DNA of 64,000 nucleotides from a bacterium (GCA_963675755.2 CAXXMD010000002.1:672001-736000); one strand, 5' to 3'. Shown: positions 1 through 64,000, counted from the stretch's first letter. Translations and numbers: made by a program. The notes: generated from the sequence alone by a model not told the origin.

Positions 1-2
1 AA

Positions 3-929
3 ATTACCAAAACGGCAATTTGTGGTACAGATGTTCATATTTATAAATGGGATGAATGGTCTCAAAAGACCATTAAAACTCCTATGACGATAGGGCATGA
101 ATTTGTTGGCGTTGTGGTTGACAAGGGGGAGAATGTTACAAGATACAACATTGGGGACCGTGTGTCTGGTGAAGGACATATTGTTTGTGGCGTTTGCAGA
201 AGCTGCAGAGCCGGACGTTTACATTTGTGTACCAACACCATTGGCATTGGTGTGAACCGTGATGGATGTTTTGCCGAATATCTAAGCCTTCCGGCATCGA
301 ATGCATGGAAGTTAAGCCAAAACATACCTGATGATACAGCCGCATATTTTGATCCCTACGGTAATGCTACACATTCAGCGTTATCATTCGATCTTGTAGG
401 TGAAGATGTTCTCATTACAGGTGCTGGCCCCATAGGACTAATCAGTTGTGCAATTGCGCGGCATGTAGGTGCACGTAATATTGTCATTACCGATGTGAAC
501 GAGTATCGTCTTGAGCTTGCCCGGAAAATGGGCGTGACCTGTGCGGTTAATGTTGCAAAAACATCCATTGAACAATGTCGTAAAGAGCTGGGAATGATTG
601 GTTTTGATATAGGATTGGAAATGTCTGGTAATCCCGTAGCCTTTGAATCTATGCTTGAGAACATGTACCCGGGTGGCAGAATTGCATTATTGGGTATTTT
701 GCCGGGAAGAGCCCTGATTGATTGGGAACAGATCATTTTTAAAGGATTAACCATTAAAGGTATTTATGGTCGTGAAATGTTTGAAACCTGGTACAAAATG
801 GAAACCATGCTGCAGAGTGGTCTGGATATTTCACCTGTATTAACACACCGTTTCCCCTTTGAAGAGTTTGAATCCGGCTTTGAAGTCATGCTTTCAGGAA
901 ATTCTGGTAAAGTAGTACTTGAGCTATAG
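3..929 (+). CDS. tdh: L-threonine 3-dehydrogenase (5'-truncated by window edge)
   Basis: Frame is open from base 3 ([14 protein letters not shown]) into the ORF with GHEFVG, Zn cluster [23 protein letters not shown]; adjacent to kbl. Confidence 0.95.
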
Positions 930-977
930 AAATCATTTGAATGTTTTACAGTAAATTAAAATCGAGTTGGAGGCGCC

Positions 978-2162
978 ATGTACGGGGCAATCAAAGATGA
1001 TTTGCAGAACCAATTGAACGATATAAAAAATGCAGGATTGTACAAGAATGAACGTTTGATAACCGGTAAACAAGGTGCAGAAATTCAGGTTAAATCCGGT
1101 TCTGTTATCAATTTTTGTGCGAATAATTACCTGGGCTTGTCCGGGCACCCGGAAGTTATCAAAGCTGCTCAAAAAACAATGGACGAATGGGGATATGGAT
1201 TATCATCTGTTCGTTTCATCTGTGGAACACAGGATATTCATAAACAACTTGAAGCTAAAGTATCTGAATTTTTAAAAACAGAAGACACTATACTCTATGC
1301 TGCTTGTTTTGATGCAAATGGAGGGGTGTTTGAACCCTTTTTTAATCAGGATTGTGCTATCATTACTGATGCTTTAAATCATGCTTCTATTATAGATGGT
1401 ATCCGTTTAACCAAAGCCCAAAGGCATATATATACACATAATGATATGCAGGATCTGGAAGATAAATTAAAAGCAACCCAGGATGCTAAATATAGAATAA
1501 TCGCAACCGATGGTGTATTTTCTATGGATGGAGATATTGCTCCATTAAAAGAGATTTGTGATCTTGCGGACCGTTATGATGCCCTGGTAATGGTTGATGA
1601 TTGCCATGCTACCGGTTTTATGGGCAAAACCGGTAGAGGTATTACAGAGCATTGTGATGTTATGGGACGAGTTGATATCATAACAACAACATTTGGTAAA
1701 GCTTTGGGTGGAGCATCCGGTGGATGTGTATCTGGCAGAAAAGAAATAATCGAATTTTTACGCCAGAAAAGCCGTCCATATTTGTTCTCAAATACACTTG
1801 CGCCGGCCATTGTGGGTGCAACGCTTCGTGTATTGGAAATGTTAACAGCAAGCACCGAGTTGAGAGATAAATTGGAAGCAAACACAAAATATGTTCGTGA
1901 TAAATTTTCAAGCCTGGGATTCGATATTAAGCCCGGAACACATCCCATTATTGCTGTAATGCTTTATGATGAGAAAACAGCACATCAACTTGCTGATACT
2001 TTGCTGGATGAAGGCATATATGTCATTGGCTTCAGCTATCCGGTTGTTCCAAAAGGTCAGGCACGCATTCGTGTACAAATATCTGCTGCTCATGATAAAG
2101 AACATTTGGATAAGCTTGTCAACGCATTTGAAAAAGTTGGTAAATCAATGGGTATATTATAA
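978..2162 (+). CDS. kbl: glycine C-acetyltransferase (2-amino-3-ketobutyrate CoA ligase)
   Basis: [39 protein letters not shown] lysine, [14 protein letters not shown]; GGAGG SD upstream. Confidence 0.95.
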
Positions 2163-2168
2163 ATCATC

Positions 2169-2202
2169 AAGCCCGGGATAAATCCTGTTCCGGGCTTATT
2201 TT
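2169..2202 (+). terminator. probable intrinsic terminator after tdh-kbl
   Basis: AAGCCCGG...CCGGGCTT stem followed by ATTTT. Confidence 0.6.
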
Positions 2203-2241
2203 CTACTTTAATTCCATCAAAAATTTTCATACATTCATTCC

Positions 2242-3303
2242 ATGAAAAATAAAAGACAAACAAAAGCAGTTATGGTTGGAAATGTGCAAATTGGTGGCGG
2301 TGCCCCTGTATCTGTACAATCCATGACCAATACAAAAACCAAAAATGTTAAAAAAACCCTAAAGCAAATTCAATTGCTTGAAAGCGCAGGTTGCCAGATT
2401 GTCAGGTTGGCAGTAAATAATCAAAAAGCACTTGAAGGTTTTGCTGAACTCCGCAAAAAAGTTTCCATTCCTCTGGTTGCAGATATTCACTTTGATCATA
2501 AATTGGCTCTTGGCGCAATGGATGCCGGAGCAGACAAGATTCGGATCAATCCCGGAAATATTGGCAAAGAAGAACGTGTAAAAAAGGTTGTACAAAAAGC
2601 AATCGATTGCAATATACCCATCCGTGTAGGAGTTAATTCCGGGTCCATTTCTAAAAAAATTCTCAAGGAGGAGGGAGGACCAACTGTTAACGCCTTGGTC
2701 CGAAGCGGCCTGGAACACCTGGATCTTTGCCGTGAATTTGGTGCTGAACATCTTGTATTGTCATTAAAATCTTCTGATGTGATTAAGACCATTGAGGCAT
2801 ATCGCCTTGCTGCAGAAAAAACAGATGTACCACTGCATATTGGAGTTACGGAAGCAGGTACCCTGAAATCCGGAACCATTAAATCCGCTGTGGGGCTCGG
2901 TATTCTTTTACATGAAGGCATTGGTGATACTCTCCGTGTATCACTGACAGGGGATCCTGTTGATGAAGTTTATACCGGATTTGAAATACTCAAGAGTTTG
3001 GGACTGTATGAAAAGGGGATTGAGATTATTTCTTGTCCCACTTGCGGTCGTACAGAAGTAGATCTGATCTCTATAGTTAATGATGTAGAGACACGTCTTG
3101 CAAATGTTTCCAAGCACTTGACCGTTGCTATTATGGGATGTGTAGTAAATGGACCGGGTGAAGCCAAAGAAGCGGATGTAGGTGTTGCTTGTGGAAAGAA
3201 AAGTGCAGTGCTCTTTAAAAAAGGCAAGATTATTAAAAAAATAAAAGAATCAGAAATTATTGATACCTTGGTGAATGAAGTACAAAACTGGCCGGATCAA
3301 TAA
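2242..3303 (+). CDS. ispG: 4-hydroxy-3-methylbut-2-en-1-yl diphosphate synthase
   Basis: VQSMTNT, LVADIHFD, RINPGNIG, GIGDTLRVSLT, SCPTCGR and MGCVVNGPGE Fe-S motifs. Confidence 0.96.
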   Translation: MKNKRQTKAVMVGNVQIGGGAPVSVQSMTNTKTKNVKKTLKQIQLLESAGCQIVRLAVNNQKALEGFAELRKKVSIPLVADIHFDHKLALGAMDAGADKIRINPGNIGKEERVKKVVQKAIDCNIPIRVGVNSGSISKKILKEEGGPTVNALVRSGLEHLDLCREFGAEHLVLSLKSSDVIKTIEAYRLAAEKTDVPLHIGVTEAGTLKSGTIKSAVGLGILLHEGIGDTLRVSLTGDPVDEVYTGFEILKSLGLYEKGIEIISCPTCGRTEVDLISIVNDVETRLANVSKHLTVAIMGCVVNGPGEAKEADVGVACGKKSAVLFKKGKIIKKIKESEIIDTLVNEVQNWPDQ

Positions 3304-3375
3304 ATTATATTTTTCTATTCATTATTTGAGAAATTTTTTATTATATTTCCACACACAATTTGGAGGTTGTTAAGG

Positions 3376-3930
3376 ATGAAAAGACCAATTGTTACAGAAA
3401 TAATATTGATTCTAGCTCTTGTTTCCTTTTCAGTGTTTGCACAGGGCAATGCACCAAACGTAAATCTTACAAAGTTCAAGTATATTAATGTAGATACAGA
3501 AAACCTGAGAATGGGACCCAACGATAAAGTTATTGGCACAGCCCTTAAAGGTACAACAGTTCAGGTTATACAGGAAACAGATGAATGGGCGCTTGTTCAA
3601 ATGGTTGCGTGGATTTGGAAAGGCTCATTGACTAATGTAAAACCTGATGTTTTAAAAGGCGAATATCATGCATTGCATATTATGGTTTCTTCAAGAGATC
3701 AGGCAGAATCCATTCTGCGTGATTTAAGAAACGGTAAAAAAGAGTTCAGTGCCGCAGCCAAAGAATATTCCATTGCACCCAGTGCACAAAAAGGCGGTGA
3801 TCTCGGTTATTTTAACAAGGGTGATTTTTCCAAAGAATTTGAAGATGCAATATTGAAACTCAAAACAGATGAAATTAGTGAAGTAGTGCAAACACCGCTG
3901 GGATTCAATATTTTTAAACGCATTAAATAA
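3376..3930 (+). CDS. exported SH3-like + PpiC/parvulin peptidyl-prolyl isomerase
   Basis: Signal peptide; NLRMGP..IGT SH3b-like segment; ALHIMV, YSIAPSAQKGGDLGYF, ISEVVQTPLGFNI rotamase motifs; ATG 3376 follows GGAGG. Confidence 0.8.
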   Translation: MKRPIVTEIILILALVSFSVFAQGNAPNVNLTKFKYINVDTENLRMGPNDKVIGTALKGTTVQVIQETDEWALVQMVAWIWKGSLTNVKPDVLKGEYHALHIMVSSRDQAESILRDLRNGKKEFSAAAKEYSIAPSAQKGGDLGYFNKGDFSKEFEDAILKLKTDEISEVVQTPLGFNIFKRIK

Positions 3931-3933
3931 TCC

Positions 3934-4629
3934 ATGGAACGTCCTTTAAAATCAGAAATGAACTGCTTGATTGTTTTACCCGTCTACAATGAAGCGGATT
4001 ATATTTCATCTCTGGTTGAATCGATTTTGACATATCAAAATCAGATTGATATACTTTTAGTCAATGACGGGTCAACAGATGAAACCGCACAGGTAATTGA
4101 TAAACTGCCTGTCAAGATCATTCATCATGACCGGAACAAAGGTAAAGGTGCGGCAATTCGCACAGCTATTCAATATGGTAAAGAGAATGGATATGACTGG
4201 ATCATCACAATGGATGGAGATGGTCAGCATCCACCTGAATATTTGAATGGTTTTCTTGAGGAAATAGCTCTGGACAGAGCGGATCTTGTTTTAGGAAATC
4301 GTCAATCCCGTGAACAAGGCATGCCATTTCACAGACGCTTGAGTAACGGTACTACCTCTGTCATGGTATCCTTGTGTGCCGGTAATAACAGAATTCATGA
4401 CAGCCAGTGTGGATACAGGGCATTGCGGTTAAACAAATTCCATGATTCAAATTATACCCAATCGGGATTTCAATTTGAATCTGAAATGATTTTAAGAATG
4501 GGTAAATCCCGGTGTAGAATTACAGAAATACCAGTCAGTACCCATTATGGAAATGAAGCAAGCTCTATACACCTGGTATATGATACATTAAGATTCGTTA
4601 AACTGATCATTAACAGTTTTTTTTGGTAA
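3934..4629 (+). CDS. glycosyltransferase family 2 (DPM1-like)
   Basis: LPVYNE, VNDGSTDET, NKGKGAA, TMDGDGQH, DSQCGYR. Confidence 0.9.
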   Translation: MERPLKSEMNCLIVLPVYNEADYISSLVESILTYQNQIDILLVNDGSTDETAQVIDKLPVKIIHHDRNKGKGAAIRTAIQYGKENGYDWIITMDGDGQHPPEYLNGFLEEIALDRADLVLGNRQSREQGMPFHRRLSNGTTSVMVSLCAGNNRIHDSQCGYRALRLNKFHDSNYTQSGFQFESEMILRMGKSRCRITEIPVSTHYGNEASSIHLVYDTLRFVKLIINSFFW

Positions 4630-4638
4630 AGGAAAATT

Positions 4639-5136
4639 ATGCAGGAACAGATTATATATTATTTATCATCGTTACCCAACGAGTTAATTACTGTCATTAT
4701 ATCCATGCTGCCTATTGTTGAGCTGCGTGGAGCGATTCCCTGGGCATTGGCAGGACCGCCCATTGGTGGTGGATTACCAGTTTATTCCGCTGTATTTTTT
4801 GCAATCATTGGCAATTTGATTCCAGTCATACCCTTGCTGTTATTTTTTGAAAAAATCTATAAATGGTTATCACCTGTACCCGTGTTTAACCGATTCTTTG
4901 AATGGCTGTTCAATCGTACCCGTAAAAAAGGCGAACTGATTGAAAAGTACGAGTTTTGGGGACTTGTTGTATTTGTGGGTATCCCATTACCGGTAACAGG
5001 TGCCTGGACAGGCACACTGGCTGCTTTTTTATTTGGAATAAAATTATGGAAATCTTTTCTAGCCATAATTTTGGGCTTGCTTATGTCTTCCACAATTGTT
5101 ACATTATTAAGCTTGGGAGTAATTAGCTTATTTTAA
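4639..5136 (+). CDS. small multi-drug export family membrane protein (COG2426-like)
   Basis: SMLPIVELRGAIP and VGIPLPVTGAWTG motifs; hydrophobic helices. Confidence 0.85.
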   Translation: MQEQIIYYLSSLPNELITVIISMLPIVELRGAIPWALAGPPIGGGLPVYSAVFFAIIGNLIPVIPLLLFFEKIYKWLSPVPVFNRFFEWLFNRTRKKGELIEKYEFWGLVVFVGIPLPVTGAWTGTLAAFLFGIKLWKSFLAIILGLLMSSTIVTLLSLGVISLF

Positions 5137-5143
5137 ACAAGAT

Positions 5144-5218
5144 CGGGGCGTAGCGCAGTCCGGTTAGCGCGCCTGCTTCGGGAGTAGGAGGTCGGAAGTT
5201 CGAATCTTCTCGCCCCGA
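5144..5218 (+). tRNA. tRNA-Pro(CGG)
   Basis: CGGGGCG/CGCCCCG acceptor stem, anticodon arm CCTGC-TT-CGG-GA-GTAGG, GTTCGAATC T-loop; CCA not encoded. Confidence 0.95.
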
Positions 5219-5221
5219 CTG

Positions 5222-5254
5222 AAAGCCTGAATTTGAATACGTTCAGGCTTTTTT
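5222..5254 (+). terminator. intrinsic terminator after tRNA-Pro
   Basis: AAAGCCTGAA...TTCAGGCTTT stem plus T run. Confidence 0.75.
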
Positions 5255-5411
5255 AGTATTTACAATATCTATTCAAACAAATTTATGGGGAAATCAAATT
5301 AATATTTTAATCAAAATATATACTATCTTATTTGAAAAAATTAAATACCCATCAAATACAATTTAATTGGTAATTTTTAAAACAACAATTAACCAAAAAG
5401 GGGAATTTTTG

Positions 5412-6107
5412 ATGCATAAAATTTACGTTGTTTTAATAATCTTTCTAACTCAACTTGCTTTCGCAGGCTATGGAGTTGGAACTTCAGCTTTTGTTTCTTT
5501 AACATCTATGCCACCTGATGCACCAGTGCTGGCTGCGCCAACCCATGGCGCTACAGGTATTGCAGACTCTACCGCACTTGCATGGCATTCACAATTGCAT
5601 ACATCCGGTTTTCAGTTGCAATTATCCACATTTCCAGATTTTAGTACGACGCTAATTGATGCTGATGGCATAAGTGATACTTTGCTATCTGTTTCCGAAC
5701 TCGATCTCGGAACTTTGCATTACTGGCGAGTGAGTGCTTTTAATGCTGCAGGTGTTGGAGGCTATTCACCCACCTGGACATTTACCACGGTCCATCCAGA
5801 TAACGTTAAAGAGTTAACTTTAACACCTAAATCTTTCGCATTACTACCTGTGTATCCCAATCCTTTTAATCCGACTGCCTTTATAACTTATCATCTGCCA
5901 AAAACTGCCAAGGTTTCACTGGTTATTTACAACAGCGTTGGTCAGGCTATACACACACTTTTCAACGGACAACAACAGGCCGGTCGTTACACGATGCAAT
6001 GGGACGGTCACGACAATTATGGTCATTCTGTTACCAGCGGAATGTACCTGTGCCGGTTCTCAAGCGGTGAACATGTATTTGTTCAGAAAATGCTGTTATT
6101 GCGATAA
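5412..6107 (+). CDS. small secreted FN3-like protein with T9SS/FlgD-Ig-type C-terminal sorting domain
   Basis: Signal peptide; PDAPVLAAP..HYWRVSAFN FN3-like; YPNPFNP...WDG...SGMY...QKMLLLR C-terminal domain. Confidence 0.75.
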   Translation: MHKIYVVLIIFLTQLAFAGYGVGTSAFVSLTSMPPDAPVLAAPTHGATGIADSTALAWHSQLHTSGFQLQLSTFPDFSTTLIDADGISDTLLSVSELDLGTLHYWRVSAFNAAGVGGYSPTWTFTTVHPDNVKELTLTPKSFALLPVYPNPFNPTAFITYHLPKTAKVSLVIYNSVGQAIHTLFNGQQQAGRYTMQWDGHDNYGHSVTSGMYLCRFSSGEHVFVQKMLLLR

Positions 6108-6142
6108 TTCGTTGAATGTTGATCTGAAACCAAGAGGCAGAA

Positions 6143-8014
6143 ATGAAAAAAAATATAATTTTATTGATATTATTCATAATTAACGGATTACTTTTCGCAG
6201 CTGATCCGATTGTGGAAAATGTACGAGTAGAACAACGTGTAGATGGTTCATTACTTGTGGATATTTATTATGATGTTACTGATTCTGATGGAGATACATT
6301 AACTATTGCTGTGAATGTATCTGACGATAATGGAACAAGCTGGATGCCATGTTTAAGTGTAAGTGGTGATGTCGGTACCAATGTAATTTCCGGTACTGCA
6401 AAACATATCGTATGGGATTTTTTAACAGACAATCCAAATATCCGTGGTGATAATTTTCAGGTCAAGGTTATCGCTGCCGACAAGGAAACTCTACTGGATA
6501 TTGATGGTAATATTTACAAAACAGTTCAGATTGGCACTCAGATTTGGATGGCTGAAAATTTAAAAGTAACTCATTATAGAAATGGGGAGCCAATCCCTAA
6601 TGTAACTGACGATGTCGAATGGAGTCGCTTGGCAACTGGAGGTTTTTGCTATTATAATAATGCAGACAGTAATGCTGTGGATTATGGTGCTCTTTATAAC
6701 TGGTACGCCTTTGATGATGAGAGAAATATTGCTCCAGTAGGTTGGCATATTCCGACAGAAGAAGAATGGAAAAAAATGGAAGTTTTTCTGGGAATGAGTC
6801 TGGATGAAGTTGAACAAAGTGGTTGGCGTGGCCCTGGCATAGGTAACAAACTCAAAGACAATGATATGCGGTACTGGAATAATGAAAACAATGGTGCAAC
6901 TAATGAAAGTGGATTTAGTGCAAGACCCGGTGGTTATCGTAACGGTAACAATGGTAGTTTTCATGATATGGGTGATACAGTGCTCTTGTGGTCTTGGGAA
7001 GAGTATGATAATAATAATGCATGGAATCGAAATCTGTTCTTTGAAGACAATGAAGTATATCTCGGTATTACACAAAAGCGTATTGGGATTTCTGTTCGTC
7101 TCGTGTGTGATATTCCTGCTAAAGTAAAAATCACAGAACTAAATATATCACCCCAGGACACTTTATTAAATACCGGTGATACCTGTCAGTTTACCTGTAT
7201 AGCAAAATATACAGATGGTAGTGTTGAAGATGTAACCTCTTTTGCATCCTGGTCTATTTTATCAGGTACTTCTGGAAGCATTGATGATACAGGACTTTTT
7301 AAAGCGGATGATCTGAGTGAGGGAGACATAGTAGTACATGCTGATTATCAGAATATAACTGCGGTTGCCAATCTAAGTGTTCAATTTCCACCTGGGATGG
7401 GCTCAGTCACCGATATTGATGGCAATGTATACAAAACTGTAACTATTGGTGATCAAGTTTGGATGGCAGAAAACCTAAAAGTAACTCACTATAGAAATGG
7501 CGATCCAATTCCCAATGTTTCAAGTAATAATCAATGGCCGTATTTATACATTGGTGCTTTGTGTTATTATAATAATGATTTCAGTAATGCAGAGGGATAT
7601 GGTGCACTTTACAACTGGTATGCAGTTGTTGATGCCCGTAATATTGCTCCTGAGGGCTGGCATGTTCCTACTAATAACGAATGGGAAACATTGGTTGATT
7701 TTCTTGGTGGGAAAAAAATAGCTGGAGGTAAACTTAAGGAAACAGGTACTAAAGAGGCTGGTACTGGATTCTGGCAAGAACCGAATGCCAGTGCAACCAA
7801 TGAATTCGGGTTCAGCGCTCGACCTGGAGGCTACCGATTGGGCAGTAATGGCTCTTTTGAACAATTAGAGTGCGATGGCCGTTATTGGACAGCAACAGAA
7901 TACTATACAAATATTGCCTGGTTCCGATTTATGACACATGATAACGCTGATGTTTACCGTAGTAACTACTATACTCAGGGAGGTTTTTCTGTTCGGTTAA
8001 TTAAGGATAATTAA
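6143..8014 (+). CDS. secreted protein with two FISUMP (Fib_succ_major) domains and an Ig-like domain
   Basis: Two copies of DIDGNxYKTVxIGxQxWMAENL...YGALYNWYA...GWHxP...GFSARPGGYR...SVRL; intervening Big_2-like YTDGSVEDVT. Confidence 0.85.
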   Translation: MKKNIILLILFIINGLLFAADPIVENVRVEQRVDGSLLVDIYYDVTDSDGDTLTIAVNVSDDNGTSWMPCLSVSGDVGTNVISGTAKHIVWDFLTDNPNIRGDNFQVKVIAADKETLLDIDGNIYKTVQIGTQIWMAENLKVTHYRNGEPIPNVTDDVEWSRLATGGFCYYNNADSNAVDYGALYNWYAFDDERNIAPVGWHIPTEEEWKKMEVFLGMSLDEVEQSGWRGPGIGNKLKDNDMRYWNNENNGATNESGFSARPGGYRNGNNGSFHDMGDTVLLWSWEEYDNNNAWNRNLFFEDNEVYLGITQKRIGISVRLVCDIPAKVKITELNISPQDTLLNTGDTCQFTCIAKYTDGSVEDVTSFASWSILSGTSGSIDDTGLFKADDLSEGDIVVHADYQNITAVANLSVQFPPGMGSVTDIDGNVYKTVTIGDQVWMAENLKVTHYRNGDPIPNVSSNNQWPYLYIGALCYYNNDFSNAEGYGALYNWYAVVDARNIAPEGWHVPTNNEWETLVDFLGGKKIAGGKLKETGTKEAGTGFWQEPNASATNEFGFSARPGGYRLGSNGSFEQLECDGRYWTATEYYTNIAWFRFMTHDNADVYRSNYYTQGGFSVRLIKDN

Positions 8015-8118
8015 CTGTAATAAAGTATAAGAAAAAATCCCTTTTAGAGTAAAAGTACAGATAGAGTAAGGGCTTGTCTCTGGCACATTGAATCTTTTCA
8101 CTCCAAATGTACAAATTT

Positions 8119-8149
8119 AGCCTGGATATCAATTCATCCAGGCTTTTTT
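8119..8149 (+). terminator. intrinsic terminator between convergent genes
   Basis: AGCCTGGAT...ATCCAGGCT followed by T run. Confidence 0.65.
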
Positions 8150-8154
8150 ATTGA

Positions 8155-9336
8155 TTAAAGCTCTTTACTTGTTTCAACACGTTGATTATCATTAAAAAGA
8201 TAATTGCTTAAACCCAGCAATAAATAGGCTTCCTGTCGTACCATGGTTCTGTCATCATTTAATTTAAATTTAAAGTGACCATCTGGTTTTTTATATGCAG
8301 CAAGCTGGGGCAGGATCGTTTCTCGTATCGTTTCATATTTCTTTTCTTTTGCAAAAGTATAAATCAGCATCCCCAAACTCCACAATCGCGAGTTGAACTC
8401 TTTGTTTTGATATCCCTTTTCATTGTATTCATACCAGGTATTGCGTGTGTAAAATTTTGAAGAATGGTTGATGACTTTATCCCAATCCACATTTACCTCA
8501 CCACCATAATCTCTAAAATTCCGAATGCCTTCAACAATATAACACATGTGCAACAAGTCATGCGGTCTTGGGCTGTATGAACCATAATCCCAAAAGATAT
8601 TTTCGTTACTATCTTTTTGATAATTTTCCATCAAAATATCGATAATGTGTTTACTTTTTTTGTTCAAACAATTTTTCAATTTTTCATTATTGGTAATATG
8701 AGCAAATCGTTTCATTTGTCCTGCCAGGTAAACAGCAGGATTATAAGAGTCGTAGCCCAAATCATTGGGATTAAAAGAATATCCCGGAATATCCATGGGT
8801 GAATGATTGCAATCATCCAGATAGGGAGTAAAGCATTGTGTAACAATTTCTTGTATTTTTGTAGTCACAAGAGTATCCGTTTCCAGGTCGTACCAGTCAA
8901 GCAATCCATTCAATGCAAAAGCGGTTGTTATTGTATACTCTTGATGCGGCTGGTTGGTTGTTTTATCAGCAAATGCATCCCAGGGATCTGCCAGCCCATA
9001 GCCGTGAATTCCATTATGATTCAGATCCGAATTTTTCAGTAACCAATTACCGCATATACGAACAATTTTCAAAGCAAGAGAATCCTGTGTGAATTTGTAC
9101 CGGTTGCATTCTGCACTTAATATGAGTCCATAAGCCATTGGACGGTCTTTTTTTATTGAATCAAACACATCAATACCTCGCCCCGGATATTCTTTATCAA
9201 GGCTGTTAACAATTGAGTAATATGCTTCAAAAGCATTAAATAAAACAGGTTCTTCAATTGAAGTATTTTTGAAAATTAAACATGCGGAAAAGAATAATAA
9301 CGACAATAAAACGAACGAAAAAAAAGATTTTTTCAT
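8155..9336 (-). CDS. hypothetical lipoprotein, possible (alpha/alpha)-toroid enzyme
   Basis: Lipoprotein-like signal (FFSAC); helical pattern, GNWLL and YTITTA segments; family not securely recognised. Confidence 0.6.
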   Translation of the reverse strand: MKKSFFSFVLLSLLFFSACLIFKNTSIEEPVLFNAFEAYYSIVNSLDKEYPGRGIDVFDSIKKDRPMAYGLILSAECNRYKFTQDSLALKIVRICGNWLLKNSDLNHNGIHGYGLADPWDAFADKTTNQPHQEYTITTAFALNGLLDWYDLETDTLVTTKIQEIVTQCFTPYLDDCNHSPMDIPGYSFNPNDLGYDSYNPAVYLAGQMKRFAHITNNEKLKNCLNKKSKHIIDILMENYQKDSNENIFWDYGSYSPRPHDLLHMCYIVEGIRNFRDYGGEVNVDWDKVINHSSKFYTRNTWYEYNEKGYQNKEFNSRLWSLGMLIYTFAKEKKYETIRETILPQLAAYKKPDGHFKFKLNDDRTMVRQEAYLLLGLSNYLFNDNQRVETSKEL

Positions 9337-9597
9337 TTTTCCCCCAGACATATTTCATTAACAGTTCTTGGTACAAGAATTTCAGAGAATTAAGAATGTA
9401 AATAATTCGGTAACCCCTGGTATAACTTTGTACAAAAAAAATAAAATTTTAATTTATTTAGTAAATAATAACTATTTTATATGTTTTATTCAAGTCTTTT
9501 TTATTTTATAAATATAATAAACGTATGGAATATTCCTAATCCGTTATATAACATATGTTTCAGTGCATTGATCAATGTTCAGATTAAAGAGTTTATA

Positions 9598-10653
9598 CTA
9601 ATCAAAATTTACTTTAGGTAATTGTACCATTAACGTTTCTATAACTCGAGCTATGGCCTGTGGTTCCTGTGCAAATACAAGATACCCATGTTCAGAATCA
9701 ACAGATGAATCCCATATTGTATGCCATCTCAAAAAGCGGTTGTCACCGGGACTATCAGGTGACCATTGATCTGCTTTTAGAAATATTCGGGGTGTTCCTG
9801 TTGTGTTAAATTCCCAATAGTCAGATGCACCGCGTACTGCATAAAGCGCTGCTGTTTGATCTGAACTGTGAGAATTTCCAATTTCTAATCCTCGTTTTGC
9901 AAAAGAAATTCGATACGCTTCACGAACCGGATTATCAAGAGGAGTATCAACCAGTTCGGCTCCGGTTTGTACTTTAGCGCCAACCTTACCGGAAAAGACA
10001 ATGGGAGTAGGCCAGTTTTCAACAACATATTTGCCTGACTCGTATGCTGCTGCTATCACCTGGTTTCCCAATAAATTCATTTGAGGACGGTAATTTGATA
10101 TGTCAGGAGGATCCCAACCTCCACCCATCAATACAAGCTGTTTTACTTTTTGAGTAACAAGCTGGTATCCCTCTTTATCATGCAGTAAATCTCGCAAGTT
10201 GGTTGTCCAGCCTACAGAAAGAATCGTTACGGATTTATCATCCGAGTTTAAAAGTAGGTTTTTGTATACGTCCAAAGCAGGAGGGACGTCTTTTCGCGAG
10301 ATTTTATCCTTGTGGAATTTGGGATTTAGAGCGATAGATTTTGCATATTCCATTTTACCGCCAAACCAGCGGGATATTGCATCATCTTTTTTGTATGAAC
10401 CAATGGGTATATCAGGCCGGCCATACCAGGTATTAATTGCATCAATTACACCAACACCAAATTCGTCAGATGTATTATGCATTACTGCTAGTATATTGCA
10501 TTCACCATTATCTGCCAATGCATGCAACATGCCCAGTGTAGCTGCATCATCAATATCCGATTCCATATCGGTTTCGTATATAATATTGACCTGCGCATGA
10601 GATGCAAAAGTAAGAAATATAATAACATTGATCAAAATTTTGATAATTCGCAT
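9598..10653 (-). CDS. secreted nucleoside hydrolase-family protein
   Basis: Signal peptide; ETDMESDIDD Asp cluster, SVGWTTNL, LVLMGG, WPTPIVFSG, DQTAALYAVRG. Confidence 0.8.
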   Translation of the reverse strand: MRIIKILINVIIFLTFASHAQVNIIYETDMESDIDDAATLGMLHALADNGECNILAVMHNTSDEFGVGVIDAINTWYGRPDIPIGSYKKDDAISRWFGGKMEYAKSIALNPKFHKDKISRKDVPPALDVYKNLLLNSDDKSVTILSVGWTTNLRDLLHDKEGYQLVTQKVKQLVLMGGGWDPPDISNYRPQMNLLGNQVIAAAYESGKYVVENWPTPIVFSGKVGAKVQTGAELVDTPLDNPVREAYRISFAKRGLEIGNSHSSDQTAALYAVRGASDYWEFNTTGTPRIFLKADQWSPDSPGDNRFLRWHTIWDSSVDSEHGYLVFAQEPQAIARVIETLMVQLPKVNFD

Positions 10654-10737
10654 GATAAAACCCTGGAGTTAATCCCTGATTCCTTTTTATTAATGTATAA
10701 AAAAATCACAGGGAGTCAATGCGAAAAATGAATTTGA

Positions 10738-11337
10738 TCAATTTTCTTCCAGTTCCAGATGCAAGTCACCACAAAGTATATTTTCTGTTACCGGAGATTT
10801 TTTAATCCGTAAGTACATATCCAGAACACCTTCAAATTCTCCGATAACATTACCAGAACCTTCATATGTATAAGACGATACAGGAGAATATTCATAAATC
10901 GCTTCATGCACACCAACTATTGCTTCGTTTCGGGATTCAACTGGTTCATACTGTTCAATTTTTACTCCGGCTGGAACTCTTTTCATAATCGATTTCATAT
11001 TGTGTGCAAATTCTTCTGTATAGATATGGAAATGAAATCTAAAATAGGCAGACTCTATCTTTTTTACCGCCTCAATGTGAATACCAATGGATTCCTGTGA
11101 TTGGTTTACAGCCAGTTTGAATTCACGCAGTACGTTTTCAGGTATGCATATTTGTGTATTGCAATGCAGTGAGAGATATTCTTTGAAAACATCTCCGAAT
11201 GTTTCTTTTTTAATACCGCCTTTACGTGGGAAAAAATAGGTAAAAGAGGAACCCCGTCCCTGCATGAATCCTTGTACAAAACCTTTAACGATAGGGAATG
11301 GGGTATCGAGCGAGAGAACATAAAATGGAGTTGCCAT
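10738..11337 (-). CDS. hypothetical protein
   Basis: About 200-aa ORF with GAGG SD before ATG 11337; no recognised motif. Confidence 0.6.
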   Translation of the reverse strand: MATPFYVLSLDTPFPIVKGFVQGFMQGRGSSFTYFFPRKGGIKKETFGDVFKEYLSLHCNTQICIPENVLREFKLAVNQSQESIGIHIEAVKKIESAYFRFHFHIYTEEFAHNMKSIMKRVPAGVKIEQYEPVESRNEAIVGVHEAIYEYSPVSSYTYEGSGNVIGEFEGVLDMYLRIKKSPVTENILCGDLHLELEEN

Positions 11338-11573
11338 GTTACACCTCATAATAAAGTAAATGATTTATTTACTCATCTGAACACCAGCAAACCCGTAGTA
11401 TATCGTCTTTATTTTCATAACCAAAAATTTTGTATTTTTGTTCCATATATGCAAGCTATTTGTTATTGATTAAAATTGTAAATCCAGATACATTATTTTC
11501 ATTTGAATTTCTTGATTATTTTTATATATTAAAAGTTTACAATTGATATATATTCACAATCAAAGGAAGAAAC

Positions 11574-14035
11574 ATGGCAGACGAGTTAAATTTCAATCAG
11601 ATTGAAAAAAAATGGCAAACAAAATGGGAAGAAACTGAACTCTACAAGGTTAATCTCACTGAAACTGAAAAAAAACTGTATTGCCTGGTCATGTTTCTAT
11701 ATCCCAGTGGAGATAAATTGCATATTGGTCACTGGTATAATTATGGTCCAACAGATACATGGGCCAGATTTAAACGCATGCAGGGATATAATGTATTTGA
11801 ACCCATGGGGTATGATGCGTTTGGTCTACCTGCCGAAAATTATGCAATCAAAGTAGGTGTGCCTCCACAGACGAGTACCGATAATAATATTAAATATATT
11901 CGTGGTCAATTAAAAGCAATGGGCGCCATGTATGACTGGTCAAAAGAGATTAATACCAGTTCTCCGGAATACTATAAATGGACCCAGTGGTTATTTTTAC
12001 AATTGTATAAAAACAATCTGGCATATCGCAAAAAAGCGTCTGTAAACTGGTGTCCTGATTGCCAGACTGTACTTGCAAACGAGCAGGTAGTTGATGGTTT
12101 GTGTGAAAGATGTGACTCTGAAGTTGAAATGAAGGACCTGAAGCAATGGTTTTTCAAAATTACAGATTACGCTGAGCGCTTATTAGAAGGTCATGATCGT
12201 ATCGATTGGCCGGATAAAACAATTGCAATGCAGAAAAACTGGATCGGGAAAAGTATTGGCGCTACAATTAAATTCAAAGTTGAAAATAAAGATACTGAAA
12301 TTGAAGTCTTTACAACTCGTCCTGATACCGTTTTTGGTGTTACCTATATGGTATTGGGCCCCTGAAAACGAGCTGGTATCTGATTTAACTACAAAAGATA
12401 ATGAAGACAAGGTAAAGGAATACATCAAGCAGACTCGCAGGACAAAAGAGATTGACAGGCTCTCAACTGAGCGGGGAAAAAACCGGAGTCTTTACCGGAA
12501 GTTATTGTATCAATCCTTTTACCGGAGATAAAGTCCAGATCTGGATTGCTGATTACGTTCTTGTTACTTATGGAACCGGTGCGGTTATGGCTGTGCCCGC
12601 TCATGATGAACGTGATTTTGCATTTGCTAAAAAATACAATCTTCCTATCAAAGAAGTGATCTCAAAAACAGGAGAGACCTCTAAAGAAGAACTTGAAGAA
12701 GCTTTTATAGCTCCTGGCGTGATGGTCAATTCCGGACAGTTTGATGGTACAGAATCCGTTAAAGGAAAACAAGCTATTATTGATTATATGCAGGAAAATA
12801 ACATTGGTGATGCCAAAGTTAACTATAAATTGAGGGACTGGTTGATTTCACGTCAACGATATTGGGGAGCACCCATACCAATTATCTATTGTGATGATTG
12901 TGGAGAAGTACCGGTTCCTGAAGATCAGCTACCTGTCAAGTTACCCCAGGATGTTGAATTCAAGGGTAAAGGCGAATCTCCATTGTTATCAAGCGAATCC
13001 TTTTTGAACGCACCTTGTCCTAAATGTGGCAAAATGGGAAAACGCGAAGCAGATACCATGGATACATTTGTATGTTCTTCGTGGTACTTTTTGAGATATC
13101 CTAATCCGGATATGGATGATAAAGCCTTTGATAAAGAACGTATTAACAAATGGTTACCCGTTGATCAATATGTTGGTGGTGCGGAACATGCCGTAATGCA
13201 TTTATTGTATGCACGATTCTTTACAAAAGCATTGTATGATTTTGGTTTGATCAACTTTGATGAGCCCTTTACGAGACTTGTACACCAGGGTGTAATTACC
13301 GCCGCCGGGGCAAAAATGTCCAAATCTCGCGGTAACGTAGTGAATCCTGATTCATTTGTTGAAAAATATGGCTCAGATACATTTAGATTGTACATGATGT
13401 TTATGGGCGCTTATGAAGAAGGCGGCGACTGGAACGATGATGGTATTGCCGGTATATATCGTTTTATCAAACGTGTTTGGCGCTTAATTGAACAGGTAAC
13501 TGAAGAAAAACCAACAGGTAAGGAAAAAGATGAAAAATATGCACCTGTTGAGCGTCAGTTGCATTATGCAATTAAACATGCAACCCAGGACCTGGACAGA
13601 TTCCATTTCAATACTGCAATCAGTCGAATTATGGAGTTGGTAAACGAGATCTATTTGTATCTGCAGGAAGTGCCAATACAGCATCAATATGAAGGATTAT
13701 TATCTGATGTGGCAATTAAGCTGGTCAAGTTGATGTCACCATTTGCACCGCATCTATCAGAAGAAATGTGGGAAATGCTGGGACAACCATACAGTGTTTT
13801 CAACCAGGAATGGCCGGATTATGATGAGGATAAACTGGTATTAGATACAATTAACTTGGGAATTCAAGTAAATGGCAAAATCAGGGCCCAGATTCAAACA
13901 GCCGCAGATGCAAGTGATGATGAAATTCTAACGATAGCTTTGGCTGATGATAAAGTATCTAAACATGTCGAAGGTAAAAATATTGTTAAAAAGTTTGTAG
14001 TACAAAAGAAACTAGTAATTATTGTTGTTAAATAG
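11574..14035 (+). CDS. leuS: leucine--tRNA ligase, interrupted by two +1 frameshifts (probable sequencing errors)
   Basis: [46 protein letters not shown]; removing one G at about 12356 and one at about 12475 restores VLAPE and [10 protein letters not shown]. Confidence 0.95.
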
Positions 14036-14057
14036 ATACAATTACATATTAAAAAGC

Positions 14058-14095
14058 AAAAGCGATTCATTATTTATTAATGAATCGCTTTTTTT
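14058..14095 (+). terminator. intrinsic (possibly bidirectional) terminator after leuS
   Basis: AAAAGCGATTCATTA...TAATGAATCGCTTTTTTT. Confidence 0.8.
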
Positions 14096-14183
14096 ATATA
14101 CACATATATGGATAAACGGGGGATTGATAATATGCACAAGTTAACATAACTATTATTATGCATATTTATATGGATATAACAGA

Positions 14184-15608
14184 CTATCCCATAACTTCTT
14201 TAATCGCATCCCGTGCTTTGGTTTTTAATGGCGATTTAAACTTTGACCAGACAATCTCTTCAAAGTTTTCAATGGCCTTGTCATTTTCACCAATACTTTT
14301 CAATGCTTTACCAAGATAATATCTTGCAGTCAGATTGTGATTGTTCATCTTGACTGCATCATCTAAAAAGCTGATACTCTCTGAAACTTTGTCAAGTTTA
14401 AACAGACTTTTACCAATCAATGTCAGAACTGAACTATCCTGTTTGCCCATTTCAAATGCATTACGGGCTGATTGTCCAGAATTTTCATATTGCTCTGCCG
14501 CATCATAAATGATTGCAGCCTGTTTAAAGAATATTGGCCGGCTATCAGACTCGTACGCGATAGCTTTATTGATAGACATAATTGCGTCATCAAAATTTCC
14601 TGTACGCGCCTGGCATGATGCTAATGAAGCCCAAACTTCAACATCCGTTTCACGGTATTTCAGATATTCATTATACTTTTCAATGGATTTTTCATATTTA
14701 CCATCGATAAAGTATTGATATCCTTCAGCATACAGCAAATTTATATTTTCAGGCTCTTTGGTTCTCGCAAGTTGTGTTTCTTCTGCTGGAATTACTATGG
14801 CTGATTCGGTTACCTGCTTCTCCGGTACTTGCGTTTCCAGCTTTTTGATCATTTGATTTGCAATTTCGATCATTTTAATATCTGTCGAAATTTTTGTTAC
14901 AGCTCTGTAATATCGAATTGCACTTTCCGGATCATTTAACAAATTGTATAATTTACCCAAACCCAGATAAGCTTTGGGTTCTTTTGGTGATAATTCAACT
15001 ACACGATCAAAACACTTGATTGCTTTGTCATATTTAGACAACATGCTGTACAAAGCACCCAGATTAATCAATGCCTGAATGTTTTTTCGGCTTAAAAGTA
15101 AACCATTTCGGGTAAATTCCTCGGCTTTGTCATATTTCTTTTGCTTGGAATATACACTACCCAGCACAAAATAAGCTCTGAAATATACAGGACAAATACG
15201 AATAGCTTCTAAACAGCAATCTATTCCCTTTTCAGAATTTTGAGCTGAAAAATAACCAAGTCCGAGATTATAATGATAATCCGGATCAACAGGATTAATT
15301 TCTATGGCACGCAGCCACAGCTCAATTGCTTTATCTACTTGTTTGCTTCTAATCGCTTCAAGTGCCTGTTTGTTAAGCTCATCAGCTTCTTGTATTGTAG
15401 GATTAAAAATCCAGGATATAATGGCTCTATCTTCAAGAAGCTCGATTTCCTGAAGTTTTTCAGCGCCTTTGAAACGTTCCTTGAGCAGCTCAGCTAAAGA
15501 AGCACGTTGCTCATCTTCAGATAGCAATTGTAATTCCTGGTATTCCTGTATAAAGTCTGCTAAAAGAATCTCAACTTTAATTATTTTGTTTTTATTTGTC
15601 TCAGTCAT
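14184..15608 (-). CDS. tetratricopeptide repeat protein
   Basis: Multiple TPR units (YHYNLGLGY, AYFVLGSVY, ALINLGALY, AYLGLGKLY, ARYYLGKAL). Confidence 0.85.
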   Translation of the reverse strand: MTETNKNKIIKVEILLADFIQEYQELQLLSEDEQRASLAELLKERFKGAEKLQEIELLEDRAIISWIFNPTIQEADELNKQALEAIRSKQVDKAIELWLRAIEINPVDPDYHYNLGLGYFSAQNSEKGIDCCLEAIRICPVYFRAYFVLGSVYSKQKKYDKAEEFTRNGLLLSRKNIQALINLGALYSMLSKYDKAIKCFDRVVELSPKEPKAYLGLGKLYNLLNDPESAIRYYRAVTKISTDIKMIEIANQMIKKLETQVPEKQVTESAIVIPAEETQLARTKEPENINLLYAEGYQYFIDGKYEKSIEKYNEYLKYRETDVEVWASLASCQARTGNFDDAIMSINKAIAYESDSRPIFFKQAAIIYDAAEQYENSGQSARNAFEMGKQDSSVLTLIGKSLFKLDKVSESISFLDDAVKMNNHNLTARYYLGKALKSIGENDKAIENFEEIVWSKFKSPLKTKARDAIKEVMG

Positions 15609-15665
15609 TTTCCATTTCTTCGATTGTTGTTATTTCCAGCTCTTAATATACATCATTATATACAG

Positions 15666-17696
15666 TTATTCAAGCATTTTGCCGAATTGTACCAATAACT
15701 TTTTATTTTCATAGTAATTGTATGGGCCTGGATGAGATCCAATATGATTTCTCATATGTGTTACAACGATATTGGATTCCGGAATAACTGCATTTACAAC
15801 ATTACCGGCTCCGGACATTACAAAGCCTCCTTCCTTTTCAAATAACCACCAAAGAAGTCCATATCGCCCACCATCAGAGTCTCGTGTTCCATGATATTTC
15901 CAGATTTCAGACTTGTCATGTGCATTAAAGTAATGATGCCCTTCAAATGTTCCATTACTTGTCATGAGTTGGCCAAAACGATTAAATTCGCGTGCAGTAG
16001 TATACAAACCTGAACTGCATCTGTATCCTGGTGCAATAAGCGCAAAGTGCTGAGCAGTTTCTGAAAAATCACCGGCTATACAAGGCAGCAATGGTAATTC
16101 ATTTGTATATTCATAAATATACTTTGTATTTTTAGTATTTAATGGTCCCAGTATTCTTTCGTTTAAAAGAACTTCCAAATCCTTGCCGGCAGCGGCTTCA
16201 AGCGCACGTTCAAGAATATGCATACCCAGTGTTGAATATAAAAATACATCACCCGGATTCTCTCTAATTTCAATGCGATACAAATCTATTGGCGGAATTA
16301 ATACAATTCTCCCATCTTGCATTTCAGCATCTGGTAAAAATACACCGGACGTATGTGATGCCAGGTGTCTCAGTGTTACGGACTTGCGGCTGAACGGCCC
16401 ATTACCATCAGATTTGAACGCCGGTAAAAATAAACCGACCGGTTCGTCTAATTTTATCAGACTATCCTTCATCATAGACAGCATCAGGGCTGAAATATAG
16501 GATTTTGTACACGAAAATAACGGCCACATTGAATTTTTGTCAATTTCAGATTCTGGTTTTTGAGGTTCAGAGCCTGTAAAATACTTTTCGTAGAGAATTT
16601 CAGGTCCCCTGCTTATAATTAATGCTCCGGATGTAGGTCGCAATGCATCCATGGTTTTTAAAACTGCATTTTCCAGATCAACAATATCCGGATCAGTTGT
16701 GTTAAAAACCAATGGCTGCCGTGTGAAATCTGCAATAGCATTATAAAGCATCTCGTCATCTTTTTTACCATGAAATTCAAATGGATAGTGCTGATTCAGT
16801 TCCAGGTTCATATAGCCCCAGGAACATTTATTTTCAACACAGGCTCGTAATGCATTAACAGCATCAATGCCGATTTTATCATCTTCATTGCAGACCAGTG
16901 GTTTATCAAATACCTGCAGTGCTTTAATTCTTGCAGGGATAGTATCTGCTGGTGTGTTGTTAAAATGGATCAGAATAAAGTCACATTCCTTGGCCAATTG
17001 AGGATTCATCCTACCATTACCCAATCCACTCGTAGAAACCAGCAATTCATTGCTATTCTTTCGAACAACATCTATTAGCTCAAGTTGGCCTTTAACTGTT
17101 TTGATTATGTCATGATTATAACCTGAATGCGGGTATTCGTTGGCAATTTCAAGTAAAATGTTTTTATGATGGCTATCTGATATCCATTTGCAAACATTTG
17201 CAACTGCATTTTTCACCGCATCAGCATCCTGAAGAATCTGGTCCTGTCTTTGATAAAAGCAACCCAATATAACTGCCATTTCATTTTCGCTGCATGCACG
17301 TATAACCTTATCGACGCGTTTCATATAATCCGGATCAAGATCACCATTTTTATCAAAAGCAGAATTCACTGCTCCCTCATAGCCCGGCATACCGCCTTGC
17401 AAATTTAATGTAAACGCCGTAACTCCTTGCTGCTTATAGAGTTTTATTGATTCAATAAAGTTATTAGTGTTTATTTCTGGTGAAAAACCTGGCTTTGAAT
17501 CGTCAGTAAAAATACTGTTAACCATTCTTACATTGATCAACAAACCTTCAGCAAGTGTATTGGGATTGGTAATATTTCCATTAATCGTCCAGTTATTTTC
17601 TTTTAATGCAATAACTGTTTTTGTGCCTGAATTGCAGCCGATTATGAAAATTAAAATAATTAATAGTGATAAAGCGTGAACATTTAATTTGTTCAT
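15666..17696 (-). CDS. lipoprotein fusing a clan-A glycoside-hydrolase-like TIM barrel to a beta-lactamase-family serine hydrolase
   Basis: Lipobox IIGC; LLEIANE and VCNEDD in N-half; SCTKS (SxxK), LRHLASHTSG, YSTLG, YGLLWW in C-half; start set at ATG 17696 after GGAGAGG. Confidence 0.75.
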   Translation of the reverse strand: MNKLNVHALSLLIILIFIIGCNSGTKTVIALKENNWTINGNITNPNTLAEGLLINVRMVNSIFTDDSKPGFSPEINTNNFIESIKLYKQQGVTAFTLNLQGGMPGYEGAVNSAFDKNGDLDPDYMKRVDKVIRACSENEMAVILGCFYQRQDQILQDADAVKNAVANVCKWISDSHHKNILLEIANEYPHSGYNHDIIKTVKGQLELIDVVRKNSNELLVSTSGLGNGRMNPQLAKECDFILIHFNNTPADTIPARIKALQVFDKPLVCNEDDKIGIDAVNALRACVENKCSWGYMNLELNQHYPFEFHGKKDDEMLYNAIADFTRQPLVFNTTDPDIVDLENAVLKTMDALRPTSGALIISRGPEILYEKYFTGSEPQKPESEIDKNSMWPLFSCTKSYISALMLSMMKDSLIKLDEPVGLFLPAFKSDGNGPFSRKSVTLRHLASHTSGVFLPDAEMQDGRIVLIPPIDLYRIEIRENPGDVFLYSTLGMHILERALEAAAGKDLEVLLNERILGPLNTKNTKYIYEYTNELPLLPCIAGDFSETAQHFALIAPGYRCSSGLYTTAREFNRFGQLMTSNGTFEGHHYFNAHDKSEIWKYHGTRDSDGGRYGLLWWLFEKEGGFVMSGAGNVVNAVIPESNIVVTHMRNHIGSHPGPYNYYENKKLLVQFGKMLE

Positions 17697-17709
17697 TTCC
17701 CTCTCCATT

Positions 17710-18693
17710 TCAGCATAATTTGCCGTCAGTGTAATCATTACGAGCCCAGCACAATGCATGCGGACCTGCCAGATGGGCCATTCTGCCTTCAAGTGATCTA
17801 TTAGATGAATCTACGTTCTCAAGTCCTGCTATTTCTTTTACCAGTGAAACATTTTCTTCAAGTGTTTGGATGCCATAATGACCAATCAAGGCGGTTGCTA
17901 TACCGGGTTGAGACAAGGCGTATCCCATCAATTCCCTGGCTGTTGCCTCTTTGCCAACAATGTCGCGCATAACTTTCATAGCCAGTGTGCCAATATTACG
18001 TTCCCGAGCTAAAGGTAATGCTACTTTTGCAAAATCTCCATATTGGGTAGGATTCATTGCCAGAATGCAAACATCAGGATCCAATTTCTCTATAAACTCT
18101 TTGGATTTTTCTGCACTGTTCATACTTGAAAAACCGATATTACGGGCAACACCTTGTTCCTTGAGTGACCGCATCTTTTTATAAACACCTCGCTCAATAC
18201 TTGAAATGTCTTCATCAGGCTCAATGCTGTGTACCATTAACACATCAACATAATCGGTTTTTAAATCTTTTAAACTTTTCTCAAATTCTTTCATTGCACC
18301 ATCAACATCTCTTGAATCGAATTTTGTAGAGATATAAATATCTTTTCTATATTTCGGCAAGATTAAACCTAATCGCTGTTCACTGCTCATACTTGCATTA
18401 AATAAATAAGACGAACTGGTATCAAAAAAGTTAACTCCCAGTTCAATTGCACGTTCAAGCAGCGGCTCCCATTCACCATCAGGATTTTTAAGAAATTGCG
18501 ATCCACTGCCAAAAGAAAGCAAGGAAACCTCTAAACCGGTAGCGCCCAGTATTCTTTTAGGCATTGATCCCACAATAGCTTTGGGATCGGATTGTTTTTG
18601 CGCACAGCCTGGAACTATTGAAACCGCTGCTGCGGTACTTGCGGTTTGTATAAACTGGCGTCTGGAAATATTGGGTTTATTTTCGTTAAACAT
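17710..18693 (-). CDS. Tat-exported aldo/keto reductase
   Basis: SRRQFI twin-arginine signal; RILGATGLEVSLLSFG, GVNFFDTS, ISTK, SLKDLKTDYVD, AMKV. Confidence 0.85.
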   Translation of the reverse strand: MFNENKPNISRRQFIQTASTAAAVSIVPGCAQKQSDPKAIVGSMPKRILGATGLEVSLLSFGSGSQFLKNPDGEWEPLLERAIELGVNFFDTSSSYLFNASMSSEQRLGLILPKYRKDIYISTKFDSRDVDGAMKEFEKSLKDLKTDYVDVLMVHSIEPDEDISSIERGVYKKMRSLKEQGVARNIGFSSMNSAEKSKEFIEKLDPDVCILAMNPTQYGDFAKVALPLARERNIGTLAMKVMRDIVGKEATARELMGYALSQPGIATALIGHYGIQTLEENVSLVKEIAGLENVDSSNRSLEGRMAHLAGPHALCWARNDYTDGKLC

Positions 18694-18711
18694 ATTATTC
18701 TCCTGTCCAAT

Positions 18712-21240
18712 TTAAAATGCAAGCAAAAAGGTCCTGAGTTGGTTTTTACCAATTTCAAAAGTAAAACTGTTTTCATCAAACGAAACAGGACTTTTAAAAT
18801 CGATTTGCTTTTCAATATGATTTGTTTCAATTATTGATCTGAGGGTCCCTGGTAAACCAACCTTTACTTTACCATCCCTCCCTTGCGTTTCAAAAATACG
18901 TAATACGATGTTATTGGGATTCCAGTCACCCTGTTGCACCTTGATCACTGACAATACAACATGATCACTATCAACACTGAAAAAAGAGTGTTCAGAGGGT
19001 AAACTCTTTTGAATAGATTGGAGTGGAGCTCGTTTACCCGGTAAATCACCAATATGTTGATTCTCCTGCATTACAACCATAGAACGATTAAATTCAAGGG
19101 ATTGCTGATACACATTTGCTTGTTTCCAGTCACCCGGATGCGGATATAGAGCATATCCAAACGAGTGAACACCTTCATCCATCCTGGGATCCATGTCACG
19201 TGCACCATGCACCACAGCTGCTGATAATGTATTATTATTTACGTCAAAGCCATATTTACCATTATTTAGTAATGCAAAGCCAATTTCCTCATTTGAAAGA
19301 TCAATCCAATTTTGAGCCGGCCAAATAATACCATCTTTATTTCTTTCAATATAGCCATAAGGCTGCTCAAAAACAGCTTTACCATTATCAATTGTGGAGG
19401 GAAACCCAACCTTTAGCAATTTATCATGCTCATTCCAGTCAACTGTCATTTCAAATTCAATTCGGGTAGAATGTGATTTTAATATCAATTCCCTTGTAAT
19501 TGATGAAGTATTATTGATATAACCCATCCATTTTAAAATAATTTTAGCAGGTCCATCACATATTACCTGAGGTGCATTATTTTCAGGTTTTATTTCATCC
19601 AATTTGCCTGTAATATTCACATTCCAACTGTTACTGTTTTGTTCGGAAAATAGAGTTAAAACATTCCCTTTCCCTTCCAAAATTGATTTACCAGAAGCGA
19701 GATTTATTATATCAAGATCTCCATTTGTGTCCCATGTTATCTTGAAAAAAGAATTTGAAACAGAATCCTGTGTATATTTGAGATCAGAATCCGGTAGATC
19801 AATCTTTGTATCAACAACACGAAACATCTTGTAGCCAACTGGTGGTATATTATCAGCAAAAAACGAAACACTTGCAGATAATCCGTCCTGGGCCATTTCA
19901 TTGATCTGATACAAAACAGGATTCCCCAATGCATCCACTATGCTGAAATTTTCAGTTTTCCGGATAAATCGTATCGATGCATCTACTACATCAGACCGCT
20001 GCCAGGATAAAGGATTGTAAACAACGAGAGGAATACCTTCACCGCGGGTATCAATGCGAGATCCTATGACTTCCAGCCCATACTGTAGTAGCCTGTTTCC
20101 TTCCTGATTAAGGTATTGATAATCCTTCAAAGCATCATCAAATACATCACCAATTGAAGTACCGGGTAATATATCGTGAAACTGGTTTAATAAAATTTTC
20201 TTCCATCCATCCCTAAAATCTACTCTGGGGAACAAGGGCTTCATTTGCAGCATGGTACCAATGGTTGCAAATGTTTCTGCTGTTAAAAAAAGGTTTTCCA
20301 TATCCCGGTTCGCTTTTTTGATACGCGCCTGAGATACAAATGAACCACGCCAACGAATGGGGAAATTAGGTTCGTCACTGCCAAACAGTCCCAATTCACC
20401 TTGATAGTTTTCAATTTCAGAATTTGTAACATCCAACTCTTTGAAATAAGTTTCAGGAGTAACATATCTGAATTGATATTCGGGATGATCTTTTTTCAAA
20501 CGCTCCATATTCTCAATATCAGGTTGACGTGGGCCACCCCCATGATCACCTTCGCCAAACAATACCATAACTTTATCAATATCTGAAATTTCGGACCAGG
20601 TATCTGCAATCTCTAACAACTTGTTATCGATTTTTACATTATAGTGATGTGGCGCCTTGTATGCCAACACTTTAGAACCATCAGGACTCTCCCACCAGAA
20701 CACCCTTTTATCATCCGGTGCTCCCCTGCCAAAAACGTAATATTGAATACCACAGCCACTGTAGATCATGGGTAAGGTTAGTGCCTGTCCACAAAAAGAA
20801 TCCGGTACCCAGGCAATATTCACAGGATCTATACCAAGATACTTTTCATTGAATTCATTTCCAATCAGAAATTGACGGATTAGTGATTCTCCGGAAGGCA
20901 TTATGGCATCAGGTTCAACCCATTGTCCACCTGTAACAGACCAGCGTCCCTCTTTAATTTTTTGCTTCATGAGTTCAAATAATCCAGGGTACTGCAACCT
21001 TGAAATATCATAAAGCGCCATTTGACTTTGCGCAAATGTCAAATCGGGTACCACGTCCATCATTTTTATTACTCCCTCAAACGTATCCGGAGTAACCCGA
21101 TCAGCAGTTTCGTTCAATCTCCAACGATATGCCATGTCAATATGAGCATTGCCTACTAGATCAATCTCACGCTTGATATCACTACCATATATATTCGTAA
21201 TTATTATAAAATAGACTAAATATTTCAAGATATTCTTCAT
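18712..21240 (-). CDS. alpha-mannosidase, glycoside hydrolase family 38
   Basis: AHIDMAYRW, GGQWVEPD, SGESLIRQ, WVPDSF, GDHGGGP, NQFHDILPGTSI. Confidence 0.9.
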   Translation of the reverse strand: MKNILKYLVYFIIITNIYGSDIKREIDLVGNAHIDMAYRWRLNETADRVTPDTFEGVIKMMDVVPDLTFAQSQMALYDISRLQYPGLFELMKQKIKEGRWSVTGGQWVEPDAIMPSGESLIRQFLIGNEFNEKYLGIDPVNIAWVPDSFCGQALTLPMIYSGCGIQYYVFGRGAPDDKRVFWWESPDGSKVLAYKAPHHYNVKIDNKLLEIADTWSEISDIDKVMVLFGEGDHGGGPRQPDIENMERLKKDHPEYQFRYVTPETYFKELDVTNSEIENYQGELGLFGSDEPNFPIRWRGSFVSQARIKKANRDMENLFLTAETFATIGTMLQMKPLFPRVDFRDGWKKILLNQFHDILPGTSIGDVFDDALKDYQYLNQEGNRLLQYGLEVIGSRIDTRGEGIPLVVYNPLSWQRSDVVDASIRFIRKTENFSIVDALGNPVLYQINEMAQDGLSASVSFFADNIPPVGYKMFRVVDTKIDLPDSDLKYTQDSVSNSFFKITWDTNGDLDIINLASGKSILEGKGNVLTLFSEQNSNSWNVNITGKLDEIKPENNAPQVICDGPAKIILKWMGYINNTSSITRELILKSHSTRIEFEMTVDWNEHDKLLKVGFPSTIDNGKAVFEQPYGYIERNKDGIIWPAQNWIDLSNEEIGFALLNNGKYGFDVNNNTLSAAVVHGARDMDPRMDEGVHSFGYALYPHPGDWKQANVYQQSLEFNRSMVVMQENQHIGDLPGKRAPLQSIQKSLPSEHSFFSVDSDHVVLSVIKVQQGDWNPNNIVLRIFETQGRDGKVKVGLPGTLRSIIETNHIEKQIDFKSPVSFDENSFTFEIGKNQLRTFLLAF

Positions 21241-21242
21241 AG

Positions 21243-22277
21243 TTATTCGGCTTTCCGTATTAGTAATTGCATATCATATCCGTTATCTTTGAAAGTTGAT
21301 TCGCTATTTTGGAGCATTTCAAGAATTGCATTAACCGGTGTAGCGATGGTAATACCGTAATTGAGAAAACGTACTTGACGATTATATATATCCTGCTGAT
21401 AAAGCGTATTGTTGTCATAATGACTTGATGCAGGATCCGGTACCAAAACATTGTACAAGTCTGCTGTTGCACTGGTTGCAATACCCAGAATTTCAAAATT
21501 GGGTACGCCCTGCTTAACGCCTACAACCAATCCCCCACTAAAGCCATAATTAAACATGGTATCAATTAAAAAATTTCTCCCATTATTACGTTCAGGTTCA
21601 GATATCATGCCCTGCGTAAGCATTTTATACCCTTTGGGGTAACCCGCAAGATACACAAGCGTTCCCCATTCCAGTTTTGAAGAATCTCCAAAAGGATAAG
21701 GTATTGCTGGTACAAGATATTGTTCATCATCTTTCAAATCTACACCAAGAACGATGATATCACTTTGAGAGTCCTGTGCCAGAATTTTCAAAGTTTTGTA
21801 TTCAGGCATATCCGATGAATAATGTTTCTCACTTTGTTTTATCGATATACTGGAAACATATCTCATTCCTTGATCGGTTTCAAAATAAGTAACCAGGGTG
21901 TCAGGATGATTAAATATATGAGCACTGGACAAGATCGCTATTCGCTTGTTATGGTTATAGATAATCGTTCCTGTACCATATGCGGACACATTATCATACT
22001 TGATCGATTGTGCTGAATCGCTATTTACAGTGGCAACATTAGAACGTTTTATTCTGGTTTCAGGTGAAAAAAACAATGTCCGATATGTTGCAGAGGAATT
22101 CATCACTATAATAGAGCGCTGCAATGTATCAAAGAATGGCTCTTTGGAACCGGGAGGAACCCAATAATCATAACCGGATTTTGAAATATGGGTACTTTCT
22201 TTTTGTACAGCATTACTGCATTGTAATATAAATATGACTGTGATGAATATATAATGTATTTTAAATTTTAAAATCAT
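21243..22277 (-). CDS. trypsin-like serine protease (lipoprotein)
   Basis: GTGTII, SSAHIF (His), DIIVL (Asp), AGYPKG, NYGFSGG (Ser). Confidence 0.75.
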   Translation of the reverse strand: MILKFKIHYIFITVIFILQCSNAVQKESTHISKSGYDYWVPPGSKEPFFDTLQRSIIVMNSSATYRTLFFSPETRIKRSNVATVNSDSAQSIKYDNVSAYGTGTIIYNHNKRIAILSSAHIFNHPDTLVTYFETDQGMRYVSSISIKQSEKHYSSDMPEYKTLKILAQDSQSDIIVLGVDLKDDEQYLVPAIPYPFGDSSKLEWGTLVYLAGYPKGYKMLTQGMISEPERNNGRNFLIDTMFNYGFSGGLVVGVKQGVPNFEILGIATSATADLYNVLVPDPASSHYDNNTLYQQDIYNRQVRFLNYGITIATPVNAILEMLQNSESTFKDNGYDMQLLIRKAE

Positions 22278-22325
22278 AGAATACCTAAAATTTGTAATCA
22301 GGTTTATTTAAATCCATTGTTACTA

Positions 22326-23684
22326 TTATATAAATGCTCCCTGATCAATCAAAGTATTTTTCAATTTTTGTGTATCAATAACTGCGGGCAGCTTTTTATC
22401 TTTTAATGCAATTGCTGCTGCTGTTCCAGCAGCCTGACCTATTCCCCATACAATGGGTTGTACCCGTAATGATGAATGTGCAGCATGATCTGAAGAAATG
22501 CATCGTGATGCTATAATCAAATTCTCGACATCAAGAGGAATAATACTACGGTAGGGTATCTGGTAATAGGTACCATCTTTTAAGTAATGGATCTCTGTTC
22601 CCGTACCGGTAGGATTATGAATATCAATTTCATATGAAGCACACACAATTGCATCATCAAATTTACGGGTTTCAATTACATCCTCTTTGGTTAATTTATA
22701 ATGCCCCATAATTCTTCTGGATTCACGAACACCTATTTGTGCACCCATTTTCATTAAATAAGAATTCTCAAATCCCCTTATATTCTTTTTTAAAAACCGG
22801 ACCATATCATCAACCTGCCGGCGCCCTTCAATTTCAGCATCTGTAGATTCCCATCCATCCAGAGAAGATTTTCCAATAATACGGGTGGTGTTGAAATGAA
22901 CAACATCCTTGTGTATAGTTTTAAATTTCAGCACATTTTCACGTGGATTTTTAACTGTCCCTTCAGCCTTGGCTTTATCATAAAGTTCATTAATTTCATC
23001 TCTTGGTGGTACGCGATCAACATCTACATTTGCCATACGAAAACTTGTTGTCATGGGTTGAAAAGCATTATCAAATTCTCTTCCAATCTCAAAAGGAGCT
23101 CCTGCCCATGTTGCAATATCTCCATCTCCCGTCGAATCAATAAAAATGTCCGCACTAATATCTTCTATACCACCTTTATGAAAGACTTTGACAGCTTTAA
23201 TGGTTTTTCCATCTTTTAATACACCTATAGCGCTTGTATGTAAAAGCATGTCTACACCGGCATCCATTACAAAACGGTCCAGCAGCCATTTCATGGGTTC
23301 TGCATCAAAACTTTTTCTGTTTTCAAGTATGGCTCCATTTTCTAGCATTATATCCACAAATTCTTCAAACAAACCGCGTATAATGATCTTGTCGCCTGCG
23401 TTATATTTCATATAGGGTTGTACCAAAGCACTGGTTGCCATACCTCCTAAAAAACCATATCGTTCTACGAGCAACACCCTGGCGCCATTCCTGGCTGCTG
23501 CAACTGCTGCAGGAACTCCTCCCGGGCCACCACCAATCACAACAACATCCCAATGTTTCATTTTAACTTTTTCAGGTTCACTTGACGACTGTGCAAATCC
23601 ATCAATGCCTGAAAATAACAGTCCTGCAGTGGTCAAAGATTTAAGAAAAAAACGTCTATTGGTATGTAAACTTTTACTCATCAT
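22326..23684 (-). CDS. Tat-exported FAD-dependent oxidoreductase (FAD_oxidored family)
   Basis: NRRFFL signal; VVVIGGGPGG, IDSTGDGD, GVRESRRI, IPYRS, GQAAGTAAA. Confidence 0.88.
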   Translation of the reverse strand: MMSKSLHTNRRFFLKSLTTAGLLFSGIDGFAQSSSEPEKVKMKHWDVVVIGGGPGGVPAAVAAARNGARVLLVERYGFLGGMATSALVQPYMKYNAGDKIIIRGLFEEFVDIMLENGAILENRKSFDAEPMKWLLDRFVMDAGVDMLLHTSAIGVLKDGKTIKAVKVFHKGGIEDISADIFIDSTGDGDIATWAGAPFEIGREFDNAFQPMTTSFRMANVDVDRVPPRDEINELYDKAKAEGTVKNPRENVLKFKTIHKDVVHFNTTRIIGKSSLDGWESTDAEIEGRRQVDDMVRFLKKNIRGFENSYLMKMGAQIGVRESRRIMGHYKLTKEDVIETRKFDDAIVCASYEIDIHNPTGTGTEIHYLKDGTYYQIPYRSIIPLDVENLIIASRCISSDHAAHSSLRVQPIVWGIGQAAGTAAAIALKDKKLPAVIDTQKLKNTLIDQGAFI

Positions 23685-24156
23685 GTTTCCCATTTGTTGT
23701 TTTCATGTCAATGTGCATTATACCGTCTTCATCATACGGTTCCGAATATTGTTCAAAACCAAACAATTCATAGAATGACTCAAGATGTTGTTGAGCTGAC
23801 AAATGGATATCTATTCCTGGATAGAGTTTTTCTGTCTGGCGAATGGCTTCCTTTAATAACAGCTTGCCGATTCCTGTGCCCCTAACCTTTTGAGTTGTTA
23901 TAATTCTACCAATTGATGGACCATTAAATTTTTCACCGGGAAATACAATTCGGGCATATGCAGCTAATTGCCTATCCATATATCCCATTAAATGCCAGGA
24001 TTTCTCATCCAGGTAATCAGCTTCCTGGAAAGCACAATTTTGCTCTACAACAAAAATCCTTTGACGTTCAGCAAGAATTGTATACAACTCTATATTGGTT
24101 AATTCAGAAAAGGCTTTAAACTTCCATTCAATTTTGATTTGGACGGTTTGTTTCAA
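23674..24156 (-). CDS. ElaA-like GNAT acetyltransferase
   Basis: RQRIFVVEQNC, SIGRII, RGTGIG, LSAQQHL..FY..FGF, YDEDGIMHIDM. Confidence 0.88.
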   Translation of the reverse strand: MKQTVQIKIEWKFKAFSELTNIELYTILAERQRIFVVEQNCAFQEADYLDEKSWHLMGYMDRQLAAYARIVFPGEKFNGPSIGRIITTQKVRGTGIGKLLLKEAIRQTEKLYPGIDIHLSAQQHLESFYELFGFEQYSEPYDEDGIMHIDMKTTNGKHDE

Positions 24157-25754
24157 TTCAACTCCTTGATAATTACACGAAATTCTTCATTTCCCGTCAG
24201 AGTTACTTTTAATCCATCCAGCAATTCAGTCCCGCTTACAACTTTAATTACACCATCACTGGTTGTTATACGATAAGATTTATCTTTTTCTACAGTAAAC
24301 CATTCAGGAAACTGATTGATTCGTGGATAATCATCGGGTATATTCATAATCTCCTGGTGACGTTTTCGATCAAATAAAATTTTCCCATCCCAGACATCGG
24401 TACTGCTAACCGAGAGCAACAAATATCCTTTTTGATCAACAGCTCCAATCAGTACATCTTTTCTCCAGGGGAAAACCCATGTTCCCTGGGTTTTCCAAAG
24501 TGCATACATGATGGATGTCCGGGCAAAATTACCGTCTCCATGCCAACCCTCAACAATGCCATTCTTTTGCTGTTTTGCCCACATGATTTGGGTTTGATTG
24601 TCCATCCAATTGTCAACACCAGGTACAGGTTCACGATTATAAAGATTTAATCCACTTTCTATTGCATCAGCAAAGCCATCAGCGCTGTTGTTCTCCCAAT
24701 CAAAATTACGATAATGGGCATCAAGGTTTGATAATACTTTAATCACCGCATTTCGATATTTTTCATCATGATCAACCATGTAAACCGTATAAAATCCATT
24801 ATAATTGTAACCCCAGGTATCACACAAGTCACCACTGTTTTCACCTGTTTGCGGATTAAATGTATTGTACAACATACCATGTTCGTTACGACCAGCCTCC
24901 AATACTCTGTCCAGCATGCGATGAATAGGAGCTGTGTATTGTTCCTTTTCTTCAGGAGCTGCCTTGCTGATGGTATAATAAAATTCGGTCAAACCGGATA
25001 ATACTTCGCAACCATGGTCTCGTAAGCGCAGCTTTGTCTCTGAATCTGTCGGATGATGATCAAAAAGATAATACTTGCCCAATCTCGTCGCATATTCCAG
25101 GTAATCTGCGTTTCCGGTCATCCAATACAATCGAGATAAAACCTGTAGCATTTCTCCATTCAGTTCCTGATTCTCGGACGGAATTTTTCCATATTTCGTA
25201 TCAACCGGTGCATACTTCCAAATGTCATTTACAATATCAATCATTCTATCAGCCCAGGGGGATTTGCCCATCCATTCAGTTAATGGCAGCAATCCGTCTT
25301 TGACATACTCAGAACTGCCAAACAAAATATCGTTAATTTTGACATTGGGATTATCAAAAGTTTTTTTCCGGAAATTGTAGGTATCCGGCAAATTGCCAAC
25401 ACGACTGGTCAGCTCTTTTTCATTATAGAGCATTTCCAGCATAGTACCTTTTAACAGGTCTCTGTCTACAAAAGAAGCTGTTAACACCATAAAAGGATAG
25501 TTGTCGGCTGCCGCATCTTTAGCGTTCCATATAAGAAAATCTTTGGTAAGGTTTCTGGGAATTAAACCGGTAGCAGGATCAGCATGGTCAAGCCAGCCAT
25601 AAACAAAATTTTCTGATCGAACAAGTGCTTCATTTGCCAATGCAGCATTCTGTTTAACAATTTCAAATTTTTCAGATTTCAACAACTGCTTACTTTTATA
25701 TTGGCTACAGGATATGAACAACAAACCAATCAATAATAGAACCCTTAATCTCAT
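24153..25754 (-). CDS. conserved hypothetical lipoprotein, possible (alpha/alpha)-barrel carbohydrate enzyme
   Basis: Lipobox FISC; 533 aa; motifs WNAKDAAADNYPF, RLRDHGCE, DTWGY, EGWHGDGNFART. Confidence 0.6.
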   Translation of the reverse strand: MRLRVLLLIGLLFISCSQYKSKQLLKSEKFEIVKQNAALANEALVRSENFVYGWLDHADPATGLIPRNLTKDFLIWNAKDAAADNYPFMVLTASFVDRDLLKGTMLEMLYNEKELTSRVGNLPDTYNFRKKTFDNPNVKINDILFGSSEYVKDGLLPLTEWMGKSPWADRMIDIVNDIWKYAPVDTKYGKIPSENQELNGEMLQVLSRLYWMTGNADYLEYATRLGKYYLFDHHPTDSETKLRLRDHGCEVLSGLTEFYYTISKAAPEEKEQYTAPIHRMLDRVLEAGRNEHGMLYNTFNPQTGENSGDLCDTWGYNYNGFYTVYMVDHDEKYRNAVIKVLSNLDAHYRNFDWENNSADGFADAIESGLNLYNREPVPGVDNWMDNQTQIMWAKQQKNGIVEGWHGDGNFARTSIMYALWKTQGTWVFPWRKDVLIGAVDQKGYLLLSVSSTDVWDGKILFDRKRHQEIMNIPDDYPRINQFPEWFTVEKDKSYRITTSDGVIKVVSGTELLDGLKVTLTGNEEFRVIIKELN

Positions 25755-25785
25755 TGCATGACTCCTGTTAAAAATGAATATCTTT

Positions 25786-27690
25786 TTATGCGTAACAGCG
25801 AACTTCGAAAATTCTTGCTAAATTATCTCCCTGGGTATTATGTACCTGAATTTTAATCTTTTCAAGCTTTATGGGTTTAAATGTAAAACGGCGTAATCTG
25901 AGATAATTATTCCGTACCTGTTCCAGATCATACCATTGATTATTGGCATAATACTGAATATCAAAATCTTTGACCGTTTCGGGTTGAGGACCCCGGATTT
26001 GTTTTTTGTATTGATTATCTTGTCCGGTGAGATACAATAATCGATTTAATCCACTGTCAAAAGTAATTTGAATAAATGAAATTTCGACTTTATCTTTCCA
26101 GTCCAATTCAATCCATTGTGGTTTGCCTTCGATGGGTGCTTGCCATTGATGGGTTTGACCATCCAGAACATCGCGATTCCATCCATCAATGATCGATACT
26201 GCACGACCTGTACTTGTTTCTGCTGATGCGGAAATAGTCGCGTTTTTGGCAAGATCCAAAGGATCTGTATTTTGTATATTTAAAAGTGATTGATCATCAA
26301 ATAATAGTTTTTGCTGAAATTTTTGCAGCAAATCGACATCTTTAACAATACCATTATTTGATAAATTATATTTGACAGAAAAAGCAGCAGCTGTACCTGC
26401 TGCCTGGCCTATAGCCGCACAGGTTGCCATAACTCGTGTTGAAGAAAAAGCCACATGTGAAGCGCTAATATTTCTGCCGGCCATCCACAAATTCTTAATA
26501 TTTGTACTGTACAAGCTTTTTAATGGTATATTGTATGGTTTTTCAAATTTGATAGAACGATATGGACTCTGATCGGTCCTGTCCATGCCTTCGGGGGGAT
26601 GATCATCCATAGGCCAGCCGCCATATGAAACCCGATCATGGTACATCTCTTGAGCTTCCATTTCCTGCTGAATCATAATATGGTCGCCGGTAACACGCCT
26701 GCTTTCTCTTTTACCGGGAATCATTCCAACCCAATCCAATGCCCAGTTTGTAGAATCAGGGTGTTCGCCGCTGTTTTTAATATAATCCCACACACCCATT
26801 ACAATGCTCAACAATTCCTGGCGGATTTGGCGATTATCATGAATGGTATCCAACTCTCCACCCCATTCAATCCACCAGTAACCATACTCGTATGATCCAA
26901 TACGACGATGTTTAAAATCTTTTTGGGTATAGGTTTTTGCCCAGGCTGGTTTTTCAAAAGACATTGGGCCATCATGCTGTTTTGCAAAAAACATAATTGA
27001 ATTGCCCATGGTCTTGTTATCCGTTTGATCAGGGGCGAGCGATTCACCAAAAACCTGCTTACCTTCCCTGCCACGCATATATTTTGCACCGGCTGCAGCC
27101 GCCAGTGATGCATCTCCGGTACAGTCTATGACATGTTTTGCTTTAATCGTATAGGTTTCTTCCAGTAAAGGACTAATTGCATCAACTTTTACAATTTTAT
27201 CAAAAGAAACAGTTGTACCAATAACGGCTGTATCTAATAACAGTGTAATATTGGGTTCAGATATCACTTTATCATACATCACCAAATCCCACATCTCAAA
27301 TGAACGCTGTGGATTGGTTGCAGCCTCTGTAAGTTTCAACTCTTCAATAATACCCGTCTCTCGCCAATTCTGGGTCATTGTGTGATTGTTGGCACCCAGA
27401 ATATGCATTCTGATTTCACTGCTGCCGTTGCCACCTAACCTGGATCTATTTTGAATTAGAATAACCTTGGCACCGTTTCTCGCAGCAGCAATAGCTGCGC
27501 AAACACCTGCCATTCCTCCACCTGCAACCAGAACATCGGTTTCCAGTTGAGAGTCTTTGAAGACGTGTGTATCAATATTTCCAATAAGCTTTTCTTGTGA
27601 AGAGTTGGCGGCTAGAGGTGCGCCTGTGGTTAATAATCCTGTAGAGCCTGCCCCTAAAATTTTAATAAAACCTCTGCGGTCTGTATCCAT
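25786..27690 (-). CDS. Tat-exported FAD-dependent oxidoreductase with C-terminal discoidin/CBM-like domain
   Basis: DRRGFI signal; VAGGGMAG, LGGNGSSE, IDCTGD, KRESRR, STRVMATC; C-terminal QWIELDW...ARIFEVRCY. Confidence 0.88.
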   Translation of the reverse strand: MDTDRRGFIKILGAGSTGLLTTGAPLAANSSQEKLIGNIDTHVFKDSQLETDVLVAGGGMAGVCAAIAAARNGAKVILIQNRSRLGGNGSSEIRMHILGANNHTMTQNWRETGIIEELKLTEAATNPQRSFEMWDLVMYDKVISEPNITLLLDTAVIGTTVSFDKIVKVDAISPLLEETYTIKAKHVIDCTGDASLAAAAGAKYMRGREGKQVFGESLAPDQTDNKTMGNSIMFFAKQHDGPMSFEKPAWAKTYTQKDFKHRRIGSYEYGYWWIEWGGELDTIHDNRQIRQELLSIVMGVWDYIKNSGEHPDSTNWALDWVGMIPGKRESRRVTGDHIMIQQEMEAQEMYHDRVSYGGWPMDDHPPEGMDRTDQSPYRSIKFEKPYNIPLKSLYSTNIKNLWMAGRNISASHVAFSSTRVMATCAAIGQAAGTAAAFSVKYNLSNNGIVKDVDLLQKFQQKLLFDDQSLLNIQNTDPLDLAKNATISASAETSTGRAVSIIDGWNRDVLDGQTHQWQAPIEGKPQWIELDWKDKVEISFIQITFDSGLNRLLYLTGQDNQYKKQIRGPQPETVKDFDIQYYANNQWYDLEQVRNNYLRLRRFTFKPIKLEKIKIQVHNTQGDNLARIFEVRCYA

Positions 27691-27837
27691 AAATAGCCCT
27701 GATAAATTAAAGAAAAGTTACAGTTTATTTTACAGATTAATTCAATATATAAAAAAGAAACTGATAATTCAAATAATAAAAAAACTTGAAACTACTCAAT
27801 ATTTACAGTACTTTAATATTTTATATTTGGAAAAAGC

Positions 27838-28851
27838 ATGGATAGATTGAGAGAATTACATATAGTAACATTTGGACATCCCCCCAATGAAATTAATCAA
27901 TTAAAAGGTGATGGTTCAGATCGACAAATTTACAGAATTGTAAATAACAATAACAGCATTATTGGTATATTGGGAAATAATATACCTGAAAATCATGCAT
28001 TCATTTCTTTTTCACGACAAATGAAATCCATAGGCCTCGCTGTTCCTGAAATTTTAGCTGTTAATGATGATGAAACCGCCTACCTTGAAACTGATTTTGG
28101 CGATACAACATTATATGACTTGATTCATGAAAAAGGCTTTACCGAATCTATAATCAACGTTTATAAACAGGTCTTGTCAGAATTGACCAAATTTCAGATT
28201 AACCTGCATCAAAACCTGGATTATTCTGTATGCTATCAGCAGGATGTTTTTGGAATCGAAACCATAACAAATGATTTTAATTATTTCAAGCAACGTTTCC
28301 TTTTACCCTTTTACAAAGAAAAAGTTGACTTTGATCGCATTGACAGTGATTTTCAAATACTTCTTAAAGTGCTTCTTGAGGCCCCAAAAGAATATTTTCT
28401 TTATCGCGATTTCCAATCCCGGAATATAATGATTATAGACAATATTCCTCATTTTATAGATTATCAATCCGGGCGTCGTGGTGCCTTACAATATGATCTT
28501 GCGTCTTTATTATACGATGCCAAAGCTCGTGTGCCAGAGCCGGTAAGAAAAATTTTGATCGAACATTATCTGGATGAACTTGAAAAATATATCCAAACAG
28601 ATCGAAAAGAGTTCATGTATTACTTTTATCCCTTTGTCTGGATACGTATTATGCAGGCCTTGGGAGCGTATGGATTTTTGTCTCAACAAAAAGGAAAAAC
28701 TTTATTTTTGCAAAATATACCATTAGCCCTTGGCAATATTCAATTATTGTTAACACAAAATACAATAATGGACAATTTACCAATTATAAAAACTGTATTT
28801 ACAAACCTTGTTAATGATAATTCTCTACACAGATTGGAAAACATGAGATGA
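27838..28851 (+). CDS. AmgK-like aminoglycoside-phosphotransferase-fold sugar kinase
   Basis: GDGSDRQIYR, ETDFGD, LYRDFQSRNIM, IDYQ, YDLASLLYD, MQALGAYG. Confidence 0.85.
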   Translation: MDRLRELHIVTFGHPPNEINQLKGDGSDRQIYRIVNNNNSIIGILGNNIPENHAFISFSRQMKSIGLAVPEILAVNDDETAYLETDFGDTTLYDLIHEKGFTESIINVYKQVLSELTKFQINLHQNLDYSVCYQQDVFGIETITNDFNYFKQRFLLPFYKEKVDFDRIDSDFQILLKVLLEAPKEYFLYRDFQSRNIMIIDNIPHFIDYQSGRRGALQYDLASLLYDAKARVPEPVRKILIEHYLDELEKYIQTDRKEFMYYFYPFVWIRIMQALGAYGFLSQQKGKTLFLQNIPLALGNIQLLLTQNTIMDNLPIIKTVFTNLVNDNSLHRLENMR

Positions 28852-29258
28852 AAGATACATTAAATATATCCATTCACAGCTTTGGGTACAAAAAATCAGG
28901 TATTCCCCAAGATGAAACTGAAAACAATGGCGGCTTTGTGTTCGATTGCCGGGGATTGCCAAATCCTGGCAGGCTGGAAGCATATAAAAAAAGCACAGGA
29001 CTTGAAGAGAATGTGAGAAATTACCTGGAATCGTATAATACAGTTAAAGAATTTGTTGAACTTGCGATTTCAATTGTTCAAATCAATATAGATAATTATG
29101 TTGAAAGAGATTTTACCCATTTAATGATAAACTTTGGATGTACTGGTGGTCAACACCGATCTGTTTATTGTGCTGATCAGGTATACAAATATCTTTTAAA
29201 AAACGGGTACCAGGTTACAATTACTCATCAAGATAAACCGGAGGAATCTGCAAAATGA
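28848..29258 (+). CDS. stand-alone RapZ C-terminal domain protein
   Basis: SFGYKKSGIP, GGFVFDCRGLPNPG, FGCTGGQHRSVY. Confidence 0.85.
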   Translation: MKDTLNISIHSFGYKKSGIPQDETENNGGFVFDCRGLPNPGRLEAYKKSTGLEENVRNYLESYNTVKEFVELAISIVQINIDNYVERDFTHLMINFGCTGGQHRSVYCADQVYKYLLKNGYQVTITHQDKPEESAK

Positions 29259-30001
29259 ATGCACTTGTTCTGGCTGCTGGATATGGTAAACGTTTACAAC
29301 CAATTACTGACTATATACCCAAAGCCTTGATAACCCTGGGAAATAAACCTCTATTATACATCCTATTGAATAAACTTGAACGGCAAAACTTTACCAATAT
29401 TTTAGTCAATGCTCACCATCTCGCTGATCAGGTTGAAAAGTTTATTGAATCATACAATAATGAAAACAACAGCAATATTAAACTTGTCAGAGAAACGAGA
29501 TTGTTGGATACCGGTGGCGGAATAAAAAACATGTTACAGCAATTATCTAATGATGAACCGGTATTGGTCCACAATGTGGATATTGTTTCTACAATAAACC
29601 TGAAGGATTTTTATAAATTGCATCTAGAATCCAAAGCCGTTGCCAGCCTGGCTGTTCAAAGACGAGAAACCACTCGTCCCCTGTTATTTGACGAAAATAT
29701 GTCTTTATGCGGCAAGAAATCAAAGCACGATGGACAGTTTAATATTGTAAAATCACCTACCGGTGCAGTCAGTCAGTGGGCTTTTTGTGGAATTCAGGTT
29801 ATAAAACCTGAAATATTTAAAGAATATCCTGCAAATCGGTTTTACAGCATTGATGTCTATACCAAAAACGCAGCAAAAAACAAAATTATACAGGGCATAG
29901 ATATTGAAAAGAATTATTGGAAAGATCTTGGTACCAGCAAGGATATTACTAAAGCTGAAAGAGAGATTGAATCTCTTCATTTAGACATTAATTCTCTATG
30001 A
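29255..30001 (+). CDS. MurU-like nucleotidyltransferase
   Basis: LAAGYGKRLQPIT..PKAL, VNAHHL, LLDTGGG, HNVD, WKDLG; follows the amgK-like kinase. Confidence 0.85.
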   Translation: MNALVLAAGYGKRLQPITDYIPKALITLGNKPLLYILLNKLERQNFTNILVNAHHLADQVEKFIESYNNENNSNIKLVRETRLLDTGGGIKNMLQQLSNDEPVLVHNVDIVSTINLKDFYKLHLESKAVASLAVQRRETTRPLLFDENMSLCGKKSKHDGQFNIVKSPTGAVSQWAFCGIQVIKPEIFKEYPANRFYSIDVYTKNAAKNKIIQGIDIEKNYWKDLGTSKDITKAEREIESLHLDINSL

Positions 30002-31033
30002 TACAGAATAACTAGTTTGTTTATTTAACAGTTTGCTAAATTTTTGCTGAGCGAATTCTGAAAATTGTCTTTTCTCTTCATTGTTCATAAATGAAGCTTT
30101 TAATCCATTCAGAACAATATTCATCATATCTTTTTCCGAAAGATTAAAATAAGAAGCTGCTTTCTGATATTCTCCGGTCAAAGATACTCCAAATACCTCT
30201 GGATCATCAGTATTAATTGTTACCATTACTCCTTTTTTATAAAACTCGGGAAAAGGATGATCCAATAAATTATCACACACATTAAGCTTTACATTACTTG
30301 TTAAACATTGAGTTAAAGGGATATTATTTTTAACCAAATATTCGACCAACAATTCATCCTGAATAGCCTGTGTTCCATGATCAATTCTATCAATTGCAAG
30401 TTCAGTAATTGCTTGCCACATACTTTCAGGGCCACCTATTTCGCCTGCATGCACGGTACATTTCAGATTATGCTGCTTTGCATACTGATAGACTTGACGA
30501 AACTCTGCCATAGAACCGGTATTTTCATATCCCGATAAACCAATTCCAGCAATAAGAGGATGATCAAGCTCAACTATCTCCTTCACAAGCTCCATAGCTG
30601 ACTCTGCACCATAGGAACGTTGCAGGTTAACAATCATCCTGGATTCAATTTGGTAATTTTCTTTAGCCTCAATTACATTTTTGTAAATTATATCAAGGAT
30701 TTCTTTTATCGATAATCCCAAATTCTTGTATTTTTGCAACGCACAATCAAATTCTACATAGATAACTTGTTGCAATGCCAGCGTTTCAAGTAATTCACGG
30801 GTAATTCTGCCAAGATGATCAGGGGTTTTTATATTATCAGACACTTTTTGCATGCCACGGATAAAGTTTTTAAGATTACCATAGCGATATAATCCCTTAA
30901 TCTGTATAGGATCAACATTCTGATGATTGCAGTTGAATAAATATGAAGCAGTATCGGGTCGAATTGACCCTTCCAGATGTACATGTAGTTCAACTTTGGG
31001 CATATTTTTTATAAATTCATTCAAATAATACAC
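29996..31033 (-). CDS. add: adenosine deaminase family protein
   Basis: PKVELHVHLEGS, TVHAGE, RIDHG, CLTSN, INTDDP. Confidence 0.85.
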   Translation of the reverse strand: MYYLNEFIKNMPKVELHVHLEGSIRPDTASYLFNCNHQNVDPIQIKGLYRYGNLKNFIRGMQKVSDNIKTPDHLGRITRELLETLALQQVIYVEFDCALQKYKNLGLSIKEILDIIYKNVIEAKENYQIESRMIVNLQRSYGAESAMELVKEIVELDHPLIAGIGLSGYENTGSMAEFRQVYQYAKQHNLKCTVHAGEIGGPESMWQAITELAIDRIDHGTQAIQDELLVEYLVKNNIPLTQCLTSNVKLNVCDNLLDHPFPEFYKKGVMVTINTDDPEVFGVSLTGEYQKAASYFNLSEKDMMNIVLNGLKASFMNNEEKRQFSEFAQQKFSKLLNKQTSYSVS

Positions 31034-31328
31034 AAATAAATAACTCCATTGTTCTTGTCAAGATGAATAAAAAGCAAAAATCAGGCTAGAGATTAATATC
31101 AGGAAAATTTTTATAGTTTTTATCAAGTAAAAATAGACAAGCTAAGGTATTGTAAAAGCTTATATTACATTGGTGTGTATATTTACAATGAAAAATATTA
31201 TTTGAAATAAATTAAATTCGATTACGACACTGCCATATCTGATACAATTTTGTTATTTATCGGACACGTCGTTCCAATACTCATACAATATGTATCACAT
31301 CCGGAACTTGAATTAAAATTAACTCAAA

Positions 31329-31955
31329 TCAATTAAAAAGAAGATGGGGATACGCTCTCACTTTACCCCAATCTTTCCAATCGCCAGATAATGTTAATAG
31401 AGTTTCATAAATATTGATTATTGTATCTCGATCAATCCATTTAAATCCGCTAATATTTTCAGATTTATCAAGAACTACAGGTTCACCGCTAATATTTCTA
31501 ATATTAAAGATATACGAAATAAATGGGTGTTTTTCTTGCTTATGCGTTAAAATATAAAAGACAGCCCCAAGAAAAGTATAATCACTATAAACAAATCCAG
31601 TTTCTTCATAAACTTCACGTTCAAGAGAAGGTATCAATGCTTCATTCGCATTGATACCTCCGCTTAATAATCTATATATATTATCAGGAAACTGGGTCTT
31701 TGTGTGTAATAGTAACTGGTTTTTTAAATTTTCCAAACCAAAAACAATTTCACCTCTTCGGCTTTGTTTGCTTTTTAAAAATTGATAATAACCATTGTCA
31801 ATTTCAAACTGGGTTAAATAAAATGTTGAATCCGGAAAGTCAGATTGCAGTTTTTTTAACTCATTTACATCAAGTTTATCTGTAAAAATGCCATCATCTG
31901 CAATCATCATTGGATCAATTAATTCCAGTCCGGGATCATTTATCATTCTAATCAT
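31329..31955 (-). CDS. NUDIX hydrolase
   Basis: Nudix box GGINANEALIPSLEREVYEETG. Confidence 0.8.
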   Translation of the reverse strand: MIRMINDPGLELIDPMMIADDGIFTDKLDVNELKKLQSDFPDSTFYLTQFEIDNGYYQFLKSKQSRRGEIVFGLENLKNQLLLHTKTQFPDNIYRLLSGGINANEALIPSLEREVYEETGFVYSDYTFLGAVFYILTHKQEKHPFISYIFNIRNISGEPVVLDKSENISGFKWIDRDTIINIYETLLTLSGDWKDWGKVRAYPHLLFN

Positions 31956-31959
31956 TACC

Positions 31960-32829
31960 TCAATTCAAAATATTTTTAACAGTTATACCCATTTCAGCAG
32001 GACTTTTACAAACATGTACACCAGCAGCTTCTAGCGCTGCAATTTTTTCACTGGCCGTTCCTTTGCCTCCGGAAATAATTGCCCCGGCATGTCCCATTCG
32101 TCTTCCGGGAGGTGCTGTTTGACCTGCAATAAAAGAAACAACGGGTTTTGTCATATTGGCTTTAATGTATTCAGCTGCTGTTTCTTCCGCACTTCCGCCA
32201 ATTTCACCAATCATTATAACTGCATCAGTATCAGGATCTTCATTGAAAAGCTCCAATGCATCAATAAACGGAGTACCAATAATGGGATCACCACCAATAC
32301 CAATGCATGTACTTTGCCCAAGACCTAACTGAGTCAATTGGTTTACCGCTTCATATGTCAAAGTACCGCTTCGTGAAATTACACCAATCCTGCCGGGAGA
32401 ATGTATAAATCCAGGCATAATACCAATCTTGCATTGACCGGGAGAAATAATACCAGGACAATTGGGGCCAATCAGTCGGCTTCCTGTTTTTTTAAGGTAT
32501 TCATTTACTTTGAGCATATCTGTTACAGGTATACCTTCGGTAATACAAACGATTAATTCTATACCTGCCTGTGCACTCTCCATTATTGCATCAGCTGCAA
32601 ATGGTGGCGGTACAAAAATTACAGATGCATTGGCTTGCTGTTTTTCAATAGCTTCTTCTATAGTATTATAAATGGGGATTTTTTCAAAAGATTGTCCACC
32701 TTTTCCAGGAGTTACTCCTGCTACAACCTGTGTACCATATTCAACCATTTGTTGAGTATGAAAAGATCCTTCACCACCGGTAATACCCTGTACTACAACT
32801 CGTGTGTTTTTATTTGCTAAAATACTCAA
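31960..32829 (-). CDS. sucD: succinate--CoA ligase subunit alpha
   Basis: [43 protein letters not shown]. Confidence 0.97.
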
Positions 32830-32842
32830 TGCTCTCCCCTTT

Positions 32843-34003
32843 CTAGTTTAAAGCTTTAACGACTTTGGTAGCAGCATCAGATAAATCTGAAGCAGGGATT
32901 ATATCGAGTGAAGAATTTGCAAGAATATCAGCAGCAATATCAGCATTTGTACCAGCAAGTCTTACAACAAGCGGTACTTTGACACCAATTTTTTTAGCAG
33001 CATTTACAATACCGTTAGCAACACGGTCGCAACGAACAATACCACCAAATATATTTACCAATACTGCTTTTACATTCTCGTCTGAGAGAATGATCCGTAA
33101 ACCATTCTCAACAGTTTCTTCTGAAGCACCACCACCTACATCCAAAAAGTTGGCTGGTTCGGAACCAGAATATTTGATGATATCCATTGTGGCCATTGCT
33201 AAACCTGCGCCATTTACCATACATCCAACCGAACCATCAAGTTTTATGTAATTCAAATTGGATTTAGAGGCTTCAACTTCAAGGGGATTTTCTTCGGCAA
33301 TATCTCGCATTTCCAGAATATCCTTATGGCGATACAAAGCATTATCGTCAATGTTCAGTTTGCTATCAAGCGCAAGGATATCACCTTCTTTGGTCAATAC
33401 CAGTGGATTAATCTCAATCAAAGAACAATCAAAATTAATCATTGTTTGGTACAATGCACTAAAACATTGAGCAGCTTTGCGTAATACAGAACCTTCAAAG
33501 CCAAGTTTTATAGCTATTCGACGGGCTTGAAAAGGTAATAAACCCAAACCATTATCAATTGTTTCTTTAATAATTAATTCAGGTGTCTCGGCGGCTACTT
33601 TTTCAATTTCAACACCACCTTCTTTACTTGCCATAAAAACAAGTTGGTTTTTGGTACGGTCCAAAACAATTCCGGCATAAAATTCTTTTTCAATGTTTAT
33701 TGCTTTGGTAACATAAATCCTTCTTACAATTTTACCTTCTTGCCCGGTTTGAGGAGTAACCAGCTTCATTCCAAACATCTGCTCACCTTTTTCAAGAGCT
33801 TCTTCAAAAGAATGAACAACTTTGATACCTCCGGCTTTTCCTCTTCCACCGGCGTGAACCTGGGCTTTTAAAACCAGCGGCCAGGTATCTAATTTCTTTA
33901 CTGCTTCTCCAAGTTCCTGAATATTAAAGGCGACTAGTCCATCAACAACAGGTACCTGATACTTTTTTAGTAACTCAACGGCCTGGTATTCATGTATATT
34001 CAT
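32843..34003 (-). CDS. sucC: succinate--CoA ligase subunit beta
   Basis: [48 protein letters not shown]. Confidence 0.97.
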
Positions 34004-34269
34004 GGCCCCTCCATTATGGATTCAACTCTTGCCAAAATAAAGATTTGTTGATGAAAAGTCAAGATACTTCATACGGAAATCTCAAATACGTTTGTATTTA
34101 AGACGATTTTAATTAGCATTTGTTTACGATAATTATTATTCTAATACAGATTACATTTTTTTACCTGAATTACATGCATATTTCAAAAAAAAGTGTGTTT
34201 GATATATATTTTTCGTTTATATTTGTAAAAATCAAAAATATTTGATCATCAATCAAAAGAGGCTGGGAA

Positions 34270-36084
34270 ATGAAAAAATTGTTAGCAGTTGTTCTTTTTG
34301 TAGCATTTTCGATTCAAATGGGTTTTGCTAGTGATGATATTCAAAATTATGCAAAATCTCGAAGCAATGATTTACGTTTAGGAGTGTATATCACAGCACA
34401 CAGTGTTAGAGATCATCTTTCTACGGATATGGGTAGACGTGAAGCACTATCTCTTGTTCAATCATTGGGTATGAGTAAAGTTTTTGTGGAATTTTATCGG
34501 GGTGGTTTAGTGATTGATTCTCAATTATTAAAAGATGTTAACCAGTTCTTTACTGACAATGATATTGATGTTATTGGAGGTGTTGCAACAGTACCTGGTG
34601 AAAACTTTGGTGTACACCAGGAAGGCCCGCTCGGTTGGTTTAACTGGCAAAATGAAAAAACCCAAACTGATTTGTTGGGTGTAATGCAAATGGCAGCTCA
34701 TGTATTCGATAAAATCATTATTGACGATTTTGTATGTTCCTCTGATACAAGCAAAGAATCCAAAGCAGCTAAAAAAGATCTTTCCTGGTCAGAATATCGC
34801 CGTAATTTATTGGTTGATATTGCATCGAATATCTTTCTTAAAGAAGTACATAAAATCAATCCTGACTGTGAAGTTACAATAAAATTTCCACAATGGTACG
34901 ACAGATTTCATCTCTTTGGTTATGACATTCCCAGACAATCTGCTCAATTTGATAATGTATGGGTAGGAACTGAAACACGTGGCGCACGCACACAGAGGTA
35001 TGGTTTTGTACAACCCTATGAAGGCTATGTCAATTATCGATGGATTAACTCTATTGCCGGCAAAGTATCCGGAGCATGGTTTGATCATGGTGATTGTCAG
35101 CCATTAGATTTCATAGATCAGGCGTATCAAAGTGTATTAGCCGGAGCGAATGAAATAACAATGTTTCATTATGGTGATTTTTTATGGGGTCACGGAGGCC
35201 ATCATTATTTGCGCTCTGAATTCGATAAACTTGCTGATCTGGCTGCAAAAGTTACTGGTGATGAAGAAACAGTTATTTATGGATACAAGCCTGCAAACAG
35301 CGATGCCGGTGGTGATCTTTATATCATGGATTTTATTGGAATGCTTGGAATCCCTCTGGTTCCTGCTTCTGAATGGCCTGAACAGGCTGAAATACTCTTT
35401 ATACCAACTCAGGCTGCTAAAGATAAAGACATTGAATCCCGTGTTTTTCAAGCTGTTAAAAAACAAAAAACTGTAATTATGACAACAGGATTCTTGTCAG
35501 TAATGAACAGTAAAAAATTAAATCAACTTGCAGGATTTGAACATCCGGTCAAAAGTAATCCTGTCCGGGCGGAATTCATTACATTCAATGATGTTCCGCA
35601 AATAGTTCAGGAAGGTTTATTGTTAGAAAGTGATGCTGCCACAAAGGATGCAAAAGCTATAATTACAGCAAACTATAAAAATGAAACCATCCCTTTTTTC
35701 ACACAAAATCAGAACAATATATTTGTGCTTAATAGTCATACCTTTTCACAGGCAGATTTTGATGCTGTTGGAGAAGTGTTGTTGTGCCCCCGCGATTTAG
35801 GTCTATTGTATCTTCCACCCAATGCTATAAGCTCTTTGCGAAATTCTATCATTGGAAAATTGGGAATGGAAATGCAAGCTCCTACCCGCGTTACCTTGCA
35901 ACCAGTCGGCAAAAGTGGTTGGTTTTTGCAAAATTATAACGAAGAACCTGTAATTATTAAACTGAAAATTGAAAATAAATCTGATTCATTTAAAAATGTT
36001 TTCACTGGTGAAAATATAGCGATTAATAAAGACGGATTTGCAACTATAATCATTCCCAAACGATCCAGGATTTGGGTGCAATAA
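34270..36084 (+). CDS. secreted hypothetical protein, possible glycoside-hydrolase-like TIM barrel
   Basis: Signal peptide; IIIDDF, IKFPQWYD, WVGTETR, GAWFD motifs; family uncertain. Confidence 0.6.
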   Translation: MKKLLAVVLFVAFSIQMGFASDDIQNYAKSRSNDLRLGVYITAHSVRDHLSTDMGRREALSLVQSLGMSKVFVEFYRGGLVIDSQLLKDVNQFFTDNDIDVIGGVATVPGENFGVHQEGPLGWFNWQNEKTQTDLLGVMQMAAHVFDKIIIDDFVCSSDTSKESKAAKKDLSWSEYRRNLLVDIASNIFLKEVHKINPDCEVTIKFPQWYDRFHLFGYDIPRQSAQFDNVWVGTETRGARTQRYGFVQPYEGYVNYRWINSIAGKVSGAWFDHGDCQPLDFIDQAYQSVLAGANEITMFHYGDFLWGHGGHHYLRSEFDKLADLAAKVTGDEETVIYGYKPANSDAGGDLYIMDFIGMLGIPLVPASEWPEQAEILFIPTQAAKDKDIESRVFQAVKKQKTVIMTTGFLSVMNSKKLNQLAGFEHPVKSNPVRAEFITFNDVPQIVQEGLLLESDAATKDAKAIITANYKNETIPFFTQNQNNIFVLNSHTFSQADFDAVGEVLLCPRDLGLLYLPPNAISSLRNSIIGKLGMEMQAPTRVTLQPVGKSGWFLQNYNEEPVIIKLKIENKSDSFKNVFTGENIAINKDGFATIIIPKRSRIWVQ

Positions 36085-36116
36085 AATTCAATAATTTTCA
36101 AAAATAAAAAAATAGT

Positions 36117-36167
36117 TGGTTGATAAATCAACTATTTTTTTTGTATATTTAGTTGACTACTCAACTA
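36117..36167. promoter_or_regulatory. two MarR-type palindromic operators
   Basis: TGGTTGA-N4-TCAACTA (36117-36134) and TAGTTGA-N4-TCAACTA (36150-36167) upstream of the MATE-marR operon. Confidence 0.7.
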
Positions 36168-36191
36168 ATAGATATGTGTGAAAGGTTTTAG

Positions 36192-37547
36192 ATGAAAGAT
36201 ATTAATATTTTAAAGGACGACAATATTGGCAGATCACTATTCAAGCTGTCTCTTCCGGCGATGATAGGTATGCTGGTAATGTCAATGTATAATGTTGTAG
36301 ATGCAATTTTTATTGGTAAAGGTGTTGGCACAATGGGTATAGCCGCAGTAGCCATCTCTTTTCCTATTCAGATGATTGTGGGTGCTATTGGTCAAATGCT
36401 GGGTATTGGTGGCGCCTCTCTCCTTTCCAGATCTTTGGGCGCACAGGATTATGATACTTCAAACCGAATTCTAGGAAATGTTATAATTTCAACAGTACTT
36501 TTTTCGCTTGTAATTACAATTATTGGTTTTCTTTTTATAGACCAGGTTCTTGTATTTTTCGGATCTTCCCAAACTATTTTACCACATGCAAAAGAATATT
36601 TTGTGTATATAGTACCCGGGATTTTGTTTCATAGCATGGCTATGGCCTTAAATAACCTGATCCGTGCAGAAGGCAAAGCCAAAGTTGCCATGTTTACAAT
36701 GATTATATCTGCAGTAATGAATATAATTCTAGATGCTCTCTTTATTTTCAAATTCAAGATGGGTATTAGTGGTGCTGCAATTGCCACGCTTATTGCTTAT
36801 ATTTCTGGCGCTGTTTATTTGATCCTTTATTACCTTTCTGGCAAATCTATTTTAAATGTAAAATTATCATATTTAAAATTCAATTTACGTATTAACAAAG
36901 AAATATACGCAATTGGTATAGCCGTTTTTGCCAGGCAAGCTGCAATGAGTGTTTTAGTAATTATTTTAAATAATTTACTAGGATACCTGGGTGGTGATAT
37001 TGCAATTGCTGTTTATGGTATTGTTATGCGTATTCTCATGGTTATGATGACACCAATAATCGGCTTGGCTCAGGGACTACAACCTATTGCTGGTTATAAT
37101 TTTGGAGCTCAAAATTATCTTAAAACCAAAGAATCTGTCAAACTGGCCGTCATTGTATCATCACTTTTATCAATTTCAGCTACATTTGTTATTATGGTCT
37201 TTCCCGTTGTGTTGCTTAAATTATTTACAAATGACGTTACATTGATTGAACAAGGTAAAACAGCTTTACGATTCATGGTTCTTGCATTTCCTGTTGTAGG
37301 ATTTCAAATTGTAGGTTCCACATTGTACCAGGCTATTGGAAAAGCATTTGAGAATTTAATACTTACTCTTTCCAGGCAAGTTTTATTTCTTATACCTCTT
37401 GTTTTCATTTTTTCTCATTACTTTAAACTTGTTGGCGTTTGGTTATCATTTCCGGTAGCTGATATATTATCTTTTTTCTTAACCTTGATATTTCTCATAT
37501 CACTAAACAAGCAATATAACCATAAAATTAAAATGTCTGAGGTTTAA
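36192..37547 (+). CDS. MATE family efflux transporter (MepA-like)
   Basis: LSLPAMIGM, YNVVD, NIILDALFI, GAAIAT, QPIAGYNFGA, GVWLSFP; about 12 TM segments. Confidence 0.92.
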   Translation: MKDINILKDDNIGRSLFKLSLPAMIGMLVMSMYNVVDAIFIGKGVGTMGIAAVAISFPIQMIVGAIGQMLGIGGASLLSRSLGAQDYDTSNRILGNVIISTVLFSLVITIIGFLFIDQVLVFFGSSQTILPHAKEYFVYIVPGILFHSMAMALNNLIRAEGKAKVAMFTMIISAVMNIILDALFIFKFKMGISGAAIATLIAYISGAVYLILYYLSGKSILNVKLSYLKFNLRINKEIYAIGIAVFARQAAMSVLVIILNNLLGYLGGDIAIAVYGIVMRILMVMMTPIIGLAQGLQPIAGYNFGAQNYLKTKESVKLAVIVSSLLSISATFVIMVFPVVLLKLFTNDVTLIEQGKTALRFMVLAFPVVGFQIVGSTLYQAIGKAFENLILTLSRQVLFLIPLVFIFSHYFKLVGVWLSFPVADILSFFLTLIFLISLNKQYNHKIKMSEV

Positions 37548-37549
37548 TA

Positions 37550-38009
37550 ATGCATCATCATGACAGTATTGGCAAAATGTTGGGATTTTTGCATAGAAGC
37601 GCACAAAAATATTTTAATCATCAACTATCAAAATTTGACCTCGGTAGTGGTGCTTATATGTTTTTGATCTATCTTTTTCACAATGATGGTGCAACTCAAA
37701 ACGAAACCAGTTCACATCTGGATGTAGACAAATCACATGCAACACGTATTTTTCATAATCTTGAAAAGCTGGGTTATGTTACCCGAAAAACATGACATAC
37801 ATGATAAGCGTGTATACCGTGTTTATCTTACTGAAAAAGCAATTTCAATCAGAGCTGATATTAAAGAGATTATGCAATCCTGGTCTGAGATTATAACCAA
37901 AGATTTTAATGATTCTGAAAAAGAGCAAGTAAAGAATTTATTATGGAAAATGTCAAAAAATGTAACAGACATGAATGATAAACAACACAAACTATGTCAA
38001 AATAGTTGA
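37550..38009 (+). CDS. MarR family regulator, one +1 frameshift in an A-run (probable sequencing error)
   Basis: GATQNE..VDKSHATR..LEKLGYVTR joins HDIHDKRVYRVYLTEK if one A of 37786-37790 is removed. Confidence 0.85.
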
Positions 38010-38054
38010 CTATTAACATTAAGGTTTTATATTATAAAAAAACGAGAGGATGAT

Positions 38055-38414
38055 ATGGATTTAAAAGATTTTCAAAAAATGGCAATCAAGATTGATCCCC
38101 CCAAAAAGACCCAGGCTGACAATGCAGTTGAAGAAATTGAAAAATATATACTCGCTGTTAAATCTCAATTAACAGATAATCAGGATCTGGCAGTTCTTGT
38201 ACCCTTGAAAAATGGAGAGACAGTACAGGTCCTTTCTTTTGCTTCAGAAGATGCAAATATGATTTTTATCAATGGATTTAACGATTTAGAACCTGTTTTT
38301 TTGCTGGTCCACCTATATGATTTCCAAATTATGATTAAAATTATTGAAAATCCTCAAGAAGAAGATAAACATATCGGTTTTGAATTTTCAAACAAGACTA
38401 TTGAAAATTCTTGA
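38055..38414 (+). CDS. hypothetical protein (DUF6173-like by recollection)
   Basis: GAGGA SD, TTGACT..TATATT promoter-like sequence upstream; C-terminal LLVH...IGF pattern. Confidence 0.55.
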   Translation: MDLKDFQKMAIKIDPPKKTQADNAVEEIEKYILAVKSQLTDNQDLAVLVPLKNGETVQVLSFASEDANMIFINGFNDLEPVFLLVHLYDFQIMIKIIENPQEEDKHIGFEFSNKTIENS

Positions 38415-38479
38415 TAAATAATTAAAAATACTTTCCTACCCCAATTAATATCATTTTGATACACTTTTCCTTCCATAAA

Positions 38480-38493
38480 CGCAAACGTTTGCG
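38480..38493. promoter_or_regulatory. LacI-family-type operator O1
   Basis: Perfect 14-bp palindrome CGCAAACGTTTGCG with AAACGTTT core. Confidence 0.7.
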
Positions 38494-38584
38494 CAGTTAA
38501 TTTTTTCTAAAAAAAGTAACTTATTAATAATCAACAAAACGATAAAAAAAAATACCTAATGACACCCTATAAAAATAATTTATC

Positions 38585-38613
38585 TTGACAAAGAATGAAA
38601 ATTACATTATTTT
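38585..38613 (+). promoter_or_regulatory. candidate sigma70 promoter
   Basis: TTGACA-17 bp-TATTTT lying between the two operators. Confidence 0.5.
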
Positions 38614-38700
38614 ACTTTTATAAAAATAAAAATTTTTAAAGTAATGGTGTTAATTTTTTCTATGTATAAAATTATTTAAAAATTTTTTTTCATTAGTCAG

Positions 38701-38712
38701 GCAAACGTTTGC
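38701..38712. promoter_or_regulatory. LacI-family-type operator O2
   Basis: Perfect 12-bp palindrome GCAAACGTTTGC, 220 bp from O1. Confidence 0.7.
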
Positions 38713-39021
38713 TTTACAAATTGAATGTTTAATTTAATAATTGAATATATACTTTTACAGGTTTAATATTTATGTTTAACAAATCTCAGATATGTTTCCA
38801 ATCTTTAATCTCCGTTGTTGACGTAATGTTGGCAGGTAAATTGAATGTAATTGTTTTGTATTATTTAAATAAGATTTAACCTAAAAATTAAAAATCCATA
38901 ATATTATTCAAGTCTTAGTCATTTATATTTCTGATATAGAGAAACAAGTTTAATTCATACATATTGACGATACCGATCGAATTACACAAGTTGTATTTAG
39001 AAGCGCAGCAGGAGAAGTATA

Positions 39022-40388
39022 ATGAAAAAGCAGCACATAATAACAATTATATTTTATTTACTCGTATTTCCGATATGGGTCTTTCCATCATCCCCACAAA
39101 AAAGCACAAATACACCTATATACTTTTTTGATACAAATATATTTCAGGATTCAAGTGAATTTGCAAGAATTGAAACATACTATTCTGTAGCCTTACCCCA
39201 ACTAAAATTTAAAGAAACTGACAATGGATATCTGTCAAACTTTTCTGCAAAATTAATAGTATTTTCAGAAAAAATGGATACAGTTCAAGTAAAAGTTTAA
39301 AAGGCACAGGCAACTATCGAAAAAGATGAGAATAACATAACTAATCCTGAAAAAGGAACTAGTTGATCAAATCTATTACAACCTTGAACCTGGTGATTAT
39401 TTTGTTAAATTTTCAATAACTGATGACAATTCAAAGAAAACAAGCGTTATTTGGGGATTCATTAACAGTTTCACCTGTACCTAATAAACTGTCTATTAGT
39501 GATATACAATTGGCTTCTTTGATTTCAGCTGAATCTAAACACCCCAATTATACCAAAGCTAATAAAACTGTAATACCAAATCCCTCCCGTCGATATCAAT
39601 ATCACAATTCATTATTATATCTGTATTATGAAATTTATACACCTCGAAACAAGCAATGACAGCTCTAAAAAATACTTTTGAAACTCAATATATTATCACA
39701 AACGCTTATAACGATACTTTAATAATTACAAATCCTTCAAAAAGTATTAAACAAGCTGAATCTTTAATAAAAGTTCAGGCAATTGATATTTCTGGTCTGG
39801 AAAGTGGTGATCATCATTTATTTATCAATGTTAAAGATTTGGCAAAACAATGAATTATCAACTGTTTCAAATCAATTTACTGTTTCCAATCCCCCACTGC
39901 CCTGAAACAAATATTCCATTAACAGAAAAAGATCTTAAAAATTATAGAGATCAAATAAAAATATATTGCAACTCATGAAGAGTTGAAAATTTTTGATTCA
40001 TTACCAATAAAAAAATAAAGGTACATTTTTAATTAATTTCTGGAAAAGCAGAGATTATGATTTATCTACTCCTGAAAATGAATTTATGATGGATTGTTTT
40101 GCAAGGATCAATTACGCAAACAAACATTTTAATAGCAATACAAATGGATTAAATTCTGACATGGGCAGGATTTTCATTGTATACGGTCAACCTGATGATA
40201 TAGATCGTCATCATATGGAAATTGATGAAAAACCTTATGAAATCTGGAGTTATTATGTTGGCGGCCAAAATCATAAATTTGTTTTTGTAGATCGAAATAA
40301 TGAAAATATATATTCATTGGTACACTCTACATTGCCTGAAGAAATAACCAATGAAGAATGGTATGAAAGAGAAGTTGAAGGCCAATAA
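39022..40388 (+). pseudogene. GWxTD domain-containing protein, broken by many frameshifts (pseudogene or error-rich consensus)
   Basis: Fragments give a signal peptide, LEPGDY, LSISDIQLA, IPNPSRRY, LYLYYEIY, FWKSRD..TPENE, ARINYAN..F and GLNSDMGRIFIVYGQPD, YEIWSY, FVFVD. Confidence 0.75.
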
Positions 40389-40530
40389 AATTAAAATCCG
40401 TAATTTAAAACAATAATATTAGGAGGTGATGAAAGGAACCAAAAATTTTAATTAGTAACGGGAATAAGGGTTAATTAAATTCTTATACCCTTTCCCAAAT
40501 AACACTTAACATAATAAAATGGAGATTGCA

Positions 40531-43500
40531 ATGGCGAGTTACAAGTGGTTTAAACTACGGGTATTACTGCTGACATTTAGTTTGTTAGTATGTTTTACTG
40601 TTGAGAAAACACTTGCTGGAACTACTGGCAAAATTGCAGGGAAAATTTTCGACAGCAAGACTAATGAAAGTCTCCCGGGCGCCAATATTACCATTGTAGG
40701 AACAACGATGGGTGCATCATCAGATGTTGATGGTAACTATTTTATCCTGAATGTTCCTCCAGGCACATATTCGGTGCGCGGTTCAATGATGGGTTATGGG
40801 CCTGTTGTACAACAAGAGGTCCGGGTTAATACTGACAGAACCACACTGTTGGATTTTGGCTTATCCTCAGCAGTGTTGGATTTAGGAGAAGAAGTTGTCA
40901 TTACATCCACCAGACCTCTTGTAGAGCAAGATGTCGTATCAAGTCAGGTAATTGCAACTGTCGAACAAACAGAAATGCTGCCTGTTTCTAACATCATGGA
41001 TGCTATTAGCCTTGAACCCGGTATTGAGGTAAATAGTTCCGAAATGAAAATCGAAATTCGTGGTGGTGGAAGCGATGAAATCAGCTTTCAGGTTGATGGT
41101 ATGGAACGTAATGATAAACTGAACAATAAAGTTTTTGCAGAAACAAACTCTGCTTCAGTATCTGAAGTTCAAATTCTCACCGGTGGTTTTAACGCTGAAT
41201 ATGGTAATATTCGTTCAGGTCTGTTTAACGTTATCACCAAAGAAGGTGGAAAAACAGTTTCAGGTTCTTTTGATTATCGTACATCTCCAGGACATCAGAA
41301 ACATTTTGGTCCCAGTGCATACGGCGATGACCAATATGATAATCAACTTTATGGTGGCAGTGATTCTTTTGAACCCGTTTTTGATGTTGAAGGCGGACAA
41401 TTGTTTGCAGGTTGGAATGCTATTGCTGAAACCAAAAATGCTGAATCATGGATGGGTAAAAGTGACTGGACTCCTCAACAATTGCAGGAAGTTTGGAAAT
41501 GGACCACCCGTGGTGTTGATTACGGTGACAAAGCAGATCATTACATTGATGCTGGTCTTGGTGGCCCTGTTCCCGGTTTGGACAAATTGGGTCTCAAAGA
41601 TGCGGGTTTCTTTTTAGGATACAAATATACACGTCAATATCCTATCTTGCCTTCCGTAAGTGAATATTATGATTCTGATATTAAAGAAGCAAAATTTTCA
41701 TTCAAACCTATGGACAACATTAAAGTTGTTTTGAACGGTTTGTACGGTGAGACAATGACATCAACCAATGGTAATGACTGGGATGATGATCAGTGGACAT
41801 TTAACTATGGAAACAATGTTTCTGAAATTGAATCAGGCACTGATCTTTTTTCAAATTACAAATATTATCTTGGATCACAAGATATGCTTTATGCAACAAC
41901 CAAACAAATTGGCTTCAAGTTGATTCATACAATCAATCCTTCAACTTATTATGAAGTAAAATATAATTATTTTACTACAGAATCTGAAGCTGGACACGGT
42001 ACTGAAAGAAATCTTGCAGCCGTAAAAACTATCGGCGGTGTAGCTTTTGATGAAGGTCCGGTAGGTTGGATTGATGAAACTGCATCATTAACAGATTTGA
42101 CCGGTAACTGGAGTCTGTCTGGTGGTGGTTTGGTTTCTGATACTTCTTCTTATGCAACTCATAAATTTAATATCGATTTTACCAGTCAGGTAAACCAAAA
42201 TAACCTGGTAAAAGCCGGTTTTGAATTTGCACAGGACCATATTATCAAAGATTTTAAGAAACAAGGTACAATTAATGTAAACAATTACAGTACTTTTAAT
42301 TTTGACAGAAAACCTTCTCATTATTCTGGTTACATTCAGGATAAAATTGAGTATGGTGGTATGATTGTTAATGCCGGTATCCGTATTGATCATTATGCAG
42401 CAAACGGATATATCTATGATCCTACGAACATCTATTCTCTGTTATGGGCACGTGGCGGTACAGCTGGTTACGCAACAATGGATGATCTTCCTAAAGAAGC
42501 AAGTGAAGCTCATACTTATCTGAGCCCAAGACTTGGTTTTTCACATCCGGTTCGTAAACATACCAAATTTTTCTTCAACTATGGTATTTTCTACTCTGAA
42601 CCAACCAACACTGACCGTTATGGTATGTTCTCCGAAAGCATGCCTTTTGGCGATCCTCAAGGTGATATCAGAAGATTGGGTTATGCTAATCTTGAAGCTC
42701 CAAGAACTTCTGCTTACGAAATTGGTTTTGAACAAAGTATTGCAGATGATTATCTGATTCGTGCAAACTTTTATTCAAAAGACAATACTGAAATGATTGG
42801 TAAACTTCGTGTTGACGGCCAGGGTGGCTCTGCCTCTGTTGGTGACTTTGTAAACGGTGTTTCTGCCGGTGTTGCAGGTTACGATACACGACGCAACAAT
42901 ATTTACCAGGATATTCGCGGTATTGAAATGAAAATCAGCAAACTGCGTGGTCGCTTTTTCACCGGTTGGTTGAATATGGATTACCGTATTAAAACTCAAG
43001 GTAATTATGGTTTACTCTTCTTTGAACCAGGATCCACTTGTTGGTTACTATGTATACAGTGCAACCAAACTTGCAGCCACAATCTGAACCTGGTTTCATT
43101 GGTAACTTTTCTTTCCATACACCAATGGATTGGGGGTACATTGAAAGGCAATTGGAGATTAAGTTTTATTCAACGTTGGGACAAGGGTTCAAAATACATC
43201 TACAATCCTGATAATCTCCCAGCTCGTGAAGTAAGAACCATTTATTATTGGTTAGATTCTTACTATACATCATTAAGACTTAGTAAATCTTTCACCGTGT
43301 ATAAAAACCTTTCTGCCCGCTTATATATGGATGTAAACAACTTGTTCAATTACAAAAAGCTGAACCTCAACGTTTTGGCTGATAATGAAAAAAGAACAAT
43401 ACTTTACACAATATATTGATCAAGATAACGGTCTTGGAAAAGACATTGGTGAATATGAAGATGATAACGGCAATGATGTATTTACAGAAGAATGGGTTGA

Positions 43501-43600
43501 TTCAAATGGTACTACCCGTGCTCCTATTGCACCGGGTAAAGATTATGCATTATTCTATAATCCACGTTCATTCCTGTTCGGTGTAAAGTTTGAATTTTAA
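40531..43600 (+). CDS. TonB-dependent receptor with N-terminal carboxypeptidase-regulatory-like domain; 3' frameshifts
   Basis: GTTGKIAG..LPGANI..YFILNVPPGTY, IRGG, GGFNAEYGN, YIQDKIEY, SPRLGFSHP; terminal fragment ends PRSFLFGVKFEF (OMP C-terminal Phe). Confidence 0.9.
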
Positions 43601-43651
43601 GTTGAAATTCAATTGCTTTTATCTTGAAAAAGAAAAAAAAGGAAACCACAA

Positions 43652-45742
43652 ATGAAACGATCATTATTAATTACAGGCCTTTGTCTGTTATTTATCACAA
43701 TGCTTTCACAGCTTGCGGTTGCCAATACCAATGAAGCTTTTATGCGTATTGGCCGGTTGTGGTCTGTTGCTGAATATGACGGAGCAGAGGGCTGGACAGC
43801 TCAATACGCCTGGCCAGGAGGACGCATAAGGTTCCCGGATTCAGATGTAAAAGAAATGTTTGGAGCTAATGTACGTAAAACCGGTACTTTGGCTGGATCA
43901 AAAAACTGGACTGGACCCAATGGTGAATTATTTGCATATTGGACCTCCGGTATGTACCGTACTTATGATTATGACTATCTTCCCTATTGGAAAGATCAGC
44001 AGGAATTGACTGCTCTGTATCCAGTAGATCAACAACTTATTCAACGTTGGGCACAACCTAATGTTGTAGTAAATGGTGTTGCCGTAGCTTCTGATGGTGG
44101 CGATGATTTTACTGATCTTCATACAAATACTATAGTTGATCCTACTCTTGTAACTGAAAGAGCAATTCGTTCAGTTTGGAGATACTCTATGGGTGTTGAA
44201 TATGATCGTATGATGTACGGTTACAGTACTCCCGGTCATGAAGATTATGTATTGTATGATATTAACTTCACAAACAATGGAAAAATCTACGGTTATCCTG
44301 ATGCTGAAGACGGTGGTCCGACAATTTGGCCTTATGCAGATTGGGCATGGCAACTGGAAGGTCAGAAAATTGAAGATTTCTGGTGGTCAATGACTATGGA
44401 TCCCAGACCCTCTAATTTAGGTCAAAATGCATCTTTTGGTTCTTCCGATGCTGTTGGTGAATTCATTGCACCATATGCTGATGAAGGTAAAGAACGTGCA
44501 TTTGCATTGTTTTATGATGGTGATGGTGAAGGCGGAGTTGTAGACTGGGGCGATCCCGGTAGTACCGATGAATGGGTAGAATTGTTATCCCCTGCTTTCA
44601 TTATTCATGGTGCATTGTATGCAGATGAAAGTCCTAAAAATAAAGTTAATGACTGGACACAACCCAAATCTACTACAATCAGACATGAACGCGATTATGA
44701 TTTAGGTAAAACCCCTAAAACCATGGCTGACCAATACAATGCTATGTTTGTTGAAGGACAACATTGGCCATTGAATGTTTCACATCGTGAAATTGCTTCT
44801 GATATCAAAATCCCTAGTGCATATAACTGTTTCGGTCCTTATGATTTTGATTATAATGAATCCATCAATATTACCTACGTTGTTGCGGCTGGTGGTATTA
44901 ACCATGATCTCTGTATTGAATGGGGTAAAAAAGCAAAAGAAGCCGACTATACAGGTCCGGTGATGGATGAACTCAAACAAGTATTTTTTACAGGTCGCGA
45001 TTCTGTATTACAAACTCTTGATCTTGCAAACTGGAACGTAAACGGTGATAAAGGTAATCATGCAAAATATGATGTTCCTGATGCTCCTCGTCCACCAGCA
45101 AACTTTATTGTTGATACTGAAGGTGCTGCAATTCGTTTGACATGGACTGATGAATCTGCTCAAGAAGCTGATTTTGATACCGGTGTTAACGATTTCGCTG
45201 GCTATCGTGTATACAAAGCTGTTGGTGCTCGTGACAGTACCTACAGAGTTATTTATGATGGTAAAGATCTTACTTGTCTTGATACTGAAGTATCTCCAGG
45301 TTTTCAATATTTTTATTATCTGGTTGCTTATGATGATGGTACACAAAACTGGGAAAATCCTGGTGTATCTCTTGAAAGTGGTAAATATTACTGCTGGACT
45401 GGTTGGGCTCCTGAAGGTGCAAAACCTGCTGTTGCCCCAATTACTCAAGAGAGTAAACTTGAAGATATTCGGGTTATTCCTAATCCATACAGTGCTGCTG
45501 GTATGAATTTCCCGGGTGAAGAAGATAAAATCAGGTTTGCTGGATTACCAGGCAACTGTACTATCAGAATTTTTACTACCAATGGTGATTTTGTACATGA
45601 AATCATTCATGACAATGGTGGTGGAGATGAAGACTGGAATCTCCGTACTGAAGATAACCAATATGTTGTTAGTGATGTATACATCTATACAATAGAAAGC
45701 GATTTAGGCGATCATGTTGGCAAATTCATCATTATCAGGTAA
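43652..45742 (+). CDS. secreted FN3-containing protein with T9SS-like C-terminal domain
   Basis: Signal peptide; PDAPRPP..IRLTW..DFAGYRVYK..YFYYLVAYD; IRVIPNPY...LPGNCTIRIFT..GD...GKFIIIR. Confidence 0.8.
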   Translation: MKRSLLITGLCLLFITMLSQLAVANTNEAFMRIGRLWSVAEYDGAEGWTAQYAWPGGRIRFPDSDVKEMFGANVRKTGTLAGSKNWTGPNGELFAYWTSGMYRTYDYDYLPYWKDQQELTALYPVDQQLIQRWAQPNVVVNGVAVASDGGDDFTDLHTNTIVDPTLVTERAIRSVWRYSMGVEYDRMMYGYSTPGHEDYVLYDINFTNNGKIYGYPDAEDGGPTIWPYADWAWQLEGQKIEDFWWSMTMDPRPSNLGQNASFGSSDAVGEFIAPYADEGKERAFALFYDGDGEGGVVDWGDPGSTDEWVELLSPAFIIHGALYADESPKNKVNDWTQPKSTTIRHERDYDLGKTPKTMADQYNAMFVEGQHWPLNVSHREIASDIKIPSAYNCFGPYDFDYNESINITYVVAAGGINHDLCIEWGKKAKEADYTGPVMDELKQVFFTGRDSVLQTLDLANWNVNGDKGNHAKYDVPDAPRPPANFIVDTEGAAIRLTWTDESAQEADFDTGVNDFAGYRVYKAVGARDSTYRVIYDGKDLTCLDTEVSPGFQYFYYLVAYDDGTQNWENPGVSLESGKYYCWTGWAPEGAKPAVAPITQESKLEDIRVIPNPYSAAGMNFPGEEDKIRFAGLPGNCTIRIFTTNGDFVHEIIHDNGGGDEDWNLRTEDNQYVVSDVYIYTIESDLGDHVGKFIIIR

Positions 45743-45799
45743 TTCGTTATGGCAGGTATCGAATCTGTCATTAAAAATATTGAAACGGAGGCAAACTTC

Positions 45800-46819
45800 A
45801 TGAAGAAACTTTTTGTTTTATTTATTATACTATGTCTGTTCATGACAACGCAGCCGTCATTTGCTAAAATGCAAAAAACAGGTCAAGCAGGTTTGACATT
45901 TTTGCGTGTAGGCGGTAGTGCACGAGCATCTGGCATGGCGGATGTATTCACCTTTGCAAAAGGTGATTTAGCTAGCATCTTTTATAATCCAGCAGGTTTA
46001 GCGACTGTTGATGGAGCAGCATTCTTTTTTAACAATACCAGTTGGATTGCGGATATGAATCTTTCACACATGGCAGTATCTTATGATGCTGATACATGGG
46101 GTGTATTCGCACTTTCTTTTTCATCAATCGATTACGGTGATATCAATGGTACTGTAATTTCAACATCAGATGCCAGAGGTTATTCTGATATTGATGTTGG
46201 TGATGTTGGTGGTATGGCGATTGGATTGTCATATGGTATTCAAATGACTGACCGCTTTTCTATTGGTGGTACAGCAAAATTCATCAACCAGGCATTAGGA
46301 CAGAATGATACATATGTTGCTGATTTATTGGAAACTCCTGGTAAAGAAAACAAAATCGACTGCTTTGCATTCGATTTTGGTACCATGTATGATACTGGTA
46401 TCAGAAGCCTGGTACTTTCAATGTCTATTCAAAATTATTCTGGACAACAATTATACGAAAATGAAGAATTTCAACTTCCTCAGACTTATCGTATTGGAAT
46501 TTCCGGAAATCTTTTTGAATTATTACCACTTGGTATGGAAAACCAACAGTTGACTGTAGCACTTGAAGGTGTTGATCAACCAGACCGTGAAGAATTTCTG
46601 GCAGCAGGTATGGAATATAACTTGTTGAACATGATTGACTTGCGAACTGGTTATAACTTTCAACGTCGTCAAGACAATGTTGGTGGATTAAATGCTGGTA
46701 TCGGTTTTAAATTGGAAAGCTTTAATCTTCCTTTTAATGGTAGATTTGATATTTCTTATAGCGATTTTGGTAGCGTTTTTGATGACGTTATCCGCTTCTC
46801 TATTCAAGGTTCCTTTTAA
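45800..46819 (+). CDS. PorV/PorQ family outer-membrane beta-barrel
   Basis: FLRVGGSARASGMAD, SIFYNPAGLA, AFDFGTMY, LRTGYN, ends IQGSF; ATG 45800 after GGAGG. Confidence 0.85.
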   Translation: MKKLFVLFIILCLFMTTQPSFAKMQKTGQAGLTFLRVGGSARASGMADVFTFAKGDLASIFYNPAGLATVDGAAFFFNNTSWIADMNLSHMAVSYDADTWGVFALSFSSIDYGDINGTVISTSDARGYSDIDVGDVGGMAIGLSYGIQMTDRFSIGGTAKFINQALGQNDTYVADLLETPGKENKIDCFAFDFGTMYDTGIRSLVLSMSIQNYSGQQLYENEEFQLPQTYRIGISGNLFELLPLGMENQQLTVALEGVDQPDREEFLAAGMEYNLLNMIDLRTGYNFQRRQDNVGGLNAGIGFKLESFNLPFNGRFDISYSDFGSVFDDVIRFSIQGSF

Positions 46820-46847
46820 TTATTATTGAAGGAAACTAGTTCTACCC

Positions 46848-46876
46848 AAAGCCCTGTCTTTTGACAGGGCTTTTTT
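46848..46876 (+). terminator. intrinsic terminator closing the TonB-PorV operon
   Basis: AAAGCCCTGTC-TTTT-GACAGGGCTTTTTT. Confidence 0.85.
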
Positions 46877-46877
46877 A

Positions 46878-48512
46878 TTATTTTAGGTCTAATACTGGTA
46901 AAATTATACAAGATGGTGTATCTATACCATAGAACATGGTTTGTACTGAATTTATAATATTTACTGCTTCAACCAAAGGCTCACCTGAATTTAAATTACG
47001 ATTAAATCTTGGAAACCATGATGAAGTGACTACTAATCGAAGTTGATGTTTTGGATTCACTTGATATCCTGTTGCCCATAAAGACACATCTATTTTCCGT
47101 CTTTCCGGTGCATTAGGATCACTGAAAATCTTTGCTCCCCCCTCCTGTATATTTAAAATTTTTCCATCTGGAAAAACGTCCTGCAAACATACAATGATAT
47201 CTGTACTGGATACATCTGTTTTAATATACAATTCAGCATTAATCGGGCCTAACAGTGTCAAAGCTGTATCTAGTGGACTAGATACAAAAACCAGTTGATC
47301 ATTACGATCAATATTATTATTCTGCCATGCAGGGCCTACATCCTGGCCTATAATAGTCCCTCCTAATGATGGATACGGATATGAAGGATTATATTCCCAT
47401 GTATATTTACCGTTGTTATTTGCTTCTGTTAAAAGAGTATTATTGTCTCCAATGTAAAGATTTTTAAATTCAACATTTGCCGGCGGCCATTGATCAAAAG
47501 AATACCATTCATTACGCTGCATTATAAATGCATGTAATGGCTTTGCTTCAAATGGAGGTTGTATAATATTAGTTTCTTTATTCAACATATATTTATCAAC
47601 CAACCTGTGTAAAACAGGGGCGACAACTTTACCATAATCTGCATTATCACCAAATTCAACTTTTGCGGCAAAAGATCCATGGGCCCAGGGACCTATAAAT
47701 AAATAACTATCAGGATTTCGGTTAGAACCTAGTGCCATAAAATCCATTATTTGAGGCATTAAAAAAATATCATACCAGCCGGCTGCAGCAAATACAGGAA
47801 TGCTATATTCCCCCCTGTGATCCATCTTGCCCCAATAGGTATCATAATATTCATGAGAAATCCAGTCGTCTGTAAAAGGATTGTTTTTATATGTAGAATC
47901 ATCTGCTATTGATAATGGCAGGTAATAATAACTCTTTTCCATTTTTTCAGGACTTATGGCATTTACTGTTTTAGAATCAACCAACAGTCCCCAACGAAAA
48001 GCCAATCCAAGAGACATCAAGCCATCAGGATACAAGGCATCATACATATTTGCTGTTGTAAAAATAGGTGAGATCATGTCAAGCTGGTCTGCTACCGCCC
48101 ATTGTGTATAACCCAAATAACTTCCACCCCATCCACAAATTTTTCCATTTGACCAGTTTTGAGTTCTAATCCATTCAACTGTTTTAGAACCATCAGCTCT
48201 GTCATTTTTAAACGGATAAAACGTTCCTGTAGAACCAAATTTACCACGGGTATCCTGACAGACTACTGCATATCCTTTCTCAACAAACTTTTCCGGTTCA
48301 TTTTTTATATTTTCTCTCCCGTATGGAGTGAGATATAAAATGCATGGATATTGTCCGGTTGTATCAGGTAAATAAACATCTGTTGCAAGTTTTACTGAAT
48401 CATTGATACTGATGTATTCAATAGTTTTAATCATACTCCAACCGGAGGAATTGAATAAAAATAGCATAGTAAACAGACTACATGTAGATACTACCAATTT
48501 TAATTTGGTCAT
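46878..48512 (-). CDS. CocE/NonD family hydrolase (peptidase S15-like)
   Basis: LATDVYLP, TPYG, QDTRG..S.G, GGSYLG nucleophile, GWYDIF, IGPWAH, FPRFNRNLN. Confidence 0.9.
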   Translation of the reverse strand: MTKLKLVVSTCSLFTMLFLFNSSGWSMIKTIEYISINDSVKLATDVYLPDTTGQYPCILYLTPYGRENIKNEPEKFVEKGYAVVCQDTRGKFGSTGTFYPFKNDRADGSKTVEWIRTQNWSNGKICGWGGSYLGYTQWAVADQLDMISPIFTTANMYDALYPDGLMSLGLAFRWGLLVDSKTVNAISPEKMEKSYYYLPLSIADDSTYKNNPFTDDWISHEYYDTYWGKMDHRGEYSIPVFAAAGWYDIFLMPQIMDFMALGSNRNPDSYLFIGPWAHGSFAAKVEFGDNADYGKVVAPVLHRLVDKYMLNKETNIIQPPFEAKPLHAFIMQRNEWYSFDQWPPANVEFKNLYIGDNNTLLTEANNNGKYTWEYNPSYPYPSLGGTIIGQDVGPAWQNNNIDRNDQLVFVSSPLDTALTLLGPINAELYIKTDVSSTDIIVCLQDVFPDGKILNIQEGGAKIFSDPNAPERRKIDVSLWATGYQVNPKHQLRLVVTSSWFPRFNRNLNSGEPLVEAVNIINSVQTMFYGIDTPSCIILPVLDLK

Positions 48513-48645
48513 TTTTTTAGTCCTTGAAAAAAATGTGAATGTTAATGATTAAACAATCATACAAGAATATTTATTTTTGTTTTAAAATTAAATTAATAAT
48601 TTTTATATTTATTCAAATCAATTTTATCTAAATGAGAAAATTTAA

Positions 48646-49476
48646 ATGATTTCTTACAATTGCCTTTTTACTTTTAAATATAATATTAATACAATCATCC
48701 TTTTATATACAATTTCATTATTTGCCTGGGGAATTGCTTTACAAGCTCAAGAGCCTGATATGGTATTGGTTAAAGGCGGATGGTTTATAATGGGAAGCGA
48801 TAGTGGAAGTTATGATGAACAACCTGCTCACAAAGTATCTGTAAGTGATTTCTTTATAGATAAATATGAGGTTACTAATAGACAATATTGTGAATTTTTA
48901 AACACCGTAGGAAATCAAATTGAAAATGGTAAAACCTGGTTGGATATGGGTTTTTCAGGCTGCAGAATTGAATTCGTTAATGATATTTATAGGCCTAAAA
49001 AAGGATTTGATGACAATCCTGTTATTGAAGTAACATGGTTTGGAGCAAATGCCTATGCAAAATGGATGGGCAAGAGATTGCCTACTGAAGCCGAGTGGGA
49101 ATATGCAGCTCAAGGTGGAATTAATTCAGAATCATATATCTTAAGTGGAAGCAATGATGCATCAACAGTCGCATGGTTTCAGGATAATTCTAATGGCAAA
49201 ACTCATCCAGTTGGAATAAAGCAACCAAATGAATTGGGAATTCATGATATGAGTGGTAATGTTTGGGAATGGTGTTCAGATTGGTATAGTGAAAATTATT
49301 ATGAACAAAGCCTGCAAAGAGATCCTACCGGTCCTTTAACAGGTACGCAAAAGGTTTTACGCGGTGGTGCCTGGAATGTTATGCCTCTGTTTCTCAATAT
49401 TACAAATCGTAGTTCAGACACACCCAACTTTGCATTAAATATTAGGGGATTCAGATGTGTGAAATCTTTTAATTGA
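48646..49476 (+). CDS. formylglycine-generating-enzyme (SUMF1) fold protein, likely non-catalytic
   Basis: FIMGS, YEVTN, RLPTEAEWEYAA, MSGNVWEWC, RGGAW, GFRC; lacks the catalytic Cys pair after RGG. Confidence 0.85.
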   Translation: MISYNCLFTFKYNINTIILLYTISLFAWGIALQAQEPDMVLVKGGWFIMGSDSGSYDEQPAHKVSVSDFFIDKYEVTNRQYCEFLNTVGNQIENGKTWLDMGFSGCRIEFVNDIYRPKKGFDDNPVIEVTWFGANAYAKWMGKRLPTEAEWEYAAQGGINSESYILSGSNDASTVAWFQDNSNGKTHPVGIKQPNELGIHDMSGNVWEWCSDWYSENYYEQSLQRDPTGPLTGTQKVLRGGAWNVMPLFLNITNRSSDTPNFALNIRGFRCVKSFN

Positions 49477-49497
49477 TAACTAATAGTTGGATTTGAC

Positions 49498-50211
49498 TTA
49501 TAGTGAAATTCCGAAAAATTCGGCATATTTAATTAAATCAGTTAATTTATTAGTTTCAAGCTTTTTCAAGAGATTGCGTCGATGTGTTTTAACTGTCAAG
49601 ATTGAAATAAAGAGTTGATCTGCTATAGTTTTATTTGTTTCTCCTTTTACAATCCATTTTAATATTTGTTTTTCACGTTTGGTTAGTCTGTCAAATTTAT
49701 GGAAATTCTTTTTCATAAAAAGATTTTCATCTAGAAGACGTTTGAGTTGCTTTTCCAACTCGCCAAATGTTTGTAATGGATTGGAAATAGTAAAAATTGT
49801 TTTATCGTCATCACGTATTTTTGAAAGAGATAAAAACCATTGATAATCGTGATCATTATTTCTTCGCATATATTGAAAATAGGCTAAAACCTGATTTTGA
49901 TCATGATTTTGAATAAAATTTTGTAATTTGGGTACTACAATTTCAGCAGAACTTGGATGTACTACGCTATATTGAAAGGCCGATCCTTCAATTGTTATTT
50001 CATCAAGATCTTTTTCAAAAAAATTTTCCATATTGGGACTTAGATATTCAAGTGTTATATCCATAGCGGAATTGAGGTGTAAAAAACCTGGTATAAAATC
50101 AGCAAGATCTGATATACTAAAATTTTTCTCAGATATCATTTGTTCTAATTGATAAACATCTGATTGAACATTTTCTAATCTTTCCTGATCAGTTCTCCCT
50201 TTACTCATCAA
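49498..50211 (-). CDS. LuxR-type HTH regulator with PAS-like N-terminal region
   Basis: LTKREKQIL..GETNKTIADQLFISILTVKTHRRNLLKKL. Confidence 0.88.
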   Translation of the reverse strand: MMSKGRTDQERLENVQSDVYQLEQMISEKNFSISDLADFIPGFLHLNSAMDITLEYLSPNMENFFEKDLDEITIEGSAFQYSVVHPSSAEIVVPKLQNFIQNHDQNQVLAYFQYMRRNNDHDYQWFLSLSKIRDDDKTIFTISNPLQTFGELEKQLKRLLDENLFMKKNFHKFDRLTKREKQILKWIVKGETNKTIADQLFISILTVKTHRRNLLKKLETNKLTDLIKYAEFFGISL

Positions 50212-50327
50212 GATTACCCCTTGGCATTTTTTAAAATTTATTTAAATAAAATCTTAAATTAAATGATAAAATTCAAGTTATTTTTATATGTATTTTGAAT
50301 AATCATAATTTTTAAATTATACAAATC

Positions 50328-50364
50328 AACCAACCCTGAGTAAAATGGTAACTCAGAGTTGGTT
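50328..50364 (-). terminator. hairpin, probable original terminator of the S8 peptidase gene
   Basis: 14-bp stem AACCAACTCTGAGT/ACTCAGGGTTGGTT (one G-U) on the minus strand just outside the element. Confidence 0.5.
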
Positions 50365-50384
50365 TAATTAATTATTTACGTTTA

Positions 50385-50404
50385 GGAAATATTTCCGGTA
50401 GGTT
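50385..50404 (+). repeat. terminal inverted repeat, low-coordinate end
   Basis: GGAAATATTTCCGGTAGGTT. Confidence 0.75.
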
Positions 50405-50519
50405 GTTTTGAAGATTGGAACATTTAATCATTTTTTCAGCTAACGGAAGGAGCCCGTAGGACGACTGGAGTTAGCTGAAAAACTATGACAACCTAACCTA
50501 TTAATTCCTTTTCAAATTT

Positions 50520-51334
50520 TCAAGTTTTCTTTTGTTTCAAGTCTGAATGATAAATAAATACCAGATCACGATATTGTGTAATTGTCTTCTTACCTAATCC
50601 GGTAATCCTGACCATTCCATTAAATTAAAACCTTTTTCCAATAATAACTTTACGTTCTTGTAACTCTTCAGATACCGACTCGTCGATTCAATTGTATGAT
50701 TTGTGATCCGAGCAATATCCGGTTCAGGATAACCCTGCTCGTACAAATCTATGATTGCGACTTTATGTGTTGGCTTACTGCCCTGATCCAGCATCATTCC
50801 TTTTGTCGGCAATATATCATCATGCGTTTCATGATAAATTGTCATATACCGACCAATAGCGTTTAATGAACGATTTAATAATACACTGAGTTCTGCGCCT
50901 GTCAACCAGCCGCCCTGTTCTGCTGCACTTTTGCACAACCGCGCCATTACCTTAACATCCCGATCAACCTGCTTCTCATAATCAGCCCTGCCATCCTTGT
51001 CTCTATGAGAATAATGACTCTTGATTCGATTATCTATATCTTCATCTGTAACCAATGGCAGTACAACTGTCTGAACCTCATAATCTTCCGCTTTTGTACC
51101 ATAGCTTGGTTTTCGATTTGTCGCTTTGGTTGTTCGCCAGATAATCTGTCCAAAACTTTTCCTTTCCAGCTCCGGATAGAATTCGTTTTGTAAGGCCGTA
51201 ATATCTTCTGCGATCATTCGGATGACTTTATGGCTTCCTAACATTTTATAATTTTCTTCCAGTAAGCGAATTATTGCATTCTGGAAACTGCGTTTAGCTA
51301 TTGATTCATAACGATTTAAAGGTTTAGTCTTCAT
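50520..51334 (-). CDS. DUF1670-like HTH protein B (single-base deletion near 3' end)
   Basis: EQGGWLT, LPTKG..DQG..THK, NHT....RY; restoring one A at about 50615 extends it to EMVRITGLGKKTITQYRDLV...KQKKT-stop at 50520, matching the paralog tail. Confidence 0.75.
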
Positions 51335-52151
51335 AGTGCCCCTCCTTTGGTTGTTTTTTTTTCGAGGGGTATAACACCTTTAATTGATCCAATAACTCTA
51401 CATAGATCGACGGCCATTTGTCACCCTGTTTATGATGCTCAAAAATATCCAGATACTCGCGAGTCAGACGTTCACTTTGGCCTAATAACCGGCTGATCTC
51501 TTTAATGTCTTGCATACCATGATTCAATAAAAGTAATAATCTGCCAAAGCTGCACACATATCGCTTTATTGAAAATGCGCTATGCCGACTTTTACGAATA
51601 ATTGCATCGTATGTGTCACCCTGCAAATACAGTTCAATAATGCGGCTTTTGTGTGACAAACTCCGACCAATGTCATGGTCTGTTCCGCGTGTGTGAACAA
51701 AATTGCCGTCTGTCTGCAATGCCCTTATATCCTGGCGTACAGTGCGACTCGTAACCTGGAGGATTCGGGCCAAATCCTCTTGTGTCAAAGAACCTTCCTG
51801 GTCCCAGGCTTCTTCAGTCAATCGCAATACCTTTAGCTGCCGTAATGCCCTTGGACCACTTTCCTTTAAAATATTTAAATCTTCGATTCCCGCATCCAGT
51901 GTTAATTCAACCTCTATTAACTCCTGCTCGCCCAGAGGCTTGCCATGTTTGGCTTTGGTGGATGCGCAGATATATTTCATTTTACCAACCGTCTGGGGGG
52001 CTTCGCCAAATAAACACTGTTTGGCCAGATCCAATATCCCTTTACTTTCTGCCGGTGATAATTCAAATTCCTTTCGCAAAGAATTGATGAATACTTGCTC
52101 GGGTGTTTTTTCTAATATCCTGTCATACAAACTACTACGAGTATTGTACAT
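51324..52151 (-). CDS. DUF1670-like HTH protein A
   Basis: RLTEEAWDQEGSLTQEDLARIL..RTVRQDI, TRG..HDIG..SHK, RHS....RY; GGAGG SD. Confidence 0.8.
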   Translation of the reverse strand: MYNTRSSLYDRILEKTPEQVFINSLRKEFELSPAESKGILDLAKQCLFGEAPQTVGKMKYICASTKAKHGKPLGEQELIEVELTLDAGIEDLNILKESGPRALRQLKVLRLTEEAWDQEGSLTQEDLARILQVTSRTVRQDIRALQTDGNFVHTRGTDHDIGRSLSHKSRIIELYLQGDTYDAIIRKSRHSAFSIKRYVCSFGRLLLLLNHGMQDIKEISRLLGQSERLTREYLDIFEHHKQGDKWPSIYVELLDQLKVLYPSKKKQPKEGHYED

Positions 52152-52236
52152 TGGTCCTCCGGTAAGTTTTGAAATCTTTATTTGCCTTCCGGTTACTTCC
52201 TTTAAATACTATATGAAATAACCACCTTTTTTCCAA

Positions 52237-52256
52237 AACCTACCGGAAAATTTTCC
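52237..52256 (-). repeat. terminal inverted repeat, high-coordinate end
   Basis: AACCTACCGGAAAATTTTCC on + strand. Confidence 0.75.
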
Positions 52257-55200
52257 TTATTTAACAAGAACCATTTTTTTGGTATCTGTAAAACTCTCTG
52301 TTTGCATTCGGTAAAAATAAACACCTGTCGGAATGGTTTGCCCATTATCATTTAGTCCATTCCAGTGCAATGTATGATATCCTGTATTCAAAGTTGCATC
52401 CATTAGCGTTTTAATTTTTCGGCCAAGGGTATTAAATATCTCAACTTTAACTCTTGATGTACGTGGAATTGCAAAGGTAATATTGGTGGTGGGATTGAAA
52501 GGATTGGGATAATTAGTACCCAAAGCATAATCTGTTGGAATTAATCCCTGATCGAATTCAGATATAGCAGTTGGTAATACTTCAATCACCGCTATTTCAC
52601 TTGTATCTGCTCCAGCAGAATTGGTTACAATTGCACGATAATTGCCAGCATCTCCTATTCTAACATTTGGTAGGTCAAGAATAGGTTCAGTTGCTCCTGC
52701 AATTAATATCCCATCTTTTTGCCACAGATAAATGAGATTCCCACTTCCTTCTGCTTCAACAGATAATGATAAATCTACACCATCCAATACATTTTGTGAT
52801 TGTGGATTTATTGTAACTAATGGAGCAACTGCTTCCTGTTCTACAGTAAAAATTCTTGCAACAATAGGGCTATTGTCATAATTAATCTTGTTTGCAACGG
52901 CTTTAATTACATGTGTTCCAATACCAAGTTCAAAGGGTTCATCATACAACATACTGTTAATTGATGGATCTGATCCATCTGTAGTATAATATATTTTAGC
53001 ATTCAGAGTTTCAGAACTCATTTCAACTGAAACGTGTAAAGTATGTTTATCATTTTCTGGTATAATGATTGGGGGTGCACATTCAAAAAAGAATTGAGCC
53101 TGTGTAATTTCGCTATCCGTAAAGAATGTGCGATATCCCATAGTCTTTAATGTTGCAGGTTGAAACAAGTTTAATGTATTGTTGTATTTTTGAGTGGGTG
53201 GTAATATAGGTAACCAACTGCTTGGATCGCTTCCATCGACAGTATATATGATTTGGGCAAAAGGAGTTGCAGATTCTAATTCAACTTGAACCGCATTATG
53301 AAAAGTACCACCAAAAGGATTAATTGTTGGAGTATCAACCTCACCCAAGGGTTCAACAACAGCAAGTTGACCGGTTTGAATAATATTGCTTGGAGTCATT
53401 CCACTTTTAAATGCTCTAACTTTTAGAAAAATATTTGAACCAACAGATCCCAATAACACAGGTTGAGTATAGGTAATAGAGCCCGCACCCGTTTCAAGAG
53501 GATCATCAGGTAATTGATCAAAACCTACTGTATATCTTATAAGCGCTCCCTCTGTATCACAAGTAATAGTTAAAGGAAAAGGTTTTGTAAATTGTTGCGA
53601 GCTGAAAGGAGAAACTATAGGATCAGCAACAATATTTGTATTTGGATCAAATACAATATAATCTTTAGAAACAGTCTCACTGGAATTAGTACCAGCCAGA
53701 AAGGTTTTTGCTTTAATTGTATGTTGACCTATAGTTAAAGTAAATGGTTCTGAATAAGCATTTGAATAACTCGTTGGTTCAGCACCATTTGTGGTATAAC
53801 GGATAATTCCATTTGCAGTACACGTAGACATGCTAACCTGCACTGAACCTGAATATTGGCCACCGGCAGGTGAAAATACCGGTGCAGCAGCTTGCTGCAC
53901 AATCTCATAATTTGTTGAAACTATTGCACTGGGTGTATAACTTTCCAAATAAACCCGAGCTTTTAATTGTGTCGTTTCAGAAAATTCAAGCGGTTGAATA
54001 AATTGTGCGGAATTTTCATTGGGATCTGTGCCATCTGTTGTATAACGGATAATTGCCCCTAAAACTGTTGATCCAATGTAAACTGTTACACCACCATTAA
54101 AAGTTCCGGATCCAGGGTAAATTGTTGGTGAAGGTAATGTTAATGCATTAACAATGATCTCACCAGTTGTTACCGCATCACTCTTGTAATATCCATCTTT
54201 GTAGCCGCGTGCAGTGATGTAATAATTTCCGGGATCCAATGTAATCGGTCCATCATAATTAGTACCCGGATAAAAGAAACTGGGAATTCTTCCATCGGTG
54301 CGGTATCTAATTGTAGCACCTGGTGTAGATGTTGATATTGTAACCTGATGAGGTTGACTAAAAGTGCCCTCCCCTGGTGTTATTATCGGAGTATCTACTT
54401 TTGGAGTGCTACTAACATACTGGGCTGATACTGATTGGCTTGAATACAATCTTCCATTGTTTTGATTATATTGAAATGCTTTAGCTGTTATTGTAGCCCC
54501 ATAATTGAGATATATTACATCACCCTGGTCAGGAATAAATATATATGAATCTTCATTGGGTTCCGATCCATCAAGAGTATAGCGTATAGACGTATTTGAT
54601 ATACTTTGTCCCGTTCCATAGTTAATTGTGACTTGAATTGGCATTTCATACGTTCCAGAAGGTGGATTGAGAACCAATGGTGATGGCGATAGCGTTTCAT
54701 CATCCCAAATCTGATCAATTGCCATTTTCAGATTTGGTAGAGGACCAATGTTTCCATCTCCCACTTGAGCGGTACCCGTTTCCCGTAAAATATCTTTTAT
54801 TGTTGCAGCACTAGCCGGAGCTCCTGTTTTTTGCTTCAATGTACTTTGTAAAATGGCTACTGCCCCGGCAACAATAGGAGTAGCACTTGAGGTACCACTA
54901 AATCCATTTGTATATAGAAAATTTTCTCCATCATCATCATACAAATTTCCATAACCGGTTGTTAAAACACCATCCCCCCAACCTTGTAAATCAACGGTAT
55001 TACCATAATTTGAAAAATCATGTTTTCTTTTTGCAGAATTTCCCCAGGCAGGTGATTTGCCAGCACCAACCATTATAGCACCGGAATCTTTATTCAAATC
55101 AAAAGGAGCATGACCGGTATTGTATTCATTATCATCAAGGTTCTGCCCTCCATTACCGGCAGCTTCAACAACGATAATACCATTACCTACAGCGGTTTGT

Positions 55201-56192
55201 ATAGCATCATAAATAGTCTTGTTCCATTCAACAGGCATCAACCCGTATTGCGGATCTATATCCGGGTCCCAGTTCGGTCCGGCAATTTGTGCTTCAAGAA
55301 CTATAATATCCCCTTTTTCTAATTCATCAACAGCACGTAAAATAGCTCCTGCGATATCATTTACAGAAGATCCCAAAATATTTGTTACCTGGGCTACAAC
55401 AGATAACTCGGCTTGATTCGCAATACCAGACATACCAAAATCATTATCAATTCCACCATAAATCCCCAAAACTGCGGTACCATGATTTTTCCAGCGTTTA
55501 AGGTCTTTGGCATCAAAAGTATTATCAAAATAAGGTGCTGGACCCACTATAGATACAGGTGAACCAGATCTTGCCAAATCTGCATGAAAACGATTCCAGT
55601 CATATTCCATATCGACAATGTGAACCCCTTTTCCTTTTCCACCGGATCCATGCCAGGCGTATAATGCATCTATCCCATTAGGAGCAGGATCTAGATAGTT
55701 TTGGTAAGAACCACTAGTGTTTGCAGGATCTGTATAATCTGGAACTTGAGGAGGCTCAACAGGAATTGGAATGGGATAAACAGCTTCTACATATAATAAT
55801 TTGCTAAAAAGATCTATTGCTTCTTGCACTGATATATTCTGATCAAGCTTTACAGTAAAATAAGTATTTAAATCTGGTATTGGCTTGTTTAAATTTTCTG
55901 CAGCATTTTCCCGAAATTTAATCATTCGGTTAAAATCAACATCAAAAGTTTTAATCCAATTACTCTTTATTGCAGCTGTTACAGCTGAATTTTGACTATT
56001 TGTACTGTTGTTTGCGTTTTGTTTAAAAAATGTATTTATATCAAGTATTCTATTTTCAACAGGAAGAATTGTATTGTCAACAAATTTAACATGAACAAAA
56101 TTTGGATAGAAATTTTTTATTTTAATATCTGCCCAAATTGAAGATGTTAACATTATAAATAATAACACAATATTAAGATTTAATACTTTCAT
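52257..56192 (-). CDS. secreted S8 (subtilisin-like) peptidase with 7 chitobiase/FN3-associated repeats, an Ig domain and a T9SS/FlgD-Ig C-terminal domain
   Basis: VDMEY (Asp), NHGTAV (His), AAGNG, SGTSSATP (Ser); repeats of P..GG..V......IRYTxDGxxP; YPNPFNP...KKMVLVK. Confidence 0.88.
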   Translation of the reverse strand: MKVLNLNIVLLFIMLTSSIWADIKIKNFYPNFVHVKFVDNTILPVENRILDINTFFKQNANNSTNSQNSAVTAAIKSNWIKTFDVDFNRMIKFRENAAENLNKPIPDLNTYFTVKLDQNISVQEAIDLFSKLLYVEAVYPIPIPVEPPQVPDYTDPANTSGSYQNYLDPAPNGIDALYAWHGSGGKGKGVHIVDMEYDWNRFHADLARSGSPVSIVGPAPYFDNTFDAKDLKRWKNHGTAVLGIYGGIDNDFGMSGIANQAELSVVAQVTNILGSSVNDIAGAILRAVDELEKGDIIVLEAQIAGPNWDPDIDPQYGLMPVEWNKTIYDAIQTAVGNGIIVVEAAGNGGQNLDDNEYNTGHAPFDLNKDSGAIMVGAGKSPAWGNSAKRKHDFSNYGNTVDLQGWGDGVLTTGYGNLYDDDGENFLYTNGFSGTSSATPIVAGAVAILQSTLKQKTGAPASAATIKDILRETGTAQVGDGNIGPLPNLKMAIDQIWDDETLSPSPLVLNPPSGTYEMPIQVTINYGTGQSISNTSIRYTLDGSEPNEDSYIFIPDQGDVIYLNYGATITAKAFQYNQNNGRLYSSQSVSAQYVSSTPKVDTPIITPGEGTFSQPHQVTISTSTPGATIRYRTDGRIPSFFYPGTNYDGPITLDPGNYYITARGYKDGYYKSDAVTTGEIIVNALTLPSPTIYPGSGTFNGGVTVYIGSTVLGAIIRYTTDGTDPNENSAQFIQPLEFSETTQLKARVYLESYTPSAIVSTNYEIVQQAAAPVFSPAGGQYSGSVQVSMSTCTANGIIRYTTNGAEPTSYSNAYSEPFTLTIGQHTIKAKTFLAGTNSSETVSKDYIVFDPNTNIVADPIVSPFSSQQFTKPFPLTITCDTEGALIRYTVGFDQLPDDPLETGAGSITYTQPVLLGSVGSNIFLKVRAFKSGMTPSNIIQTGQLAVVEPLGEVDTPTINPFGGTFHNAVQVELESATPFAQIIYTVDGSDPSSWLPILPPTQKYNNTLNLFQPATLKTMGYRTFFTDSEITQAQFFFECAPPIIIPENDKHTLHVSVEMSSETLNAKIYYTTDGSDPSINSMLYDEPFELGIGTHVIKAVANKINYDNSPIVARIFTVEQEAVAPLVTINPQSQNVLDGVDLSLSVEAEGSGNLIYLWQKDGILIAGATEPILDLPNVRIGDAGNYRAIVTNSAGADTSEIAVIEVLPTAISEFDQGLIPTDYALGTNYPNPFNPTTNITFAIPRTSRVKVEIFNTLGRKIKTLMDATLNTGYHTLHWNGLNDNGQTIPTGVYFYRMQTESFTDTKKMVLVK

Positions 56193-56512
56193 ACCTACTC
56201 TCCTTCAATATCAATATGCAAAATATTATGAATAAAATTCATTACTGGTTAATTTAAACATGTTTAAAAATCCTATTTTTTAAAATGGATTAGAAAATGA
56301 TTAATTAAAACAAAAATATATCTGAATTTTTTAACAGGTTTAAAAAAATGGTTGGTAAAAGAAAGGAAATATTATTTAATAAATGTTTATACATAATATT
56401 CTCTTTATGAAATTAGTGTTTTCTATTAAAATTTAAATAGGAAAGTTAAAACAATAAATTTTCTGGTTAATATTCCCCATAGTAAAAATAATAAATTTAT
56501 TAATTATAATTT

Positions 56513-57127
56513 TCAATCATGCAAACCAAGACCTTCCATGATACGTGGAATAGATTTTTCTATTCTTGAAATACGGGTTTGGGATTGTTTTGCCGTAGAA
56601 AAATATATAGTGTATCCCCTTTGCCTTCCTGGTGTTAATGCTTCAAATGCTTGCTTAAAATTTGGATCGTTATCAAATATATCTTGTAATTCATTTATTA
56701 TTACGATATTGGATATTTTTTCAATTTCTAATCCGGATTTTTCAATTTCAATTGCTTGATCAATAAATGATTTAATATCGGAGTCGTATCTTTTTATATC
56801 TTCCAGGTTAGTAAACCGAAATTGACGAACGGATTGAGAATTTTCTCCGGGAGCGGTTAGTAAATTGTTTACATCTTTGATTAATACGCCTTTGAAAAAT
56901 CCTAATGAACAAAATTCTTTAAAAGCGCTTAATAAAATAACATTTTTATTATTCAAAGTATAACAAGGTACTCCCCATTTCACATCTTCTATTAATTCAG
57001 AGTTTAATAGTAGGTTTCGTAAATATTTCAACTCGTTTTGCCAACGTAGCGTTTTACATTTTGGCGTTTTCCAATATTCACAACGGCCACACCCCTCTTT
57101 TAAATATATATCAACTTTTGGATTCAT
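56513..57127 (-). CDS. YdeI/OmpD-associated (DUF1801) family protein
   Basis: KWGVPCY, LGFFKG, FEALTPGRQRGY, AKQSQTR..RI, GLHD end. Confidence 0.88.
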   Translation of the reverse strand: MNPKVDIYLKEGCGRCEYWKTPKCKTLRWQNELKYLRNLLLNSELIEDVKWGVPCYTLNNKNVILLSAFKEFCSLGFFKGVLIKDVNNLLTAPGENSQSVRQFRFTNLEDIKRYDSDIKSFIDQAIEIEKSGLEIEKISNIVIINELQDIFDNDPNFKQAFEALTPGRQRGYTIYFSTAKQSQTRISRIEKSIPRIMEGLGLHD

Positions 57128-57324
57128 ATTTTACCTTAATAACCTATTAATAAAATAAATAAACAAAAGTTGGATAAACTTTCTTTCAATTGAATTTAAA
57201 AAAACATAGATTGTAATATATTTCTGTTAATAATTTGATTTTGAATAAACTTGTAAAATCCTTTTCATTTTTATTACTGTAATAATTGCTACAAGCTTAA
57301 AACTGGAATTGTATTTTTAGGTGC

Positions 57325-58806
57325 TTATTCCGTAAACATATGTAAATAGAGATCAGGAATATTTATTTTCAAGCGTGATAATGTTTCACTATCAATATAC
57401 TTTTGTGAAAACGGTACCCGTTTTACATATTCTTTTGATTGATTAATAATACGTGAATACTTGTAATCATAAGTAAAATTGCCATTCTGATCTATTTGTG
57501 CTTCTTGTAGTAATGGATTGGGTACTGATATAAAAAAATCATAATCATACTCTGTTAGAGAAGTGAAAAGATTATCTTGTTCGAGTTGTGTAAATAATTC
57601 AAATGCTGTTGCAAAAGATGGGTCAATAATTTGAATATTTTCATTGATGAAAGAGGCATAATTTGAATCTATAGAACGAAGATACATTAAATGATTTTTG
57701 ATTTCATCCTGTACATAGGGATAATGTGTACAGCCTAAAACAATAGCATCTAAACTACCTTTCAGATTTTGTTTCATAGCATTCAAAACCAGATTTGTAA
57801 CATGGTATCTTGTGTAATTTTCAATTAAGTTAATTTCAACATTAACAATTTGATCATCTGCTTGTTTTGATATCAATAAAGCATTGTTTTCAGTTATAAA
57901 ATGATATTCTTTCATTAATTTCAGATCAATAGGATAGTTTTTATTGCCAAGTGCTGGTCCACGATAAATGGGAAATTCTCTGCAAACCTCAGCATCTTTA
58001 TTTATATAATCAGGATCACCGTCAATCGCTCCGGCTAGACCATAACCAGGTTGCTGCACAATGGAAATATTAGCATTTGGTAAAGCTTCTTTTGCATATT
58101 TCATTATTGTATCGGGGTATCCATTAGAAGCACAAGTCCCTTCTGTTGCCATCACACCAATTACACTATTACCATTTGGAGGAACAACTTTGACGACATG
58201 CTTAGAGGCTGCTTCAATAATACCAATTACAGGGATATTAACATCCCAATATTTAATTGCATTTTTAACATCCTCTAACCCAAAAGCAGTTGCAGTATTA
58301 CATGCAATAACAATTGCTTTTACGGGTAGTTTTTTGTTATTTGGAGGTATGGGATCGGTTGGTGCGTTATAATATTTTTCTCCAAGCAAGAACTGAACAT
58401 CTTTTATTACTAATTCTCTTAAAAAATCTTTATTCCCTTCTGCATCATATCGACCATAGGGCATATTTGCTTTATCACACAAATAAATAAAACTTTCTCT
58501 GTTAAAATCTGCATTATTATCAGGATTTTTCAATTTGGTGGAGTTATTAAAGGCATCTATGGATAAAATTGCATTCAATACAGTAAGCCCACCAGTACCG
58601 GAATCAAAAACCCCAATTGGAAGTTGTTGTCTTTCATTAGGGTATTGATCAAAATCAATATAGAAAGGACTGTTTTTTTCATTTTGAATTTCATTTATAA
58701 TTTCCAGCTCATATTTCTTTGAACAAGAAAATAGAAAAATTGATGAAATTAGAATTAAACTCCAAATAATTTTTCTTGTACAAAAAAACAGTAAATACTT
58801 TTTCAT
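57325..58806 (-). CDS. Asp/Glu racemase-family lipoprotein with large insertions
   Basis: Lipobox LFSC; IGVFDSGTGGLTV, PYG, IACNTATA, ATEGT, LGCTHYP. Confidence 0.8.
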   Translation of the reverse strand: MKKYLLFFCTRKIIWSLILISSIFLFSCSKKYELEIINEIQNEKNSPFYIDFDQYPNERQQLPIGVFDSGTGGLTVLNAILSIDAFNNSTKLKNPDNNADFNRESFIYLCDKANMPYGRYDAEGNKDFLRELVIKDVQFLLGEKYYNAPTDPIPPNNKKLPVKAIVIACNTATAFGLEDVKNAIKYWDVNIPVIGIIEAASKHVVKVVPPNGNSVIGVMATEGTCASNGYPDTIMKYAKEALPNANISIVQQPGYGLAGAIDGDPDYINKDAEVCREFPIYRGPALGNKNYPIDLKLMKEYHFITENNALLISKQADDQIVNVEINLIENYTRYHVTNLVLNAMKQNLKGSLDAIVLGCTHYPYVQDEIKNHLMYLRSIDSNYASFINENIQIIDPSFATAFELFTQLEQDNLFTSLTEYDYDFFISVPNPLLQEAQIDQNGNFTYDYKYSRIINQSKEYVKRVPFSQKYIDSETLSRLKINIPDLYLHMFTE

Positions 58807-58861
58807 ATTAATTCCTTTTGTTTTGAAAATATATGAACAAAATACAAATAAAAGATTTCAA

Positions 58862-60193
58862 TTATTTTAAGCCTAAATATTCCGCGAGGGCAACATACAC
58901 ACCAGCCGTCCATCCCATCATACCTGGAGATTCATACTCTGCATTCGAGAGTTTGCCAGTCTCAGCATCGGATTTTTCGTACAACTTGCCATACTGTTTA
59001 AAAATCTCAGTGTTTACATTGATGTATTTATTAGCAATTCTAACTGCTTCAGCTTTATAATCATATCTATCCAAAGCCATTACTGTCAAATAAACCATAG
59101 GCGGCCAAACTACCGGGTAAGCCCATTGATAATCTCTGCAGCCAGGATGTTCTTTGGTTGTTGCAATGCCGAATTCTTTTTCAAAGAATGGGAGATTTTT
59201 TACCATTTGGGCTGCTTGCTCATCACTTGCCAAGCCCACAAACATTGGCAAGATACCAGAAATAGAATAAATATCTGACTGTTTTTTCGTGACATAATTA
59301 TAATCAAAGAACCAACCCAAATCATTGTTCCAAAGGAATTTATTAATGAGCTCTTTGCGTTTTATAGCTCTTTGATTGTAAAAATCGGTAAAAAACCAAC
59401 CCAGTTTTTGAGATACTTTATAAAGGAATTCTTCATATCCCCATAATAGAGCATTTAGGTCAACTGAATTATAGTTAATAATCTGATGACCATATCGTTG
59501 CGTAAAATCCCAATTTTCAGCTTCCGCAATTAAATTACCACCTATAACTATTTTTTCATCATCAGGGATATCCAAAGGTAGATTTAAGCGCTTTATGCCA
59601 ATATCATTATAAAACTTTATACAACCCCCTGCAACTTCATGATGGCCAAAATGATTTAAGCCTGAAATACTATATCGGGCAGTCATCCAGAATTGATATT
59701 CTTTTCTTAAACCTTCAGCACATTCTTTATAAAAATCTATACTTTCGGCATGAACTTTATCAAAATAATCCTGAATCATCAACTGAAGATAAGGTGTTTG
59801 AGAACGATTATGCAGACCTACATGATTGGGCATATATCCCTGTTCATTTATTAGCCAGAGCATGTTTTTTATATTATTTTTGGCCTGCTCTACATGGCCA
59901 TCTCGTAATAGGCCAAGATTTGTAAAATAGGTATCCCAGTAAAAAAAGAAAGTATATTGTCCTTCACCTTTGATGCAAGGAGAAGAATATGTATATGGCA
60001 GATCTATTTTACCAAAACCCTTACCAGGCTCATCATTGTAAAAACTGCGTTCCCAATTTGCGTGTATATAGTCTAATACTTTATTAACATTCTTGTCAGA
60101 AAAAGATTTTTGACTGGAATTTGAAATAGCGGATGTAGTTAACAGTAAAACTGCACCTTTCGATGTGCTTTTAATAAACTTTCTTCTGTTCAT
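58862..60193 (-). CDS. Tat-exported trehalase-like glycoside hydrolase (GH37)
   Basis: MNRRKFI signal; FYWDTYF, GYMPN, NRSQTP, VDLNALL, QWAYP..WPP, LYEK, MGWTAGV. Confidence 0.85.
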   Translation of the reverse strand: MNRRKFIKSTSKGAVLLLTTSAISNSSQKSFSDKNVNKVLDYIHANWERSFYNDEPGKGFGKIDLPYTYSSPCIKGEGQYTFFFYWDTYFTNLGLLRDGHVEQAKNNIKNMLWLINEQGYMPNHVGLHNRSQTPYLQLMIQDYFDKVHAESIDFYKECAEGLRKEYQFWMTARYSISGLNHFGHHEVAGGCIKFYNDIGIKRLNLPLDIPDDEKIVIGGNLIAEAENWDFTQRYGHQIINYNSVDLNALLWGYEEFLYKVSQKLGWFFTDFYNQRAIKRKELINKFLWNNDLGWFFDYNYVTKKQSDIYSISGILPMFVGLASDEQAAQMVKNLPFFEKEFGIATTKEHPGCRDYQWAYPVVWPPMVYLTVMALDRYDYKAEAVRIANKYINVNTEIFKQYGKLYEKSDAETGKLSNAEYESPGMMGWTAGVYVALAEYLGLK

Positions 60194-60243
60194 ATTAACC
60201 TGAAATATTGTGTTAGTAGTTAAAAAATATGAATGGTAAAAAC

Positions 60244-60280
60244 AAAAAAAGCCTGTATTCAAAATATTGAAAACAGGCTT
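60244..60280 (-). terminator. intrinsic terminator after tRNA-Pro(GGG)
   Basis: AAGCCTGT...ACAGGCTTTTTTT on the minus strand. Confidence 0.75.
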
Positions 60281-60284
60281 CTAG

Positions 60285-60359
60285 TCGGGGCGAGAAGATT
60301 TGAACTTCCGACCCCTTGACCCCCAGTCAAGTGCGCTAACCGGGCTGCGCTACGCCCCG
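60285..60359 (-). tRNA. tRNA-Pro(GGG)
   Basis: Minus strand CGGGGCGTAGCGCAGCCCGGTTAGCGCA-CTTGA-CT-GGG-GG-TCAAG...GTTCAAATC..CGCCCCGA. Confidence 0.95.
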
Positions 60360-60730
60360 ACATTTTGGTGATTATTACTATCTAGAATATCAAGCATAGC
60401 TTCAAGTTCAGCTTTAATATCTTTAATCAAATCATCTCGCTTCAGACTTGAAAAAGATAACTGCAACTTGGGCTGCTTGTTATTTTTCATTTTTATTATA
60501 CGCTGCTTTGCGCCTTCAATTGTATATTTTTGCTGATACAATAAACGTTTAATTAAAAAAATGACCTGTATGTCATTTTTTTTATAAATTCGGTTACCAG
60601 CTCGATTCTTGGCCGGTTTAAGTTCAGTAAACTCTGTTTCCCAATACCTTAATACATAAGGTTTTAAGCCGGTTATCTCGCTGACTTCAGCAATCGAATA
60701 ATACAATTTTTTGATGGCTTTTTCTTCCAT
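60350..60730 (-). CDS. MerR-family HTH regulator
   Basis: KLYYSIAEVS..LKPYVLRYWETEF..LKP.K..GNRIY..YTIEGA; ATG 60730 preceded by GAGG. Confidence 0.88.
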   Translation of the reverse strand: MEEKAIKKLYYSIAEVSEITGLKPYVLRYWETEFTELKPAKNRAGNRIYKKNDIQVIFLIKRLLYQQKYTIEGAKQRIIKMKNNKQPKLQLSFSSLKRDDLIKDIKAELEAMLDILDSNNHQNVGA

Positions 60731-60796
60731 CAACTTCCTCTTGAGAGGACCACATTCAAAATCAGAATTAGAAAATAATGATAATTGTGTCAATAA

Positions 60797-61573
60797 TCAA
60801 GTATTTTTTTTAGTATTTTTCCAAGATCTTTTTTTGACCATTACTGTTCCATTAGAACAAATATTGATCATACTCTGCAAAATAAAATAAAATCCCATAT
60901 TTTTCAAGTAAATTTTATTTATAAAAGATTTTTTATTATCTAATAAATAAATACCAATTCTAGGGATTTTAAATTCATTTTCCGAAGACCAAAAACTTTT
61001 TCCCATTATTACTCCTCCTTTATAACCAACTTTTCTGCAAATATCAATAACAGTTTTATTGGTATTGCCAAAAGGGTAAGAAATATATAGGCAAAAGTTA
61101 TTTACTTTACTCTTTAACACTTTTAATGAATCATTTAATTCATTGTATACCAAAGAATTAGGGATTTGCGTAAGATCCATATGTGACATTGTGTGTGAAC
61201 CTATTTCCCAGCCATCATTGTCCAATTCTGAAATTTGCTCCCACGTTAAATGCGGGAATTTTAGCCAACCGATGTTAACATCCCAAGTGTTCATTTTACC
61301 ACAATAATCTGGGTTTACAAATACAGTAGCCTTTAATCCATATTTTTTCAAAATTGGATAAGCAAATGTGAAAACAGATTCATAACCATCGTCAAAAGTA
61401 ACAGCAATTCGCTTATCATTAGGCGAATTGCTGTTAAAGTAATCCGTTAAAGTATGAAACGTAAATCCTTGTTCAAGAGCCCATAACACATGATTATTAA
61501 ATTGCTTTGGGGTAACACGCGTTATCCCAAAGTCAAAGCGCGTATCAACCATATGGTATGCCAAGATACTCAA
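60797..61573 (-). CDS. polysaccharide deacetylase (CE4/NodB-like)
   Basis: ILAYH, VTFDDGY, EIGSHTMSH, SYPFG. Confidence 0.9.
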   Translation of the reverse strand: MSILAYHMVDTRFDFGITRVTPKQFNNHVLWALEQGFTFHTLTDYFNSNSPNDKRIAVTFDDGYESVFTFAYPILKKYGLKATVFVNPDYCGKMNTWDVNIGWLKFPHLTWEQISELDNDGWEIGSHTMSHMDLTQIPNSLVYNELNDSLKVLKSKVNNFCLYISYPFGNTNKTVIDICRKVGYKGGVIMGKSFWSSENEFKIPRIGIYLLDNKKSFINKIYLKNMGFYFILQSMINICSNGTVMVKKRSWKNTKKNT

Positions 61574-61576
61574 GAA

Positions 61577-62710
61577 CTAGGATATCACAGAGTTTAAAGA
61601 TTCATAAGGCAAGTCAAATGCTTCAGCCACACTTTCATAAGTGATCTTGCCATCAATTATATTAATACCTGGTGCCAACTCTTCATTGTCCCTTAATGCC
61701 TTCAAAAATTCATTCTTGGGTAATTTTGATTTTTCAGCAATTTCAATGGCATATGGCAATGTTGCATTTGTTAAACCAATGGTTGAAGTCATTGGCACAG
61801 CTCCTGGCATATTCGCAACAGCATAGTGTATAACACCATCAATTACATATGTAGGATCCTGGTGAGTTGTTGGATGTATTGTTTCAACACATCCACCCTG
61901 GTCTACTGCAACATCAACAATTACAGTTCCAGGTCGCATAATCTTTAACATGTCTTTGGTGATTAAATTAGGAGCCTTGGCACCTGCAATCAAGACGGCT
62001 CCAATTACCAGATCAGCTGTACTAATTGATTCACGTACAGTATATGGACTTGATTTGATTGTGGTTACATTTTTGGGCATTACATCATCAAGATAGCGCA
62101 TACGGTCCAGATCAATATCAAGAATTGTAACATTTGCACCCATTCCGGCTGCCATTTTTGCTGCATTGGTACCAACAATACCACCACCTAAAATAACAAC
62201 ATGAGCAGGACGAACACCGGGTATACCACCTAATAAAATACCTCTTCCACCAAAATATTTTTCAAGATACTTGGCGCCTTCCTGAACAGCCATACGTCCG
62301 GCAACTTCACTCATGGGAATTAACAGAGGTAATGTACCATCCTCTTTTTCGACAGTTTCATAAGCAATACATGTAGCTTTGCTTTTAATCATTGCATCAG
62401 TCAATTCACGAGATGCTGCAAAATGAAAATAAGTAAATAATACTTGTCCCTCTCTGATCAAATCATATTCGGGTTTTAAAGGTTCCTTAACTTTCATGAT
62501 CATTTCAGAGCGATCAAAAATTTCTTTCGGGGTGTCTACAATTTCGGCACCAGCACTAATGTACACATCATCGGAAAAACCGCTTTCCACACCACCGTTC
62601 TTTTCAACAAGAACTTTGTGACCCTTTTGTACTAGGATTTCCACACCGGCAGGAACCAACGCTATACGATTTTCGTTGGTTTTAATTTCCTTTGGTACAC
62701 CGATAATCAT
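61577..62710 (-). CDS. ald: alanine dehydrogenase
   Basis: IGVPKEIK.NENR, KVKEP, PMSEVAGR, GGGIVG, DVAVDQGGC, VANMPGAVP. Confidence 0.96.
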   Translation of the reverse strand: MIIGVPKEIKTNENRIALVPAGVEILVQKGHKVLVEKNGGVESGFSDDVYISAGAEIVDTPKEIFDRSEMIMKVKEPLKPEYDLIREGQVLFTYFHFAASRELTDAMIKSKATCIAYETVEKEDGTLPLLIPMSEVAGRMAVQEGAKYLEKYFGGRGILLGGIPGVRPAHVVILGGGIVGTNAAKMAAGMGANVTILDIDLDRMRYLDDVMPKNVTTIKSSPYTVRESISTADLVIGAVLIAGAKAPNLITKDMLKIMRPGTVIVDVAVDQGGCVETIHPTTHQDPTYVIDGVIHYAVANMPGAVPMTSTIGLTNATLPYAIEIAEKSKLPKNEFLKALRDNEELAPGINIIDGKITYESVAEAFDLPYESLNSVIS

Positions 62711-62726
62711 ACTGACCTCCAATATG

Positions 62727-63986
62727 TTAACATGGCGTTAACATGGTTAAAGTAAAGTTAGACTCGGTAAACACCTGATTTGCTAAATCTGTCAAATCAT
62801 TTGGAGTTACGGCGTCAATTTTTTGAATTATAGTTTCAATTGAATTATGATGCCCACTATATATTTCATTCTCCCCTATTTTTCTCATACGTCGGCCGCT
62901 GCTTTCAAGACCAAGTATTAAATTGCCTTTTACATGAGACTTGATTTTATCAAGTTCGATATTACTGATTGGCTTTTTAAGAATTTTGTTAAACTCGCTT
63001 TTAACCAATTCAATGGATTGATCAATTTTGTCCTGAGCACAAGCCATATATACACCAAAAACTCCGGTATCGCGCATAATATCTGTAAAGCTGTATACAT
63101 TATAAGCGAAACCATATTTTTCACGTATATTTTGAAACAAGCGTGAACTCATTCCACCACCCAACAATATATCCAGCAATACTAGTGGATATTTTCTATC
63201 GTCATTATAACCAAATGTACGAACTCCCAAACATAAATGTCCCTGTTGTACGGTATCCAATTTAATATCATTAAATTTTACATTTGGAGATTCAATATAA
63301 GCTGGGAAATTTGTAAATTCAGAAAAAACAGCTTTTTCAAAATACTTTTTCACCAAATCTACAAATTGCTCATGTTCTACATTTCCCGCTGCTGCAACAA
63401 CAATTTTACTTGTTGTATATTGAGCATGCAAATAATTTCTCAATTCTTGTGAATCAAAACGAGATACATTTTCCTGTGAACCATATATAAAATAACCCAG
63501 GGGATGATCAGAGTATAAATCCTGATAAAAGTTATCCAATAATAACTCTTCAGGGTCTTCTAACGCATGGTTAATTTCTGCTAGAATAACCTGGCTTTCC
63601 AGTTTTATATCTTTGCTGTCCATCTTGGGATTAATTATAATATCGGAGAGAATATCTACTGCAATTTCCGTGTGTTCATCAAGAGAATGTGCTGTATATA
63701 GACTTATCTCTTTACCGGTTGAGCCATTCAAGCCGCCACCTACAGCTTCCAGACTTGAGGCAATTTCCCGGGCACTACGTGTATGCGTTCCTTTAAAGAG
63801 CATGTGCTCTAAAAAATGTGAGATACCGTTATTCTGCAACGTTTCGTTGCACGAGCCCACATTCACCCATACACCCATTGAAACCGAACGTACAAATGGC
63901 ATTCGCTCAGTTACGACGCGAATGCCATTATCAAGAACAGTTCGATTTACTGTATTGTTGAAATCAACATTTTCTAATACTGACAT
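62727..63986 (-). CDS. M16 family zinc peptidase
   Basis: LDNGIRV, GISHFLEHMLFKGT (HxxEH), LGGGMSSRLFQNIREKYG. Confidence 0.92.
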   Translation of the reverse strand: MSVLENVDFNNTVNRTVLDNGIRVVTERMPFVRSVSMGVWVNVGSCNETLQNNGISHFLEHMLFKGTHTRSAREIASSLEAVGGGLNGSTGKEISLYTAHSLDEHTEIAVDILSDIIINPKMDSKDIKLESQVILAEINHALEDPEELLLDNFYQDLYSDHPLGYFIYGSQENVSRFDSQELRNYLHAQYTTSKIVVAAAGNVEHEQFVDLVKKYFEKAVFSEFTNFPAYIESPNVKFNDIKLDTVQQGHLCLGVRTFGYNDDRKYPLVLLDILLGGGMSSRLFQNIREKYGFAYNVYSFTDIMRDTGVFGVYMACAQDKIDQSIELVKSEFNKILKKPISNIELDKIKSHVKGNLILGLESSGRRMRKIGENEIYSGHHNSIETIIQKIDAVTPNDLTDLANQVFTESNFTLTMLTPC

Positions 63987-64000
63987 ATAATATTTTATAT

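Follow-up and report, generated by a model that had tools for sequence, protein, structure and literature searches.

Organisation of the locus

The window analysed here is a stretch of 64,000 nucleotides from a bacterial genome (GCA_963675755.2, CAXXMD010000002.1:672001-736000). At the locus under study two co-oriented ORFs, A and B, lie on the minus strand with an overlap of 11 nt, enclosed by inverted repeats and placed at the very end of a gene for an S8 peptidase (Table 1). Both ORFs are members of the DUF1670 family (PF07900), where membership means a whole-protein score above the gathering cut-off of 25 bits: ORF A scores 162.4 bits and ORF B 149.1 bits, and a six-frame search of the genome agrees. 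BLASTP aligns the two as paralogues, with 32% identity over 113 aa (E 6e-11). A first-pass annotation of this DNA had described just such a pair inside a GG...CC unit of 1872 bp with inverted repeats, and on these points it is borne out; the unit was found at positions 50385-52256.

The inverted-repeat arms are 21 nt long and 90% complementary, and at each element end a 12-bp palindrome lies within the repeat of ~20 bp. The ends are asymmetric, in that 7 nt separate the repeat from the junction at one end versus 3-4 nt at the other. The distal tip varies with the element type (TAATAGT in type 3, CTAAACTTT in type 1). The noncoding head of the element is only ~105 nt long, and the promoter-like stretch is kept among the type-2 copies. 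No Rfam match was found in the element at E <= 1. The hairpin module is present in the window, in the copies of a same-genus genome (G001) and in the relatives L044 and L045, with a covarying outer stem, and is missing from L047, L059, L064 and L071. Its loop also occurs beside an IS3-type element. Besides A and B the element has no further conserved ORF; antisense ORFs of 100-250 codons, considered as a hidden third gene, were rejected because they are not conserved among the elements.

Table 1. Features of the element, its junctions and its target gene (positions counted from the first letter of the window)
Feature	Position	Strand	Basis
Element proper, 1883 bp	50378..52260	-	8 aligned copies, 5 empty sites, relatives
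Distal 2-nt repeat TT (AA on gene strand)	50376..50377	.	same 2 nt on both sides in 26/26 insertions
Proximal 2-nt repeat TT (AA on gene strand)	52261..52262	.	two-sided 2-nt match
Distal tip ACGTTTA (TAAACGT on gene strand), 7 nt beyond repeat	50378..50384	.	all type-2 copies; absent from empty sites
Distal inverted-repeat arm with 12-bp palindrome GGAAATATTTCC	50384..50404	.	repeat search; G001 ends
Proximal inverted-repeat arm with palindrome GGAAAATTTTCC	52237..52257	.	repeat search; G001 ends
Proximal tip TTAT (ATAA on gene strand), third Lys-codon base + TAA stop now serving target gene	52257..52260	-	ATAA in 20/20 type-2/3 copies
Optional hairpin module, 13-bp perfect stem + 25-nt conserved loop	50432..50482	-	repeat search; comparison of relatives
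Promoter-like site TTGGAA-17-TATAGT adjoining inner end of proximal repeat	52208..52236	-	consensus match only
ORF A, DUF1670, 275 aa, intact	51324..52151	-	ORF call, Pfam
ORF B, DUF1670, shortened to 246 aa	50594..51334	-	ORF call, Pfam; intact relatives 268-277 aa
T run lacking one T that all 7 G001 copies have (frameshift site)	50615..50616	.	alignment column 305
Out-of-frame remnant, last 31 codons of ORF B (last helix-turn-helix)	50520..50613	-	alignment; frame from sequence
Target gene (S8 peptidase, 1311 aa; Ig-like repeats; C-terminal type IX sorting domain, type A), ends ...KKMVLVK*	52257..56192	-	TIGR04183, 45.5 bits
Displaced original last Lys codon + stop of target gene (AAATAA, minus strand), 'distal hexamer'	50372..50377	-	empty vs occupied sites
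Hairpin just outside element (CCAACCCTGAGT...ACTCAGAGTTGG)	50330..50362	-	read from sequence

Copies, empty sites and distribution

The window's genome contains one copy of the element. In G001 there are seven full-length copies with different flanks, 90-93% identical to that of the window, six of which are 99.7-100% alike, and for five of the seven the window's genome has the orthologous empty site. The inverted repeat is not a chance structure, because identical ends bound all seven G001 copies. A further element type has six copies in G001 that are identical over 1850 nt, and a third has seven copies in another genome with 0-5 nt differences of 1799. In sequencing run X1 the element has a contig depth of 58 versus 10-14 for its flanks. 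The family is patchy, i.e. it occurs in 25 of the 113 genomes of the phylum, where decayed fragments and solo ends are also found. A tblastn search of a plasmid collection gave no match.

Given the identical copies at different loci and the empty sites in a related genome, sequence comparison shows that the DUF1670 element family transposes. The mobile, repeat-bounded element with a DUF1670 pair as its only genes, as first annotated, thus stands, and so does the expectation of further copies and of empty sites as far as G001 is concerned. The TWA duplications expected around the copies were not found, and no empty site was found for the window's own insertion, neither of whose flanks has a G001 orthologue. 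Excised circles, joined ends and excision products were absent from the contigs of the runs, which cannot show rare forms; joined-end joints were absent from the contigs of runs X1-X3, and the one in X4 is unrelated. A 22-letter joined-end pattern had one match in metagenome_contigs, which was discarded as merely a distal end followed by unrelated flank.

The single copy in the window's genome and the resemblance of A and B to transcription factors would suit an immobile two-gene regulatory operon of the host that happens to lie between chance repeats. The further copies, the empty sites and solo ends, and the boundaries shared to the base in related genomes speak so clearly against such an operon that we regard its probability as negligible.

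Both ORFs are intact in every recently amplified copy, and their dN/dS values (0.04-0.08) indicate that they are under strong purifying selection. Across element types A is orthologous to A and B to B. The pair is an ancient duplication with the order A then B. The copy in the window is different in that a 1-nt deletion shortens its ORF B to 246 aa versus 271 aa. This copy is probably disabled, and the loss of the last helix-turn-helix of B would fit its single-copy state.

These data also bear on whether the DUF1670 genes might be passengers of a non-autonomous element whose inverted repeats are acted upon by a DDE transposase encoded elsewhere, e.g. an IS630- or IS5-like one. Such a passenger role would agree with the lack of a catalytic domain in the element, and 2-nt duplications are known from IS630/Tc1 elements. 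It is at odds with the purifying selection on both ORFs and their intactness in recently amplified copies, as well as with the 20-nt end motif in G001, which is confined to the 14 ends of the seven copies and three decayed remnants; another element with these ends, able to mobilise the copies in trans, is absent from G001. Moreover, the inverted repeats differ between element types sharing one genome, and they vary between DUF1670 element types as their proteins do, while the ends are asymmetric, unlike DDE ends. Neither a DDE nor any other known transposase gene was found in ~30 related elements (1.2-1.9 kb). We consider the passenger role very unlikely.

Target site and junctions

Comparison of the copies with the empty sites places the inserted DNA at 50378-52260 and not at 50382..52259, where it had first been placed. 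The two TTA triplets outside the GG...CC unit, originally taken for a target duplication, are both element DNA: all eight copies share ACGT to the left of the left TTA, and the five empty sites have neither ACGT nor the extra TTA. The empty site predicted in the first-pass annotation (...ATTTACGT-TTA-TTTAACAAG...) is therefore wrong, and would instead read ...AATTATTT joined directly to AACAAG... on the plus strand. A duplication of 5-6 nt (TATTT/TTATTT) was also considered and rejected, as distal AAGTGA, AAGTAG and AAATAG stand against a constant proximal AAATAA in near-identical copies.

It is conspicuous that the insertions are found at the ends of genes for proteins with a type IX sorting domain. 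This is the case, in a single orientation, for 24 of the 26 insertions examined, which cover three element types: 20/20 type-2/3 and 4/6 type-1 insertions stand at the ...K/R-stop of such a gene, and one other type-1 copy lies in tandem behind a type-2 copy. All eight type-2 target genes pass TIGR04183 (cut-off 23 bits). The landing motif at the gene end is ...K-M-x-L-x-K-stop; the genome contains 33,953 Lys-stop hexamers versus only ~150-290 genes with type IX sorting domains.

The 2-nt repeat corresponds to the first two bases of the target's last Lys codon, and the old Lys-stop hexamer of the S8-peptidase gene has been shifted to the far side of the element. The distal hexamers differ from copy to copy, like the targets. 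The proximal ATAA is constant in 20/20 type-2/3 copies, whereas the distal hexamer differs at those positions in 13 of the 20. In other words, the element brings its own Lys-codon base and stop, and the host protein is therefore unchanged. The hairpin just outside the element probably served the target gene as terminator before the insertion separated the two; it was not flagged by a simple terminator scan. Neither this last-codon target nor the element-borne stop codon nor the frameshift in ORF B had been part of the first-pass annotation.

Within the hexamer, positions N1N2 agree between the two sides in 26/26 insertions, a 2-nt rather than 0-nt figure that rests on the AG/AG repeats at two Arg-codon targets (L059 and L037), while N3-N6 are unequal in 18/26 despite near-identical copies. 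The shared repeat is thus AA or AG. We note that a 2-nt crossover and a 2-nt duplication look the same in the present sequence data.

The DUF1670 proteins

As had been noted at first, neither ORF has a match to a DDE, HUH, serine- or tyrosine-recombinase family (Pfam, NCBIfam, E <= 0.1); the only matches are to DUF1670 and helix-turn-helix families. ORF A matches HTH_28, HTH_23 and HTH_29, i.e. transposase-type N-terminal helix-turn-helix families, and ORF B has a weak match to HTH_7, the resolvase helix-turn-helix (E 0.036). In the model of A (pLDDT 86) three helices and a beta-hairpin make up the N-terminal part; a winged helix comes next, and then two helix-turn-helix modules. A and B are accordingly predicted to be chains of (winged) helix-turn-helix, DNA-binding modules.

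The modelling and fold search suggested earlier yielded this model of A; Foldseek returned nothing at E <= 0.001, and prediction of the A-B complex gave a score of 0.01 and a mark of 0.32. A wide structural search had only DNA-binding regulators among the matches listed (best Z 6.2), with no nuclease or recombinase, and the N-terminal part of A alone had only weak ones among those listed, the best being IHF alpha (Z 4.7). Other searches pointed the same way: a PDB profile search gave winged-helix regulators only (best E 0.0035), PHROGs gave weak regulator matches only, and Protein Atlas gave only HTH_23-type clusters at 0.78-0.82, under the level that counts. The most conserved residues (R155-G156, H167-K168, H190 and Y198) are located in the model at wings, linkers and recognition helices contacting DNA, and therefore need not be catalytic. 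Among the best 150 relatives, 12 are fusions of two to three DUF1670 modules with no other domain. A 190-aa gap in fused proteins of 930-950 aa was examined as a catalytic insert and rejected, since it resembles a degenerate B-type N-terminus.

It could thus be that the element provides the targeting and the host the chemistry, i.e. that A and B only recognise the ends and the target, build a nucleoprotein complex and bend DNA, and that cutting and joining is left to a chromosomal enzyme such as a topoisomerase or a resident recombinase of the serine, tyrosine or DEDD type. Integrative elements that exploit XerCD are an analogue. Every recognisable module of A in the model is a DNA-binding fold, its N-terminal part best matches IHF/HU helices, if weakly, the fusions bring only extra DUF1670 modules, and the searches with A and B gave no known catalytic fold or motif, all of which favours a host enzyme. 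Against it, the element family is scattered over many lineages and Pfam DUF1670 also matches Methanosarcina acetivorans (control set), so that the helper would have to be near-universal; moreover, one genome contains two active element types whose repeats differ. We regard chemistry by the host as doubtful, though a real possibility.

Proposed mode of insertion

We take the alternative as our working explanation, namely that positions 50378-52260 are one copy of an undescribed, site- and orientation-specific element family in which the DUF1670 pair itself would break and join DNA by an unrecognised chemistry; in our estimate the chances of this are about even. Indirect arguments for it are the purifying selection on both ORFs, the repeats that change together with the proteins and the absence from G001 of other bearers of the ends. 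A and B would bind the end palindromes and ~20 bp of coding sequence upstream of the crossover. They would then pair the element ends, and the joined ends would read ...TAAACGT-AA-ATAAGG..., which would mimic the target ...NTN-AA-RTRR. Strand exchange could take place across a 2-nt stagger, as in serine integrases or IS110 elements; alternatively, a 2-nt staggered cut could be followed by fill-in. At the insertions themselves, the proximal ATAA finishes the Lys codon and supplies a new TAA, and the old codon and stop are moved to the far side. Catalysis would lie with the DUF1670 pair. The narrower claim, that A and B form a strand-transfer enzyme of a new class, with helix-turn-helix and IHF-like modules only, a 2-nt staggered exchange and a ~20-bp coding target, is made tentatively and at slightly less than an even chance.

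Implications

Each insertion-sequence family is defined by its transposase. The present family is clearly mobile and is found across many uncultured lineages, and it carries no recognisable one. Either DUF1670 includes a new DNA-breaking and -joining protein, or the element borrows a host enzyme and contributes the addressing only, and either outcome would be new for insertion sequences. If the former is true, a new chemical class would stand beside DDE, DEDD, HUH, serine and tyrosine. What is read as the target is DNA coding for the conserved final beta-strand of the type IX sorting domain, and this results in hundreds of harmless landing pads per genome. A compact (<1.9 kb), orientation-specific and base-precise integration system may also be attractive as a tool. 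In genome annotation, DUF1670 pairs are better treated as genes of mobile elements, and short contigs (~1.8-2 kb) with such pairs as collapsed repeats.

Comparison with known systems

The DUF1670 element is an undescribed, site-specific insertion-sequence family. Our literature search gave no paper on DUF1670 (PF07900) or on such an element; ISfinder and TnCentral lay outside the search, so an unclassified ISfinder entry may exist. The kinship with the ISL2 group of IS5 or with PIF/Harbinger proposed at first comes down to the GG...CC repeat termini and the small size: a 3-nt (TWA) duplication and a DDE transposase are both lacking, and the element has asymmetric ends and inserts with site and orientation specificity. 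IS200/IS605 elements have a Y1 HUH transposase and sub-terminal hairpins in place of inverted repeats; the DUF1670 element differs from them in having no Y1_Tnp match and in ends that form a 20-nt inverted repeat. As for tyrosine recombinases, which are marked by the phage-integrase catalytic fold and its R-K-H-R-H/W-Y residues, there was no Pfam match and no recombinase among the 50 structural matches listed. From Xer-exploiting elements (IMEX), in which host XerCD acts on a dif-like site, the DUF1670 element differs in its target, which is a gene end in hundreds of places, unlike dif.

IS630/Tc1-mariner elements make a 2-nt TA duplication and have a DDE/D catalytic domain. The 2-nt duplication, the inverted repeats and the HTH_28, HTH_23 and HTH_29 matches of ORF A recall them; however, the DUF1670 element differs in its dinucleotide (AA or AG in a long specific target instead of TA), its lack of a DDE/D domain, its asymmetric ends and its strict orientation.

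Serine recombinases, including the large serine integrases, use a 2-nt crossover. Joined ends of the DUF1670 element would give an attP-like site, i.e. inverted binding sites around a short target-like core, and ORF B has its weak HTH_7 match. In contrast, there is no resolvase catalytic domain with its nucleophilic Ser (Pfam, NCBIfam), the crossover is off-centre between the arms (7 nt vs 3-4 nt), and the element is 1.9 kb long with hundreds of alternative targets per genome.

IS110/IS1111 elements insert site- and orientation-specifically into repeated genomic sequence by means of a bridge RNA and a DEDD (RuvC-like) transposase that has a C-terminal Ser domain. Site and orientation specificity, ~2 nt common to donor junction and target, and asymmetric ends with sub-terminal repeats (as in the IS1111 group) are shared with them. 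The differences are the lack of a DEDD/RuvC-like match (Pfam, NCBIfam) or of such a fold among the structural matches listed, and the presence of two helix-turn-helix-only proteins in place of a single enzyme.

Through TnsD, Tn7 is directed to attTn7, which lies downstream of glmS; it makes a 5-bp duplication and has the TnsABC enzymes. The DUF1670 element differs from Tn7 by entering the last codon and rewriting codon and stop, by its hundreds of targets and by having no known enzyme. It resembles Tn7 in the use of a 'safe harbour', i.e. the conserved 3' end of a coding sequence is read, insertion occurs in a single orientation and the gene product is spared.

Structure and coding content of the element

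The features of the window element are collected in the table below. The inverted repeat noticed in the first-pass annotation is real (21-nt arms, 90% complementarity), and the interior consists of two minus-strand ORFs, A and B, with an 11-nt overlap. Their products are paralogous (32% identity across 113 residues, E 6e-11) and both were identified as DUF1670 by Pfam, with 162.4 bits for A and 149.1 bits for B at a cut-off of 25. All remaining Pfam matches are to helix-turn-helix (HTH) families, i.e. the transposase-type HTH_28, HTH_23 and HTH_29 in A and, weakly, the resolvase-type HTH_7 in B; an NCBIfam search of A and B gave nothing beyond the Pfam result.

Features of the window element and its surroundings, and parts of the A model
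Feature	Position	Strand	Details
FGE-sulfatase (formylglycine-generating enzyme family) gene	48646-49476	+	left neighbour of insertion
LuxR/GerE-type regulator	49498-50211	-	left neighbour of insertion
Hairpin past element	50330-50362
2-nt repeat copies	50376-77 and 52261-62		TT and TT, flanking the element
Inserted DNA	50378-52260		1883 bp
Inverted-repeat arms	50384-50404 and 52237-52257
Tail hairpin	50432-50482
ORF B	50594-51334	-	246 aa
T run	50615-16
ORF A	51324-52151	-	275 aa
Promoter-like site	52236-52208		TTGGAA-17-TATAGT, abuts repeat
A model, part 1	residues 8-47 and 57-84		helices, beta-hairpin (AlphaFold)
A model, part 2	residues about 100-165		winged helix (AlphaFold)
A model, part 3	residues about 167-210		HTH (AlphaFold)
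A model, part 4	residues about 216-260		HTH (AlphaFold)

Within each repeat lies a perfect palindrome of 12 bp (GGAAATATTTCC and GGAAAATTTTCC) that would suit dimeric HTH proteins, and two more ACCGGA(A/G)G motifs are present in the element head. The repeats are sub-terminal and asymmetric. On the side of the target gene 3-4 nt lie outside the repeat; on the other side there are 7 in the window's kind of element (type 2) and in the related type 3, or 11 versus 7 in the related type 1. In the complete same-genus genome G001, types 1 and 2 occur side by side with unrelated repeats (CATATGACCA(T/G)AGG versus GGAAAWWTTTCCGGTAGG) and similar outermost tips.

The tail hairpin has a conserved loop of 22-25 nt (GGAGCCCGTAGG(A/G)CGACTGGAG, + strand) on variable stems and is without a match in Rfam. 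Of 9 distinct DUF1670 elements that were compared, 4 lack the loop. In G001 it recurs on a different stem just 3' of an IS3-type element (HTH_Tnp_1 and rve ORFs; L082 1507-1553), and it was found once more in that genome at position 2152972.

Boundaries of the insertion

On the gene strand an occupied site reads ...NNN-AA/ATAA-GGAAAATTTTCCGGTAGG ... CCTACCGGAAATATTTCC-TAAACGT/AA-RTRR..., where slashes mark the element boundaries. Of 20 type-2/3 insertions, 19 have AAATAA as the gene-side hexamer and one (L059) has AGATAA, and the far hexamer is AAATAA in 7 (window copy included), AAATAG in 7, AAGTAG, AAGTAA and AAGTGA in 2 each, and AGATAA in 1. Positions 3-6 are unequal between the two sides in 13 of 20 type-2/3 and 5 of 6 type-1 insertions. 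As such differences are seen even among otherwise identical copies, they are not later mutations. At locus L026 the far hexamer, AAGTAG, equals that of the empty site. Positions 1-2 are the same on both sides in all 26 insertions, AA in 25 and AG in L059, whose target ends in ...TFVR-stop; a type-1 relative (L037) also has AG/AG, at an Arg codon. Since only 2 nt agree on both sides, everything between them in the window is inserted DNA. A duplication of 5-6 nt (AAATA or AAATAA) was also considered and is ruled out by the hexamer asymmetry in the wider sample.

The earlier proposal of a TTA target duplication fails, i.e. both TTAs are element DNA: the ACGT directly left of the left TTA is common to all 8 copies, and both it and the extra TTA are missing from the empty sites. 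The right-hand TTA now serves as the target gene's stop codon, supplied by the element. With a junction repeat of AA or AG, the suggested TWA duplication and likeness to ISL2 are likewise rejected. Insertion is base-precise and orientation-specific, the shared dinucleotide is 2 nt long, and the last codon base and the stop are carried by the element.

Target genes

In the window, the target gene codes for an S8 peptidase of 1311 aa, which combines Ig-like repeats with a C-terminal sorting domain of type IX (type A). TIGR04183, the model of this domain, matches the final 110 residues of each of the 8 type-2 targets at 35.8-46.5 bits (cut-off 23). Type-2/3 insertions lie after ...x-K-stop (19 of 20) or ...R-stop (1 of 20), and the codons before these match K-M-x-L-x. 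Four of the six type-1 insertions are at sorting-domain gene ends; a fifth follows a type-2 copy in tandem, and the sixth is off-target. The off-target copy (L033 in G001; upstream flank ...TTTATCATATATAA, far flank AAAAAC) has no sorting-domain end at its insertion site and shares the 2-nt AA on both sides all the same.

Counting both strands, the window's genome contains 33,953 Lys-stop hexamers, as against at least 150 sorting-domain matches (291 first-look candidates), so the hexamer alone cannot account for target choice. At L023 and L044 a type-2 element separates the gene from a type-1(-like) element, which places the recognised sequence upstream, in coding DNA. Orientation is fixed, i.e. 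type-2/3 genes read in the same direction as the target gene, type-1 genes in the opposite one, and in all types the tip ATA(A/G) points toward the gene and (C)TAAAC(G/T)T away from it. The hairpin past the window element is probably the former terminator of the target gene, judging from its sequence.

We note that the tandem order type IX gene, type-2, type-1(-like) is built up at one gene end in L023/L025 (G001) and in L044 (genome G003), with the displaced Lys-stop hexamer in common; every insertion makes a landing site anew. Another element type (L043 in genome G046, L046 in G057) has perfect 14-15-nt inverted repeats around a GCCAWWTGGC palindrome and lies inside hairpin-forming flanks (e.g. 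TTGAACTCC...GGAGTTCAA), away from type IX gene ends, so target choice varies by lineage. No orthologue of window positions 48646-50211, to the left of the insertion, was found in G001.

Mobility and distribution

The window's genome (6.48 Mb, 3 contigs) has one copy only, by DNA search and by six-frame profile search. G001 has 26 DUF1670 matches forming 13 pairs. Seven of these pairs match the window element over its full length (90-93% identity), i.e. further copies do exist at other loci, and six of the seven are mutually 99.7-100% identical. The other six pairs are type 1 and identical to one another over 1850 nt. Another complete genome carries 7 copies of type 3 (ORF A 65% identical), with 0-5 nt differences among the copies in 1799. 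Empty sites were found for five of the seven G001 copies, with flanks adjoining in the window's genome at 83-91% identity. One of the remaining copies has no orthologous locus, and the last directly adjoins a type-1 element. In contigs of sequencing run X1 the element has a depth of 58 versus 10-14 in its flanks, and contigs end at the element ends, leading into several different flanks.

Matches occur in 25 of 113 genomes of the phylum, patchily and often on short contigs, and several fragments carry stop codons. G001 also has solo ends (L049, L050, L051): two proximal (gene-side) ends of ~40 nt directly 3' of type IX gene stops, and one distal end of 27 nt beside a type IX gene lacking its 3' end. 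All three are remnants of old, decayed insertions. A 1227-bp derivative (L071) retains both ends and the usual target, and has an internal deletion by which most of one ORF is fused or lost. Contigs of 556 and 1119 nt from a different study (run X4, labelled marine metagenome), compared with L024:1000-3400, are 90-99% like the element; close relatives therefore exist outside the source of G001.

All seven G001 copies have one T more than the window in the T run of ORF B; the window has thus lost one T, and the frame of B is shifted past residue 240. Window B has 246 aa; its G001 counterparts have 271 (97% identical over 240 residues), most relatives 268-277, and the missing part is the last HTH. 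The frameshifted B and the single copy in the genome suggest that the window element is a dead or crippled copy. The element is mobile as a family, yet probably not at present in the window's genome.

Evolution and fold of the proteins

Strong purifying selection acts on both ORFs: in comparisons among the window element and two lineages from G001, dN/dS ranges over 0.058-0.076 (A) and 0.039-0.062 (B). Orthology extends across element types (33-36% identity for first-gene and about 29-32% for second-gene proteins), which marks the pair as old, with both members retained. In A, residues D91, R110, R155, H167, H190, Y198 and Y233 hardly vary among relatives. A whole-library search gave 1090 relatives (E <= 0.001). 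Among the best 150 of these, 12 have 506-952 aa and 2-3 DUF1670 modules, and Pfam found no other domain in the multi-module relatives save one EamA read-through (P0223). Two-module fusions exist in both orders; P0141, P0142, P0144 and P0154 (930-952 aa) have three modules and a degenerate fourth N-terminus, apparently of B type, which occupies the 190-aa gap in these longest fusions.

The AlphaFold model of A (76 sequences, pLDDT 86.3, pTM 0.56) has no PDB match in Foldseek at E <= 0.001. The matches listed by a wide structural search are all winged-helix and HTH regulators (best Z 6.2, rmsd 2.2, 58 residues), and a PDB sequence-profile search agrees. When the first 100 residues of A were folded by themselves (16 sequences, pLDDT 69), no match had Z >= 5; the best, IHF alpha (Z 4.7, rmsd 1.9, 36 residues), is a lead only, with HU and Hbb further down. 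The fold searches recognised no known catalytic fold, which does not prove absence.

Novelty and mechanism

Public records name the homologues 'DUF1670 domain-containing protein' or 'hypothetical protein'. Searches of article full texts yielded no paper on DUF1670 or PF07900, and wider queries of the same kind gave nothing relevant. Of the original observation, the repeats, the ORF pair and the DUF1670 assignment hold and the TTA duplication does not; the results support the proposal of a new insertion-sequence type.

There is about an even chance that the DUF1670 pair itself does the cutting. Cutting by a host enzyme that the pair recruits is a tentative alternative. A conventional transposase acting in trans, as also envisaged at first, is highly improbable, being weakened by the lack in G001 of any other bearer of the element's ends.

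Joined ends would read TAAACGT-AA-ATAAGG, which would resemble the target NTN-AA-RTRR. Both this likeness and the asymmetric ends fit a conservative mode of exchange with a 2-nt stagger; alternatively, a 2-nt staggered cut may be followed by repair. Exchange across a 2-nt stagger is likewise made by serine integrases and IS110-type elements, whereas a DDE-type attack with symmetric ends is a poorer fit.
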